Assembly (NCBI GenBank): GCA_017472305.1
Contig: JAFUQP010000002.1
Location: 2,143 to 66,142, forward strand
Source: Clostridia bacterium
GTDB lineage: Bacteria > Bacillota > Clostridia > Oscillospirales > CAG-272
Length of the DNA: 64,000 bases
Direction of reading: 5' to 3'
The translations under genes were made by a program, and so were the position numbers. Below the pieces are notes generated by a model, which saw only the letters and a program-made list of their open reading frames with translations, made no database searches and was not told where the DNA came from. Positions 1 through 64,000 of this stretch are shown here, piece by piece (position 1 is the first letter of the stretch; each line of letters opens with the position of its first letter).

Positions 1-235
1 GATACAGCGTAGGCTCGCCGCCGCTTACGCATACAGCCGAAAGTCTGCCACGCCTCGAGTCAAGAAAATCAAAGAACTCCGCCTCGTCTATTCCTTCGGC
101 GAGCTTTGTGGGAAGAACGAGAGAGGCGTTGTGACAGAACGGGCAGCGGAAATTGCAGCCGTTAACAAACACCGTTGCGGCAATCTCCCCGGGATAATCG
201 AGAAGCGTCAGCTTCTGAAGTCCGCCAAGCACCAT
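1..235 (-). CDS. nrdG: Radical-SAM activating enzyme of the NrdG type (anaerobic ribonucleotide reductase activase family). Only the N-terminal 78 codons are present; the gene runs off the window.
   Basis: My own translation of the - strand from ATG 235..233 gives MVLGGLQKLTLLDYPGEIAATVFVNGCNFRCPFCHNASLV...VSGGEPTLY. It has the CxxxCxxC cluster motif. The ATG overlaps the stop of the upstream ACP gene (TAATG). It is absent from the ORF track because it is truncated. Confidence 0.7.
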   Translation of the reverse strand, partial: MVLGGLQKLTLLDYPGEIAATVFVNGCNFRCPFCHNASLVLPTKLAEGIDEAEFFDFLDSRRGRLSAVCVSGGEPTLY

Positions 236-456
236 TACACGCGTTCCTCAAGGTATGTGCAGACGTCGCCCACCGTTTCAAATCTTACGAACTCGGTGAA
301 CTTGAAGGAGAATGCGTCCTCAATCTCCATACTCATCATCATAAGCGCGAGCGAGTCAAACTCGAGGTCCTCAATAAGTCTTGTTTCAAGGGTAACCGTG
401 CTCATATCCAGCTCGGGTACAATCTTTGTAAGTATCTCTTTAAGTCTGTCTAACAT
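235..456 (-). CDS. Acyl carrier protein-like, 73 aa
   Basis: ORF track. The size fits, and a DSL phosphopantetheine-attachment motif (LEFDSLALMMM) in an acidic helical context is typical of carrier proteins. Confidence 0.75.
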   Translation of the reverse strand: MLDRLKEILTKIVPELDMSTVTLETRLIEDLEFDSLALMMMSMEIEDAFSFKFTEFVRFETVGDVCTYLEERV

Positions 457-480
457 AGATATTCTCTTCCTTTCGGTACT

Positions 481-1608
481 CTATTTAATACTCTTGACGT
501 AGGCGCGGCGGCGCTTGTGCTGACGCGCTGTGAAATACTTCCACTGCGAAATAACAGCAGTATTCGTTTCAAGGTTAAGGTTGGTTTCAAGCGACCTTAC
601 GTCACCTGAGGTGAGCATATCAACCATACCGTTCAGAAGAACGGCGTTAATGCCCGCGCTCTGATACTCGGGAAGCACCGCAATAAGACCGAGGTCTACG
701 GTAGTCGGCCTTGCAACTGCACGAAGAAGCTTGATAAGCGCTATAGGGTTAAGCCTGCCGCCGCTTTTCCTTATCGCCTTGCCTATCGAGGGAAAGCACA
801 GTCCGAAGGCTACAACCCTTTCGTTTTCGTCGAGGATTACAGGAAGATACCTGTTATTGAGTATCAGCATAAACTGTCCGACAATCTCTGCCTTCTCCTC
901 CTCGCTTATCGGTACCGTGCCGTAAAGCTTACTGTAGCACTCGTCAAGAACCTCAAAGCAACCTTCCTTATATTTATTAATGTAGTCTTTCTTCGGGATA
1001 TTCGTATCGGCAATATGCAGCCTGCTTAATTCAAGCGCACGGAGCGCAACTCGCTCGAGCATAGGGTTCTTCTTCTCGGGGGCGCGAAGCTCGAACTCCA
1101 GCCAGTCAATCTCCTTCGTAAGCCCTGCCGACTCGACGAGCGCGGGATAGTAGGGGTAATTATACTGCTCCTCGAAGGTAGACATCTCCGAAAATCCGTC
1201 GATAAGCAGCCCCTCTCTGTCAAGGTCGGTATATCCGAGAGGGCCGCAGAGGGTGTCCATTCCGCGCTCTCTGCCCCACTCCTCGAGTGCCGAGAAGAGA
1301 GCCCCCGACACCTCTGTGTCGTCAATAGAGTCAAAGCGAGTAAAGCGCAGTCGCCTCTCGCCGTGAAGCTCGTTATACTGCTTCTGAATTATTCCCTGTA
1401 TTCTTCCGACAGTCTGTCCGTCCCGTCTTGCAAGAAGGAACACCGACTCGGAGATTTTGGGCTTGCCGCCTGCCAAAAGAAGCTTTTTTTCGTCACCGTA
1501 GAGCGGCGGCACGAACTGCTCGCAGCCTCTGTAAAGACGGAGCGGCAGCTCAATAAATTCCTTTATGTCCTTTTTAGTTCTGACCTCGCTTACGCTTACC
1601 ATAAACAC
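481..1608 (-). CDS. GNAT-fold acyltransferase-like protein, 375 aa; substrate unknown
   Basis: ORF track. The C-terminal segment LIAVLPEYQSAGINAVLLNGMV resembles GNAT motif A. I do not recognise the N-terminal part. Confidence 0.5.
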   Translation of the reverse strand: MFMVSVSEVRTKKDIKEFIELPLRLYRGCEQFVPPLYGDEKKLLLAGGKPKISESVFLLARRDGQTVGRIQGIIQKQYNELHGERRLRFTRFDSIDDTEVSGALFSALEEWGRERGMDTLCGPLGYTDLDREGLLIDGFSEMSTFEEQYNYPYYPALVESAGLTKEIDWLEFELRAPEKKNPMLERVALRALELSRLHIADTNIPKKDYINKYKEGCFEVLDECYSKLYGTVPISEEEKAEIVGQFMLILNNRYLPVILDENERVVAFGLCFPSIGKAIRKSGGRLNPIALIKLLRAVARPTTVDLGLIAVLPEYQSAGINAVLLNGMVDMLTSGDVRSLETNLNLETNTAVISQWKYFTARQHKRRRAYVKSIK

Positions 1609-1626
1609 CTCGGCTATATAGTCTGA

Positions 1627-2526
1627 TTACTCAAGAGGCTCGTCCTCGCGGCGAAGCCTGATAAGCTCGTAGCCCGCAAGCCACGGGCCGTTGTGACAGC
1701 CGCTGACGGGGGACATAATTACGTCCTCGTGGTTAGTTTCGATACCGTATCTGCCCTCAATCTCTTTAAGAGTTTCAAGAAGCGAGGTTCCTGTATAAAC
1801 GTGCCAGAGCAGATAGTCCTTGGGGTCTCTGTCACCGATAATTTCCTTCATCATCTCACACATACGCATAAGCGCCTTCTTCGGGGTTCTTACGCTCTCG
1901 AGTGCGAGAAGCTCTCCGTCCTTCGTGAAATGAACGACGGGGCAAATCTTAAGCATCTGTCCGATAAATGCCTTTCCGCCCTTAAGTCTGCCGTTGTAGA
2001 TAAGGTAGTCAAGCTTTCCGTCAACTCCGTAGAACTCCTGGTGCTTAATCATCCAGTTTATTTCCTTGAGAATAGTTTCGGAGTCACGGCCCTCGTCAAC
2101 GAGTTTCTTTGCAAATACCGCAAGGAAGCCCTCGTTAAAGCAGGTCACCTTCGAGTCAACTACGTGCACCTTAAGTCTGTCCTCATACTCCCTTGCAACA
2201 AGCGAAAGCTCGTTGTACGTGCCGCCAAGTCCCGAGCTTATCGCAATAACGATAGCCTCGTCGCAGCCCTCCTCGATTGCCTTGTCATAGTGAGCGCGAA
2301 TAGTTTCTATCGAGGGCATACCCGTCTTAGGAAGATTGTTTTTGGGGTCCTCGAGGGTTTCAAGCTTTTCGTAAAACTCCCAAGGATTTAAGTCTACTCC
2401 CTCGAGGTAGTCCTTGCCCTCGAAGTAAATATGTATTCTTATGATGTCAATGCCGAGATTTCTGTATCTCTCGGGCGCGTACTCAATGCAGCCCGTAGAG
2501 GTGCACATTACCTTGATTTTTCCCAT
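1627..2526 (-). CDS. DegV family fatty-acid-binding protein (FakB-type)
   Basis: The translation MGKIKVMCTSTGCIEY...IVIAISSGLGGTYN matches the DegV pattern. The start was moved to ATG 2526, which follows AAAGAGG. Confidence 0.85.
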   Translation of the reverse strand: MGKIKVMCTSTGCIEYAPERYRNLGIDIIRIHIYFEGKDYLEGVDLNPWEFYEKLETLEDPKNNLPKTGMPSIETIRAHYDKAIEEGCDEAIVIAISSGLGGTYNELSLVAREYEDRLKVHVVDSKVTCFNEGFLAVFAKKLVDEGRDSETILKEINWMIKHQEFYGVDGKLDYLIYNGRLKGGKAFIGQMLKICPVVHFTKDGELLALESVRTPKKALMRMCEMMKEIIGDRDPKDYLLWHVYTGTSLLETLKEIEGRYGIETNHEDVIMSPVSGCHNGPWLAGYELIRLRREDEPLE

Positions 2527-2638
2527 TTCAATTGCCTCTTTTCTGTTTTTTGGCAGATTACATTGCACTAACTGTAGGAGTGTCGGTTACATTTCTGCCC
2601 TGAATTATTTATCGATTATAAGTTTTTTTATATTACCG

Positions 2639-3628
2639 TCAGTGACTATGATTTTTTTCGTCAAACACGCTCTTGTTCTCGAGCATATTAAGAAGTATTC
2701 CCGAGGTGCTGACAATCGACTGCTCGTTTGCCGCGCCGTGAGCCTTGATTACAGGCTTCCTTATTCCGAGAAGAATACCTCCGCCGAGCGAGTTGAAGTC
2801 GTATATTCCCATAAGATATCCGACGAGCTTCATAATATTTTCCTCACCGGTTTTCTTCGAATACTTTACTATATCGGTTATGATTCTTCTGGCAATTCCC
2901 TCGCTGACCTTAAGCACCTGGTTGCCGGCAAATCCGTCGGCAACCAGCACGTCGCACTCGCCCGATAGCGCGCGAGTTCCCTCGAAATTACCGATAAAGG
3001 AAATATCCCCGTCTGCCTCGAGGAGAGGATACGCCTCCTTGACCGCCTTGTTTCCCTTGGTTGACTCCGCGCCGTTAGAGAGGAGCGCAACCTTCGGCTC
3101 GTCGATAGCGTAATACTTTTTCATAAAGTCGCTGCCGAGTCTTGCAAAGTGGTGAAGCATCCCAGGCGTGCAGTCCACCGTCGCGCCTGTGTCCACAAGG
3201 CAGGTGAAATTGCCGTTAGCTCCCGGGAGCACAGCGCAAAGCGCGGGGCGAACTCTGTCGGGTGCCGAGAGAAATCTCATAGCCCCCGCAATAAGCGCGC
3301 CTGTGTTTCCCGCGTTTATCATTCCGTCAATATCATCTCTCTCGGCAAGTGCCGAAAGCGCTACCACAAGTGTCGAATCGGGCTTGCCGAAAACCGCCGT
3401 AGCAGGGCTGTCGTAGTTGGTGATAACGTCGTTTGCCTCGATAATCTCGACCCTCTCGGGCGCTACTCCGAGCTTCTCGCACTCGCCCTCAATAAGCGCG
3501 CGCTTACCGACGAGCACCACCGAGAGTGTCGGGTGCGCCCGAAGCGCCTCGGCAGCACCCCGTATCATCATCTCGGGCCCCTTGTCCGAGCCCTCGGTGT
3601 CTATTATTATTTTTCTGTACTTTTCCAT
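2639..3628 (-). CDS. plsX: Phosphate acyltransferase PlsX
   Basis: KIIIDTEGSDKGPEMMIRGA...VIKAHGAANEQSI is typical of PlsX. The start is taken at MEKYRK (ATG 3628). Confidence 0.9.
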   Translation of the reverse strand: MEKYRKIIIDTEGSDKGPEMMIRGAAEALRAHPTLSVVLVGKRALIEGECEKLGVAPERVEIIEANDVITNYDSPATAVFGKPDSTLVVALSALAERDDIDGMINAGNTGALIAGAMRFLSAPDRVRPALCAVLPGANGNFTCLVDTGATVDCTPGMLHHFARLGSDFMKKYYAIDEPKVALLSNGAESTKGNKAVKEAYPLLEADGDISFIGNFEGTRALSGECDVLVADGFAGNQVLKVSEGIARRIITDIVKYSKKTGEENIMKLVGYLMGIYDFNSLGGGILLGIRKPVIKAHGAANEQSIVSTSGILLNMLENKSVFDEKNHSH

Positions 3629-3670
3629 ATTACCTTGCAGGGGGTGTGACCTGCGACTCCTTCTCAAAAA

Positions 3671-5320
3671 TTATTCAAGCGCTACGAGGTAGTCGTAGAC
3701 CTCCTGACCTCCTATATATACCTCTACGTCAAAGTCGGGATAAAGCTCCTCAAGCCTCTCCGTAAGACCCGCGCGGCGCTCCTCACCGACGTCCTTTCCG
3801 ACAAACAGCGTCAGTATCTCATAGTCGTCGATATTCTCGACTGCCTGAAGCATTCCGATAACACATTCCTCAGCACTGTCGGCAACGGCAGTAATTTCAC
3901 CGTCGGTTATTGCTATGTAGTCGCCCGCGTGAACCTCCTTGCCTCCTATCGTAACGTCGCGCACCGCAACGGTTATCTCGCTGCCCACAACCTCTCCTGC
4001 GGCTCTCTCGATGTTCCTCACAAGCACGTCAACGTCGGTAATTCCGGGAGTTATTACCTGCAGCGCTCCGTAGCCCTGCATAAGAGTTTTGGTCGGTATG
4101 ATATGAATGTTCGCTCCGTCGTATAGCTCCGATGCCTGCTTTGCGGCAAGAAATACGTTCTTGTTGTTCGGCAGGACTATAATATTTTCTGCGTCGTGCT
4201 CGCGGAACGCCTCAATAAACTCCTCGGTCGAGGGGTTCTGCGTCTGACCGCCCGAGATTACTCCGTCCGCGCCCAGCTCGCAAAACAGAGAGCACATTCC
4301 CTCTCCCGTAGCAACCGTAAGCACCGAGAGCTTTGCTCTGTCCTTTTTCTTCGGCGCGGGCTCGCCCGAGTGACCGAGCGACATATTTTCTATCTTCACA
4401 GTCAGAAATTCGCCGAAGCGCTGGCACTCGTCAAGAATTTTGCCCGGGGTGAAGGAGTGAACGTGCACCTTAATGATATCGCCGTCCTTGTAGGCAACAA
4501 TGCTCTCGCCGCCAAGCGACAGAAGCAGCTCCTTGACGCACTCAATATCAAACGAGTCAACATCTACCTTACTGTCGGTAAGACGCAGAAGAAATTCCGT
4601 GCAGTAGCCGAACTCCAGCTTTGACTCTCTCGTAAAGCGGCTGATATCGGGAGCTGCGCTCTTCTCCTCGGTGAGCGAGGCAAGAGTGGTCGTACCCTTG
4701 ATTTTTCCCGTAAGGGCAAGGTACATTCCCACCGCAATGCAGAGATATCCCGCGGCACCCGAGTCAACGACGTCTGCCTCGCGAAGCACGGGCAAAAGCT
4801 CCTTCGTTCTCTCGAGCGAGCGCTTTGCCTCCTCTATATGGAGCTTATAGAAATCCTCTATAGAGGATTTTTCATTTATTCTTTCCGCCGCGTATTCGGT
4901 AGCCTCTCTGAATACCGTAAGGATTGTTCCCTCAGTCGGATTCTGAACCGAGGCGTAGGATTTGTCAATTCCGCGCTTGTAGGCAAGCGAGAGGTCGGTA
5001 GCGCTCACCCTCTCGTAGTGAGATAGCTCCTCCTTTATGCCTGCGAAAATCTGGGAGAGTATTACTCCCGAGTTTCCTCTCGCCCCGAGAAGCGCGCCGC
5101 GCGCAAAGCTGTCTATAACGTCTGCTATGCTCTCCGACTCAACGTTCTTTATCGAATTAAGTCCGCCCTCGAGAGTAAGGGTCATATTTGTTCCGGTATC
5201 TCCGTCCGGCACGGGGAAAACGTTAAGGTCGTTTATCTCGCTGATATTCGAGCGCATATTTTCCGCGCCGCCTATAAGCATATCCTTAAGCAGCTTTCCG
5301 TTCAGTATACTAGTACTCAT
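3671..5320 (-). CDS. fakA: DAK2-domain fatty acid kinase subunit (YloV/FakA type), 549 aa
   Basis: The N-terminal NDLNVFPVPDGDTGTNMTLT motif and the ~550-aa length match the YloV/FakA family. Confidence 0.85.
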   Translation of the reverse strand: MSTSILNGKLLKDMLIGGAENMRSNISEINDLNVFPVPDGDTGTNMTLTLEGGLNSIKNVESESIADVIDSFARGALLGARGNSGVILSQIFAGIKEELSHYERVSATDLSLAYKRGIDKSYASVQNPTEGTILTVFREATEYAAERINEKSSIEDFYKLHIEEAKRSLERTKELLPVLREADVVDSGAAGYLCIAVGMYLALTGKIKGTTTLASLTEEKSAAPDISRFTRESKLEFGYCTEFLLRLTDSKVDVDSFDIECVKELLLSLGGESIVAYKDGDIIKVHVHSFTPGKILDECQRFGEFLTVKIENMSLGHSGEPAPKKKDRAKLSVLTVATGEGMCSLFCELGADGVISGGQTQNPSTEEFIEAFREHDAENIIVLPNNKNVFLAAKQASELYDGANIHIIPTKTLMQGYGALQVITPGITDVDVLVRNIERAAGEVVGSEITVAVRDVTIGGKEVHAGDYIAITDGEITAVADSAEECVIGMLQAVENIDDYEILTLFVGKDVGEERRAGLTERLEELYPDFDVEVYIGGQEVYDYLVALE

Positions 5321-5538
5321 AAGCCGTCTTTCCTATTAATTAATAAAAAATAAGGAGCGTGAGGCAGAAGAAGCCCTCTGCGCCACACCCCATATTTTAA
5401 CTCAAAAATCAAATATAATCAAGAGAAAAATTACCGAAAAGCCTGTTTTTTAAGACAATTCGACAGTTTTGTCTAAATTGCGTTGTGCAGGCTTGACAAA
5501 ATTTTATCACGCAATTTGTGCAACATAAATCGCAAAGC

Positions 5539-6426
5539 TCAGAACTGCCGTATCGGCTTTACCGCAAGCCCACACTCAAACTGTGTCACCTCGCCGACGG
5601 CAAAGAAGCCGTCCTTATTATACAGGGCAAAGCGCTCGCCGACCTCCGCCGTAAGTCCAATCTTCTTAAGATATATCTCCTGACCGTTTCCCGCAAGGCG
5701 CGCGTAGAAATCGGGGAGAGTTATTTTTTTGTACTCTCTGAAAATATGCTCTGTCGGAAGAAGGACGCGCGAAAGCTCCTCCTCACTCATTCCTTCAAGC
5801 TCCTCAAGCGTGTAAGAGTCCTCAAGTGTATATCCCGAGGCTCTCGTGCGCTCGAGAGTTTTCATTACTCCTCCGACTCCGAGCGCAGCTCCAATATCGG
5901 CACACAGCGTTCTTATATAGGTGCCCTTCGAGCAGTGAACGTCAAGGCGGTATTCCCTGTCGCTTGTCCTGCTTATATCAATCGAATGGACGGTAACCTC
6001 TCTGGGCTCTCGCTCTACGGTAACACCTCGGCGCGCAAGCTCGTATAGCTTTTTTCCCCCAACCTTCAGAGCCGAATACATAGGCGGTGTCTGCATTATT
6101 TTGCCGACAAAGCGCGAAGCCGCCCTGAAAACCTCGTCCTCCTTCGGTATATCCTCGCAGCGCGAAAGCACCTCGCCGGTTATATCCTCTGTATCGGTGG
6201 TTAATCCGAGAAGAAGGGTTGCCGAATAATACTTATCGGCAGTGAGCATAAATTCGCTCGCCTTCACAGCCCGTCCGACAAGAACGGGAAGCACTCCCGT
6301 AGCGAGAGGGTCAAGCGTACCCGTATGCCCTGCCTTATCGGCTGAAAATATTTTCTTTACGCGAAAGACGACAGCCTGGCTGCTCATTCCCTCGCACTTT
6401 TTTACTATTACGACTCCGCTCTTCAA
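5539..6426 (-). CDS. truB: tRNA pseudouridine(55) synthase
   Basis: The GHTGTLDPLATGVLPVLVGRA catalytic-Asp motif plus a C-terminal PUA-like part. Confidence 0.9.
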   Translation of the reverse strand: MKSGVVIVKKCEGMSSQAVVFRVKKIFSADKAGHTGTLDPLATGVLPVLVGRAVKASEFMLTADKYYSATLLLGLTTDTEDITGEVLSRCEDIPKEDEVFRAASRFVGKIMQTPPMYSALKVGGKKLYELARRGVTVEREPREVTVHSIDISRTSDREYRLDVHCSKGTYIRTLCADIGAALGVGGVMKTLERTRASGYTLEDSYTLEELEGMSEEELSRVLLPTEHIFREYKKITLPDFYARLAGNGQEIYLKKIGLTAEVGERFALYNKDGFFAVGEVTQFECGLAVKPIRQF

Positions 6427-6600
6427 TATAAAGCCCCTTTGTCAGTCGGCACCCTGCCGTTTTTATTCTATTTTACCATAGCGGCAAAACAATTTCAAGA
6501 GAAGCCCTTGTAAAATTATAAAATATATGATAAAATATCAGTGTATTTTAAAGCACCGCAAAGAAAAAACTTTCTCGCGGCGGCGGAACGGAGAATTATT

Positions 6601-6870
6601 ATGAAGGCTGTTGTAACCGTTACAGGTAAGGACAAGGTTGGTATTATCGCTATGGCAAGCGCGGAATGCGCAAAGTACGGAGCGAATATCGTAGATATCA
6701 GCCAGACCGTTATGAAGGATTATTTTGCAATGATTATGCTTATCGAGCTTGACGGACTCACCACCGATTTTGCAAGCTTTTCCGATAAGCTTCAGATTGC
6801 AGGTACCGAGGCAGGCGTTGATATCCGCGTTATGCACGAGGATATCTTCAACACTATGCACAAGATTTAA
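6601..6870 (+). CDS. ACT domain protein (UPF0237 type)
   Basis: [20 protein letters not shown]...; ATG 6601 follows GGAG; it is paired with the UPF0210 gene as usual. Confidence 0.8.
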
Positions 6871-6884
6871 TTTGGAGAAGGTCA

Positions 6885-8243
6885 ATGCTTAATACACAGG
6901 ATATACTCGAAACAATTAAAATGATAAGAGAGGAAAACCTCGATATCCGTACAGTAACGATGGGTATTTCGCTCTTTGACTGTATCACAGACGACCCCTC
7001 TCGCCTCGAGGAGAAGATATACGACAAAATTACAGGCTCTGCCCGCCGTCTTGTTTCGGTTTGCGAGGAGCTTGAGCGCACCTACGGTATTCCGATTGTC
7101 AACAAGAGAATATCGGTAACCCCGATATCCTATATCGGCGCAGGACTCTCTCCCGAGGGCTTCGTAAGACTTGCAAGAGTTCTTGAGCGCGCGGCAACCG
7201 AGCTTGGAGTCAACTTTATCGGCGGCTACTCGGCGCACGTGCAGAAGGGCTGCATCAAGGGTGCTGCAAATCTTATAGAGTCAATTCCCGAGGCGCTTTC
7301 AGAAACGACGAGAATCTGCTCCTCAATCAACGTTGCCACCACCAAGGCGGGAATTAATATGGACGCGGTGAAGAAGATGGGCGAAATTATTAAAAAGACC
7401 GCCTACCTCACGCGCGACAATGACTCCATCGGCTGTGCAAAGCTCGTTGTGTTTGCCAACATACCCGAGGACAACCCCTTTATGGCAGGCGCCGTTCACG
7501 GCATCGGCGAGCCCGACACGGTTATTAACGTCGGCGTCAGCGGCCCCGGTGTAGTTGCGGCGGCAATCAAGGAAGCCGGACAGTGCGACTTCTCTATGCT
7601 CGCCGACACGGTAAAGAAGATTGCCTTCAAGATTACAAGAGTCGGTCAGCTCATAGCCGCAGAGGCGGCAAACAGACTCGGCGTACCCTACGGCATAGTA
7701 GACCTCTCGCTTGCTCCCACTCCCGCAAAGGGCGACTCGGTTGCCGAGATACTCGAGAATATGGGACTTGAGCGCACAGGCACTCACGGTACAACAGCAG
7801 CCCTCGCACTCCTCAACGATGCGGTAAAGAAGGGCGGCGTTATGGCGTCGAGCCACGTCGGCGGTCTTTCGGGCGCGTTCATTCCCGTATCCGAGGACAG
7901 AGGAATGATAAACGCGGCGGTATGCGGCACCCTCACCCTTGAGAAGCTTGAGGCTATGACGGCGGTTTGCTCGGTCGGACTTGATATGATTGCAATTCCG
8001 GGCGACACCGAGGCATCTACCATATCGGGAATTATCGCAGACGAGATTTCTATAGGCGTAGTCAACAACAAGACGACGGCAGTCAGGGTTATCCCCGTTT
8101 ACGGCAAGGAAGAGGGGGATATCGCACAGTTCGGAGGACTTCTCGGCTATGCTCCCATAATGCCCCTGAAATCCGAGTCCTGCGCAGCGTTTATAAATCG
8201 CGGCGGCAGAATTCCCGCACCCATTCACTCGTTGAGGAACTGA
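6885..8243 (+). CDS. UPF0210 (DUF711, PFL-like) protein
   Basis: The N-terminus [24 protein letters not shown] and the 452-aa length are typical of UPF0210. Confidence 0.8.
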
Positions 8244-8299
8244 TTTTATTCACGTTTCTGCCCGAAATTAAAGTTAATATTTCGCATTTTGCGACATAC

Positions 8300-8348
8300 G
8301 CGACGGCAGCTCACGCTTTTGTGAGGAAAGCCGTCGCGTTCTTTTATT
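8300..8348 (+). terminator. Intrinsic terminator after the UPF0210 gene
   Basis: GCGACGGC...(inner CTCAC/GTGAG)...GCCGTCGC followed by GTTCTTTTATTATT. Confidence 0.7.
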
Positions 8349-8501
8349 ATTCGTCCTGACTCGGCAGAATACAAAAGCGTAATCCGTCAAATTCCGCGCC
8401 TACACCGTATTAAAATATGTAGTAAGAAAAAAGCTCGGGCGTACCCGTTTACAGCCGCGCGGAGCTCCTCTCGAGATTACCGCGACAGCGGCAGAACGGA
8501 T

Positions 8502-10961
8502 ATGCCTAAAAGGCAGAACGGAGATTGTATGGACAAGCTTAAAACTGAAACGCTACAAACAGAGGATACTCTCCCAAAAAAGGAGAGCTTTCCTTCAAGA
8601 CTCGGAAAGCTTCTGCTCGGCAAGGGGCTCGGCTATTCTGTGGGCAGGCGCGCGCTTATATTTGACCTTGCAGTGCTTGCGCTCGGCTTTCTTTTCGCGA
8701 GATGCCACGTGATATTCGGGGCGCACCCCTTGGGAATTGCCCTCGTTTCGGTGCTTACGAAGGGGGTATGGCAGGCAACGCTCGGCGCGCTTATAGGCTC
8801 GTTCTCCCTCGGCAGCGACGGAATAATCTATGCAGTGTCCTCGGCTATAGTCGCGGTGCTGCGAGTGCTCGTAACCTCTAGGGATAAAAACGGTGAGGCA
8901 GGCGTCCCCTTTGCCGAGAGCCTGCTGCTGCGAATGTCGGTTGCCACTCTTGGCGGCTTTGTGTCAGCGGTATACGAGGTGCTGCTTGCGGGGCTCTCGG
9001 GCACGTCGCTTCTCTTTGGCGTGTCGATGATTCTGATACCGCCGGCACTGACGTTCGTATTTTCAGGCATATTCTGCCTCGGAATATCCTTCGAAGAATT
9101 CATTTTCGGCAATTCCAACGTATTTTCTCTACAGGAGAGGGACGAGGGCGAGAGGTACGGGATAATTTTCTTCCAGCTCTCCGCCTGCGTCTTTCTCTTC
9201 TTTGTCACCCTCTCAATGCGGGAGATTGAGCTCTTAGGCATATCAGCCTCGTATATTTTCGTCAGCCTTGTATCGCTCGTCGTATCGAAGCGCTTCGGCC
9301 CGCTTCGCGCGCTTGCCGTCGGCTTTACCGCAACACTCGGGCTATCAGCCTCGCACGCGGTGTCCTTTGCGCTTATGGGTCTTTCCTCGGGAATTCTCTT
9401 TGGCTTTGGAACTGCGGCAGGACTCGTCGGCGGAGGTGCTGCGCTCTCGCTATGGAGCTCCTACTCCGAGGGGCTTCTCGGCTTTCTCTCCACTCTTCCC
9501 GAGTACGCCATTGCCGCAGTGCTCTCTATTCCTCTTGTCAAGAGCATATCTGCCGAGAGGAGTGAGAAGGAGAGCCGCGAGAGCACAAGAGAGGCAGAGG
9601 AGATGGTCGGCTCTTGCGCCCTTGCCTATCGAACGAAGCACTCCCCCTCACTCGATGCGCTCGGAGCTGCGCTCGGGTCGATTGCGTTGCTAATCAGGGA
9701 CGAAACCGAGGAGCGCACCCCTGCCCTTGCCGACTACAGAAGGCTCGTTCACACAGTGCTTACCGAAAGATGCAGGCTTTGCGACGGCGCGCCTCTTTGC
9801 AAAGAGCATAAAATCCCCGAGGAGATAATAGCCGAGGACAGAATCGCGCAAAGGCTGCTTTCGGGCGAGCGGTGCAGAGCCGAGGACGTCAATACCGAAA
9901 CCGCCTTCTGTCAGCACGCAGCTGAGGTTGCGGGAATGATAAACGAGCGCGCGGCAGCCCTTGAGCGTGAAAAATACAAGCGCGATAAATCTGCAAGCTC
10001 TGAGGAGCTGGAGCTTATTTCAAGACTGCTATGCGAGGCACGCGAGCGCGACCGCGAGGAGCTTGTCCTCAACTCCGAGGACACCGAAAAATGCTCGTCG
10101 GCACTTGCGAGGCTCGGGCTCTCGTCGGCAGTTATAAGAGTTTTCGGCGTGGCGCGACGGCATATTATTTTAGCTCTCGAGGACGAGGTCGGCGACAGAA
10201 TTACATCAAGCGAGCTTCACGCAGCCCTAGCCACAGCCCTCGGCGCTCCGCTCAAAGCCCCCGAATATTTCAGACGCGGAAAAATGGCACTTATGGAGTG
10301 TGAGCTCGAGAAAAAATACCGTGTCGAATACTCAACCGCAACCGCGGCAGGAAGGGGAAACAAGGTTTCCGGAGATACCGCGGCGGGATTTGTTTCGGAC
10401 TCGGGACACTTCTATTCCCTGATTTCCGACGGCGAGGGTACGGGCGAGTCGGCGCGTAATACCTCGGTGTTCGTGCTCGATCTTCTACGAAATGTTCTCA
10501 ACCTCGGCATATCGACCGAGTCGGTGCTCTATACTCTCAATATGATGCTCCTGCGAAGGCGCGAGGAATGCTCGGCAACCGTTGACCTCTTTGAATTCGA
10601 CCTTCATACAGGCGAGGCAACGTTTATTAAGAGCGGAGCTGCTCCCTCGTTTGTGAAGCGAGGCGACTCGGTGTTCAGAATACGCTCGAAAACCGCCCCG
10701 ATAGGGCTTATGCAGTCTATAGACACCGAGAAAATCCGCGCCGAAATTCTCCCCGGCGACACGGTTATTATGCTCTCCGACGGAATAGCCTCCTCTCCCG
10801 AGGAAGCGCCCTGGCTTGTCGAGATGCTTGGCAGAAGCGCAAGAAGGTCAACGCGTGACCTGTCCGAGCTGATACTCGCCGAGGCTCGCCGACGCTCGCC
10901 AACCGACGACGATATGACGGTGAGCGTGTTGAGGATTGCAGCCAACGCAAACCTTAATTGA
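8502..10961 (+). CDS. spoIIE: Stage II sporulation protein E (membrane PP2C phosphatase)
   Basis: A polytopic N-terminal half and a C-terminal PP2C-like SGDTAAGF...SDGEGTGE...MLSDGI. An alternative start is ATG 8529 (MDKLK), which follows ACGGAG. Confidence 0.9.
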   Translation: MPKRQNGDCMDKLKTETLQTEDTLPKKESFPSRLGKLLLGKGLGYSVGRRALIFDLAVLALGFLFARCHVIFGAHPLGIALVSVLTKGVWQATLGALIGSFSLGSDGIIYAVSSAIVAVLRVLVTSRDKNGEAGVPFAESLLLRMSVATLGGFVSAVYEVLLAGLSGTSLLFGVSMILIPPALTFVFSGIFCLGISFEEFIFGNSNVFSLQERDEGERYGIIFFQLSACVFLFFVTLSMREIELLGISASYIFVSLVSLVVSKRFGPLRALAVGFTATLGLSASHAVSFALMGLSSGILFGFGTAAGLVGGGAALSLWSSYSEGLLGFLSTLPEYAIAAVLSIPLVKSISAERSEKESRESTREAEEMVGSCALAYRTKHSPSLDALGAALGSIALLIRDETEERTPALADYRRLVHTVLTERCRLCDGAPLCKEHKIPEEIIAEDRIAQRLLSGERCRAEDVNTETAFCQHAAEVAGMINERAAALEREKYKRDKSASSEELELISRLLCEARERDREELVLNSEDTEKCSSALARLGLSSAVIRVFGVARRHIILALEDEVGDRITSSELHAALATALGAPLKAPEYFRRGKMALMECELEKKYRVEYSTATAAGRGNKVSGDTAAGFVSDSGHFYSLISDGEGTGESARNTSVFVLDLLRNVLNLGISTESVLYTLNMMLLRRREECSATVDLFEFDLHTGEATFIKSGAAPSFVKRGDSVFRIRSKTAPIGLMQSIDTEKIRAEILPGDTVIMLSDGIASSPEEAPWLVEMLGRSARRSTRDLSELILAEARRRSPTDDDMTVSVLRIAANANLN

Positions 10962-11056
10962 CAAAGCCCAGAGCATCAATAATTCCCGCTCTTTCCCGAA
11001 AGCTCGCCGACAAGCCTCAATCCTTTCCCAAGATAAAGCAACAATTAAATAATTAC

Positions 11057-11084
11057 GGGAGCCTCTCCGAGCGGAGAGGCTCCC
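11057..11084. terminator. 12-bp GC-rich hairpin between the convergent spoIIE and spoVM genes
   Basis: GGGAGCCTCTCC gagc GGAGAGGCTCCC. T-rich flanks are weak on the + side and AT-rich on the - side. Confidence 0.6.
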
Positions 11085-11113
11085 GCTTTGCGCCTTGAGA
11101 ATATTGTTATTTA

Positions 11114-11194
11114 TTACTTATCCAGACTTACTCCAAAGAGCTTTGCAAGTATTCTTCTTAACGCTCTCGGGGAGCGCACAACAACGATTTTCAT
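11114..11194 (-). CDS. spoVM: Stage V sporulation protein M (26-aa amphipathic peptide)
   Basis: My own translation gives MKIVVVRSPRALRRILAKLFGVSLDK. GGAG sits 8 nt upstream. Compared with Bacillus SpoVM (MKFYTIKLPKFLGGIVRAMLGSFRKD) it has the same length, and P9, L12 and G21 align. It is too short for the ORF track. Confidence 0.6.
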   Translation of the reverse strand: MKIVVVRSPRALRRILAKLFGVSLDK

Positions 11195-11288
11195 ATATGT
11201 TTCTCCGTATTCAGTTAGAAGGGGCTCTTCCCCTCGTTTTCATTATATGTTTTTTTCGCCGACGGGACACAAAACCGAATATGCGTTA

Positions 11289-11317
11289 TTGACTTTTTTT
11301 CCGTTATAATATATAAT
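11289..11317 (+). promoter_or_regulatory. Sigma-A-type promoter upstream of nagA
   Basis: TTGACT, 17 nt, TATAAT. Confidence 0.5.
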
Positions 11318-11407
11318 TAAGTAAGCAAGAGATATTTTTCTCAAATAAAAAAGCACGACAAGGGTATGAAGGCTTTTCGTGCGGGCTTTTGACGAAAGGA
11401 CAAGGCT

Positions 11408-12469
11408 ATGAAGCTTATTAAGAACGTTACGCTCTTCGGTAAAACCGTGGATATTGCCGTAGAGGACGGAAAAATTGTTGAAATAGGAAAAATCGAAGGC
11501 GAGGGATTGGATTTCGGCGGCGCGAAAATTTACCCCGGACTTATCGATATACACAGCCACGGCTGTATCGGATACGACTCCTCGGTAGCTACCCCCGAGG
11601 AAATCTACACTATGGCAGACTGGCAGCTCGCCCACGGAATTACCACCTGGTATCCGACTACTATGACGGTTGCCGCCGAGGACCTCGTTCGGGCTATGAA
11701 CATAGAGCTTGACGTCGGACACGGCGCGACAATGCCCGGCTTCCATATGGAAGGTCCGTTCATTAACAAGAAATACAAGGGCGCACAGAACGAGAGCTTC
11801 GTTATCCCCCCCTCTCTTGAGCTTGTTGAGAGGTGCAAGAACGTAAAGCTCGTTACCGTCGCTCCCGAAATTGAGGGTGCGATTGAATTTATCGAAAACT
11901 GCCCCGCGGTGGTTGCAATAGGTCACACCGACTGCGATTACGATACCGCAGTGCGCGCCTTTCGAGCAGGAGCGAAATCCATAACCCACACCTTCAACTG
12001 TATGCCCGGCATACATCACAGAGCCCCCGGCCCTATCCCCGCAGGCGCAGAGGAGGGTGCGTACGCGCAGCTTATTTGCGACGGAATTCACATTCACCCC
12101 TCGGTAGTCAGAGCGCTCTACAAGCTCTACGGCGCTGACAGAATAGTGCTTATCAGCGACTCCATTCACGCAACCGCGGTTGGCGACGGAGAATACGTGT
12201 TCGGCGGCCTGCCCGTCGTTGTAAAGGACGGAATCTGCCGTACTATGGGCGGCAATCTCTCGGGCTCGACGACAAACCTCTTTGACTGCGTCAAGAAGGC
12301 TATCTCCTTCGGTATTCCCGAGTGGGATGCCGTGAAAATGGCAACCGAAACCCCTGCCGCTCTTATGGGACTTAATAAGGGTAAAATCGAGGTCGGATAC
12401 GACGCCGACTTTATCATAGTTGACGAAGACTTTAACCTTATCAAGGCTATAGCGAGAGGCGAGCTTTAA
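11408..12469 (+). CDS. nagA: N-acetylglucosamine-6-phosphate deacetylase
   Basis: GLIDIHSHG, GFHMEGPFIN and HTFNCM motifs of the NagA amidohydrolase family. Confidence 0.85.
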   Translation: MKLIKNVTLFGKTVDIAVEDGKIVEIGKIEGEGLDFGGAKIYPGLIDIHSHGCIGYDSSVATPEEIYTMADWQLAHGITTWYPTTMTVAAEDLVRAMNIELDVGHGATMPGFHMEGPFINKKYKGAQNESFVIPPSLELVERCKNVKLVTVAPEIEGAIEFIENCPAVVAIGHTDCDYDTAVRAFRAGAKSITHTFNCMPGIHHRAPGPIPAGAEEGAYAQLICDGIHIHPSVVRALYKLYGADRIVLISDSIHATAVGDGEYVFGGLPVVVKDGICRTMGGNLSGSTTNLFDCVKKAISFGIPEWDAVKMATETPAALMGLNKGKIEVGYDADFIIVDEDFNLIKAIARGEL

Positions 12470-13203
12470 TGGAAAATCAGCACGAAAGAACCGAGATGAT
12501 GCTCGGGCGCGAGGGTCTTTCAAGGCTGCGCGCCTCTCGGGTTGCGGTGTTCGGCATCGGAGGGGTCGGCGGGTATGCTGTAGAGGCTCTTTGCCGTGCG
12601 GGTGTCGGTAGGCTCGACCTTATCGACTCCGACAGGGTGTCACTCACAAACATCAACAGGCAGATAATCGCCACCCACAAAACCGTCGGTATGTATAAAA
12701 CCGATGCAATGAGGGATAGAATTGCCGAAATCAACCCCGAGGCGCAGGTTACAACCTATCCCGTATTCTACTCGAGAGAAAACCGCGGGGACTTCGACCT
12801 TACGGCATACGACTATATAATCGACGCTATCGACTCGGTTGACTCGAAGGTTGAGCTAATCGCCGAGGCAACGCGGCTCGGCGTGCCGATTATATCGGCA
12901 ATGGGCGCAGGCGGCAAGCTTGACCCGACGGCGTTCAGAGTAGCCGACATTTCCAAGACGGCAGTCTGTCCGCTTGCAAAGGCGGTAAGAGTGCGCCTGC
13001 GCAAAATGGGCATAAATCACCTTCGCGTGGTATACTCCGAGGAGCTTCCCTGCCCTCGCCCATCAGACGCCCCCGTCAGAGAGAGCATTGATGTGGAAAA
13101 CCCCGCGGAAAAGCGCAACCCACCGCCAAGCATATCCTTCGTCCCCTCGGTTATGGGGCTTATCCTCGCAGGCGAGGTTATTAAGGAGCTGGCAAAAAAT
13201 TAA
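12469..13203 (+). CDS. tcdA: tRNA threonylcarbamoyladenosine dehydratase (ThiF/E1-like)
   Basis: VAVFGIGGVGGYAVEALCRAGVGRLDLIDSDRVSLTNINRQ. The start overlaps the nagA stop (TAATG). Confidence 0.8.
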   Translation: MENQHERTEMMLGREGLSRLRASRVAVFGIGGVGGYAVEALCRAGVGRLDLIDSDRVSLTNINRQIIATHKTVGMYKTDAMRDRIAEINPEAQVTTYPVFYSRENRGDFDLTAYDYIIDAIDSVDSKVELIAEATRLGVPIISAMGAGGKLDPTAFRVADISKTAVCPLAKAVRVRLRKMGINHLRVVYSEELPCPRPSDAPVRESIDVENPAEKRNPPPSISFVPSVMGLILAGEVIKELAKN

Positions 13204-13219
13204 TAAACCCGAATGAAAA

Positions 13220-13264
13220 AGAGCGGAGATGATATCAAAATGGCATCTTCGCTCTGAATTTTTG
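13220..13264 (+). terminator. Intrinsic terminator after tcdA
   Basis: AGAGCGGAGATG...CATCTTCGCTCT followed by GAATTTTTG. Confidence 0.7.
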
Positions 13265-13331
13265 TGCGTTTAAGCGGGGAGAAAACAAGCAACACGCGTT
13301 TTAGTGCTGAAATTCCGCAACCTCTTCCCCT

Positions 13332-14132
13332 TTATCCTCTTTTTCTGTACTCGCTCGGACTGCAACCGACGCGGCGCTTGAAAAGCTTCGAAAAATAGCT
13401 GTAATTCTCCATTCCGACCGCAGAGGAAATCTCGGCAGCCGATTTCTCGGTTGTGGCAAGCAGCCGCTTTGCAAGGCTTATTCGCTTCGAGGTTACGTAT
13501 TCACCAACGGTGGTGGAAAAATAGCTGTGAAAGCCCTCGTAAAGTCGGTTCTTCGATACGAAAAGCGCAGCGGAAAGCCCCTCAACGGTCAGTCGCTCCG
13601 AAATATGAGCGTCGATATAGGCGACCGCCTTCTCAACGAACTCGCCGTAATCTATCTCAATAGCGTTCTCAAAGAGAAGGTGCGACAAAAGATTAATCAA
13701 GCTGCCGAGCTGCTTTTCGGATAAATACGAGAGCCTCGAGTAGCGCTCGCGCCAAAGCATTGGCGACTCAGAAAAGGGCGGCTTATCGACAGAAAGCTCG
13801 CAGTCGGGGCGCAGTCTGCCGATTATCACGTAGCCGACGGGACTGCCGTTTTTAAGTATCGGCACGACGGTGTCGCGCAGCCCCGCGTGGCAGATGTGCG
13901 TGTGCGGCTTGCCCGTGCTCTTACACTCGAGAAGCATCTTTTCGTCTGATGCGGCGCAGTTGAGGCGACACTCTCTGACACCCTGAAGGCAGTCGCAGAA
14001 ATCGTCGTCCGCGCGCCCTCTCATATATAAAAAGTTAAACTCCGAGTCGAGAATTGCGAGTGCCAGCCCCGTAACCTCACCAAGCTCGTCTATTATTTCC
14101 TTCAGCTTCTCTACGTTATATCTGATATTCAC
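13332..14132 (-). CDS. AraC-family regulator with an N-terminal PocR sensory domain
   Basis: A PocR-like FCDCLQGVRECRLNCAASD...ICHAGLRDTVVPI and a C-terminal AraC HTH (AAEISSAVGMENYSYFSKLFKRRVGCSPSEYR). It uses a GTG start. Confidence 0.8.
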   Translation of the reverse strand: MNIRYNVEKLKEIIDELGEVTGLALAILDSEFNFLYMRGRADDDFCDCLQGVRECRLNCAASDEKMLLECKSTGKPHTHICHAGLRDTVVPILKNGSPVGYVIIGRLRPDCELSVDKPPFSESPMLWRERYSRLSYLSEKQLGSLINLLSHLLFENAIEIDYGEFVEKAVAYIDAHISERLTVEGLSAALFVSKNRLYEGFHSYFSTTVGEYVTSKRISLAKRLLATTEKSAAEISSAVGMENYSYFSKLFKRRVGCSPSEYRKRG

Positions 14133-14263
14133 GGCATTACCTCGCCTCTGTTAGTTGCCCCGTATATAAAACATTCGCTTTACGGTCGGGGATTATTCCT
14201 TTGAATACATCTTACTACAAAGAGCGATTTTTGTCAATCGGTTTTGGGTTTTTTCCCATTTTG

Positions 14264-14293
14264 GGAAGATAAGACAACTTTAGAGGAAGATAA
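14264..14293 (+). promoter_or_regulatory. Direct repeat GGAAGATAA x2 with 21-bp spacing, abutting the -35; a candidate AraC-type activator site
   Basis: GGAAGATAA occurs at 14264-14272 and 14285-14293, which is two helical turns apart. Confidence 0.45.
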
Positions 14294-14298
14294 TTGTA

Positions 14299-14327
14299 TT
14301 GTCTTTTTACTTGCCGAGAGTTATAAT
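14299..14327 (+). promoter_or_regulatory. Promoter for the permease / 620-aa gene pair
   Basis: TTGTCT, 17 nt, TATAAT. Confidence 0.5.
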
Positions 14328-14405
14328 ATAACCGAAAAGGAGAAGCCGCAAAGCATAACTCGGCACTGACAGTGCTTTAATGGTATGCACCGCGGAGCTT
14401 GTGAT

Positions 14406-15266
14406 ATGGATTTACTTAGCTCACTGTTTATTGTAATTATAACCGTTGCAATGTCGGCGCAGAACGTAATCAAGAAGGGCTACAACAAAAGGAGCGAGGG
14501 CAAGGGCGTCTTTACCTTCAGCGGGGTAACCGTGCTGACAGCCTGCATCTTTTTCGTTGTGAAAAGCGGTTTTTACCTTCCCTTCGGCTTTGAGATGCTT
14601 CCGTTCGCTATAGGATTTGCGGTTTGCTATTTCTGCGCGTCGGTCTTTAACTTTCTGGCAATACAGGCAGGGCCGCTCTCGCTTACCTCGCTTGCAGTTT
14701 CCTACTCTCTGATTATTCCCACGCTTTACGGACTTATCTTTGACGGCGACGAGGCGGGAATATGGCTGTTTGTCGGACTTGGACTGCTCCTTGTAAGCCT
14801 CGTGCTTATAAACGCGAAGAAGGGCGACACGAAAATAACCCTCAAATGGGCGGTGTACGCGGTGCTGGCACTTGTCGGCAACGGCCTCTGCTCAACCCTT
14901 CAGCCGCTGCAATCGAGGATATTTGGTGGCGAGTACGACAGCACCTTTATGGTTGTCGCGTTGCTTTCGGTATTTCTTGGGCTAGCGGCATTCGCCTATT
15001 TCCACGAAAGAGAAGAAATTCTTCCCTCGCTTAAGTGCGGCGCACACCTTATGGTGCTGTGCGGTATAGCGAACGGACTTGTCAACCTTCTCGTTATGGT
15101 GGTATCAAAGACTGTCGATAACTCGGTTATGTTCCCAATAATCTCGGCAGGCGGAATTGTCGTCACCTGGATTGTATCGACCTTCTTCTATAAGGAAAAG
15201 CTCACCTTAAAGCAGAACGTCGGTATGGTTCTCGGAGTGCTTGCGATAGTATTTTTGAACATATAA
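14406..15266 (+). CDS. Polytopic membrane protein, probably a DMT-like permease
   Basis: About 10 hydrophobic segments. ATG 14406 follows GGAG. The family is not firmly recognised. Confidence 0.55.
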   Translation: MDLLSSLFIVIITVAMSAQNVIKKGYNKRSEGKGVFTFSGVTVLTACIFFVVKSGFYLPFGFEMLPFAIGFAVCYFCASVFNFLAIQAGPLSLTSLAVSYSLIIPTLYGLIFDGDEAGIWLFVGLGLLLVSLVLINAKKGDTKITLKWAVYAVLALVGNGLCSTLQPLQSRIFGGEYDSTFMVVALLSVFLGLAAFAYFHEREEILPSLKCGAHLMVLCGIANGLVNLLVMVVSKTVDNSVMFPIISAGGIVVTWIVSTFFYKEKLTLKQNVGMVLGVLAIVFLNI

Positions 15267-15312
15267 AGTAAACTTTTATTTACATATTTACAGAAAACAA
15301 AGGAGTCAACCT

Positions 15313-17175
15313 ATGAATTACGTGCATTGGCAAAGACCGAAAACAACGAGAAGATATATTCACCCACCGATGTCACAGCGTATGTATACTCTTTGGCGCG
15401 AGGGCAAATTCATATTTGGCGAGGCAGAAAAGGCGGTGCGTGACGAATACCTCGACCTTGTCAGCGCAGGGCTTACCTTCCTTCGGGGAGAGGCTTCTGA
15501 GCTCTTCGACTTCAAGTCGGCGAAGATTTTCCACCGCGAGGACGGTATTCCCGTTCACGGGCTCGGCTTCAAGCTCGGCGCGCTTGATTTTACAGTTGAG
15601 GCTTGCGCCCCCTTCGGGCTCACCCCCGCCTGCTTTATCAAGGCAACGCTCAAAAACAGTACCAAAGAAGAGGCAACCGAAGCTCTCGGATTTATGGTCA
15701 GAACAGGCCGCGAGTCGGCTCTCGTTATAGAGTCGCCCGACGTCTATGCAAGCTACGCGCCCGACCTCTCCGTATGGGAGCGTGTCAAGGCGACCTGGGC
15801 AGAAAAGGACGGAGTACTCACCGACGGCGAGAGATTTATAACCATCTCGGGTGACTTCGGCTTCGTGTTCGATAAGGAGCGCGGTATAGGCAAGTCAAGG
15901 GTGACACTCGCTGCGGGCGAGGAAAAGACCGTATATCTCGCCTTCGACTGCGGAAAACCCACCGCCCCCGACTACGAGGCGGCGCGCGCCGAGTGCATAA
16001 AGAGCTGGCAACGTGAGCTTCAGAGAATTAACAAGCTCCCCGAGGGACTTAAGGCGCAGCCAAGACACGAAACGACAGTAAGGCAGCTCACAGTTCAGCT
16101 GCTTCAGTGCTTCTGCCGTCCGAAGGGCTGCGACTTTGTGCTTGCAAGGCAGGGAGGACTCCAAAGGCAGGTATGGACCTATGAAACTATGCCCGTGCTC
16201 GAGGCGCTCTCCCGCATTGGCGATTTCGACGACTATATCGAGCCTATAATAGACGTATACTTCAACGAATTTGCAACCGAGTCGGGCGAGATTGTACCCC
16301 TCGCAATTCCGTGGGCAATGGCTACGGGCAACGTGCTCCAGAGCTTTGGCAGATACGCAGTACAGAGAGGCGACAAGGACTTCTTCAATAAGTACCGCGA
16401 CAAGGCGTATGCCGCCTTCAAGTGGATGAAGGAGCTTCGCGCCTCGGTTAAGGCAGAGGAAACCGTTGTACCCGGGCTCTTCCCGCCCCTTCGCAGCTGT
16501 GACGACGAGCTCGTATTCCAGGCTTGGTGCTCCACCGATACCTTCAATATCAAGGGTATCACCGCCTTTGCCGAGGCTTGCCACCACTTCGGTGACGAGG
16601 CTTACGGAGAGGTTTATGCCGAGTGCGAGGACTACAGAGCAACAATTCAGAGGCTCTGGGACAGCTTCAAGGCGGCACAAACCGAGGGCGACCTCAAAAT
16701 ACCCTTCTCCCCCGGTGTGCCCGACGAGGTAATAATGAAAACCTACCACTTCGCATATCCCGTCTCTTATTTCGTTGAGGGAATGGACCTTCCTATAGAC
16801 GAGGGCGAGAGAGTATTTGAAACCTACAAGAGGCTCGGTATGATACGCGGCGACGGAGTGCTCTGTGACAGAATGCCCGATAAGGCGTCGGATATAAAGG
16901 AAAGCGGCTCAACCCGCTTCAACCTTGACGAGAACGGCAGGTGCGTCGTGTGGTACGTCTGCTGCCACGAGTATTCGTGGTTCCAGTACTATATGCGCCA
17001 CGGCAGGCTCGATATGTGCGAAAGGCTTCTTCGCGGCGTATACGATTACTCAATGACCGACGAATACTATATGCTGGAGCGCTACAACGAGCGCGACCCC
17101 TATTTTGTCCCCTGGAGTCCCAACGCCTCTGCCAACGGCAGAACAATCTGTATGCTGCTTGATTTTTACAAATAA
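15313..17175 (+). CDS. Hypothetical cytoplasmic protein, 620 aa; function not recognised (possibly an alpha/alpha-barrel glycosidase-like fold)
   Basis: A long ORF with an AAAGGAG RBS and no signal peptide. I recognise no diagnostic motif. Confidence 0.7.
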   Translation: MNYVHWQRPKTTRRYIHPPMSQRMYTLWREGKFIFGEAEKAVRDEYLDLVSAGLTFLRGEASELFDFKSAKIFHREDGIPVHGLGFKLGALDFTVEACAPFGLTPACFIKATLKNSTKEEATEALGFMVRTGRESALVIESPDVYASYAPDLSVWERVKATWAEKDGVLTDGERFITISGDFGFVFDKERGIGKSRVTLAAGEEKTVYLAFDCGKPTAPDYEAARAECIKSWQRELQRINKLPEGLKAQPRHETTVRQLTVQLLQCFCRPKGCDFVLARQGGLQRQVWTYETMPVLEALSRIGDFDDYIEPIIDVYFNEFATESGEIVPLAIPWAMATGNVLQSFGRYAVQRGDKDFFNKYRDKAYAAFKWMKELRASVKAEETVVPGLFPPLRSCDDELVFQAWCSTDTFNIKGITAFAEACHHFGDEAYGEVYAECEDYRATIQRLWDSFKAAQTEGDLKIPFSPGVPDEVIMKTYHFAYPVSYFVEGMDLPIDEGERVFETYKRLGMIRGDGVLCDRMPDKASDIKESGSTRFNLDENGRCVVWYVCCHEYSWFQYYMRHGRLDMCERLLRGVYDYSMTDEYYMLERYNERDPYFVPWSPNASANGRTICMLLDFYK

Positions 17176-17213
17176 GGCGAAAAACGCAAAACCAAATAAA
17201 AATAGCCCTTTGG

Positions 17214-17247
17214 CAAAAAAGAGCCTCACATTCAAGTGAGGCTCTTT
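17214..17247. terminator. Bidirectional terminator between convergent genes
   Basis: AAAAAAA GAGCCTCAC attcaa GTGAGGCTC TTT. Confidence 0.8.
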
Positions 17248-17380
17248 GTATATTTGTTCAAAATTTTATGCCAAAAATCGACAGCCATTATTTGCGAGAG
17301 AAGATTTAGGACAGAACACGAGTTTACAGCCCGAAGGCGTACGAGTGTACGCCGAGCTTGGGTGGAAACGCGCGTTATGT

Positions 17381-18757
17381 TCAAATATTCTCCGCAAATT
17401 TGCGAACGGGCTTTCTGTTGTCCATAATCGCTTTAAATACCGCGCTCTCATACTCTCCAAAGAGCGGCACGCCGTCCTTCTCGGGAACACCGAGAACGTC
17501 GGAAATTACCCATACCATTGAGTTCGTGCCGAGAACACCTGCATCCATATCACCTTCAACCGTTCTTGGAATTGCACAGGGCGCACCCTGCATAGTCCAG
17601 GTCGAATATGCCTGAAGATAGGAGAACGAGCCGTCGGGCTTCTTGAATTTCAGAGTCTTGTCCCTCGTAATTCTTATAGCCTCGGGTGCGAGTCTGTAAA
17701 GCTCACAGCGCAGCTTCCTTGAAAGCTCGGGTGAGTAGTGCTCGTCAATGTTAAGCAGCAGCCTCTTGACAGAAACCCAGGGATTCCATACGGTGACTAT
17801 CGTGTCAGGCTCCTCGGGCGACATAATTGCCGCTATTGCCGCCTTCATAGCCTTCTCGGGGTTAGGAACGGGCTTGTGCATCTTGGTGTATGCACAGGCA
17901 ATCTTCATAAGTCCGTTAGAGCCGTAATAGTCGCACTTCTCGTGCCAGATGCCGTTGTCCTCACGCTGATGCGAGTCGAAGAATTCAGCAAGAGCCTCGA
18001 TATACTCGGGGCCGCGAGTCTTAAGCGTTGAAATCTGCTCTGAAAGAACAGAGCCAACGTTATAGCTTCTGTGGTCGAGGTCGAGAGTCGAGAGATACTC
18101 CTTGAAGGCTTCAAGAGTCTTCATATTGTCGGGAATAAGTATGTCGCCGCCCTCGCCGCCGTCGCTCATAGTCGGGTATTTCGGACGTCTGCCGTATCTC
18201 TTAAGAAGAATAAGCGCGCGGTCGTAGTCCCTGCAACGTCTGCCAATGCCGATATTCTTGCCCCATTGCGGATGGTAGAAGAAGCCGTCCTTGTCCTGAA
18301 GGTTCTCAACGAACGCCATCATTTTCTCGCTGTGCTCCTTGCCGAACCACTCGTTTACGTGCTCCTCGTCGGTAAGTCCACAGCTCTCGACGAAATCAAA
18401 AATCGAGTTCATAGCCTCGACAACGGGAAGAAATCCTACGTTATCTCTCGCCGAATGTGTATAGTGGAAGCCCGCCGTTCCGCAAAGCGGGTGATGCTCG
18501 CACTCGCTTTTGCCGTAAAGCTCGTTACAAACGCAAATATCGGGGTCGTAGAGGTTAGCCATCCACTTAATAAGCCCGACGTCATATATTGCGTGAAGCT
18601 CCTTGAACGCCTCGACTATCTCCTTTTTGTTCGGAGCGTCGAGCTTTTCCTCAAAGCGCGCCCACTGTCTTTTCTTTGTTTCAGCATCTCTCGCCTTGAG
18701 CTCGGCTACGAGCTCGGGAGAAAGTCCGTCATCAATACTGCCTATAAATTTTTCCAT
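17381..18757 (-). CDS. Cytoplasmic alpha/alpha-toroid (prenyltransferase/terpenoid-cyclase-like repeat) protein, 458 aa; a full-length paralog of an internal domain of the 1629-aa lipoprotein
   Basis: Q-x-x-(D/N)G-x-(F/W) repeats are present (LQDKDGFFYHPQW, HQREDNGIWHE). It is colinear with residues ~225-690 of ORF 20746..25668: LYDP...SARDN.GFLP, QD..G.FYHPQW, LAPEAI...FKK.DGS. Confidence 0.8.
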   Translation of the reverse strand: MEKFIGSIDDGLSPELVAELKARDAETKKRQWARFEEKLDAPNKKEIVEAFKELHAIYDVGLIKWMANLYDPDICVCNELYGKSECEHHPLCGTAGFHYTHSARDNVGFLPVVEAMNSIFDFVESCGLTDEEHVNEWFGKEHSEKMMAFVENLQDKDGFFYHPQWGKNIGIGRRCRDYDRALILLKRYGRRPKYPTMSDGGEGGDILIPDNMKTLEAFKEYLSTLDLDHRSYNVGSVLSEQISTLKTRGPEYIEALAEFFDSHQREDNGIWHEKCDYYGSNGLMKIACAYTKMHKPVPNPEKAMKAAIAAIMSPEEPDTIVTVWNPWVSVKRLLLNIDEHYSPELSRKLRCELYRLAPEAIRITRDKTLKFKKPDGSFSYLQAYSTWTMQGAPCAIPRTVEGDMDAGVLGTNSMVWVISDVLGVPEKDGVPLFGEYESAVFKAIMDNRKPVRKFAENI

Positions 18758-18768
18758 TTCTGTTCACC

Positions 18769-18815
18769 AAAAAATCATAGAAGCGGCAGCCGCACCTTCA
18801 GGAACGACTGCCGCT
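18769..18815 (-). terminator. Terminator after the 542-aa secreted-protein gene
   Basis: On the - strand: AGCGGCAGTCG...CGGCTGCCGCT, then TCTATGATTTTTT. Confidence 0.6.
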
Positions 18816-18875
18816 AAAGTTCACTTAACAGCCGCTGTATGTAAGCTTCTGTTTACTTTTCAATTACTGTGCCTA

Positions 18876-20504
18876 TTAGTTAGGAGCCTTGTATTCCTTA
18901 CAAATCTTTGCACCGCAAACGTTGTCGACATAGAATTCAACGTTTCTAAAGCGAGCATCGAACATAAGGCTTGCAGTATTATAATCCGCAACCGTCTTTC
19001 CGGTAGCAGTAGCGAATGAGCCTACACATACACCGTCAATATAAACAAGGCAGGTATTGGCATCGGTATAAACCTCGTATGTAATACGGTACCAAGTGTT
19101 AGCAAGAAGGTCATACTTGGAATCTGTCACGCCGGGAAGGCGAAGGGCGTTCTCTCCCTTTGCACTCTTGTACTTTGTGCTTGTTTCATCGTATGCCTTA
19201 ACACCGTCAAGATCAATTGTCTGTACACCCTTCTGAAGAGTCTTTGTAAGAGTGTTATATGACTTGCCGGAAGATGACGTTAGGTCGTCCGAATTCATAA
19301 GGAAGTAAACAGTTCCGGAATCGGTATCCGACTCATTGTTATAATAAACGTCAGCTCCATTGTAGTAGAAGTCATACTCAAATACTACGCAATTTGCACT
19401 TTCCGAGGTTGTCTTGTATATCGGGAAATGAAGCAAGGTTTGTGTACCCGTCTCACCTGACTCAACCGAAGGCTTGCTACCGCCGATTATCGCACCGTAC
19501 TTCTCAAATCCGGAGTCCTTAAGAAGATATGCGCAACTATTCTTTGAGAAGTTGGTATGAGCCACGTAGTTGTTACCACCGTTTCCAATGAAATCCTTCC
19601 ACGTCCAGCCGTCCATCGTGTAAGCAGAATCACCTATCTCGTCAAAGTACTTACCAGCAGTAACGCCTATCTCGTAAGGAATTACAACGGTATTGCCGGT
19701 TACGGTGATAGTGTCGCCGTCGTTTGCAACCTTGCGGTCAATCTCAACGCCGTTCTGACCGTAGGTGAAAATGCTCCAGCCCTTGATAGCCTCGGTGTCG
19801 TTTGCGTTAAGGGTGATAGAGGTATTAGCCTCAACGAAGCCGCGGTCTGCGGTAGCCTCACCTGCGGTGAAGGTGCCGTCAAGCACGGAAACGTAGGTAT
19901 ACTCCTTAACGAGTCTTTCTCTCTCTGCCTCTGCCTTACCATAGTTTACGTGAAGGTTCTGAGCCGCGGAGCCCATATCGAGCATACCAAAGTAGAACTC
20001 CTTCTGATAGTAGGAATAGAGGTCGGCGTCCTCCTCGGAAGCGAGAACTGCGCCATCTCTGTAAAGACGCTCAAACGCGTACTCCATTACGCTATAGGTG
20101 ATAACCTTCTTTGCTCCTGCCGACTCGGTTTCGATATACCAAACGTCAGCGAAGTCCTTTGCGGCAACGCCTGCGGTGGTGAATACGATTACCGCGGTTT
20201 CGGGAGTTCTGTCGCCGTCGAGGTCGATGTCCTCGGTAGCGGTTTTAGCCTTTGTTTCCTCAAAAGCGAGCTTTGCCTCTTGCTCAGAGGGGTCTCTGTC
20301 GTATACGCGGAGAGTTACGTCCTCGCCTGCGACGGTTGCGGGGTCAACTGCGAACATAAGGCAGAAATCGCCTGTGTCCATAACGTTCTTACTGATAATT
20401 TCGGGTGCTGCATTCTCGGCACTTACGGAAATTCCTACCGCACCGCCCACGAGAAGCGCGAGCGAAAGCACGAGAAGCAGGAGTTTTGTTACGCGATTTT
20501 TCAT
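18876..20504 (-). CDS. Secreted protein, 542 aa, with a C-terminal LamG/ConA-like module
   Basis: Signal peptide MKNRVTKLLLLVLSLALLVGGAVGISVSA. The C-terminal WYRITYEVYTDANTCLVYIDGVCVG...FYVDNV matches the LamG-type pattern. Confidence 0.8.
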   Translation of the reverse strand: MKNRVTKLLLLVLSLALLVGGAVGISVSAENAAPEIISKNVMDTGDFCLMFAVDPATVAGEDVTLRVYDRDPSEQEAKLAFEETKAKTATEDIDLDGDRTPETAVIVFTTAGVAAKDFADVWYIETESAGAKKVITYSVMEYAFERLYRDGAVLASEEDADLYSYYQKEFYFGMLDMGSAAQNLHVNYGKAEAERERLVKEYTYVSVLDGTFTAGEATADRGFVEANTSITLNANDTEAIKGWSIFTYGQNGVEIDRKVANDGDTITVTGNTVVIPYEIGVTAGKYFDEIGDSAYTMDGWTWKDFIGNGGNNYVAHTNFSKNSCAYLLKDSGFEKYGAIIGGSKPSVESGETGTQTLLHFPIYKTTSESANCVVFEYDFYYNGADVYYNNESDTDSGTVYFLMNSDDLTSSSGKSYNTLTKTLQKGVQTIDLDGVKAYDETSTKYKSAKGENALRLPGVTDSKYDLLANTWYRITYEVYTDANTCLVYIDGVCVGSFATATGKTVADYNTASLMFDARFRNVEFYVDNVCGAKICKEYKAPN

Positions 20505-20563
20505 TTTCTTTGTTCCTTTCGTTTAAGTTTAGTTTGTTTTTGTGTTTGTGGATAAATCTGCCG

Positions 20564-20701
20564 TCAGCTTCCTGTCCAACCGCCGCCGTTTTTATCCGGC
20601 TCTCCAAGCGTAGGAATTATCAGGCTTGTTGCTATCACGTCGCTGTCCTTAAAGCTCGTCACCGTAAGAATCGGCTCTGTGTAGCCTTTCTTTTCCTTCA
20701 T
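20564..20701 (-). CDS. Small ORF of 45 aa between the giant lipoprotein gene and the 542-aa gene
   Basis: My own translation gives MKEKKGYTEPILTVTSFKDSDVIATSLIIPTLGEPDKNGGGWTGS. AAAGGAG lies 8 nt upstream. An in-frame alternative ATG is at 20719. It is too short for the ORF track. Confidence 0.55.
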   Translation of the reverse strand: MKEKKGYTEPILTVTSFKDSDVIATSLIIPTLGEPDKNGGGWTGS

Positions 20702-20745
20702 AGTCGGCGCTCCTTTCATAGTTTTTTATTGTTTTGCGTTTGATT

Positions 20746-23700
20746 TTATTTAATCCATTCTTCAGGCGAGGGCGTATAGCTTCCCGTCCAGCCCGAGCCG
20801 TCAACGCTGTCGCTTTCGTCGGGGGTGGTGGGAATATTGCCTATATCGTCAAATCCAACGTCGGCGTCGGGGTTGCTCGGGCCCTGATAGGAGTAATCGG
20901 GCTTCTCGTCGGGGTCTACGCTGTCGCCGCCCGTGTTATCGCCGCCGGGATTATCGCCGCCGGGGTTGTCGCCGCCTGTACCGGGTGTGTCACCGCCCTC
21001 GTCGGGGTCGGGGTCGGGGGTATTGGTGTCAGAGAGCGCCGCCGCGTGATAGAGCTTCACGTCGTCAAAGAGGAGCATACCCTCTGCCGCCTGCGACGTA
21101 TAGAAGCGAATGCCGGTCACCTTGTCTGCGGTGATGGGTGTTTCGTAGAAGTAGCTTATCGTACTAGTTGAAACGTAGGAGTCGTTGACGAAGATATTGA
21201 CGTTCAGTATGCCGTCAACTACTGCGTACTCAAGGCGGAGCTTGAAGAGCTTTTCCTCGCTTCCTATAGTAGTCGTATCTATTGTACCTAACTTGCCTAT
21301 CGTATCGCCAACCGTCACGGCACCGCCGCCGCGCTTGAAGCCGAGGTTGCAGTACCATACCTTGTTGCCGTCGGAATTCAGAAGGTAGACCTCAACCGAG
21401 GAGGAAGCCTTCGAGTCGTAGCAGTCGAGGTAGAGATAGCTCTCGTAAACCGTCACAAGTGCAGACGAGCTCTTGTCGGCTGCCTTCATATAGAAGTTAA
21501 GGGTATCGTTGCCGCCCGTGGAGGTGCGAAGCGAGAGGAACTTCGAATATATCGGATTTCCGTCCCCGTCCTTGCCAACCTCAAGTCCCTTAACGCCGAG
21601 CTGCGCCTTTGCGGAGCGAGCTTCAAACTTCGTGTCGGGTATGGGATTATTCGGGTGCGCGTTCTCAAAGTCAAATCCGTTATCGGGAGTAAGCACGACG
21701 TTCGAGAAAGGATTTTCTACGTAGAAGGCTATAGTGTTCTCGCAGATTACGTCGTCAAGCGTTACACCGCCCGAGCCCGAAACGTTGGTTACCGTGAGAT
21801 ATGCGGGAGTAAGATTTTCACTTCCGTATATGTGTGTCAGAGTGTTTAGGGCAACGAGCTTTCTGCCAACGTAGGCAGTCATCATTCCCTCGTCAATCAT
21901 ATAGAGAAATTCAAGCTCAAAGCCGCTCGAGCCTACTGTGCTTCGCGAGAGAACAGCGCCATTACCGCCCGCGTAATACTCAGAGAGGGTTACGCTCCTG
22001 CCCTTAATCTCGACGTCGAGATTTATTATGGGGGTGCCGTCGTCACTGTGAAGAGTAAATCTGTAGGTTCCGCTTGCCGAGGAGGTTGCGCTGAGCGCTC
22101 CGACGAATCTTAAGGTGTTCTTAACGACGCTTCTGTCGGTCGGAAGGAGCTTCAAGGAAGCACCCGTAGAGCCAAGCTTCCCGCGCTCGCTCTGTATAGC
22201 CGCGCCGCCTGTGAGAGATACGAGGGAGTCCTCACCCTTGAAGGTGTGAACTATCGAGTCGTTTGTCGGGGAAACTCTGTCAAGGAAGTCAAGCTCGTCA
22301 CGCTCAAAGATAAGGTTGTCGAGCATAACAGTACCGACACCGCCCTTTACCGGGGTAATCTCAAGCAGCTCTGCTCTGTACTGCTGCGCACCTGCACAGA
22401 CCTGTGAGCTCATTCCAAGCAAAGTATCGTTTACATAAACGAGGATTGCAGGCTCTTCGGTGAAGTATTCAAGGCGAAGCTTGAAGCTCTCGCCCACGGG
22501 AACCTCAAAGCCCTTTACCGCGCCGCCCGCCGCTCCGTCGGGAGCCTCGACGAGCCTTACGACCTTGCCGCCGGACACGCTCGCTACCGCGAGGTCAAAG
22601 CAGGTTACGTCGTTGAGCCTCGAGTTGTTTTCACGCGTTGTGAGCCTTAGCACCGTGCCATTAGCATCTGCCGATACGGTAACGTCGCTCTCAAAGACCA
22701 TAGCGCGGGATTTGTTGCTTCTTACGTTAATAGGTAGGCTTACCTTGTACTCCGCACCCGCATTAATCGAGAGAGCGCGCGAGCCTGTCACGGAGTTTTC
22801 GGCAAGGGTCACCGCGTCCGCGTCGCCCTCGACGGTAAATACAGACGGAAGACCGTCGCCGTCAAATCTGTGCGTTTCCCTGCCCCTTGATGGTGCGTCG
22901 ATATTAATAGGCGCACTCTTCTCGACCTCATAGACCTGGCTTGTTCCGTAGCAGGCAACGTTATCCATCCAGAGCGTTGCCTCACAGCCCGTTACCGCAA
23001 TAATATTCGTGAAGGAGAAGGACTGCCTCGGCTCCGCCTCGCCCGAGAGCTTCGCTCCCGAGTCGTCGAAGAAGTTATCGGTTACCGCGATAAGCTCGCC
23101 GTTGAAGTAAAGCTTCGCTCTCACGGTTTCCTTGTCGCCCTTGAAGTAGACCATCTTGAAGTTGAACCACTCGCCAACCTTTGCTACGGCGTCAATCTCG
23201 GTTCGTACCTCAAATGAGGGCTTACGCGAGGAGCATTCCCACATTCTGACCTCGTCGCACGTGATGTTAAGCGTTACCATATAAACCGAGTCCTGCATAA
23301 GTATCTGGAACTCGGCGTCCCTCTTGCTCTTTTCGGGAACGCAGAAATCGGCTTCAAAGACGTAGCAGGTGGTATTCGGTGCAACGCCCGCCGCCTTAAT
23401 CTCGAGCGCTTCGTAGCAACCGAGCGCGGTGTCGAACTCCATAGCAAGGTTTGCGGGTTCGCCCTTTATGGGTGCGGCTACTACGCTGAGTGAGCCATCC
23501 GAAAGAGAGGTAGCGTTTACTCCGACAGGCTTTCCGCCGACGGTATCGTTATCAAAGTGAATGTAATCAACCTTAATCTCGCCCGAGTCCTTTACAATTT
23601 CGCCGAGTCCCTCGAGCCTCTTGACAAGCCTCATATAGTCGGCTCTCGTAAATATTCTCGGCATGATATCAATCGTGCCCGTGGTCTTGAAGAAGTCCTC

Positions 23701-25635
23701 AACAAGTCCGCCCATAGTGAGGGTGGTGGAGTTAATATCGCCCTCGTCAACGTTCGGAACGGCAACCTTCATACTCTGGCTCGTAGAGGTGTTCTGCCCA
23801 ATAAGATAGGTTATAGAGCCGTCGTTTTTCTTGAAAATAGCCTGCTTCTGGGTCGTTGCGTTGATTGCCTCGGGGGCAAGGGCAAGCATCTTGTCACGAA
23901 CCTCAGCGTACTGCGCCTTTTCCTCGGGGGTTTCGGAGTAGTCGCGAAGGTTAATCATAGTCTGGTTAAGCGAGCCCCACACGTTGTAGGTATAGAGAAC
24001 CGTTTCAACAGGCTGCTCCGAGGTCAGCATCGCTACTATAGACTCAATCGCAAGCGCCGCGCGCGGCACGGGAGCCTCGAGCTTGTTGTATACGTTTATC
24101 GCCTTGTAGTATGCGTTGGTGTTCGCGTAGGTGAGTCCCTCGTCCCAGAGTCCCGTTTCGGGGTTCTGATGCGCCGAGAGCCACTCTATCTCTATCTCTG
24201 CAAGAGAGTAACTCGCACCCTCTGCGCGAAGCTCCGCATCTCTTGCCAGCAGCTGCGTTGTGTTGGTGGTAAGCTCGTTTGCAATCTGATAGAAGGAGCG
24301 GTAGTTCGAGTGAGTTTTATCGAGCTTGTTCCTTGCCGAGAGGTCGTCAAGGTAGGCTCTGAATTTCGCCTCGCTGGTCAGCTGCTCAAATCCCGCGATA
24401 GTCGAGGTCGCGACAACGCGAGAGGCAAGAATTGCAGCATTTCTGCCCGAAAGCCTCGGAGAAAGGCGCGAATAGGTGGTCGGAGCAACGCCGCCAACGT
24501 AGCTGCCGTCGGCTAAAATGCCGTCACCCTTGACCCCCGTCGGTGTGTCGTAGGTGGGAAGCGCGTAAAAGCGTTCAAGCACCTGCACGGCGCTTCCTAC
24601 GTCACGGCCCATACGCTGAGTGTTTTTCTCAAGCTCCTCTCTGTCCCACTGCGGGTGATAGAAGTAACCGTTCGGGTCCTGGAGCCCCTTCGCAAACCTT
24701 ACAATCTGTTTACCGAACCAATCGGGGAAATCGTGACTGCCCGTCATACCGGAGCTGACGAAGAAGCCGAGAGCCTGCGCGGTTGACTCAATATCGGGAA
24801 GGAAGCCCTCGGTGTTTCTCGCCGAGTTCGAGAAGTAGAAGCCGCCGATGTACGGGTCGTAGAGGTCTGCAAACCAATCGACGACGTTGTCGGTGCATAT
24901 ATAATCGTAGTAAGAGCGTATCGCCGCTGCAAACTCCTCGTGGTTCGGGGTCCTCTTAGCAAGCTCCTCCTCGAAGGTCGCCCACTTTGCCGCCTGCGTT
25001 ACAGCGTCAAGCTCCTCCTGGTACTCTATTACGTCATAGGCAAGGTATCTTACTCTGCCCTCTTTCGGGGCAAGCACCTTACTGTCGCCTATTAGCTCGT
25101 CAATAAGACAGGAGAAGGCTCGAGTTTCGGCGGATTTTGATGTGTAGGTTTCACCGTCAAAGACAACTGCGAGCGACTCGCCGTCAGAGTAGATAACGTA
25201 ACCGACGTAGCCCTCGCGGTATTCCTTGATACGCTCGAGGTACCTGTATGCAAGCTTTGAAATCTCTCTTGAGGACTGACCGATTACAATCTCGTGAGCC
25301 TTAGCGCTTGACGTGTTATCGGCTACGGTAACCGCAACACCCGTTGCCGCCTCGATTTTCTCAATAAGCCTTTCTGTGTCGGCGTATTCGCCGTCGGTGA
25401 CAACCGTCACGGCAGTGCCCGGGGCAAATACGTATCTGTCGGGAATCACTCCGTCAGACGAGTCACCGGAGCCGGAATTATCGCCCGAGCCCGAGTCGCC
25501 CGAGCCGGAATTGCCCGAGCCGGAATTGCCGGAGCCCGAGTCACCCGAGCCTTCGTCACCGTCGCCGCCTATCTTGCACGCGTAAAGCGAGAAAACCAGC
25601 GAAAGCATCAAAAATATGTATAGTAGCTTTTTCAT
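20746..25635 (-). CDS. Giant surface lipoprotein, 1629 aa. Order of parts: lipobox, GS-rich linker, N-terminal domain, alpha/alpha-toroid domain, at least 4 LamG-like modules, GGDNP linker, C-terminal tail.
   Basis: MKKLLYIFLMLSLVFSLYAC lipobox; the start was moved to ATG 25635. Recurrent modules: FNFKMVYF..LYFNGELI..MDNV, FKLRLEYF..VYVNDTLL..LDNL, FELEFLYM..AYVGRKLV, FKLRLEYA..IFVNDSYV..FDDV. Confidence 0.85.
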   Translation of the reverse strand: MKKLLYIFLMLSLVFSLYACKIGGDGDEGSGDSGSGNSGSGNSGSGDSGSGDNSGSGDSSDGVIPDRYVFAPGTAVTVVTDGEYADTERLIEKIEAATGVAVTVADNTSSAKAHEIVIGQSSREISKLAYRYLERIKEYREGYVGYVIYSDGESLAVVFDGETYTSKSAETRAFSCLIDELIGDSKVLAPKEGRVRYLAYDVIEYQEELDAVTQAAKWATFEEELAKRTPNHEEFAAAIRSYYDYICTDNVVDWFADLYDPYIGGFYFSNSARNTEGFLPDIESTAQALGFFVSSGMTGSHDFPDWFGKQIVRFAKGLQDPNGYFYHPQWDREELEKNTQRMGRDVGSAVQVLERFYALPTYDTPTGVKGDGILADGSYVGGVAPTTYSRLSPRLSGRNAAILASRVVATSTIAGFEQLTSEAKFRAYLDDLSARNKLDKTHSNYRSFYQIANELTTNTTQLLARDAELRAEGASYSLAEIEIEWLSAHQNPETGLWDEGLTYANTNAYYKAINVYNKLEAPVPRAALAIESIVAMLTSEQPVETVLYTYNVWGSLNQTMINLRDYSETPEEKAQYAEVRDKMLALAPEAINATTQKQAIFKKNDGSITYLIGQNTSTSQSMKVAVPNVDEGDINSTTLTMGGLVEDFFKTTGTIDIMPRIFTRADYMRLVKRLEGLGEIVKDSGEIKVDYIHFDNDTVGGKPVGVNATSLSDGSLSVVAAPIKGEPANLAMEFDTALGCYEALEIKAAGVAPNTTCYVFEADFCVPEKSKRDAEFQILMQDSVYMVTLNITCDEVRMWECSSRKPSFEVRTEIDAVAKVGEWFNFKMVYFKGDKETVRAKLYFNGELIAVTDNFFDDSGAKLSGEAEPRQSFSFTNIIAVTGCEATLWMDNVACYGTSQVYEVEKSAPINIDAPSRGRETHRFDGDGLPSVFTVEGDADAVTLAENSVTGSRALSINAGAEYKVSLPINVRSNKSRAMVFESDVTVSADANGTVLRLTTRENNSRLNDVTCFDLAVASVSGGKVVRLVEAPDGAAGGAVKGFEVPVGESFKLRLEYFTEEPAILVYVNDTLLGMSSQVCAGAQQYRAELLEITPVKGGVGTVMLDNLIFERDELDFLDRVSPTNDSIVHTFKGEDSLVSLTGGAAIQSERGKLGSTGASLKLLPTDRSVVKNTLRFVGALSATSSASGTYRFTLHSDDGTPIINLDVEIKGRSVTLSEYYAGGNGAVLSRSTVGSSGFELEFLYMIDEGMMTAYVGRKLVALNTLTHIYGSENLTPAYLTVTNVSGSGGVTLDDVICENTIAFYVENPFSNVVLTPDNGFDFENAHPNNPIPDTKFEARSAKAQLGVKGLEVGKDGDGNPIYSKFLSLRTSTGGNDTLNFYMKAADKSSSALVTVYESYLYLDCYDSKASSSVEVYLLNSDGNKVWYCNLGFKRGGGAVTVGDTIGKLGTIDTTTIGSEEKLFKLRLEYAVVDGILNVNIFVNDSYVSTSTISYFYETPITADKVTGIRFYTSQAAEGMLLFDDVKLYHAAALSDTNTPDPDPDEGGDTPGTGGDNPGGDNPGGDNTGGDSVDPDEKPDYSYQGPSNPDADVGFDDIGNIPTTPDESDSVDGSGWTGSYTPSPEEWIK

Positions 25636-25685
25636 AGTTCTTCCTTTCTGCCGCGTATCTGAAGGCAAGCCGACGTTAATCCGTC

Positions 25686-25703
25686 AACTAACCGTTTAGT
25701 TAC
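25686..25703 (-). promoter_or_regulatory. Operator-like motif, copy 3, upstream of the giant lipoprotein gene
   Basis: The - strand reads GTAACTAAACGGTTAGTT, 51 nt upstream of ATG 25635. It matches copies at 30253 and 31097. Confidence 0.5.
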
Positions 25704-25881
25704 CTCGGCGGGAAAATCAAACGCAATTAGAGGAGTACGCCGCTTCTTTGGCTCGCGCCGACAAGATTTTCAAGTCATACTAATTGCGTTACTGTGGAAT
25801 AGATTGTTCTATTATTAATCAAAAGAGTTATATATCTATATATATTATAACACATTACTTCCTTATAAACAAGCCAAAAAT

Positions 25882-25911
25882 GTTCGTGATTTTCAATAAA
25901 AAATCACGAAC
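25882..25911. terminator. Hairpin terminator downstream of the catabolic operon
   Basis: GTTCGTGATTTT caataa AAAATCACGAAC, with an A-run before it and a T-rich tract after it. Confidence 0.65.
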
Positions 25912-26011
25912 ACTTTTGTTCAAACAGAATATCTGTGAGGAAATTTGTTTAGCTTTTGAGAAAGTCTTTGCCAAATAATTTGGTAGCAAAAACTCAAAAA
26001 AAATCAAGTTC

Positions 26012-43504: not shown

Positions 43505-43747
43505 ATGGTAAGGCTGACTATAGACAAATATCTTGACAGGCGAGGTATAACTCGCTACGAGCTTGCAAAGCGCACAGAGGTCAAATTTCAAACGATAGAC
43601 CGATATTACAAAAACCGCGTCGTTCGTTACGACAGTTACATTTTAGACCGTATATGCTCTGCGCTCGAGTGTAATCTCTCCGACATTCTCGAATACACAA
43701 AGGACGGCGAGAACCTTCCATCGGCTCCGTCCACAGAAGAGGATTAA
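43505..43747 (+). CDS. Cro/C1 (XRE)-type HTH protein, 80 aa
   Basis: MVRLTIDKYLDRRGITRYELAKRTEVKFQTIDRYYKN...; ATG 43505 follows GGGAGGG. Confidence 0.75.
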   Translation: MVRLTIDKYLDRRGITRYELAKRTEVKFQTIDRYYKNRVVRYDSYILDRICSALECNLSDILEYTKDGENLPSAPSTEED

Positions 43748-43770
43748 TCTTTGGTCAAAATCTTTTTATT

Positions 43771-43826
43771 ATAGCAAAACCTCGCTTTTTGTAGAGTAGC
43801 ATTTACATAGAGCGAGGTTTTGCTTT
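43771..43826. repeat. Terminator-hairpin repeat, copy 2 (DR2), after the HTH gene
   Basis: ATAGCAAAACCTCGCTttttgtagagtagcatttacatagAGCGAGGTTTTGCTTT. Confidence 0.75.
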
Positions 43827-43859
43827 TGTGTTGCATTGGCGCTGCTTTGCCCTACCAAG

Positions 43860-44094
43860 CATCAATAATTCTTGGTAGTACGCGGAGCGTACCAAAACGG
43901 ACAAAGGCTCCGTTTTGCAAGAATTTCAGGGCGAAACCACGATTGTATTATCAAACATTTCGTTTCGCAACTTTGCCCCCCCTAACATCAATAATTCTTG
44001 GTAGTACGCGGAGCGTACCAAAACGGACAAAGGCTCCGTTTTGCAAGAATTACAGGGCGAAACCACGAATGTGTAAGCAAACATTTCGTTTCGC
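43860..44094 (+). repeat. Tandem repeat, period 126 nt, ~1.9 copies, each with conserved nested hairpins (candidate structured RNA; strand not established)
   Basis: Copy 1 is 43860-43985 and copy 2 is 43986-44094. The first 66 nt are identical. The stems are AATTCTTG/CAAGAATT enclosing GTACGC/GCGTAC and AAACGGA/TCCGTTT, then GCGAAAC/GTTTCGC. Confidence 0.7.
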
Positions 44095-44625
44095 CTAGCC
44101 TGTCATAATCCTCTCAAAGCAATCGTTGGTTTCGGGTGTTTCAAACCGTATACCGAGGATTTTAATATACCTTGCGTAATCGTAGTTGTAGGTCGAGAGA
44201 GGGCGTGAGAAGGCGTTGTCGGTTTGTGCCGCAACGAGGATATCCTCGCCGTCAAACCCAACGACAAGGAGCGTGTGATAGTATCCGCCGTCGTTTTTTG
44301 CCAGCTGAATTACGTCCCCGAGTTCAAGCTCGTCAGAGGTCGCAACCCTGCCAAACGGCCCGACGTCAGCGTTCTCTATAATAAAATTGTAGAAAAATTC
44401 CACCCCCGTCCAGGAAGGACTCCTGTCGTCAAGAGAGATAAAGTACCAGCCGAAGGTCGGGGTGTAATTCATTTCACAGCCACCGGCATATATGCACTGC
44501 GAAACGAAATTCGTGCAGTTTCCGCCAATCCCCGCAAAGCTTGCAAAAAAGGAATTCTGCGAGAAGGCATATTTTTTAGCGTAGGCAACGGCGTTTTCTC
44601 TGTTGTAAGGCTTTACCACCAGCAT
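44095..44625 (-). CDS. Putative amidase-domain (NlpC/P60-CHAP-like cysteine hydrolase) protein
   Basis: YNRENAVAYAKKYA...GGNCTNFVSQCIYAGG...YHTLLVVG follows the putative-amidase-domain pattern. Confidence 0.65.
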   Translation of the reverse strand: MLVVKPYNRENAVAYAKKYAFSQNSFFASFAGIGGNCTNFVSQCIYAGGCEMNYTPTFGWYFISLDDRSPSWTGVEFFYNFIIENADVGPFGRVATSDELELGDVIQLAKNDGGYYHTLLVVGFDGEDILVAAQTDNAFSRPLSTYNYDYARYIKILGIRFETPETNDCFERIMTG

Positions 44626-44693
44626 ATCATTCTCCTGTCATAAAGTAAGTCTATATTATTTTATTTCGGAGGAAAAAAATTGTGAAAAATATC

Positions 44694-44722
44694 TTGAAAT
44701 TTTCCCTACGTAGTAGTATAAT
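44694..44722 (+). promoter_or_regulatory. Promoter of the GMP synthase PPase gene
   Basis: TTGAAA, 17 nt, TATAAT. Confidence 0.55.
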
Positions 44723-44758
44723 AATTATATTAATTTTATATTTTCCGGAGGAAATACT

Positions 44759-45760
44759 ATGGACTCTAATAAGAGACCTGAAACCATGGCGCGCATCACC
44801 ACGAAGGAGCTTGCCGACGCGTTTATCGCCGAGCAGGTTGCCGAGGTAAGACGCACCGTCGGCGACAAGAAGGTGCTCCTTGCACTCTCGGGCGGTGTTG
44901 ACAGCTCGGTTGTTGCCGCGCTTCTCATAAAGGCTATCGGAAAGCAGCTCGTCTGCGTTCACGTTAACCACGGACTTATGCGTAAGAACGAGTCCGAGGG
45001 AGTAATCGAGGTCTTCAGAAACCAGCTCGACGCTAACCTTATCTACGTTGACGCGACCGACCGCTTCTTAAATCTCCTTGCAGGCGTATCAGAGCCCGAG
45101 AAGAAGAGAAAAATTATCGGCGCAGAGTTCATAAACGTATTTGCCGACGAGGCACGCAGCCTCGAGGGCATTGATTTCCTCGCGCAGGGTACGATTTACC
45201 CTGATATACTCGAGAGCATCAAGCAGGCAGAGGGCAAGAAGGCAGTCAAGTCGCACCACAACGTTGGCGGACTTCCCGAGGACCTCGACTTTGAGCTTGT
45301 CGAGCCCATAAAGCTCCTTTACAAGGACGAGGTTCGCGTTGTCGGCGAGGCGCTCGGACTTCCTCACGGTATGGTATACCGTCAGCCCTTCCCCGGCCCC
45401 GGTCTTGGCGTTCGCTGCCTCGGTGCTATCACCCGCGACAGACTTGAAGCGCTCCGCGAGGCTGATGCAATTCTCCGCGACGAGTTCGACAAATCGGGCC
45501 TTGCAGAGAAGGTATGGCAGTATTTCGTAGTAATCCCCGACATCAAGTCGGTAGGAGTAAAGGACGACAGCCGCTATGAGGGCTGGCCCGCGATAATCCG
45601 CGCCGTAAACACCAAGGACGCAATGACAGCCTCCATCGAGGAGATACCCTACGCAGTCCTTCACAAGATAGTCGACCGCATCACAAACGAGGTCGAGGGC
45701 ATCAACCGCGTGCTTTATGACCTCACACCGAAGCCTACCGGAACGATAGAATGGGAATAA
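44759..45760 (+). CDS. guaA: GMP synthase ATP-pyrophosphatase plus dimerisation domains only (no glutamine amidotransferase domain), 333 aa
   Basis: The KVLLALSGGVDSSVVAALL PP-loop and the C-terminal ...KPTGTIEWE. Only ~25 residues precede the PPase domain. Confidence 0.8.
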   Translation: MDSNKRPETMARITTKELADAFIAEQVAEVRRTVGDKKVLLALSGGVDSSVVAALLIKAIGKQLVCVHVNHGLMRKNESEGVIEVFRNQLDANLIYVDATDRFLNLLAGVSEPEKKRKIIGAEFINVFADEARSLEGIDFLAQGTIYPDILESIKQAEGKKAVKSHHNVGGLPEDLDFELVEPIKLLYKDEVRVVGEALGLPHGMVYRQPFPGPGLGVRCLGAITRDRLEALREADAILRDEFDKSGLAEKVWQYFVVIPDIKSVGVKDDSRYEGWPAIIRAVNTKDAMTASIEEIPYAVLHKIVDRITNEVEGINRVLYDLTPKPTGTIEWE

Positions 45761-45761
45761 G

Positions 45762-45968
45762 GCATTTGCCGTCGGAAAATGCAATTAAATCCACGCTACG
45801 TGTGGAATAAATCTGCTCCGCAGATGAAATCCTTGCTTTGCAAGGATGATGTCGCTGCGGCGATAAGTGGATTTAATTCAACCCAAAACGCAGTTTTGGA
45901 CTTCATCCGCCACCGGCGGACTTCATCACAACGTGACCTCATCGCGCCAATTATTTTGGCGCGATTTC
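45762..45968 (+). other. Dense array of short perfect hairpins, including a 12-bp long-range closing stem (candidate structured RNA or leader)
   Basis: AATTAAATCCAC (45783-94) pairs with GTGGATTTAATT (45867-78) and encloses ATCTGC/GCAGAT, ATCCTTGC/GCAAGGAT and TCGC/GCGA. Then come CCAAAAC/GTTTTGG, TCCGCC/GGCGGA and ATCGCGCCAA/TTGGCGCGAT followed by TTCATTTT. Confidence 0.5.
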
Positions 45969-45988
45969 ATTTTAAGGAGATTTAGATT

Positions 45989-46329
45989 ATGAAAGAAAAC
46001 AAGCTTGCCGACTTATCAATGTTTTTGCTGTAAACGCATTGGAATTAGAGAATTCAATAGAAGGTCACTATTCTCTTAAGAATCAGTTTGAGCGCTCCGC
46101 AACAAGTATCGGTGCAAATATTCGAGAGGCGAATTATGCTCAAAGCAAAGCAGATTTCATATCAAAGCTTCATGTCGCTTTGAAGGAATGTTATGAAACA
46201 GAATATTGGTTAGAATTATTTGTAAAAGCAAACATAGTTGAAGAAGAAAAGGTCAAGAACCTTTTACACTCTTGCGGAGAGCTCCGCCGCATGCTCGTTT
46301 CCTCGATTACCACGCTTAAAAGCAAATAA
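45989..46329 (+). pseudogene. Four-helix-bundle protein (23S rRNA IVS-protein / Avd-like family) interrupted by a frameshift in a T5 run
   Basis: MKENKLADLSM, then a stop at 46031. The next frame continues FAVNALELENS...SATSIGANIREANYAQSKADFISKL...ETEYWLEL. One extra T at 46022-46026 would restore a ~113-aa ORF. Confidence 0.7.
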
Positions 46330-46342
46330 TTGTTTATTTATT

Positions 46343-46376
46343 CACCGTAGCACTTGTGCTACGGTGATTTATTTTT
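46343..46376 (+). terminator. Terminator after the four-helix-bundle gene
   Basis: CACCGTAGCA cttg TGCTACGGTG followed by ATTTATTTTT. Confidence 0.8.
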
Positions 46377-46411
46377 GTGCTTCTCGGGCTTTCTTTTTTT
46401 GCAAAAAGCTC

Positions 46412-46448
46412 TTGACAAACGTAATACTTCGTGATATGATGTATTACG
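46412..46448 (+). promoter_or_regulatory. padR promoter with an overlapping inverted repeat
   Basis: TTGACA, 17 nt, TATGAT. CGTAATAC (46420-27) and GTATTACG (46441-48) bracket the -10. Confidence 0.55.
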
Positions 46449-46464
46449 CAAGGGGAGGTATCAA

Positions 46465-46770
46465 ATGGATATTCAGTTAAAGCGCGGACTGCTCGACGTG
46501 TGCGTGCTGTCCGCAATCAAGGACGGCGACTCCTACGGATATAAAATTATTAAGGATATGAAGCCGTATATTGAGATGTCGGAGTCAACTCTCTATACCA
46601 TTCTCAAGCGGCTTGAGCTAGCGGGAATGCTGACCGTGCGTACCTCTCTGCACGGCGGAAGGCTCAGGAAATATTATCATATCACCAAGGCAGGCCTTGG
46701 ACGAATTGAGGATTTCAAGGACGAGTGGGGCGAGGTTATGTCGATTTACCGCTTCGTCACCCGTGACTGA
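46465..46770 (+). CDS. PadR-family transcriptional regulator
   Basis: LLDVCVLSAIKDGDSYGYKIIKDM...STLYTILKRLELAGML. Confidence 0.9.
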   Translation: MDIQLKRGLLDVCVLSAIKDGDSYGYKIIKDMKPYIEMSESTLYTILKRLELAGMLTVRTSLHGGRLRKYYHITKAGLGRIEDFKDEWGEVMSIYRFVTRD

Positions 46771-46859
46771 CAGTCGCATATCAAAGATACGAAGCAACTA
46801 TAATTCGGCGCCGAGCTCTTGTGGCGGCGGCACAATTCCAACGAATACGGAGAGAAAAA

Positions 46860-47465
46860 ATGACTAAACGTGAATTTACTGTAAGGCTTGGCGGTATGCT
46901 ATCGGGGTTGCCGAAGCGAGATATTGACGAGCGCATAAGCTTCTACTGTGAAATGATAGACGATAAAATTGAGGACGGTATGTCCGAGGAAGAAGCCGTC
47001 GCCAATTTAGGCAGCATTGAGGACATCGCGGCAGAAATACGCGAGGGCGTGCCGCTAGTGAACCTTGTCAAGGAAAAAATCAAGCCGAAAAGAGGGCTCG
47101 CGGCGTGGGAAATCGTCCTTCTTGTTCTAGGCTCGCCGATTTGGCTCTCGCTGATTGTTGCCGCCGTGGCGGTTGTTTTCTCGCTATATGCCGTGCTGTG
47201 GTCGGCGGTGCTGTCGCTTTGGGCAGTGTTCGTATCGCTTGCCGCCGTGGGTGTCGCGGGAACTATTGCGGGTGTAATTCTCATATTCACCGACGGAGTC
47301 CTTACGGGGCTTGTGCTGATTTCCGGCTCGCTCGTTTCGGCGGGAATTTCAATCCTCGCGTTCTACGGCTGCCGAGCGGCTTCTGTCGGGGCGTTCTATC
47401 TGACAAAGAACAGTGTTCCGCTTGCTAAAAGAATGCTTACTAAAAAGGGAGAGGTTAACGTATAA
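46860..47465 (+). CDS. DUF1700-type membrane protein (PadR-operon partner)
   Basis: MTKREFTVRLGGMLSGLPKRDIDERISFYCEMIDD... plus C-terminal TM segments. Confidence 0.75.
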   Translation: MTKREFTVRLGGMLSGLPKRDIDERISFYCEMIDDKIEDGMSEEEAVANLGSIEDIAAEIREGVPLVNLVKEKIKPKRGLAAWEIVLLVLGSPIWLSLIVAAVAVVFSLYAVLWSAVLSLWAVFVSLAAVGVAGTIAGVILIFTDGVLTGLVLISGSLVSAGISILAFYGCRAASVGAFYLTKNSVPLAKRMLTKKGEVNV

Positions 47466-48481
47466 TGAAAAAGCTATTGATTATATCGGTAATACTTATC
47501 GCTCTCGGCGGTTGTATTTTCGTCGGGGTAATGGCAGCCGGCGGTTGGAATTTTTCAGAAATCGGCAGCGGCTCAATGCAAACCAACACGCATACAGTAG
47601 AAGAGGATTTCGAGAGTATTCTCCTTGACACCGAAACCGCAGATACCTCCTTCCTTCCCGCAGAGGACGGCGTGTGCCGTGTCATCTGCTACGAGCGGGA
47701 AAAGGAAAGGCACACCGCAGAGGTTACCGACGGCAGGCTCGAAATCAAGCTCTGCGACGAGAGAAAATGGTACGAGCATATAAGCTTTGGCTTCAAGTCG
47801 CCGAAGATTACCGTTTACCTGCCAAAAACCGAATACAAGGCGCTTAATATCGACGAAAGCACAGGCGATATTCGCCTGCCTCAAGGCTTCTCCTTCGAGT
47901 CGGCTAAAATAGAAATGAGCACAGGCAACCTTCACCTCGGCGCTTCGGTATCGGGAGAGGCAAAAATCAAAAGCTCAACCGGCAACGTTTCGCTGACTGC
48001 GGCAAGTCTTGGCTCGCTTGACGTCGAGCTATCCACAGGCAACGTGCATCTTGACAACCTGACGGTCATAGGAAGCATCAGGGTGAAAAAGAGCACCGGC
48101 GCGCTTCACGCAACCGCGATAAGCGCAGGCGACGTATCGGTTAGCGGCTCAACGGGAAACGTTACGCTAAAAGAGGTTCGCTCCTCGGGCACCGTTAGCG
48201 TCGACGTCAGCACGGGCAAGGTTAGCCTTACCGACACCACAGCCGAGCGCTTCACTCTTTCGACCGACACGGGCGACGTGATTTTCAATAGCTCCAATGC
48301 AAAGAGCATTAATGTTTCAACCGACACGGGTGACGTCGAAGGAACGCTTCTCTCCCCGAAGCTCTTCTCGACAAGCACCGACACAGGCAAGGTAAGCGTC
48401 CCCTCGCCCTCGGGCACCGAGCCCTGCATAATAGAAACCGACACAGGCGATATCAGCATAAGCATAATCTCGAATGATTAA
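47465..48481 (+). CDS. DUF4097-type beta-strand repeat protein (putative adhesin-like), N-terminal TM anchor
   Basis: Repeated S(T)GN(V/L)xL and DTGD(V/I) strands (STGNLHL, STGNVSL, STGNVHL, STGKVSL, DTGDVIF...). Confidence 0.8.
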   Translation: MKKLLIISVILIALGGCIFVGVMAAGGWNFSEIGSGSMQTNTHTVEEDFESILLDTETADTSFLPAEDGVCRVICYEREKERHTAEVTDGRLEIKLCDERKWYEHISFGFKSPKITVYLPKTEYKALNIDESTGDIRLPQGFSFESAKIEMSTGNLHLGASVSGEAKIKSSTGNVSLTAASLGSLDVELSTGNVHLDNLTVIGSIRVKKSTGALHATAISAGDVSVSGSTGNVTLKEVRSSGTVSVDVSTGKVSLTDTTAERFTLSTDTGDVIFNSSNAKSINVSTDTGDVEGTLLSPKLFSTSTDTGKVSVPSPSGTEPCIIETDTGDISISIISND

Positions 48482-48548
48482 GCGATTTAGGAGCAAGCGC
48501 AAAAATCGCTCCACCCGACCGCAATAATAATATACAGCAGAAATATCA

Positions 48549-48584
48549 AACGGCACCTAATCCTCGGATTAAGTGCCGTTTTTG
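48549..48584. terminator. Bidirectional terminator
   Basis: AACGGCACCTAATCC tc GGATTAAGTGCCGTT followed by TTTTG. Confidence 0.8.
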
Positions 48585-48644
48585 CAAATTATTATTTACT
48601 TTTTTGAGGTGTTTCTTAAAAAGCGCGAGCTTCCTTCGTGTCGA

Positions 48645-49964
48645 TTATTTAAGAAGTCGCTTAAAGCCTGCCTGACAAACGGGAGAGCCTATTGCCTCGA
48701 GAATTGCCTCGCGGGTGCCGACCGAAAGCACTCTTGCAATTTCACAGAACACAGAGTCAACCGCCTCGTAGTAGCCCTCCATAATCTTTTCGGTGTGGGC
48801 AAGTGAAGGATAGAAGCCAATGCCGCCAAGGTATCCTCTCTCGAGCATAAGAACTGTATAGAGCGTCTTTAGTTCCAGCGGGTACTCCTCGAAGGTGAGG
48901 TGTGCAAGGCAGGGCCTGCCGCCTGCGTGCGCAGGAAGTCCGTGCTTTTTTGCAAGCTCGTTCCACTTGTCAATCATAGCCGCGCCGACCTTATTTGCGT
49001 GCTCCCAGACCCTCGTTTCTTCCATTTTCTTTATTGTGGCGAGTGCCGCGACAGGGCCTACGCTCTCGGTCCAATAGGTGCTGCTGATAAAGCTGTCCTC
49101 TGCACCGTACATTGCCGCGCGAGTACCGATTACTGCGGCTATCGGGTGACCGTTGCCGAGCGCCTTCGCAAACACTGCCATATCGGGATTAACCCCAAGC
49201 GCAAGATGCGAGCCGCCAAAGCACCATCTCCAGCCTATCGTAATCTCGTCGAAGATTACAAGTCCGCCGACGCCTCTGACCTTCTCACAGACAAATTTAA
49301 GGAAATCCGGCTCGGGCTCCCCGCCTCTGATAGGCTCCATAATCAGGCAAGCAATACTGTCGCCGTGCTCGGCAATAATTTTCTCGAGTGCCTCTCTGTC
49401 GCCGTAGTTGAAGGTGAGCGCAGAGCCGCCGAGCGCACGCGGAACGCCCGCAGGCTTAAGCCCGGGGAGCAGCTGACCGTCAAGAGCGGAGTCTGCGCCG
49501 AGGTTTGCGGCAATGTACCAGTCAGTCCAACCGTGATAGCCGCATATTACCACCTTGTCCCTGCCGGTGGTTGCTCTCGCAATTCTTACTGCCACGGCAC
49601 AAATCTCGCCGCCCGTGCGTGCAAAGCGAACGTTCTCTGCCCAGGGGTGTATCTCGCAGAGCTTGTCGGCAAGCTCAACCTCCTCGGGGGGATTGAGGGT
49701 GCTCATTGAGCCGTTTTCAATTCTCTCGACAACCGCTCTTGTGACGTCGGGGTCGGCATAGCCGAGAAGGCAGGCGCCTATTCCCGATAGGGTCATATCG
49801 TAATAATGATTGCCGTCAACGTCCCAGACCTCGCAGCCAACAGCCTTCGTAAAATAGCTCGGCCACTTGTCGGGCGCGAACTGCTCGGGGCGCTTCGAGA
49901 GAAGCTGCGTTCCCCCGGGAATTCTTTCCTTTGCGTGACGGTATAGCTCCTGTGCCTTTGACAT
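48645..49964 (-). CDS. Class-III (GSA-aminomutase-like) PLP aminotransferase
   Basis: ERIPGGTQLLSKRP...VWDVDGNHYYD...FDEITIGWR...; 439 aa. Confidence 0.75.
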   Translation of the reverse strand: MSKAQELYRHAKERIPGGTQLLSKRPEQFAPDKWPSYFTKAVGCEVWDVDGNHYYDMTLSGIGACLLGYADPDVTRAVVERIENGSMSTLNPPEEVELADKLCEIHPWAENVRFARTGGEICAVAVRIARATTGRDKVVICGYHGWTDWYIAANLGADSALDGQLLPGLKPAGVPRALGGSALTFNYGDREALEKIIAEHGDSIACLIMEPIRGGEPEPDFLKFVCEKVRGVGGLVIFDEITIGWRWCFGGSHLALGVNPDMAVFAKALGNGHPIAAVIGTRAAMYGAEDSFISSTYWTESVGPVAALATIKKMEETRVWEHANKVGAAMIDKWNELAKKHGLPAHAGGRPCLAHLTFEEYPLELKTLYTVLMLERGYLGGIGFYPSLAHTEKIMEGYYEAVDSVFCEIARVLSVGTREAILEAIGSPVCQAGFKRLLK

Positions 49965-50103
49965 AATTTTTCTCCTTTTTTCCGAATGTTAACAATTCAG
50001 ACCTTTTATTTTCTTTTCATTTTAATTATAATGGTTCTTAAGAGAGTTGTAAACAAGCAAAAGCGACATAATTATAACGAAAAAGTCTATTTATAGAGGT
50101 TGT

Positions 50104-50979
50104 ATGATTAACGGAGAAACACTTGAAATAGAGATTGGAAACATTGGACTACGGATTGTCACCGACTCGATAAGAGCCGCGAGGAACAAGACAGACAGCG
50201 TAACGCACAGTCACACAAGCTATGAGCTTCACCACCTGCTCTCGGGCGGTGCCACACTCGAATACGAGGGCGGCAGCACAGAGCTATCCGAGGGGGAAAC
50301 GCTTCTACTATCGCCCGAGCTCTTCCACCGCTTCGCTGCGGGGTCGGAGGGCGCACTTATTTTAAGCCTTTCGTTTTATCTTGAGAGAAGGGGCTCGGGC
50401 GAGGACCTCTACTCGCTCTTGACATCCGCGCTCCCCGAGAAGGGCTCGCCTATCCGCTTTGAGCGGAGCGAGGCAATCGACGGCTGCATAAAGGGAATAA
50501 CCGCAGGAGCGCACTCCGCCTCGCCCTTTGCAACCGAAGCGGTCAAGGCAAGCCTTGCACTTCTTTTCACCGAGCTCTTTTCCCGACTCGCAGGCGACGG
50601 GGCGAAATCCGACAAACGGAGAGGTGGCGAAAAATACGGCATAAGGGGCTTTGTAATCGAGGAGTATTTCAACAGATATTACGTTGACGGCGCGTCGCTC
50701 TCGGAGCTGTCCGAGCTTCTTTCCCTCTCGAAAAAGCAGACCGAAAGAGCAATCAAGGAAGCGTTTGGCGTGGGATTCCGCGAGCATCTTTTGCGCCTGC
50801 GGATTAAGAGTGCCGAGGAGCTTCTCTCGGGCAGTGACAGGGAGATACGCGAAATCGCCGAGGCTGTCGGCTACTCCTCCTATAACGGCTTCTACGAAAT
50901 CTTCAAGGCGCGAGTCGGAATATCTCCCGAGGAGTACCGAAGGGCGCACCGCAAGCAAGACTTGAGCATATCGCGCTGA
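50104..50979 (+). CDS. AraC-family regulator (cupin-like N-terminal domain)
   Basis: The C-terminal HTH REIAEAVGYSSYNGFYEIFKARVGISPEEYRR. Confidence 0.85.
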   Translation: MINGETLEIEIGNIGLRIVTDSIRAARNKTDSVTHSHTSYELHHLLSGGATLEYEGGSTELSEGETLLLSPELFHRFAAGSEGALILSLSFYLERRGSGEDLYSLLTSALPEKGSPIRFERSEAIDGCIKGITAGAHSASPFATEAVKASLALLFTELFSRLAGDGAKSDKRRGGEKYGIRGFVIEEYFNRYYVDGASLSELSELLSLSKKQTERAIKEAFGVGFREHLLRLRIKSAEELLSGSDREIREIAEAVGYSSYNGFYEIFKARVGISPEEYRRAHRKQDLSISR

Positions 50980-50993
50980 AAGTAAAATAAGGC

Positions 50994-51054
50994 TTGACTT
51001 TCCCACTTTTTAGATGTATAATAATAGGGCTTGCCCTGCGGCAAGCCCATTTTT
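50994..51054 (+). promoter_or_regulatory. Consensus promoter immediately followed by a terminator-like hairpin, upstream of the EamA transporter gene
   Basis: TTGACT, 17 nt, TATAAT (50994-51022), then GGGCTTGCC ctgc GGCAAGCCC ATTTTTG (51027-51054). Confidence 0.5.
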
Positions 51055-51079
51055 GTATTAATTATCAGGAGAAGATATA

Positions 51080-52051
51080 ATGGAAAAAATCAAAGTGGCT
51101 GAAGAAAAAAGCATCTTCACTCACCCCCTCGTCCTCACTCTCTCAGCACTCTTATGCTGTGCGCTCTGGGGCAGCGCGACACCCTTTATAAAAATCGGCT
51201 ACGAGCTTATGATGCCCGAGAAAACCGTTCCCCAAACTATCCTCTTTGCGGGTATTCGCTTTACCCTCGCGGGAATTATCACGGTTCTTATCTATAGCAT
51301 AGCAAGGAAGAAGCTGCTCTATCCGAAGCCCGAAAATATTCCCTGCGTTCTCACCGTCAGCGCCTTCCAGACGGTAATTCAGTACATATTCTTCTATATA
51401 GGACTTGCCAACACCACAGGTGTCAAGGGCACTATCGCAAGCGGCTCGTCTGCCTTCTTCTGCGTGCTTATCGCGAGCCTCGTTTTCAGACAGGAGAAGC
51501 TGACGGCAAAGAAGATTATCGCCTGCATACTCGGCTTTGCGGGAATTATAGTTGTTAACCTCGACGGACTTGAGCTTACTATGAATTTCCTCGGCGACGG
51601 ATTTGTAATCTTCTCGACAATCTCCTACGCCTTCTCGTCTGTTCTTATGAAGCGCTTCTCGAAGCGCGAGGACCCGGTGGTTATAAGCGGATATCAGTTT
51701 ATCGTCGGCGGCTCGTTTATGATAATGCTGGGCTTAATTCTCGGCGGCAGAATTACGGTAGATAGCCCGAAGGCTCTCCTCGTTCTTCTCTATCTCTCGC
51801 TTCTCTCGGCGGTAGCCTATGCGCTCTGGGGAATGCTCCTTAAGTATAATCCCGTGTCGCGCGTGTCGATATTCAGCTTCACAACTCCGATATTCGGCAC
51901 ACTCCTCTCGCTCCTTATGCTCCCCGAGTCCACGGGAGTAAATCCTATCAATCTCGTAATCACCCTCCTTCTCGTGTCGGGCGGTATATTCCTTCTCAAC
52001 TACCAGAAGAAGGCGGCAGACAAAAGCAGCCTGCTTGAGGATAAAAAATAA
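51080..52051 (+). CDS. DMT-superfamily (EamA) transporter
   Basis: 10 TM segments with two EamA-like halves (CCALWGSATPFIK...). Confidence 0.85.
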   Translation: MEKIKVAEEKSIFTHPLVLTLSALLCCALWGSATPFIKIGYELMMPEKTVPQTILFAGIRFTLAGIITVLIYSIARKKLLYPKPENIPCVLTVSAFQTVIQYIFFYIGLANTTGVKGTIASGSSAFFCVLIASLVFRQEKLTAKKIIACILGFAGIIVVNLDGLELTMNFLGDGFVIFSTISYAFSSVLMKRFSKREDPVVISGYQFIVGGSFMIMLGLILGGRITVDSPKALLVLLYLSLLSAVAYALWGMLLKYNPVSRVSIFSFTTPIFGTLLSLLMLPESTGVNPINLVITLLLVSGGIFLLNYQKKAADKSSLLEDKK

Positions 52052-52086
52052 TCGAAGGAAAGCTTCTTGTTCACCCCTTAATTAAC

Positions 52087-52124
52087 AAAAAATCCGCTTT
52101 GTCGAAAGGCAAAGCGGATTTTTT
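52087..52124. terminator. Bidirectional terminator
   Basis: AAAAAATCCGCTTTG tcgaaagg CAAAGCGGATTTTTT. Confidence 0.85.
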
Positions 52125-52132
52125 AATATCTG

Positions 52133-53440
52133 TCAGTTAAGTATTTCGGTAACGGCAGCTCCCACCGCGTCGCGCAGCTCTACACCGAGAATTTTTGCAA
52201 AGGTCGGTGCGTGATTGAGGATATTTCCTTCCTCGAGCACAGCTCCGCGCTTAAATGACGGGCCCATTCCCATAAAAGGCGGCTGCGGTCCCTTCTCGGG
52301 CATATGTCCGTGGTTGCCGTGAGCCGTTCTGTAGTCACTGTTATCAAGCGGAAGCACCGCGGGACGGATTACCTCGCCGCCAAAGCCCGAATATCCGTCG
52401 GACTCCAGAACGAAGGAGAAGTCACCGTCAAGCCCATACCTCTCCTTTACCTCCTCGCGCGTGAACACACGCTCAATTCCGTAAATCTGCTCGCTTGCCA
52501 TCTCAGAGAGCACAGCGTACACAGACTCCCAAAGCTCCCTGTCATCGGGACGCGAGAGGTAGACGTGCCCCGTAAGTCCACCGCTTGCAATATAAGCGTC
52601 GTAATCCTTGATATTGCCCTCGCCGTCACATCTGATAAAGCCTTTCTCGGCAAGAAAAACGTTGGGGCAAATCTTTCTTACGGTGTCAATCTGTCCGTGG
52701 TCGCTGAGCACGACGAAATCGGTGGTATCGAGAATTCCGGCATCCTCTACGGCAGAAAGAAGCTCGCCAAGCCACCTGTCGGTTTCCTCAATCGCGGTCT
52801 TGACCTTTCCGCCAAAGACACCCGTTCTGTGCCTTGCGCTATCGACGTATCCGGGGTGAACCAGCACGAGGTTCGGCTGATAGCGTCTGATTATTTCCGC
52901 GGCGCAGTATACCTGAAACTCGTCAAAGGCGGGGTGAGCATCGAGGTATCCGTAACGGCGCACCGCTTCCTCGATAATATCCATAATGCACTCGGTTGCG
53001 CCATACTCGCGGTATACCGACAGGACGTCGTCCTCTCTGCCCTCAAGATATATATTGAGAATACCGGGAACGAGGTAGTCTACGGCTTCGCCGCCCTTCG
53101 CGGTGAGCGGCCAGGTCGAGGCTGCAGTCGTAAGACCCGCCCTCTTTGCCGCGTGAAGAATAGTATCGCAATTGATTTCGTCAAGGAAATTGTACCAGGG
53201 CGCGGGGCTTTTCTCGGTGTGAAGCCTTTCGTTTCTGATAACCCCCGTAATCCCCGCGGGAGCACCCGTGATTATAGATGCGTGAACAGGGTGGGTAAGC
53301 GAGGGATATATTGTCCTTACCCTCTTAATCATAGCGCCGTTATTTATTATACGTGAAAAATTCGGCAGCGTTGCCGCATATTCAAGGTCCTCGTATACGA
53401 GCGCATCAACACTCACGACGACAAGATGCTTGTTTTCCAT
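52133..53440 (-). CDS. Alkaline-phosphatase-superfamily protein (type I phosphodiesterase/nucleotide pyrophosphatase family)
   Basis: VVVSVDALVYEDL...YPSLTHPVHASIITG...LSDHG...GNHGH metal and nucleophile motifs. The start is taken at the second ATG after AAAGGAG. Confidence 0.75.
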   Translation of the reverse strand: MENKHLVVVSVDALVYEDLEYAATLPNFSRIINNGAMIKRVRTIYPSLTHPVHASIITGAPAGITGVIRNERLHTEKSPAPWYNFLDEINCDTILHAAKRAGLTTAASTWPLTAKGGEAVDYLVPGILNIYLEGREDDVLSVYREYGATECIMDIIEEAVRRYGYLDAHPAFDEFQVYCAAEIIRRYQPNLVLVHPGYVDSARHRTGVFGGKVKTAIEETDRWLGELLSAVEDAGILDTTDFVVLSDHGQIDTVRKICPNVFLAEKGFIRCDGEGNIKDYDAYIASGGLTGHVYLSRPDDRELWESVYAVLSEMASEQIYGIERVFTREEVKERYGLDGDFSFVLESDGYSGFGGEVIRPAVLPLDNSDYRTAHGNHGHMPEKGPQPPFMGMGPSFKRGAVLEEGNILNHAPTFAKILGVELRDAVGAAVTEILN

Positions 53441-53669
53441 CATTTCTCCTTTTCTTCGGTTCAATCTCCGAGCTGCCGAAATATCGGCTATCGGGCAGTA
53501 GTTCTATCTACAATAATTCTACCACCTATTTGAGCCTTTTTCAATACCTTTTTTGCCAAAATACAGGACAAAGTTGCTGGGCTCGGTCAATAATCCTGCA
53601 CCTCTGCCCACGCCGTGTTGCATTATCTTATCAAAAATCAGAGAAATCGTGGAAATTTTTAAAAACCCC

Positions 53670-53698
53670 TTGACAAAACCCGAAAACGGTAGTATAAT
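53670..53698 (+). promoter_or_regulatory. Consensus promoter of the trpB leader
   Basis: TTGACA, 17 nt, TATAAT. Confidence 0.65.
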
Positions 53699-53699
53699 T

Positions 53700-53951
53700 T
53701 TCGCATAACCGTAGAGAAAGAATAGTAGCAACAGCAATTCATTGCAGAGAGCCGCCGTCGGTGAGAGTGCGGTATGATAGCTTTTGTGAATGGACTTTCG
53801 AGGGCGGACCGAAAGGCGACGAGTAGGCTCCGACGGCAGGCACCGTTATCCGCACAACGTATTCTGTACGTGAGGAAGCATAGCTTCGAATCGGGTGGCA
53901 CCGCGGAATATTTTCCGCCCCGAGCATTTTGTTATTGCTCGGGGCTTTTTG
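53700..53951 (+). promoter_or_regulatory. T-box riboswitch leader with a Trp (UGG) specifier
   Basis: An AGAGA box, a specifier context GAA-UGG-A (53791-93), the T-box sequence AATCGGGTGGCACCGCGG (53889-906), and the terminator GCCCCGAGCA...TGCTCGGGGC TTTTT (53917-50). Confidence 0.8.
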
Positions 53952-53976
53952 TTTGCCCGAGCCAAGGAGGAGAAAA

Positions 53977-55197
53977 ATGAAATTTTCAAACGTTGATTTT
54001 GACACCTATTTTGCAAACTATCCCGACAAGAACGGCTACTTTGGCAAGTACGGCGGCGTGTACGTTGACGACAAGCTCAAGGCGGCTATGGCAGAGATTA
54101 CCGAGGCTTACTACTCTATCTGCCAGTCAAGAAAGTTTATTGCGGAGCTCCGCAGAATAAGAAAGGAGTTCCAGGGCAGACCTACCCCCGTCACCCACCT
54201 CGAGAGACTCTCCGACGCACTCGGCGGCAGAGTTCAGCTCTACGCAAAGCGCGAGGACCTCAACCACTCGGGCGCGCACAAGCTCAATCACTGTATGGGC
54301 GAGGCGCTCCTTGCAAAGTATATGGGCAAGAAGAAGGTTATCGCCGAGACCGGCGCAGGTCAGCACGGCGTTGCGCTTGCGACCGCTGCGGCATACTTCG
54401 GACTTAAGTGCGATATCTATATGGGCTCTGTTGATATTAAGAAGCAGGCTCCGAACGTTGCCAGAATGAAAATTCTCGGCGCAAACGTCATAGAGGTTAC
54501 CCACGGACTCAAAACCCTCAAGGAAGCGGTTGACGCGGCATTCGACGCATACTCAAAGGAATATAAGGACTCTATCTACTGCATAGGCTCGGTTCTCGGC
54601 CCTCACCCATTTCCTATGATGGTGCGTGACTTCCAGAGTGTTGTCGGCATTGAGGCAAGAGAGCAGTTTATAGATATGACGGGACACCTTCCCTCGGCTA
54701 TCGTTGCCTGCGTTGGCGGCGGCTCGAACGCGGCGGGTCTTTTCGCAGGCTTCTTAAACGACCCAGTTGACATCTACGGAATTGAGCCCCTCGGCAGAGG
54801 ACCGAAGCTTGGCGACCACGCGGCAAGCCTTAAGTACGGCACAGAGGGCATTATGCACGGCTTCAACAGCATTATGCTTAAGGACGAGAACGGCGAGCCC
54901 GCGCCCGTCTACTCGGTTGCCAGCGGTCTTGACTACCCCTCGTCGGGTCCCGAGCACGCATTCCTTCAGGAGATTGGCAGAGTTAAGTACGACGTAATCG
55001 ACGACGAGGAAACCATTGACGCCTTCTTCCGTCTTGCAAGGCTTGAGGGTATTATCCCCGCTATCGAGTCCTCGCACGCGGTTGCCTACGGTATGAAGCT
55101 CGCAAAGACTATGGAGCACGGCTCTGTGCTTATCAACCTTTCGGGCAGAGGCGACAAGGATATGGACTATGTGCTTGAGCATTACGGAATGAGATAA
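53977..55197 (+). CDS. trpB: Tryptophan synthase beta chain (stand-alone)
   Basis: GKYGGVYV..., HSGAHKLNH (PLP Lys), [18 protein letters not shown] motifs. ATG 53977 follows AAGGAGG. Confidence 0.85.
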
Positions 55198-55212
55198 TCT
55201 CTCGGCTGTCGC

Positions 55213-55328
55213 ATTCAGGCATAAACGAGTGGATATTTCTGCTCGGGCTCCGTTCGCCGAGGCTTTCGTATTCAGGCATAAACGAATAAAAAAGGTGGAG
55301 ATACTGTAAAACGGCATCTCCACTTTTT
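55213..55328 (+). repeat. Intergenic module: two ATTCAGGCATAAACGA boxes plus the terminator hairpin GTGGAGAT/ATCTCCAC
   Basis: The boxes are at 55213-28 and 55270-85. The hairpin is at 55295-55323, followed by TTTTT. An inverted copy of the module is at 59005-59059. Confidence 0.7.
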
Positions 55329-55353
55329 CGTTTTGCTCGGATTTAAGATTTAC

Positions 55354-55914
55354 TTATAGGAACAGCGGGCGAAGCTGCCTTCCCTCTCTTGCGGCGGCGA
55401 GCGCCTCGGGAATTCTCTCGAGCTCTGCGACGAGTGAGTGCGGCTTCGCCGCTATATCGTCCTGAAGAAGCGGTACGAAGTAGACCGAGCGGCGCGTCAG
55501 GAGCCTTGAAATGTTTCCGAGATTTTGCGACATTGCGTCGTTTGACGAGAGGGCTATAATAAGCCGCCTATCCTGCCGCAGATGCGCCTTTGCCGCCATT
55601 GTCACCGAGGTGTCGGTTATTCCCGAGGCGAGCTTTGCCAGGGTGTTGCCCGTGCAGGGCGCGATAATCAGCGCCTCCAGCGGAGCTTTAGGGCCAAGCG
55701 GCTCGGCATCTCTTACGGTGTGTATAACCTTCCTGCCGCAAATCTCCTCAATCCTTGATACAAAGTCAGCCGCCGTCCCAAATCGCGTGTCGGTGGTATA
55801 TGCCGTCTCGCTCATAATCGGAAGGACCTCCTCGCCCGAGCTGACCAGCCCCGAAAGCACAGAAATTGAGCGAGAGAAGGTGCAAAACGAGCCTGTGAAG
55901 GCGTAGCCTATCAT
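55354..55914 (-). CDS. dpaB: Dipicolinate synthase subunit B (SpoVFB, flavoprotein-like)
   Basis: IGYAFTGSFCTF...IAPCTGNTLAKLASGITD... pattern. The ATG overlaps the dpaA stop (ATGA). Confidence 0.8.
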   Translation of the reverse strand: MIGYAFTGSFCTFSRSISVLSGLVSSGEEVLPIMSETAYTTDTRFGTAADFVSRIEEICGRKVIHTVRDAEPLGPKAPLEALIIAPCTGNTLAKLASGITDTSVTMAAKAHLRQDRRLIIALSSNDAMSQNLGNISRLLTRRSVYFVPLLQDDIAAKPHSLVAELERIPEALAAAREGRQLRPLFL

Positions 55915-56675
55915 AATTCCGCACCCCCACTGCTGCCGAGATGCTCCTCGCATATTCTTTTGTACATCAGCCGCCCTGCCGATATAGGATATCTCCTCTC
56001 GGGAATTGCGGGAAGCCTTATTACCCGCCTGTCGCCGCCGAAGTTCTCGCCCGAGGCAAGCTCTATTATTCTGTAGTCCTCGGGAAGAGATGACAGCTCC
56101 TCTACCGAAATCTGCTCGCTCGGCGCGGTGTTGATAAGAAGGGAAAGCTCCGAGAGGTCCTTTTCCTCGCTGACGAGTCGGCTCTCAACCCCCATCTCGC
56201 ACAGCCCGAGCCGTACCGACTCGCGGGTGGTGTAAACCCTCACGCGAGCGCCGAGGAACAGCAAAAGGCGCAAGAGCGCCCTGCCGATTCTTCCGTAGCC
56301 GACAAGGCCGATATAAAGCTCCTCGGGCGCAGAGTCGCACTCGGTAAGGATATATCCGAGCGCCCCGAGGGCGGTGAGCTCTGCATTTCCGAGGAGAAAT
56401 TTCTCGTCGCGCCCGAGGTCAAAGAGTGTAGCCCCCCTCGCCGAAAGCTCGCGGCCAAGAGAGAGGGGAATATTGTATCCGACGGCAAGGGTACCGCTGT
56501 CTGAAAGCGACAAAAGCTCTTCAAGAGATACCCCCGTGCCGCCAATGTATCCGTCACGAAAAGTCGTCGGAATGGGCAGAAGAATAATTCTCGGGTAACG
56601 GCTGTTCCCAAAGCCCGAGAGCAGCTCGGCGCAAACCGAGAGCCGCCGCCCATTCCCTATAGTGCGTATTTCCAT
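55911..56675 (-). CDS. dpaA: Dipicolinate synthase subunit A (SpoVFA, dehydrogenase-like)
   Basis: The Rossmann motif LVGYGRIGRALLRLL and the position upstream of dpaB. The start is taken at ATG 56675. Confidence 0.7.
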   Translation of the reverse strand: MEIRTIGNGRRLSVCAELLSGFGNSRYPRIILLPIPTTFRDGYIGGTGVSLEELLSLSDSGTLAVGYNIPLSLGRELSARGATLFDLGRDEKFLLGNAELTALGALGYILTECDSAPEELYIGLVGYGRIGRALLRLLLFLGARVRVYTTRESVRLGLCEMGVESRLVSEEKDLSELSLLINTAPSEQISVEELSSLPEDYRIIELASGENFGGDRRVIRLPAIPERRYPISAGRLMYKRICEEHLGSSGGAEL

Positions 56676-56917
56676 AGTATACCCGTAGTTGTTTTTAGTA
56701 AGACCTTGCAAGAGTGGCAAGCACCGAAATCGGACTCGAAGCTTGCTTTTTCCTCTCTTGCATAGCCAATTCCAACCCGAATTGGCTGACCGTGGGAATC
56801 TCTGATTTGTCCTTCACGGCTATTAATTATTTTATGATTTATAATAATTACTGTTCCGCTTTCGACAAAGTACGGGATACTGCCCGTTCTCTCGCGCAAA
56901 GGGCAGAGCTTAAAGAA

Positions 56918-57085
56918 TTATTTATCGTTTTTCATACCGAGCATCTTTTTCATAGCGTCGGCTTTTTCGGTAACGAATTTCTTCATTTTGCCCACCGCGT
57001 TAATAACGCCTGCCGCCGCAACGGTGAATACCGCAAGAGCAGCGTAAGGATGTCGCTTCTTTCGGGCTTTTTTGTTCATTTCCAT
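56918..57085 (-). CDS. Small single-pass membrane protein, 55 aa
   Basis: My own translation gives MEMNKKARKKRHPYAALAVFTVAAAGVINAVGKMKKFVTEKADAMKKMLGMKNDK. The RBS is AAAGGAG. It is below the ORF-track cutoff. Confidence 0.55.
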   Translation of the reverse strand: MEMNKKARKKRHPYAALAVFTVAAAGVINAVGKMKKFVTEKADAMKKMLGMKNDK

Positions 57086-57230
57086 CTTTTTTCTCCTTTA
57101 TATGGGATTGTTCGTATTTTCCCCAAACTCGGAAAAATTATTAACGCAATTGACAAAGAGATATAAATGTAGTAAAATGTATGTATTATAAGGCAAGTCC
57201 ACACCTACAAATACACCGCGAGGTTTTTTT

Positions 57231-58970
57231 ATGTATACCTGTAAAAAATGCGGTGCGACGCTCAAAAATCCGTCGCTCCCCTGCCCGTCCTGCGGCTCTA
57301 TGCTCTCCTTCTCGCTTGCCGAGTGTGAGGAGCTTATGACCGAGGCGGCGCTTAATATGAAATTAAAAAACTATTCCGAGGCTACAGAAATATACGCGCT
57401 TCTAGCAAGCTTTGGCTATACCGAGGCGGAGAGAACGCTCGCAATGCTTCTCGAGGAGGGCAGGCTTATGCCCGAGGACCCCGCAACCGCCCTCGAGTAC
57501 TATCTCGCCTCTGCCTCGAAGGCAGATGCCTATTCGGCGTACAGATACGCCTGCCTTTCGGCACATACCGACGGCAGAGTAGGAACACACGATTTCTGGA
57601 TTTTGGTATCGGCAATTCTCGGTGAGAGAAGAGCCTTTCCCGAGGCGGCGAAGGTCTTTGCGCTTCGCGGCGACAAGGATAGCGCACACTATTATCGCGC
57701 TCTGGCGGCAGATGCAGGCGACTTTTCCTCTGCGCTATATCTCGCAAAGGAGAATTTCAAGGAAGGTCGCGCCCCCTTTGCGAAGTGGTACTCGAAGAAA
57801 TTCTTCCGCACACTCTTTTTTGCCCCCCGCCTCTGGTTCTCGCTCGTGAAGGTGAAGGCGGAAATACCGCCCGAGCCGGTTCTTGACAGAAGAAACGAAA
57901 TCCTATGCTCGCTCATATACGAGGCAAAGGAATGGGGGCTTGACCTATTGCGCTTCAAGCTTGCAGAGCTTCTTTCAGCAGAGCGAACGAAGGACGGCTT
58001 GTATACCCTCGCTATGCTCTATGCCGAGGGCGTGGGAGTCAAGAAAAATGCCGAGCGCGCAATTACGCTTCTCGACGAGGCGGTGGGACTTGGCTCTGCG
58101 GACGCCGCGCGCTCGCTTGCTACAATTCTCCTGCGCGGAGAGCTTCTCCCGCCCGAGCCTGCACTGGCGATAGCATACCTTGAGCGCGCGGCGGCGCTCG
58201 GCAGCCCCGAGGCATACGAGAGGCTCGGAGATATTTATTCAGAGGGCAGGCTTGCTAAAATGGATATTTCGGCAGCTCTCGAATATTACCGCAAGGCAGC
58301 AACCCTCGGCGGCGGCTCTGCACAGGCAAAGCTTGACGCGCTCTCCTACGAGCGTGAGGGCTACTACGCGAGAGCAATCCGCGAGGAGCTGAAAAATCCC
58401 GAGGCGGCGTTCGAATCCTGCCAGCTCTCGGCAGCAATGGGCTATATTCCCGCCTATTCAACACTCGGCAGCTACTACGAAAACGGCATAGGCACGAAAA
58501 GGTCGCGCAGAGAGGCATACAGATGCTATCTTCTCGGAGCAGAGGCAGGGGACGAGGCGGCAACCTACAATCTTGGCAGAGCCTACGCGCACGGAATAGG
58601 CACGGCACGCTCGACAAGCCTCGCGATAAAGCATCTCACCCTTGCAAGCCGAATGGGAGTCAAGGCGGCGGAGGGCGAGCTTGTCGCGCTCTACGAGAGG
58701 AAGAAAAGGAAAATGCTCCGCTCGCTGTTCGCGGCGGCACAGGAGCTATACTATATGCACAAATACGAGCCCGCAAGGAAAATGCTCGAGGTTTCAGCGC
58801 AGCTTGGAAATCCGAAGGCAAGCTACCTTCTTGGAGCGCTTGCGGAATTCGGACTTGGAGAGGTCTACGACAGAGCCCGCGCGGCAAGGCTCTATAACGA
58901 AGCGTACGATGGCGGCTTTATCGACTCGTCACACGAGTACAAAAAGCTGCTTCTCAAAATGTCGCGCTAG
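57231..58970 (+). CDS. Sel1/TPR-repeat protein with an N-terminal zinc-ribbon
   Basis: CKKCG...CPSCG, then multiple Sel1-like repeats (LAMLYAEGVGVKKNAERAI, LGSYYENGIGTKRSRREA, LGRAYAHGIGTARSTSLA). Confidence 0.8.
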   Translation: MYTCKKCGATLKNPSLPCPSCGSMLSFSLAECEELMTEAALNMKLKNYSEATEIYALLASFGYTEAERTLAMLLEEGRLMPEDPATALEYYLASASKADAYSAYRYACLSAHTDGRVGTHDFWILVSAILGERRAFPEAAKVFALRGDKDSAHYYRALAADAGDFSSALYLAKENFKEGRAPFAKWYSKKFFRTLFFAPRLWFSLVKVKAEIPPEPVLDRRNEILCSLIYEAKEWGLDLLRFKLAELLSAERTKDGLYTLAMLYAEGVGVKKNAERAITLLDEAVGLGSADAARSLATILLRGELLPPEPALAIAYLERAAALGSPEAYERLGDIYSEGRLAKMDISAALEYYRKAATLGGGSAQAKLDALSYEREGYYARAIREELKNPEAAFESCQLSAAMGYIPAYSTLGSYYENGIGTKRSRREAYRCYLLGAEAGDEAATYNLGRAYAHGIGTARSTSLAIKHLTLASRMGVKAAEGELVALYERKKRKMLRSLFAAAQELYYMHKYEPARKMLEVSAQLGNPKASYLLGALAEFGLGEVYDRARAARLYNEAYDGGFIDSSHEYKKLLLKMSR

Positions 58971-59004
58971 AAAAGAGAATTCATTAATTTGAGCAAAATG
59001 AAAA

Positions 59005-59059
59005 GTGGAGATGCCAATTACAGTATCTCCACTTTTTTCGTTTATGCCTAGGGCATAAA
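59005..59059 (-). repeat. Inverted copy of the 55.3-kb terminator module
   Basis: GTGGAGAT gccaattacagt ATCTCCAC TTTTTT CGTTTATGCC tag GGCATAAA. The loop and flank are the reverse complement of the copy at 55270-55323. Confidence 0.7.
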
Positions 59060-59071
59060 TTTATTCTTCGG

Positions 59072-60970
59072 TTATTTGGTTTGCGGATATGCGCGCCTTG
59101 TGTTAAGGTCGCTTACAGTCGCGTAGGATAGGAGTGTCGGGAGCACGTGCTCGTAATAGGTGGTTTCCTTGAAGTACTCCTCGTCGTAGAAGTCGAAGAG
59201 CTCCTCCTTACGTGCCTCGAGGAATGCGTCATAGTCGGTGAGGTGGTCGTCATAGTCCTCGTCGGACTCGAGCTGCGCCTCAATGTACTGTCTGACGTAC
59301 TCGTCGATATACTCCTGCTTTATCGCGGCAAGCTCGGCTGCAAACTGCTCCTCGGTGGGGGTAAGCCCCTCAACCTTCATTACGTAGTAGAGGATAAGCC
59401 TCTCCTTTACGAGGTTCTCGGACATCTCATAGAGAACGTCCTCCCACTTCTCCTTGTCGGAGAGCGAAAGATAGCTCTTTGCGTAATCGTCGATATCCTC
59501 GTAGAGCAGCTCGCCGTAATCGTCAAGCTCGTCCTTGTTCGCGTTGTAGTTTGCACGAAGGTCCTCTACGTACTGCTCGTAGATTTCGTCAACCTTGCTC
59601 TCGGGGTATCTTGTCACCTTCGCGCTGTTAAGGAACACAGTCCACATCGCGTCCTCAATCATAGAGTCGCGTGCCTCCTCGTAGTAATCCCAGAGGGTAT
59701 CCTCTACGTAACAGAGGTATTTGTAAACCAAACTTTGCTTTTGGTCTTTAAACGCGTTGTAATACTCGGAATTCGTGTCGCGGAACTCGTACTCTCCATA
59801 CTTCTCAAGGTCCTCGGCGGTAACGTCGGAGTCCTCATCTTCAAGAAGCTCGTTGATAAACGCGTCGGAAAGTGTGGGGGTTGTTGCCTCGCTTACACCG
59901 TCGATATAAATTTCAAAGTATACGGTTTCGTTACGGAGATATGCGCTAGGAAGTCCCGTAGTTCCGTAATCGTAAGGATAATAAGCTTCAACCGTGAGTA
60001 TCTCGGTGCCGCCGTTCGTTTCGGTGCTTTCGCAAAGGGTGACCAGCTGCACCTGAAGGTCGGTGTACTTAAGCTTCTTACCCTCAAGCTCACACTCAAA
60101 GGTGTAGCCACTCTCGCCCGACTTACGGGTGCAGAGGAAATCGTAGAAGCCCTCGCCGTACTCCCCGTCAACCTTCTCCTTGCCGTCGGTCATAGCAACG
60201 CGCTCGCTCTTATGGGTGTAAGCCGTGCCGCCGTCGGTCGATTTTTTATAGCTTAAATATACAACGTGCTTGTCGGTAACCGCCGCACCCGATGTGTTGC
60301 CGTCGAACCTTGCGTACTGCGTCTGGTCCTTACCGATAAGACCTATATCAAGTCCTATCATCATCTGGGTGTGATTTCCGATAGCCATCTTCGTTGGATC
60401 AAGGTTTGTAAAGTCGTTGAGGCCCGAGAGGTATACCTTCTCGCCGTCCTTGTCAAAGAGATAAGCCTGATAGCGGTAATAAACCGTGTCGCCTATCTCT
60501 ACGGGAACGTTCTTTGACTTTGCCGCGTCGTCAACGAGCTCGCTCTTCGAGCAAAGGAGATTGGTAATCTTCACGTCAACGTCGCTCACACCGCTTATCT
60601 TGCCGTCCTCGCCCTTCTTCTTTCTGTGGGGCTCGGCAATATCAATTTCAACCTTATAGTTCTTGTAGGTGTCGGCGCTGAACTCAATATATCCCGACAG
60701 GTCTGCCGAGAGGTAATCGAAGTTCGGGTCCTTCTTATATTGGTTTACAAGCACAACTATAAGAACGACTATTCCGACAATAAGAACAATTCCGCCCGTA
60801 ATGATAGCCGCCCAAGCCGTCGGAGAGAGCTTTGTACGCGGAGCCTTTGTCGCTTCCTGTCCGTCCTTTGCGGCAAGCTTCACCTCGAAGGGAAGCTCTT
60901 CCTGATTGTAGCCCATCTTACGGAGCTTTTTTTCTTCTTTTTTTCTGTTAAGCCTTTGTCTGTCAGACAT
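59072..60970 (-). CDS. Membrane-anchored, very acidic protein with trigger-factor/FKBP-like motifs; function unknown
   Basis: A basic N-terminal tail, the TM segment WAAIITGGIVLIVGIVVLIVVLV, then EIGDTVYYRY...IGLDIGLIGKD and a D/E/Y-rich helical C-terminal half. The start is taken at MSDRQ (60970). Confidence 0.75.
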   Translation of the reverse strand: MSDRQRLNRKKEEKKLRKMGYNQEELPFEVKLAAKDGQEATKAPRTKLSPTAWAAIITGGIVLIVGIVVLIVVLVNQYKKDPNFDYLSADLSGYIEFSADTYKNYKVEIDIAEPHRKKKGEDGKISGVSDVDVKITNLLCSKSELVDDAAKSKNVPVEIGDTVYYRYQAYLFDKDGEKVYLSGLNDFTNLDPTKMAIGNHTQMMIGLDIGLIGKDQTQYARFDGNTSGAAVTDKHVVYLSYKKSTDGGTAYTHKSERVAMTDGKEKVDGEYGEGFYDFLCTRKSGESGYTFECELEGKKLKYTDLQVQLVTLCESTETNGGTEILTVEAYYPYDYGTTGLPSAYLRNETVYFEIYIDGVSEATTPTLSDAFINELLEDEDSDVTAEDLEKYGEYEFRDTNSEYYNAFKDQKQSLVYKYLCYVEDTLWDYYEEARDSMIEDAMWTVFLNSAKVTRYPESKVDEIYEQYVEDLRANYNANKDELDDYGELLYEDIDDYAKSYLSLSDKEKWEDVLYEMSENLVKERLILYYVMKVEGLTPTEEQFAAELAAIKQEYIDEYVRQYIEAQLESDEDYDDHLTDYDAFLEARKEELFDFYDEEYFKETTYYEHVLPTLLSYATVSDLNTRRAYPQTK

Positions 60971-60998
60971 TTTTCTTACCTTTATTATATTAGTAATT

Positions 60999-61433
60999 TT
61001 ACGCAAGGCTATCGGCATAAGCCGTTGCCAGAGTGTCGCAGCGCTCGTTGTAGTCGTGACCGTTATGGCCCTTAACCCAGACGAACTTCACCTCGTGCAC
61101 AGAGGTAAGCTCAAGCAGCCTCTGCCAGAGGTCGGGGTTCTTGACCTCGTCCTTGCCGCGCCGCCAGCCGTGCGCCTCCCAGGAGTAAACCCACCCCTCG
61201 AGAAATGCGTCAACGAGGTACTTTGAATCCGAGTAAAGAGTAACCCTACAGGGCTCCTTCAGCGCCGAGAGTCCCTCGATAGCCGCCGTAAGCTCCATGC
61301 GGTTGTTGGTCGTCATAGCATCACCGCCCGAGAGCTCCCGCTCGTATTTTCCGTACACGAGTATAGCTCCCCAGCCGCCGCGACCGGGATTACCGCGGCA
61401 AGCGCCGTCGGTATAAATCGATACTTCCTTCAT
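60999..61433 (-). CDS. rnhA: Ribonuclease HI
   Basis: [17 protein letters not shown]...TNNRMEL...SDSKY...[14 protein letters not shown] catalytic DEDD pattern. ATG 61433 follows GGAG. Confidence 0.9.
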
Positions 61434-61461
61434 AAATAGCTCCATTCTGCCGCTGTGCGGT

Positions 61462-61510
61462 AGAATTTTAAGAAAGAGGGCGTTGCAAGAGTTTATATGC
61501 AACACCCTCT
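61462..61510 (-). terminator. Hairpin after the large acidic protein gene
   Basis: On the - strand: AGAGGGTGTTGCA tataaactct TGCAACGCCCTCT followed by TTCTTAAAATTC (a weak U tract). Confidence 0.5.
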
Positions 61511-61558
61511 CGGTAAGCGAGAGAGCCTAGAGCCCCTCACTCTGAATGTCAATGAATA

Positions 61559-64000
61559 TTAGTCAGCCTTCAAGGTGTACTTAACGGTAGAGAACTTGAC
61601 TGTATAGGTCTTTGCATCGCCCTCACCCGCAGTGGTCTGTACTGCGTCTGCATGCTTCTCCTCGGTGTCGTACTCCTTCTCGTAATGAGTGAGGTAATCG
61701 AAGAGCCTGTTGGTCTGGAGTATTGCGCGGAGGTTAATCTCGCCGTAGTACTCCTCAAGCTGGCGCGCCTGAACGCTGCCGAGCGACTTCTTATACGCCT
61801 TATATACATCCTTGTCAACGATGAAGTTATCAGCCGCGTCGATAAGGTTATCCTTGTTCTTCTGCGCGTTCTCCTCTGCGGTCTTCTTGTTCTTCTCGTT
61901 CTGCTTGTCGAGCTTCTTCTTTGCCTGGTTGTTCTTCCACTCGCTTATCGAGTCGTCGTACTCGTACTCCTCGGGCTCGAAGGTGGAATTGTAAACGCCC
62001 TCGTCAATGTCAGCCTGATAGTAGTTCTTAAGGGTTGCGCCCGCGTTATGAGCATCAAGAGCCTTTGCAACCGCATAGAGCTTAAGAACGGGTGCTACAA
62101 GCTCCTTTGCCTCTGCGATAATAGCCGCCTCGATAGCTTCCTTCTCGTCGGTCTTTCCGGTCTTCTTTGCCTCGGTTATCTCATAGAGATAAGCGTGGAG
62201 GTTGCCGTATTTCGAGTAGTTGGACTGGCTGGTTTCCTTGCCGTTCGAGTCAAGCGCCTTGCCGGTATAGAAGTCGTGCTCGTAGGACTCGTAGAGGTTC
62301 TTGTAGTAGTCGTCAACTACCTTTTCGGGGTAGCCATTAACCTTAACGATATCGTCGGACTCGAAGACAATCTTGTAAATCTCTTCGTTAACCTTCTTGA
62401 TTATATCTTCCTTGTAGGAATGCTCTGCGCTCTCATACTCGTCCTCGCGGTACTCCTTGTAGAGCTTGTCGCCAAGAGTTTCTGTGTCGGTGTCGGCAGC
62501 CTTGATTGCAACAAGCTCCTGAAGAGCTGCTCTTACCGCACTGCGCTTTGCGTAAACCTTCTCCTGTTCAGCCGCGTCAAGAGCATCGCTCCACTTCTCC
62601 TCAAGCTCCTCTGCCTTGTCGTATGCCGCAAGATGAGCCGCGGTGAGAGCGTCCTTCTTGGCTGCCTTATCAGCCTCTGCCGCATCGGTGTAAGCGGTAG
62701 CCGCGGTAGCCGCAGCATCTATAAGAGCCTTGAGTGCTTCAAGGTCGGTCTTTGCCTCGGTGAGAAGCGTCTTGACCGCAACCTTTGCCGCATACTGCTC
62801 GGGGTTAGTGTCCTTCTTCGACTCATAGTCGGTTACTGCCTTCTCCGCTGCGGTAAGAAGATTTCCGATAGAGGTAACCGCGCTTGCCGCATCGGTCTTT
62901 GCCTCTGCAATCTCCTTAACTACGGTCGCAACCTCTGCGTCCTTGTTGGGAATAGCGATATAAAGGTCGTCGAATACCTTATAAGCCTTCTCTGCGTTGG
63001 TGTAAGCCTTGCCGAGAGTTTCGAGCACAGAGTCTGTGTCGAAGGTGCCTGCATAGAGCTTCTTAATCTTCTCTATCTCGGTCTTAACCTTCTCTGCGTA
63101 AGCCTCGTCCTCGAAGATATCGAAGGAAGGCTCCTTTGCCTCGTTCTTGTTCGTGGTGGACTTGTCGTCCTCAACGCGAAGGGTTATATCGGAGCCTGTT
63201 ACGTACTCAAGGATATTGAGCGCGGAAAGCTCCTCGGGCATATCAAGGTAGAATACGGGATATACGTGATAGGTAAGCTCCTTGTTGGTAAGGTCAACCT
63301 TGTTACCCTTAAAGGTGGAAACCTTAACCTCGTGCTTGGGAAGCTCCTTGCCATCCTCTGCCTCCTCCTCGAAGGGAGTGAAGGTTACGTCGATGGGAGC
63401 TCCCTCGGACTCAACCTCCCAGAGAACCTTAATCTCGCTGTAGGTAGCCTTGTCTACGTCATAGGTAGTGGTGGTCTCGCCCGACTTGTAGTCGTAGGTC
63501 TCGCCAAGTCCCTCAACTACGGGCTTGCTTGTCGAGGAGGTGCCGTCGGCAACCTCGATATTAGAGTTAATCTTAACTACGGTCTTTGCCTCGCCAATCT
63601 TGCCGGCAAGGAATCTGCCGAGCGCACTGTCGGAATCGGAAGCAATCTTGACAACCTCGTAATCGGCGGTCTGATTGATGGTAGCAATTTCCTTTGTTGC
63701 ATCGGTCTTATCAAGAAGCTTGAACTCTCTCTTGTAGCTTACGACGATGGTATCGCCAAGTTCAATCTTCTTGCCCTTCTCGCCGTTTGCCGCGTAGAGG
63801 TGGTCCTCTGCGTTCTTACCAACGAGAGCTGCCGCAATAGCGTTTGCAAGCTCCTCGCCGTCGTCAAGGCTTGCAAGGTTAACGAAATAGGTGGACTTAA
63901 CCTTGTCAAGGTCGGTGCCGATGTTAGAGGGAGCGTTCATATTCTCAAAGTAGAATACGTTGCCGTCCGCGTCGGTTGCGTAATAGCTGAAGAATACGAT
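61559..64000 (-). CDS. Large acidic Ala/Glu/Lys-rich protein with a trigger-factor/FKBP-like motif; the 5' end lies outside the window
   Basis: The reading frame stays open to position 64000, upstream of the Met given in the ORF track. It has ELGDTIVVSYKREF...LAGKIGEAK and a D/E/Y-rich C-terminal part similar in style to ORF 59072..60970. Confidence 0.75.
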   Translation of the reverse strand: MVFFSYYATDADGNVFYFENMNAPSNIGTDLDKVKSTYFVNLASLDDGEELANAIAAALVGKNAEDHLYAANGEKGKKIELGDTIVVSYKREFKLLDKTDATKEIATINQTADYEVVKIASDSDSALGRFLAGKIGEAKTVVKINSNIEVADGTSSTSKPVVEGLGETYDYKSGETTTTYDVDKATYSEIKVLWEVESEGAPIDVTFTPFEEEAEDGKELPKHEVKVSTFKGNKVDLTNKELTYHVYPVFYLDMPEELSALNILEYVTGSDITLRVEDDKSTTNKNEAKEPSFDIFEDEAYAEKVKTEIEKIKKLYAGTFDTDSVLETLGKAYTNAEKAYKVFDDLYIAIPNKDAEVATVVKEIAEAKTDAASAVTSIGNLLTAAEKAVTDYESKKDTNPEQYAAKVAVKTLLTEAKTDLEALKALIDAAATAATAYTDAAEADKAAKKDALTAAHLAAYDKAEELEEKWSDALDAAEQEKVYAKRSAVRAALQELVAIKAADTDTETLGDKLYKEYREDEYESAEHSYKEDIIKKVNEEIYKIVFESDDIVKVNGYPEKVVDDYYKNLYESYEHDFYTGKALDSNGKETSQSNYSKYGNLHAYLYEITEAKKTGKTDEKEAIEAAIIAEAKELVAPVLKLYAVAKALDAHNAGATLKNYYQADIDEGVYNSTFEPEEYEYDDSISEWKNNQAKKKLDKQNEKNKKTAEENAQKNKDNLIDAADNFIVDKDVYKAYKKSLGSVQARQLEEYYGEINLRAILQTNRLFDYLTHYEKEYDTEEKHADAVQTTAGEGDAKTYTVKFSTVKYTLKAD

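Follow-up and report, generated by a model that had tools for sequence, protein, structure and literature searches.

A multiplied operon encoding a giant toroid-bearing lipoprotein and its cytoplasmic toroid paralog in uncultured herbivore-gut Clostridia

The (alpha/alpha)6 glycoside hydrolases of families GH76, GH88/GH105, GH9 and GH15, and the polysaccharide lyases that combine a toroid with a beta-sandwich, are the enzyme classes with which the locus described here may be compared. Among gene clusters, a Gram-positive polysaccharide utilisation locus (gpPUL) is defined by the presence of both a recognised polysaccharide-degrading enzyme and a transporter (Sheridan et al. 2016, PMC5320581). 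The cassette that we found in a window of 64,000 nucleotides, the stretch of Clostridia DNA that was analysed, resembles the gpPULs of gut Firmicutes (PMC5320581) in having many, apparently substrate-specific, copies per genome, AraC-type regulators beside the majority of copies, multi-module proteins exposed on the surface with carbohydrate-binding-type modules, intracellular proteins that would complete the processing, and GH20, GH2, GH88 or GH78 genes near some loci. In contrast to gpPULs (PMC5320581), it has neither a recognised polysaccharide-degrading enzyme nor a conserved transporter, its core proteins come from unannotated families, and the unit includes a conserved gene for a 45-aa peptide.

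The genes at 17381-25635 on the minus strand form a single operon encoding a giant lipoprotein, a 45-aa peptide, a secreted 542-aa protein and a free toroid, and these four genes are the conserved unit. The peptide gene, located between the giant and 542-aa genes, was absent from the preliminary description, all of whose gene positions were confirmed. A promoter-like site (25811..25838, minus strand; TAGATA-16-AATAAT, 9/12 matches, a consensus match only) lies 5' of the giant gene. In a terminator-like scan, the operon was flanked at both ends by terminators: a long hairpin with a 20-bp stem (25875..25918, minus strand) sets the giant gene apart from the M20/epimerase/DHDPS/TIM operon upstream of it, and a bidirectional hairpin (17204..17247), with a stem of 12 bp on the plus strand and 8 bp on the minus strand and a T run after each, separates the toroid gene from the 620-aa gene, which is convergent with it.

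The window operon is a single copy of a cassette that is lineage-restricted and highly multiplied in uncultured herbivore-gut Clostridia. Every carrier is an uncultured MAG, and at least 11-12 giants, along with 14 or more free toroids, occur in single MAGs. The giant, 542-family and toroid genes were contiguous and on the same strand in 36 of the 77 related loci, in agreement with the co-occurrence proposed earlier, and 14 further loci had the giant and toroid alone. None of the four core proteins, the giant and the peptide included, had a match in Pfam, NCBIfam, PDB sequences or PADLOC, nor did any match a CAZyme model, which upholds the statement that none belongs to a named family and also counts against a carbohydrate role. 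Neither membership in known families, nor a non-toroid fold, nor a lack of co-occurrence, which the preliminary description had named as grounds for its own rejection, was found.

The giant lipoprotein has 1629 aa when translated from the ATG at 25635 (20746..25635, minus strand), and its open reading frame reaches further 5', to a TTG at 25668. Its 339 homologs of 1100-2700 aa are all unnamed. The signal peptide, MKKLLYIFLMLSLVFSLYAC (25576..25635, minus strand), carries lipobox Cys20 in the lipobox-like sequence LYAC, and by a heuristic of our own, 73 of 79 family giants have a hydrophobic N-terminus followed by a lipobox-like Cys. An N-terminal domain (about residues 66-205; 25021..25440, minus strand), for which the sole match was a marginal PDB-sequence one (E=0.11), precedes the toroid, as in most family giants, where the toroid begins at about residue 165-200. 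The alpha/alpha-toroid domain itself (about residues 210-679; 23599..25008, minus strand) was recognised by BLASTP to the 458-aa protein, and the A1 profile matched the toroid position in hundreds of giants with E values of about 1e-125 to 1e-149. The protein ends in an acidic, Gly/Pro/Asp-rich C-terminal tail of 100 aa (20749..21048, minus strand) that contains the motif D-G-S-G-W-T-G-S (20779-20802, minus strand).

The free toroid protein of 458 aa (17381..18757, minus strand) gave a single colinear BLASTP alignment with the giant (query 24-415, subject 210-645, 28% identity, E=5e-51). Every aligned block quoted in support of colinear paralogy fell inside this alignment (458-aa protein/giant: WMANLYDP/WFADLYDP, SARDNVGFLP/SARNTEGFLP, LQDKDGFFYHPQW/LQDPNGYFYHPQW, HQREDNGIWHE/HQNPETGLWDE, LAPEAI, and FKKPDGSFSY/FKKNDGSITY). 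Judged by their sequences, the two are real paralogs, with a similarity far beyond chance. The 458-aa reading frame allows no upstream extension and its N-terminus is not hydrophobic; 98 of 103 free toroid members have no signal peptide, and the proposed division into one extracellular and one cytoplasmic copy holds family-wide. The closest giant domain in the same MAG was that of the own-locus giant in 31 of 58 cases, and identity to the own-locus giant was 40.8%, versus 35.1% (p=3e-8). Because free toroids are closest to the giant of their own locus, matched specificity is suggested.

The AlphaFold (AF2) model of the 458-aa protein was all-helical (pLDDT 94.8, pTM 0.92), and Foldseek matched it only to alpha/alpha toroids, including GH76, GH105, GH9 and GH15 enzymes; the predicted fold of the shared domain was thus as claimed, with no close solved relative. 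All matches were weak (E>=3e-4, TM 0.25-0.35), and therefore no hydrolase or lyase family is indicated. This weakness, together with the best match being squalene-hopene cyclase, also counts against a carbohydrate role. The toroid family comprises 1401 clusters at 50% identity, with 16 invariant and about 40 near-invariant positions that are rich in R, D, E, K, N, Y, W and H and mostly kept in the giant's domain. The conserved polar and aromatic residues lie at the N-termini of successive helices and in long loops.

The Q-x-x-D-G-x-F/W repeats of the toroid had been read as the signature of prenyltransferase/terpenoid-cyclase-type toroids, and squalene-hopene cyclase and drimenyl-diphosphate synthase were the top Foldseek matches. 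However, DxDD was present in only 3 of 64 members and DDxxD in 2 of 64, there were no conserved Cys or Zn ligands, terpene-cyclase, prenyltransferase and LanC signatures were lacking, and Pfam Prenyltrans and SQHop_cyclase gave no matches, so that the repeats do not make the toroid such an enzyme. An extracellular copy would moreover be without prenyl diphosphate donors, and the cassette neighbourhoods contain no isoprenoid genes. Terpenoid or prenyl chemistry, whether by a class II cyclase, a protein prenyltransferase or a LanC-type cyclase, was already disfavoured and is highly improbable.

It is also conceivable, although unlikely, that the toroid is a ligand-binding module and not a catalyst, as in the thioester domain (TED) of alpha2-macroglobulin and complement or in transcobalamin. 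On this reading the giants would act as variable adhesins or as receptors that capture nutrients, and once imported the same ligand would be bound by the cytoplasmic paralog. Non-enzymatic toroids (bacterial alpha2-macroglobulin TED, complement C3, transcobalamin and intrinsic factor) were among the Foldseek matches, the only hint in a profile-to-PDB sequence search was the complement C4 TED (E=1.5), no catalytic signature was recognised in the toroid, and receptors and adhesins typically form multi-copy, variable surface families. Against this, the thioester CGEQ motif is absent from the toroid. Besides aromatics, many of the invariant positions are charged or polar (R, D, K, N, Q), a pattern commoner among enzymes, and the presence of a cytoplasmic paralog in nearly every locus is easier to reconcile with stepwise processing than with adhesion.

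C-terminal to its toroid, the giant has four ConA/LamG-like modules, consistent with the at least four that had been proposed. They were delimited with module profiles, all on the minus strand: module 1 at 22831..23598, module 2 at 22177..22830 (E=1.6e-36), module 3 at 21706..22176 (E=2.4e-17) and module 4 at 21049..21705 (E=1.3e-27). In relatives, the module homologous to module 1 carries Pfam 3keto-disac_hyd (P0268) and that homologous to module 2 carries Laminin_G_3 (P0268 and P0270); some relatives have DUF1080 or PL7-like matches, and three family giants have a CE4 polysaccharide-deacetylase insertion. The 542-aa protein, the window member of the S542 family (18876..20504, minus strand), has a Sec signal (residues 1-29), and a hydrophobic N-terminal signal was present in 48 of 48 family members, a few of which show weak Laminin_G_3, DUF1080 or Polysacc_lyase matches. 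It had been said to end in the same module type as the giant. For its C-terminal ConA-like module (about 18879-19637, minus strand), this was true at the profile level (i-E=5.8e-6 on module 1 of the window giant and 5e-16 on relatives; hhalign probability 97.5%) but not by BLASTP.

AraC-type regulators adjoin the cassette in at least 30 loci, GH20 genes in 10, GH2 in 3 and DUF4838 in 3, and a sugar-isomerase-like TIM barrel is near it in 4. In one locus (L002) the gene order is GH88-toroid-toroid-GH78, and orphan toroids have one GH2-like and one CE4-like gene adjoining. The AraC regulators, GH20, GH2 and GH88/GH78 genes and the CE4 insertions favour a putative function in glycan acquisition. 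Counting against it, no carbohydrate transporter is conserved alongside the cassette, and most loci are without glycosidase neighbours, many of the neighbours being housekeeping genes.

We tentatively propose, as quite possible, that the cassette is a surface capture-and-process unit for complex carbohydrates; catalysis by the toroid, carbohydrate as its substrate and the role of the peptide are what we infer. The proposal draws on the paralogy, the toroid fold, the conserved residues, the ConA/LamG modules, the split between compartments, the contiguity of the genes, their copy number, the matched pairs, the neighbouring genes and the flanking terminators. The giant would be lipid-anchored on the outer side of the membrane and display an enzyme-like alpha/alpha-toroid pocket, while its four ConA/LamG-like modules would hold the polymer and the secreted 542-aa protein would supply an extra ConA-like module. 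The cytoplasmic toroid, sequence-matched to its own giant, would process the imported fragment of the same substrate, and specificity would differ from one copy of the cassette to the next, each copy usually coming with an AraC-type regulator of its own.

The neighbouring genes on the other side of the bidirectional hairpin encode a PocR-sensor AraC-family regulator (13332..14132, minus strand; Pfam PocR, HTH_18, HTH_AraC), an EamA/DMT-type permease (14385..15266, plus strand; Pfam EamA, E=4e-9), both identities being as previously given, and a 620-aa cytoplasmic protein (15313..17175, plus strand). The 620-aa protein had been called unknown; it and its 261 unnamed homologs form an unclassified family without a Pfam or NCBIfam match for the window protein, but the fold is not unknown. 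The AF2 model (pLDDT 94.5) has an N-terminal beta-sandwich and an (alpha/alpha)6 barrel, as in the two-domain glycosidases and phosphorylases of GH116, GH52, GH63, GH15 and GH94, which Foldseek matched (prob 1.0, E about 1e-13, TM 0.5-0.64), although at only 9-13% identity.

These three genes are a conserved module separate from the cassette. They recur together without it in L008, L084, L085 and L009, with the PocR/AraC gene divergently upstream of the EamA/620-family genes in L008, L084 and L085, and the EamA gene immediately 5' of 620-family genes in L007, L008, L009 and L084. Conversely, L001 and every genome-scan locus carry the cassette but lack these genes; only six 620-family ORFs were found, none within genome-scan loci L010-L083. 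The earlier view that regulator, permease, 620-aa protein, toroid, 542-aa protein and giant make up one functional locus therefore did not hold and is quite improbable, although the same genes are adjacent in the window and its near-identical relative L007, PocR/AraC regulators adjoin the cassette in 5 other loci, and both halves look carbohydrate-related. The halves are also convergently transcribed with a terminator between them.

The 45-aa peptide, MKEKKGYTEPILTVTSFKDSDVIATSLIIPTLGEPDKNGGGWTGS, is encoded by a small ORF (20564..20701, minus strand) supported by profile homologs, with AAAGGAG 8 nt 5' of the ATG at 20701 and an alternative ATG at 20719. A profile of 29 homologs recovered 42 ORFs, and nearly every one of them immediately precedes a 542-family gene, with a median gap of 37 nt. 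Across the family, Y, D and S never vary and W hardly does. The N-terminus, Y-x-x-A/P-x-L followed by F-x-x-x-D-I-V-T-A-S, resembles leader motifs of RiPPs (lasso YxxPxL, class I lanthipeptide FNLD box; examples in PMC7829367). Some giants have the C-terminal D-x-x-G-W motif of the peptide at their own tails, and within loci the two versions co-vary (peptide versus giant: GGGWTGS versus GSGWTGS in the window, GGWTER versus YGWTERN in L001, GDWTPERN versus GGWTPERP in L041; permutation p=2.5e-4), and a D-G-S-G-W-T-G-S-type motif terminates about 14-17 other family giants. A plain glycan-degradation model leaves the conserved peptide and these common tails unaccounted for.

The shared h-D-x-x-G-W motif might instead serve one of the cassette proteins, either the 542-aa protein or the toroid, as ligand or substrate. 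That protein would dock, assemble or modify the peptide and the tailed giants in a dockerin-like or RiPP-like manner, with the free peptide as regulator, competitor or product. Tailed giants are enriched where the 542 family is present (14/41 versus 3/34 loci, p=0.012), and MAG lineages without the peptide and 542 family have no tailed giants except for a borderline regex match in L078. There is precedent in the beta subunits of protein prenyltransferases, whose alpha/alpha barrel binds C-terminal tails. We nevertheless consider this rather unlikely: the peptide has no signal peptide, yet the 542-aa protein and giants are extracellular; many loci and entire lineages have giant and toroid pairs without peptide or tails; the tail is present in only about a quarter of giants; and local gene conversion could explain the within-locus similarity. 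Near the cassette there is no conserved RRE, protease, exporter, radical-SAM or other known maturase; the cassette differs from RiPP systems also in having no LanB/LanC or lasso cyclase and a peptide core without Cys. As in cohesin-dockerin-type docking, a short C-terminal motif is common to the peptide and a large surface protein encoded alongside it; unlike a folded dockerin, the tail motif has 8-10 residues, with no binding partner identified.

In comparison with known toroids, the cassette toroid shares the fold class and the Q-x-x-D-G-x-aromatic inter-helix repeats of squalene-hopene cyclase, drimenyl-PP synthase and PFTase beta, but it has about 10% identity to them (TM 0.25-0.35), lacks DxDD, DDxxD, Zn-ligand Cys and a Pfam repeat match, and has one copy that is extracellular. 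The giant is similar to alpha2-macroglobulin and complement TED proteins in carrying an alpha/alpha toroid within a giant multi-domain bacterial lipoprotein, with weak Foldseek and profile matches, whereas it has no CGEQ thioester motif, no detected macroglobulin (MG) domains, and ConA-like modules. Structural similarity to the (alpha/alpha)6 hydrolases is weak (E about 1e-2), with no sequence similarity and catalytic residues not assignable; the toroid nevertheless resembles these hydrolases and lyases in its conserved acidic, basic and aromatic residues at helix N-termini and in the pairing of two free toroids with GH88 and GH78 in L002, and the giant, like the toroid-plus-beta-sandwich polysaccharide lyases, joins a toroid to beta-sandwich or jelly-roll modules.

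The region comprises six long genes and one short gene. A PocR/AraC regulator (13332-14132, minus strand) is followed on the plus strand by an EamA permease (14385-15266) and a gene for a 620-aa protein (15313-17175). The remaining genes, all on the minus strand, encode the 1629-aa LamG-rich lipoprotein (20746-25635; the giant), a 45-aa ORF that the preliminary description had not listed (20564-20701; the peptide), the secreted 542-aa protein (18876-20504), and the 458-aa cytoplasmic paralog of the giant's alpha/alpha-toroid domain (17381-18757; the free toroid). These four genes, here called the cassette, are closely spaced, each is preceded by a Shine-Dalgarno-like site, and the set lies between an upstream hairpin with a 20-bp stem (25875-25918) and a downstream bidirectional terminator (17204-17247). 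We read them as a single operon that converges with the 620-aa gene. An Rfam scan of 13000-26500 at E ≤ 0.1 found no RNA family. Just upstream of the giant, beyond the hairpin, four genes in the same direction (26012-30235, minus strand) encode an M20 peptidase/deacylase, an NAD-dependent epimerase/dehydratase, a DHDPS-family aldolase and a xylose-isomerase-like TIM barrel, and together resemble an operon for sugar-acid or amino-sugar catabolism. They are followed by a TetR-family regulator (30297-30920, minus strand) divergent from a GFO/IDH/MocA oxidoreductase (31146-32210, plus strand), genes of the latter type recurring elsewhere near cassettes and 620-family genes, and by a serpin gene (34046-35362, minus strand; Pfam Serpin, E = 2.9e-85), which is uncommon in bacteria.

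The paralogy of the 458-aa protein and the giant's domain was borne out by BLASTP, which gave a single colinear alignment to lipoprotein residues 210-645 (28% identity, E = 5e-51) containing all of the sequence blocks quoted in the preliminary description. Searches of Pfam, NCBIfam, PDB sequences and PADLOC gave no match for the 458-aa, 542-aa or 1629-aa protein, and an anti-phage defence system was rejected because PADLOC had no match for five proteins. Pfam at E ≤ 0.1 was likewise empty for the 458-aa protein, including the Prenyltrans and SQHop_cyclase repeat models. Its 272 word-indexed homologs come from Clostridia MAGs, none being named or having a Pfam domain, and the precomputed Pfam annotation was empty for all 120 homologs among the matches listed. 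A search of 1.84 billion representatives with a profile of 64 family sequences retrieved 1401 clusters at 50% identity, in which the domain either stands alone (about 400-480 aa) or occupies approximately residues 170-650 of a protein of 800-2700 aa. A full-text literature search with FYHPQW and similar toroid motifs returned no paper.

An AlphaFold2 model of the 458-aa protein, based on the family alignment, was all-helical with a few hairpins (pLDDT 94.8, pTM 0.92). Foldseek against the PDB matched it to alpha/alpha toroids only, which upheld the fold proposed for the shared domain: the best match was squalene-hopene cyclase (E = 3e-4, probability 0.99), followed by GH76, the TEDs of alpha2-macroglobulin and C3, drimenyl-diphosphate synthase, GH105, GH9, glucoamylase and transcobalamin, all at the level of fold class only (TM 0.25-0.35). 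A Foldseek search of viral structures gave no match.

The Q-x-x-D-G-x-aromatic repeats had been taken as the signature of toroids of the prenyltransferase/terpenoid-cyclase type, but despite these repeats the catalytic motifs are absent. Three of the 64 family members contain the DxDD motif of class II terpene cyclases, at positions that are not conserved, and the giant lacks it; DDxxD is not conserved in the 64-member alignment; and the CGEQ thioester motif is present in none of the 64 members nor in the giant. The alignment has no conserved Cys column, and neither Cys nor His, the zinc ligands of prenyltransferases and LanC, is among its 16 invariant residues. Because DxDD, DDxxD, CGEQ and a conserved Cys are missing, there is no support for terpene-cyclase, prenyltransferase, LanC or thioester chemistry, and these identities, TED included, were dropped; we regard terpenoid or prenyl chemistry as highly improbable.

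In addition to the invariant residues, the family has about 40 near-invariant positions, and most of these conserved positions are polar or aromatic (W65, Y161, H162, W165, R173, R176, D177, Y232, K285, N325, Y380, Q390 and E401 are conserved). The giant's toroid copy keeps almost all of the conserved residues of the free toroid. Several are located where consecutive helices of the 458-aa model begin and may form a pocket there, and the conservation of E114, D177 and E401 makes them candidate catalytic acid/base residues. No significant sequence or structure match placed the toroid in a classified (alpha/alpha)6 glycoside hydrolase or polysaccharide lyase family. The alternative that the proteins are a non-catalytic family of receptors or adhesins seems to us unlikely. 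The free toroid of the window and its close relatives also contain a Cys/His-rich insertion at residues 72-92, CVCNELYGKSECEHHPLC, absent from the giant's copy, which may be a small metal-binding loop.

The window giant itself had no Pfam match. A module profile detected four repeated modules after its toroid (E 1e-17 to 1e-55), and the homologous modules of three relatives (P0268, P0270 and P0322) match Pfam Laminin_G_3 and 3keto-disac_hyd, with Alginate_lyase2 below threshold; it is through these relatives that the LamG/ConA-like nature of the giant's modules was confirmed. Three giants of about 2500 aa (P0273, P0283 and P0285) contain an inserted CE4 polysaccharide deacetylase, at residues 1579-1748 in P0273. 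The suggestion that the 542-aa protein ends in the same module type failed by BLASTP, which found no similarity to the giant, and Pfam gave only sub-threshold ConA-like matches for the 542 family. It holds at the profile level, because the profile of the last 250 residues of the 542 family matches module 1 of the window giant (i-E = 5.8e-6; 5e-16 for relatives) and hhalign aligns the family's C-terminal module with the giant modules at 97.5% probability. The first-iteration module profile and hhalign were used for this link because the iterated module profile drifted from the 542 family.

Localisation was called with a simple hydrophobicity and lipobox heuristic. The window giant has a signal peptide and lipobox Cys (MKKLLYIFLMLSLVFSLYAC); among family giants, 78 of 79 have a hydrophobic N terminus and 73 of 79 a lipobox Cys, and a signal peptide was found in all 48 of the 542-family proteins. 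In contrast, 98 of 103 free toroids have neither a hydrophobic N terminus nor a lipobox, and no upstream extension of the window 458-aa ORF is possible. The arrangement of one toroid outside and one inside the cell, noted before for this locus, is therefore a property of the family. Free and embedded toroid domains fall for the most part into separate similarity classes. For 31 of 58 free toroids, the closest giant of the same MAG was that of its own locus, and mean identity was 40.8% to own-locus giants compared to 35.1% to other giants (Wilcoxon p = 3e-8). This resemblance suggests either that specificities are matched or that duplication has recurred locally.

A toroid-profile scan of one-genome-per-species GTDB contigs gave 253 matches, from which 74 loci were kept, stemming from only about 20 MAGs from deer, goat and other animal guts; further loci were added via individual proteins, and ORFs were called and classified with our own profiles. 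Of 77 non-redundant loci, 37 combine genes of all three families, giant, free toroid and 542, contiguous on one strand in 36 of the 37, whereas 14 of the 77 have giant and toroid only, some as arrays. The gene set is constant among loci and the order is permuted. The contiguity counts in the 77 loci led us to reject chance adjacency, and the neighbourhood of these three families is conserved. In some MAGs, up to three giants precede a run of four to six free toroids (L028, with three and six, L018, L020, L082 and L005), and these arrays have neither a 542-family gene nor a peptide, which identifies giant plus toroid as the minimal unit. The loci retrieved from single MAGs contain at least 11-12 giants and no fewer than 14 free toroids. 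In another MAG, a phage-type integrase gene lies directly upstream of an orthologous cassette (L001, 1348-2628), a hint that cassettes may move.

The regulator, permease and 620-aa gene had been included in the same system, but each half recurs without the other. A divergent PocR/AraC gene, EamA and one or two 620-family genes occur without the cassette in L008 and L084, the same set minus EamA in L085, and EamA with two 620-family copies in L009, whereas L001 and all genome-scan loci have the cassette without this module. A single six-gene locus, as first proposed from their adjacency in the window, is thus a poor prospect. The 620-aa protein, which had been described as unknown, gave a model (pLDDT 94.5) with an N-terminal beta-sandwich and an (alpha/alpha)6 barrel, and Foldseek matched this glycosidase-type two-domain fold to GH116, GH52, GH63, GH15 and GH94 (probability 1.0, E 4e-14 to 1e-10, TM 0.5-0.64) at about 10% identity. 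By sequence, Pfam placed it in none of these five families, and it is a predicted glycosidase- or phosphorylase-like enzyme of an unclassified family. Together with the permease and regulator, its gene looks like a small sugar-utilisation unit of its own. Tandem 620-family genes follow EamA in L008 (8055-11857; 639 and 618 aa) and L009 (10001-13701; 613 and 614 aa). A 672-aa protein beside the L003 cassette proved not to be a 620-family homolog, nor is the 458-aa protein after the L009 pair a toroid homolog.

The 45-aa ORF between the giant and 542-aa genes (MKEKKGYTEPILTVTSFKDSDVIATSLIIPTLGEPDKNGGGWTGS; sequence for a synthetic version, EPDKNGGGWTGS) has AAAGGAG 8 nt before its ATG. Searching with a profile built from 29 homologs turned up 42 ORFs of this kind, virtually all of which immediately precede a 542-family gene (median gap 37 nt); in L027 (6908-7605), a tandem pair precedes a single 542-family gene. 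The profile matched small ORFs only and nothing inside large proteins, which rules out derivation from the C-terminal module of the giants. The peptide has a basic N terminus followed by Y-x-x-A/P-x-L-x-V-V-x-F-x-x-x-D-I/V-I/V-T/A-T/A-S, with Y, D and S invariant, and then an acidic Gly-rich stretch and h-D-x-x-G-W-T/V, in which W is nearly invariant. It has no signal peptide, and no match was found in Pfam and NCBIfam (four homologs) or PADLOC. Its N-terminal motif is reminiscent of the leaders of lasso peptides and class I lanthipeptides, but neither the cassette nor its recurrent neighbours include a RiPP enzyme of a known family, and a literature search with DVITTS and similar motifs gave only an incidental lanthipeptide leader.

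About a quarter of the giants end in an acidic low-complexity tail bearing the same h-D-x-x-G-W motif, and peptide and tail resemble each other within a locus: GGGWTGS and GSGWTGS in the window, GGWTER and YGWTERN in L001, and GDWTPERN and GGWTPERP in L041. Own-locus pairs share 4.3 of 11 positions compared to 2.7 of 11 for cross-locus pairs (permutation p = 2.5e-4). Tailed giants were found in 14 of 41 loci with a 542-family gene versus 3 of 34 without (p = 0.012), and the three MAG lineages without the peptide and 542 family have almost none, with one borderline regex match (L078). These pairs would suit a docking or modification system around the G-W motif, which we consider rather unlikely. 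We give similarly little weight to the broader proposal that the cassette is an undescribed surface-assembly or peptide-signalling system and not a glycan-degrading locus. In such a system, the tail, borne by both free peptide and giants, would be recognised or chemically modified by the toroids, as a new family, or by the 542-aa partner, and the tail/receptor pairs, specific to each locus, would diverge among the dozen or more paralogous cassettes of a genome. A cassette built on the peptide and tail would be categorically new, an outcome that we likewise do not expect.

Several neighbours bear on function. AraC-family regulators adjoin the cassette in at least 30 loci (22 of cupin type, 5 of PocR type and 4 others), GH20 with a C-terminal GH20C domain in 10, a xylose-isomerase-like TIM barrel in 4 (and, from the same Pfam family, just upstream in the window), and GH2 and DUF4838 in 3 each. 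The most explicit carbohydrate context for the toroid family among the loci found is L002 (7471-13465), in which GH88 and two tandem free toroids face a GH78-type rhamnosidase on the opposite strand. Orphan toroids have GH2-like and CE4-like genes as neighbours. No family of transporters is a recurrent neighbour of the cassette, the window EamA travelling with the 620-aa gene, and many cassette neighbours are housekeeping genes.

Taken together, the cassette core is a real, conserved and unannotated system of uncultured carriers, with the peptide as an additional component; the observations of the preliminary description stood, and its interpretation did so in part. The reading we favour, still tentatively, is a multi-copy, individually regulated capture-and-process unit for complex carbohydrates, in which the lipid-anchored giant would present an enzyme-like toroid pocket and four ConA-like binding modules, the secreted 542-aa partner would contribute a fifth, and the cytoplasmic toroid would act on the imported fragment. 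If this capture-and-process reading is right, a large family of enzyme-like proteins, with 1400 or more clusters at 50% identity, has no database model, and the cassette would be a new type of Gram-positive glycan-acquisition cassette. With 25 or more toroid-domain genes in single genomes of uncultured herbivore-gut Clostridia, such copy numbers would imply substrates and enzymology that current CAZyme annotation of metagenomes from rumen and hindgut does not see, and the matched outside/inside paralog pairs would provide a built-in handle on assigning specificity. A conserved micro-peptide with a tail co-varying with the giant's fits no known utilisation-locus logic and could lead to a new mechanism of docking, regulation or peptide modification.

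Among known systems, a close comparison is with gpPULs, which are defined by an enzyme, a transporter and a regulator (PMC5320581). The cassette differs in having no recurrent transporter. Its core contains no recognised CAZyme, GH20 and GH2 being neighbours in some loci and CE4 an insertion in three giants; AraC-type regulators flank at least 30 cassettes, but the adjacent PocR/AraC regulator of the window belongs to the other module. We file the cassette by analogy as a system that may work like a gpPUL while standing outside that definition.

Follow-up and report, generated by a model that had tools for sequence, protein, structure and literature searches.

Directly downstream of the gene for a giant lipoprotein, in the 64-kb stretch of DNA analysed here (henceforth referred to as 'the window'), lies a 45-codon open reading frame whose product, like the tail of the giant protein, carries the residues GWTGS close to its C-terminus. 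This raises the question of whether the small reading frame is a detached fragment of the giant gene or a gene in its own right and, if it is a gene, what the common ending might do. The original prediction placed its start 44 nt past the stop codon of the giant gene behind AAAGGAG, which the sequence confirms, and put it in one operon between two secreted proteins. This was also borne out: all genes concerned are on the minus strand and form one transcription unit, as no terminator-like sites were found between G and S, S and X, or X and T, and none occurs until 17204-17247. An Rfam scan of 17-27 kb gave nothing above threshold. The features of the unit are as follows.

20746 to 25635, minus strand: gene of the giant lipoprotein (G), 1,629 aa from the ATG at 25635, with TAA at 20746-20748 (from translation)
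20710 to 20716, minus strand: Shine-Dalgarno sequence AAAGGAG, read directly, 8 nt before the ATG of S at 20701
20564 to 20701, minus strand: small open reading frame (S), 45 codons plus stop (from translation), founder of an undescribed small-protein family
18876 to 20504, minus strand: gene of a 542-aa secreted protein (X) with a signal peptide (…GISVSA|EN) and a LamG-like C-terminal half
17381 to 18757, minus strand: gene of a 458-aa cytoplasmic (α/α)6-barrel protein (T), no signal peptide
17204 to 17247, no strand assigned: bidirectional terminator-like hairpin at the end of the G-S-X-T transcription unit

Translation of S from the ATG at 20701-20699 to the stop codon at 20564-20566 gives MKEKKGYTEPILTVTSFKDSDVIATSLIIPTLGEPDKNGGGWTGS, which has neither a signal peptide nor a transmembrane segment. 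Gene callers start S at an upstream ATG, which yields 51 aa (P0001); the spacing of the Shine-Dalgarno sequence and the family alignment favour the 45-aa start. We identified 19 distinct homologues of S, 42-56 aa in length and one per cassette, and S was present in every related cassette that also encodes a secreted partner of ~500-700 aa (X-type). The reading frame was intact in all 19 divergent homologues, each of which is likewise preceded by a similar Shine-Dalgarno sequence, and dN/dS was 0.13-0.18 (four pairs, dS 0.07-1.6); S is thus conserved with synonymous-biased substitution. At 69% identity between the giants, S was 67% identical and X 57%, and S was kept even in cassettes whose giants are only ~30% identical. 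An HMM built from 17 S members was run over 9,443 six-frame ORFs; it found S exactly once in each cassette and also picked up two members outside the model (E = 3e-14 and 4e-10). The window copy scored 63.8 bits (E = 6e-18) against the family HMM, and has the conserved position and all family motifs, namely the N-terminal Y..P.L.I.Lφ…D[VI]I.[TA]S, G[ST]LG and the C-terminal GGW[T]. Overall, as judged from these patterns of conservation, S is a genuine, translated-looking gene under purifying selection.

We therefore propose an 'S' family, comprising proteins of 42-56 aa that carry these motifs and are encoded in a G-S-X-T module, usually just upstream of X. None of the 17 S members scanned had a match in Pfam or NCBIfam, and full-text literature searches with the motif strings and related concepts found nothing relevant. 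When S was run with HMMER in full against 1.84 billion representative proteins, the only hits were the query and P0122; the latter is an MBG-repeat protein, scored as the sum over five repeats of PTLTATITGFKNSE[IV]LATS, and we judged this hit to be spurious. S belongs to no described family, and its carriers are uncultured gut Clostridia.

The members of the family consist of two conserved short motifs bridged by a Gly/acid-rich spacer, of which the N-terminal one is β-strand-like and specific to the family. In the window copy these are as follows.

20624 to 20701, minus strand: N-terminal module of S, residues 1-26, M-K-x-x-K-x-x-Y-x-x-P-x-L-x-I-x-L-φ-x3-D-[VI]-I-x-[TA]-S
20567 to 20602, minus strand: C-terminal tip of S, residues 34-45, EPDKNGGGWTGS, the element common to the tail of the giant

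The N-terminal module is the best-conserved part of the family: D21 and S26 are invariant and Y7 is conserved in at least 90% of sequences in alignment A3, and I23 and T25 also reach at least 90% in the 14-member alignment A7. It has no profile match to the giant, X or T. The tip follows the pattern D-x-G-G-W-T and then 0-7 residues, with W42 invariant and G41 and T43 each at least 90% conserved in the alignment. AF2 predicted no fold for S (pLDDT 64); the N-terminal module was modelled as extended and without secondary structure (pLDDT 77-78) and the tip as disordered (pLDDT <50).

Comparison of the related loci shows S to be a fixed component of a four-gene module made up of G, S, X and T. 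An X-type secreted-protein gene lies 3' of S in every cassette with downstream DNA recovered and comes immediately after it in 14 of the 16 cassette types with a readable downstream gene, the exceptions being L030, where a GH4 gene lies between S and X, and L026-28, where a different signal-peptide protein comes after S. The distance from S to the secreted-protein gene is 35-93 nt in nearly all lineages. The constant neighbour of S is this downstream secreted protein and not the giant: half of the lineages have the gene of the cytoplasmic barrel protein between the giant and S (in L032 the start of S even overlaps the stop of T, as TAATG), and the order is either G-S-X-T or G-T-S-X in every lineage whose contig holds all four genes. 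A strict rule by which a tail on the giant goes with the presence of S was considered and rejected, as L032 has S and a tail-less giant, which makes S independent of the giant's tail. L031, with a tail-less giant and no X, also has no S, and since it carries two T paralogues all the same, T does not need S. P0010 is a natural fusion that runs straight from the giant into the C-terminal half of X; the tail, S and the N-terminal half of X have been lost together. Glycoside-hydrolase genes often adjoin the module, and its relatives lie beside GH1, GH4, GH43, GH92 and GH123 genes.

The giant protein begins with a lipoprotein-type signal (…SLVFSLYAC), and its parts are arranged in the order lipobox, Gly/Ser linker, (α/α)6-barrel domain, several LamG-like β-sandwich modules, disordered acidic linker and tip. 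We found 339 homologues of G, some of them with precomputed Laminin_G_3 or DUF1080 Pfam hits; a Pfam scan of the window copy gave no hit. The parts that matter here are the following.

23701 to 25008, minus strand: barrel domain of G, residues ~210-645, a paralogue of the free cytoplasmic protein T (BLASTP)
20854 to 21018, minus strand: disordered Pro/Asp/Gly-rich linker ahead of the tail, with 15-nt tandem repeats coding for GGDNP units
20749 to 20853, minus strand: tail of G, F1595-K1629, FDDIGNIPTTPDESDSVDGSGWTGSYTPSPEEWIK (from translation, BLASTP and a six-frame scan)

The protein ends in …EKPDYSYQGPSNPDADVGFDDIGNIPTTPDESDSVDGSGWTGSYTPSPEEWIK, in which the tip D-G-S-G-W-T-G-S is encoded at 20779-20802. 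The linker differs in length between strains, and the strain variants of G have 1614, 1620 and 1629 aa. An ending of the form [acidic/Gly]-[GA]-W-[TSV] was present in 54 of 120 giant homologues (~45%). In L011, the spacer between G and S contains an exact 43-nt duplication of the giant's last codons.

How much of S resembles this tail is the point at which our results depart from the original prediction, which took S for a free-standing copy of a whole ~43-residue tail module. Its count of 43 residues from EK to GWTGS in both stretches and the DNA strings it quoted are correct, and so is the mimicry over the last ~13 residues (D-x-x-G-W-T), for which the aligned residues gave a shuffle p of 0.001; the equal length and the EK..Y, DV..I and IPT elements of the first 30 residues, however, are a matter of chance (shuffle p = 0.26 ungapped and 0.45 local). 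IPT is not a conserved motif: where it would stand, the relative with 69% giant identity carries NEQSGT. What the two proteins have in common is limited to ~11-15 C-terminal residues. BLASTP of S against G aligned only IPT…GWTGS (E = 0.04), and hhalign of the 17 small ORFs against 41 giant tails aligned only the last 15 columns (E = 5e-4), with a low probability (30%) because the motif is so short. Against full-length giants, the sole stretch aligned by hhalign was profile columns 1554-1562 of 1564. Other sources for S were tried and rejected. Neither the last LamG β-strand nor the C-terminal β-domain found in 'AWS'-type giants is the source of the N-terminal part, as hhalign aligned the tip only. 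A copy of X residues ~262-301 (hairpin, linker and DGWT) was appealing by eye and gave hhalign E = 0.67-0.96. The FDDIG of the giant tail has its best match in X in the conserved YFDEIG, which was non-significant (E = 0.02 for the segment, 0.24 for the whole protein) and serves as a lead only.

Within the 64-kb window, the sites in S and G are the only occurrences of GWTGS in six-frame translation, and within 358 kb of related loci tip-type C-termini were found only on giants and on S. The Trp is invariant in 17/17 S sequences and in 41/41 giant tails. The tip of S also resembles that of its own giant, as in the pairs …GWTER and …GWTERN, …GGGWT and …GSGWT (all four followed directly by the stop codon), and …GWTGS at the end of S with …GWTGS… in a giant that continues beyond it. 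Across six independent lineages, cognate tips matched better than non-cognate ones, and just 7 of 720 permutations matched as well; one of these six lineages, L015/L023, is an exception (GWTGS versus GWTKP). At the DNA level the tips of S and G show synonymous differences, and there has therefore been no fresh gene conversion. Conserved across the family and co-varying between cognate pairs, the mimicry between the two tips is, on this comparative evidence, kept up by selection. The residues that follow W-T differ widely between sequences (none, GS, ER, QWN, GSGAY, AGKT or GSYTPSPEEWIK), which fits an internal linear motif better than a tag that depends on the terminal carboxylate.

G and T have a barrel in common. 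T aligned with residues 210-645 of G at 28% identity (BLASTP, E = 5e-51), and the invariant residues common to free and giant-borne barrels (42 sequences) are Glu, Asp, Arg, His, Tyr and Trp in T, with no Cys. T had no Pfam hit and no PDB sequence hit; AF2 gave a confident (α/α)6 barrel (pLDDT 90.5, pTM 0.90), for which the best Foldseek matches were class II terpene cyclases (E = 4.7e-4), followed by the α2-macroglobulin thioester domain, GH105 and GH76. T and the N-terminal domain of G share the fold of (α/α)6-barrel enzymes such as class II terpene cyclases, protein prenyltransferase β subunits, GH105 and GH76 (E = 4.7e-4 to 0.3), but TM-scores were only ~0.3, identity was 8-14% and no Pfam family matched. 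The invariant residues suggest a glycosidase- or lyase-like site in T and G, as a prediction.

We tentatively propose, as a reading with nearly an even chance of being correct, that the tip serves for docking, as a short linear motif borne on a flexible linker, and that S presents it in trans to a common partner. G would offer the tip in cis, on its flexible tether, to one partner protein; S would offer it in trans, with its N-terminal motif bound to a second surface, and could then act as an adaptor, a placeholder or a competitor for the site used by the giant's tail. The competitor or decoy role named in the original prediction is a live possibility. In the version that we prefer the receptor would be the barrel: outside the cell, G's own barrel domain would bind G's tail and, inside the cell, the free barrel T would bind S. 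We prefer this version because it is the sole pairing that needs no export of a signal-less peptide, and because (α/α)6 barrels that bind C-terminal peptides provide a structural precedent, protein prenyltransferase β subunits being barrels of this kind that hold such peptides in their central funnel. In a second version, the N-terminal half of X would be the receptor, and the giant's tail would tether the otherwise unanchored X to the cell surface. Since S has no export signal, an extracellular receptor, whether X or the domains of G, would require an additional export route for S.

A recurrent C-terminal element on surface or secreted proteins of glycan-degrading loci, possibly serving assembly at the cell surface, recalls dockerin-cohesin pairs, LPXTG and PEP-CTERM-type signals and the WxL/Csc clusters of Firmicutes, and Csc clusters also include a small protein, as the module includes S. 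In contrast to these tags, the S/G tip has only ~6-13 residues and no Ca-binding repeats, transmembrane helix or basic tail, and it also occurs on a cytoplasm-type small protein. A sorting or anchoring tag in the classical sense, another role considered in the original prediction, is unlikely: W-T is followed by 0-12 hydrophilic residues with no transmembrane or basic stretch, and NCBIfam and Pfam scans of the giant and S for sorting domains (LPXTG, PEP-CTERM-like, GlyGly-CTERM etc.) found nothing relevant. The proposed docking motif has a counterpart in design in the SSB C-terminus, a known protein-recruitment tip, and S in small proteins that imitate tips of this sort; with the SSB C-terminus the S/G tip shares a Gly/Pro/acid-rich flexible linker, an acidic patch, an aromatic residue and the occurrence of one tip on different proteins; this is an analogy of design only, as compartment, sequence and partners differ.

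The proposed docking motif has to be weighed against other accounts of S. The rival with most in its favour, which we nevertheless regard as rather improbable, takes S for a RiPP-like or pheromone-like precursor, with the N-terminal motif as a leader for a maturation or export protein and the Trp-bearing end as a modified or released product. Like the precursors of lasso and other RRE-dependent RiPPs, S is ~45 aa long, lacks a signal peptide and has an N-terminal Y-x-x-P-x-L β-strand-like motif, better conserved than the rest, then Thr-Ser and a more variable C-terminal part. The canonical lasso leader has Y-x-x-P-x-L, a motif bound by RRE domains, and T at position -2; in the 17 S members Y7 is present in at least 90% and Pro at +3 in 10/17, an aliphatic residue stands at +5, T25-S26 are nearly invariant and the stretch between Y and T exceeds the canonical spacing by 3 residues. 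AF2 models the N-terminal segment as extended with moderate confidence, as in peptides that fold on binding. The invariant W42, 1-7 residues from the end, recalls ComX of Bacillus, whose precursors have a similar size (~50 aa), no signal peptide and a conserved Trp near the C-terminus, and T has a fold of the terpene-cyclase or prenyltransferase type. However, the Pro is missing in 7/17 members, and the presumed core has no conserved ring-forming Asp/Glu, whereas a lasso core starts with a small residue and has Asp/Glu at position 7-9 for the macrolactam ring (after T-S, the window copy has L1…E8, and the first acidic residue is at 11 in L013-type and at 4 in L012-type sequences). The T-S-G-G of many S members, reminiscent of double-glycine leaders, is absent from the window copy (TSLII) and from L011 (TSNEQ). 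No gene for an RRE/PqqD, lasso cyclase, transglutaminase-type peptidase, radical-SAM, YcaO, LanC, polyprenyl synthase, C39 peptidase or ABC exporter protein was found near the module in the window or in the fetched cassettes; neither Pfam searches of the window genes nor precomputed Pfam annotations of the cassette neighbours showed an Asn-synthase-like cyclase, a transglutaminase-like peptidase or a PqqD-like RRE, the only PF00733 hit being a sub-threshold side hit on GMP synthase (44759-45760). Nor is there sequence similarity to ComX, whose Trp feature is not specific to it, or a PF00348 (ComQ-type polyprenyl synthase), ComP-type histidine kinase or response regulator near any cassette, and the setting of S is a glycan-degradation-like operon. 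Moreover, the end of the presumed core also stands on a lipoprotein of 1,629 aa that is Sec-exported, something that RiPP logic does not account for, and the invariant residues of T recur in the extracellular barrel of G, which argues for hydrolase- or lyase-type chemistry without cytoplasmic cofactors.

More doubtful still is that the tip is a tag read by some general factor of the cell that is encoded elsewhere than in the module, for instance a protease or adaptor (the tip then being a degron), a secretion chaperone or an envelope component, with S as a decoy or sensor that competes with the not-yet-exported giant. The topology is consistent with this, as the giant's C-terminus leaves the cytoplasm last and S stays there; a flexible linker with an acidic tip and an aromatic end resembles recruitment tips, and the idea explains the persistence of S beside the tail-less giant of L032. 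But over the 358 kb fetched the tip is on G and S and not on other secreted proteins, the co-variation within cassettes and the joint loss with X point to a partner inside the module, and the variable extension after W-T speaks against recognition of the extreme C-terminus. It is very improbable that S is a cis-acting uORF for X, with the W-containing motif stalling the ribosome as in arrest peptides of the SecM, MifM or TnaC type. Its short distance to the secreted-protein gene and the invariant Trp and Gly close to its stop codon would suit such a role; however, the S-X spacer is A-rich and unstructured, the ribosome-binding site of X is unpaired in the predicted fold of the 3' end of S, the spacer and the start of X (z = -1.1), W stands anywhere from 1 to 7 codons ahead of the stop, no signal or transmembrane segment that could sense secretion is present in S, a GH4 gene separates S from X in L030, and the co-variation of the tips is left without a reason. 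The relic of duplication suggested in the original prediction, or a coincidence of low complexity, carries the least weight of all: local duplications do occur here, as in the spacer of L011, and the tip region is Gly-rich, but the purifying dN/dS, the intact frames behind Shine-Dalgarno sequences, the persistence of S beside giants of ~30% identity, the lack of relationship between its N-terminal module and the giant, and the invariance of the Trp in an otherwise varying tip refute this as a description of S as it is today. As an origin of the tip, an ancient duplication of the giant's 3' end is plausible.

S clearly exemplifies the conserved micro-proteins that are left unnamed by annotation and cannot be placed by ordinary homology searches. 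Its co-varying tip offers a testable handle, in the form of a 10-residue bait peptide, on the assembly or regulation of the module. A further-reaching reading of the docking motif, which we consider unlikely, sees in the ~10-residue tip (D-x-G-G-W-T) a minimal docking tag of a new kind, organising a hitherto undescribed enzyme module of gut Clostridia that is part cell-surface and part cytoplasmic. The giant would use the tag as a tethered ligand, and S would bring it to the paralogous barrel enzyme in the cytoplasm as a means of control, the intracellular and extracellular steps of one degradation pathway thereby being matched through molecular mimicry; alternatively, the barrel might be a new peptide-modifying enzyme with S as its substrate. 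If the tip is a minimal docking tag, it would provide a compact tool for protein tethering. Since all four proteins of the module are without a Pfam or NCBIfam assignment, >300 members of the giant family alone occur in gut metagenomes and glycoside-hydrolase genes are neighbours, the G-S-X-T module is probably an unrecognised glycan-processing system of uncultured gut Clostridia.

All genes concerned lie on the minus strand of the window, and on re-reading the sequence we found the strings, the 43-residue spacing and the DNA quoted in the original prediction to be correct. The features that the argument needs are the following.

25635 to 20746, minus strand: G, the giant lipoprotein (ATG at 25635, stop at 20746-20748), 1629 aa, lipobox …SLVFSLYAC
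20716-20710, minus strand: AAAGGAG, 8 nt ahead of the S ATG
20701 to 20564, minus strand: S, the 45-codon small ORF (ATG at 20701), 44 nt downstream of the G stop; product MKEKKGYTEPILTVTSFKDSDVIATSLIIPTLGEPDKNGGGWTGS (stop)
20504 to 18876, minus strand: X, next after S, a 542-aa secreted protein with a signal peptide and a LamG-like C-terminal half
18757 to 17381, minus strand: T, 458 aa, with no signal peptide and no Pfam family
17204-17247: bidirectional hairpin that closes the G-S-X-T unit

S is a genuine gene. Fourteen contigs of near-identical strains encode the identical protein; across them the S DNA is invariant and both flanking spacers vary. Relatives were reached through the G protein and not through the S ORF, and at the matching position they too have a small ORF: locus L010 (82% G identity) has S with one substitution, in L011 (69%) it reads MKEKQGYKEPILMLTLFDAGDVIATSNEQSGTLGEANGNGGGWTGS, and L012, L013 and L015 (48%, 45% and 40%) hold three more forms, with one S each even in L030 and L032, where G is only ~30% identical. 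A profile search added 14 further clusters of 42-64 aa (at most 56 aa except for one read-through variant), all from uncultured Clostridia or Eubacteriales MAGs and annotated only as ‘hypothetical protein’, and locus searches contributed further members. An HMM of 17 members, run over 9,443 six-frame ORFs, detects a single copy in each cassette and recovers two members from outside its building set (E = 3e-14 and 4e-10). No S member matched Pfam or NCBIfam, and HMMER, run exhaustively against 1.84 billion representative proteins, returned only S itself and one spurious repeat protein. The original prediction had named a small ORF that is not conserved and has no coding-type substitution pattern as the refuting case; relatives keep S, with dN/dS = 0.13-0.18.

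S had been described as a free-standing copy of the 43-residue tail module of G, and of this description the end stands and the rest does not. BLASTP aligns IPT…GWTGS (11/21 identities, E = 0.04), and in shuffles the last 13 ungapped positions are significant (p = 0.001), whereas the first 30 are at chance (p = 0.26 ungapped, 0.45 local); statistical support for the similarity is confined to the end. GWTGS has no further occurrence in the six-frame translation of the window. Among 120 G homologues, 54 carry [GA]-W-[TSV] after an acidic/Gly stretch, placed at the C-terminus or close to it (for example …FDDIG..PT.PD….DGSGWT, …SLDFGGTDKDDSAWS and …SGGALGGDDIYDDGGWS), and tip-type C-termini are absent from the 358 kb of fetched loci except on giants and S. 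In a profile-profile comparison of S and these tails the last 15 columns alone align (E = 5e-4), the sole stretch aligned with full-length giants is profile columns 1554-1562 of 1564, and no counterpart of the S N-terminal block was found in G, X or T. Because only tip columns align and this block is unmatched, S is not a copy of the whole tail but shares a ~10-15-residue tip. The earlier description should be narrowed to a shared element of ~13 residues, and widened to take in that S belongs to a conserved family, which sits in a four-gene module that is itself conserved.

Within a cassette (a locus with G/S/X/T-type genes), the S tip co-varies with the tip of its own G.

C-terminal tips of S and G in the same cassette
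L012: S …NDGGWTER (stop); G …DDYGWTERN (stop)
L013: S …EETNDGGGWT (stop); G …GETNDGSGWT (stop)
Window and L011: S …GWTGS (stop); G …GWTGS…
L020: S …FGWT (stop); G …EGWT (stop)
L015 and L023 (exception): S …GWTGS…; G …GWTKP…

Only 7 of 720 permutations over six independent lineages (3 of 120 over five) pair tips as well as the real pairing. The tip-coding DNA of S and G differs synonymously; in L011 a stretch of 23 nt (10829-10851 in G against 11236-11258 in S) has 91% identity, so the match reflects maintenance of the peptide or old conversion events, and not a fresh duplication. The L011 G-S spacer also holds an exact 43-nt direct duplication (10879-10921 and 11005-11047, 126 nt apart) that contains the last six G codons and the stop, and local duplication there is a plausible origin of the shared tip.

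In the S alignment, conservation falls on three stretches. The first is the N-terminal block, M-K-x-x-K-x-x-Y-x-x-P-x-L-x-I-x-L-φ-x3-D-[VI]-I-x-[TA]-S, in which D21 and S26 never vary; the second is G-[ST]-L-G; and the third, beyond a Gly/Asp/Glu/Asn spacer, is G-G-W-T, where W42 is invariant and after which the protein either stops or continues with GS, ER, QWN, GSGAY or AGKT. A hydrophobic signal is absent from S. AF2, run on a 14-sequence alignment, predicts an extended chain devoid of secondary structure, with pLDDT ~77 at residues 1-20 and <50 in the tip, a profile usual for peptides that remain unfolded until they bind a partner. S is shown to be a selected, two-motif micro-protein, predicted to be disordered, with a fixed place in the G/S/X/T module. 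A divergent variant (P0136; L026-L028) ends …GTLGEGDWDTFDFGSL in place of …GGWT and has other neighbours, an upstream protein ending …TFTFDDLGTEDV… and a different signal-peptide protein downstream.

No terminator-like site lies between the four genes. Their order is G-S-X-T in the window, L010-L014 and L017, and G-T-S-X in L015, L023-25, L020 and L032, in the last of which the S start overlaps the T stop (TAATG); L030 reads G-T-S-GH4-X, and the short contigs L018 and L029 show T-S-X alone. L031 has a tail-less G and two T paralogues with neither X nor S, and L032 lacks the G tail yet retains T, S and X. In P0010 (1805 aa), a natural fusion/deletion variant of homologues of G and X, the last LamG module of G is joined straight to the C-terminal half of X, and the tail, S and the N-terminal half of X are gone together, which seems, on Rosetta-stone logic, to hint that G and X act together. 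Genes next to the module include, at various loci, those for GH1, GH4, GH43, GH92, GH123 and AraC/PocR regulators; in the window they code for a TetR regulator, an M20 peptidase, an epimerase, a DHDPS-like lyase and a TIM-barrel isomerase-like protein. With L023-L025 and L032, which come from the same metagenome series as the window's strain, the organism appears to hold at least three paralogous cassettes that differ in their S variants (…GWTGS, …GWTGSGAY, …GWTAGKT).

T resembles G residues 210-645 (28% identity, E = 5e-51). Its AF2 model is an all-α barrel (pLDDT 90.5) whose best PDB matches are all of the (α/α)6 toroid superfold: class II terpene cyclases come first (E = 4.7e-4), with the α2-macroglobulin thioester domain, GH105, GH76 and RabGGTase β also matched. 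Free and G-borne barrels share invariant Glu, Asp, Arg, His, Tyr and Trp and no Cys, which suggests a glycosidase- or lyase-like site. X residues 287-301 (19602-19646, minus strand) read FDEIGDSAYTMDGWT, resembling the G tail FDDIG…DGSGWT; the X family conserves YFDEIG where the N-terminal half meets the LamG half, and hhalign supports the resemblance weakly (E = 0.02-0.24). One strain contig (L005:2067-2852) joins the first ~210 X codons, with the frame kept, to the C-terminal portion of an FtsY/SRP54-type GTPase; this is either a rearrangement in that strain or a chimera of metagenome assembly. In G, the GGDNP units of the C-terminal linker (20924-20976) and the SGxSG units after the lipobox (25459-25551) are encoded by tandem repeats, of 15 nt and 30 nt, and the length of G differs by strain (1614, 1620 and 1629 aa). 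Between the TIM-barrel gene and G lies a perfect hairpin with a 20-bp stem (25875-25918; no Rfam family), which could terminate the operon upstream or have a regulatory role. Elsewhere in the window are a 620-aa protein with no Pfam family (15313-17175, plus strand) and, amid housekeeping genes, a full-length bacterial serpin gene (34046-35362, minus strand; Pfam Serpin, E = 3e-85).

We tentatively propose, at somewhat less than an even chance, that a flexible tether carries the tip as a short linear motif for docking, which S would present in trans. The receptor may be the barrel, present as a G domain outside and as T inside, so that S would need no export; (α/α)6 barrels bind C-terminal peptides in their funnel, and the T-S coupling in L032 is consistent with this. 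Alternatively, the N-terminal half of X may be the receptor, as the almost universal S-X adjacency and the joint loss of X, S and tail in L031 and P0010 would suggest; this would make functional sense, the G tail tethering unanchored X to lipid-anchored G, but would require some export route for S. We place the barrel slightly ahead.

A RiPP- or pheromone-like precursor would fit the leader-like motif and Trp of S, but maturation or export genes occur in no cassette, and we consider it unlikely; that the tip is a tag for a factor outside the module seems to us distinctly improbable. An arrest-type uORF is highly improbable, given an unstructured S-X spacer, a free SD of X (z = -1.1) and a variable W-to-stop distance, and a relic of duplication, or a coincidence, is scarcely credible, being refuted by the selection on S and its conservation.

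S fails defining tests of lasso clusters, ComX/ComQ, GG-leader peptides, C-terminal sorting domains and arrest uORFs, and its likeness to recruitment tips carried by disordered linkers, and to assembly tags of the dockerin type, is one of design only. Since S, G, X and T have no family assignment and our searches found no literature on them, we place S outside known kinds, with a function that we infer; the observation stands up, and is of greater interest than a leftover of duplication would be.
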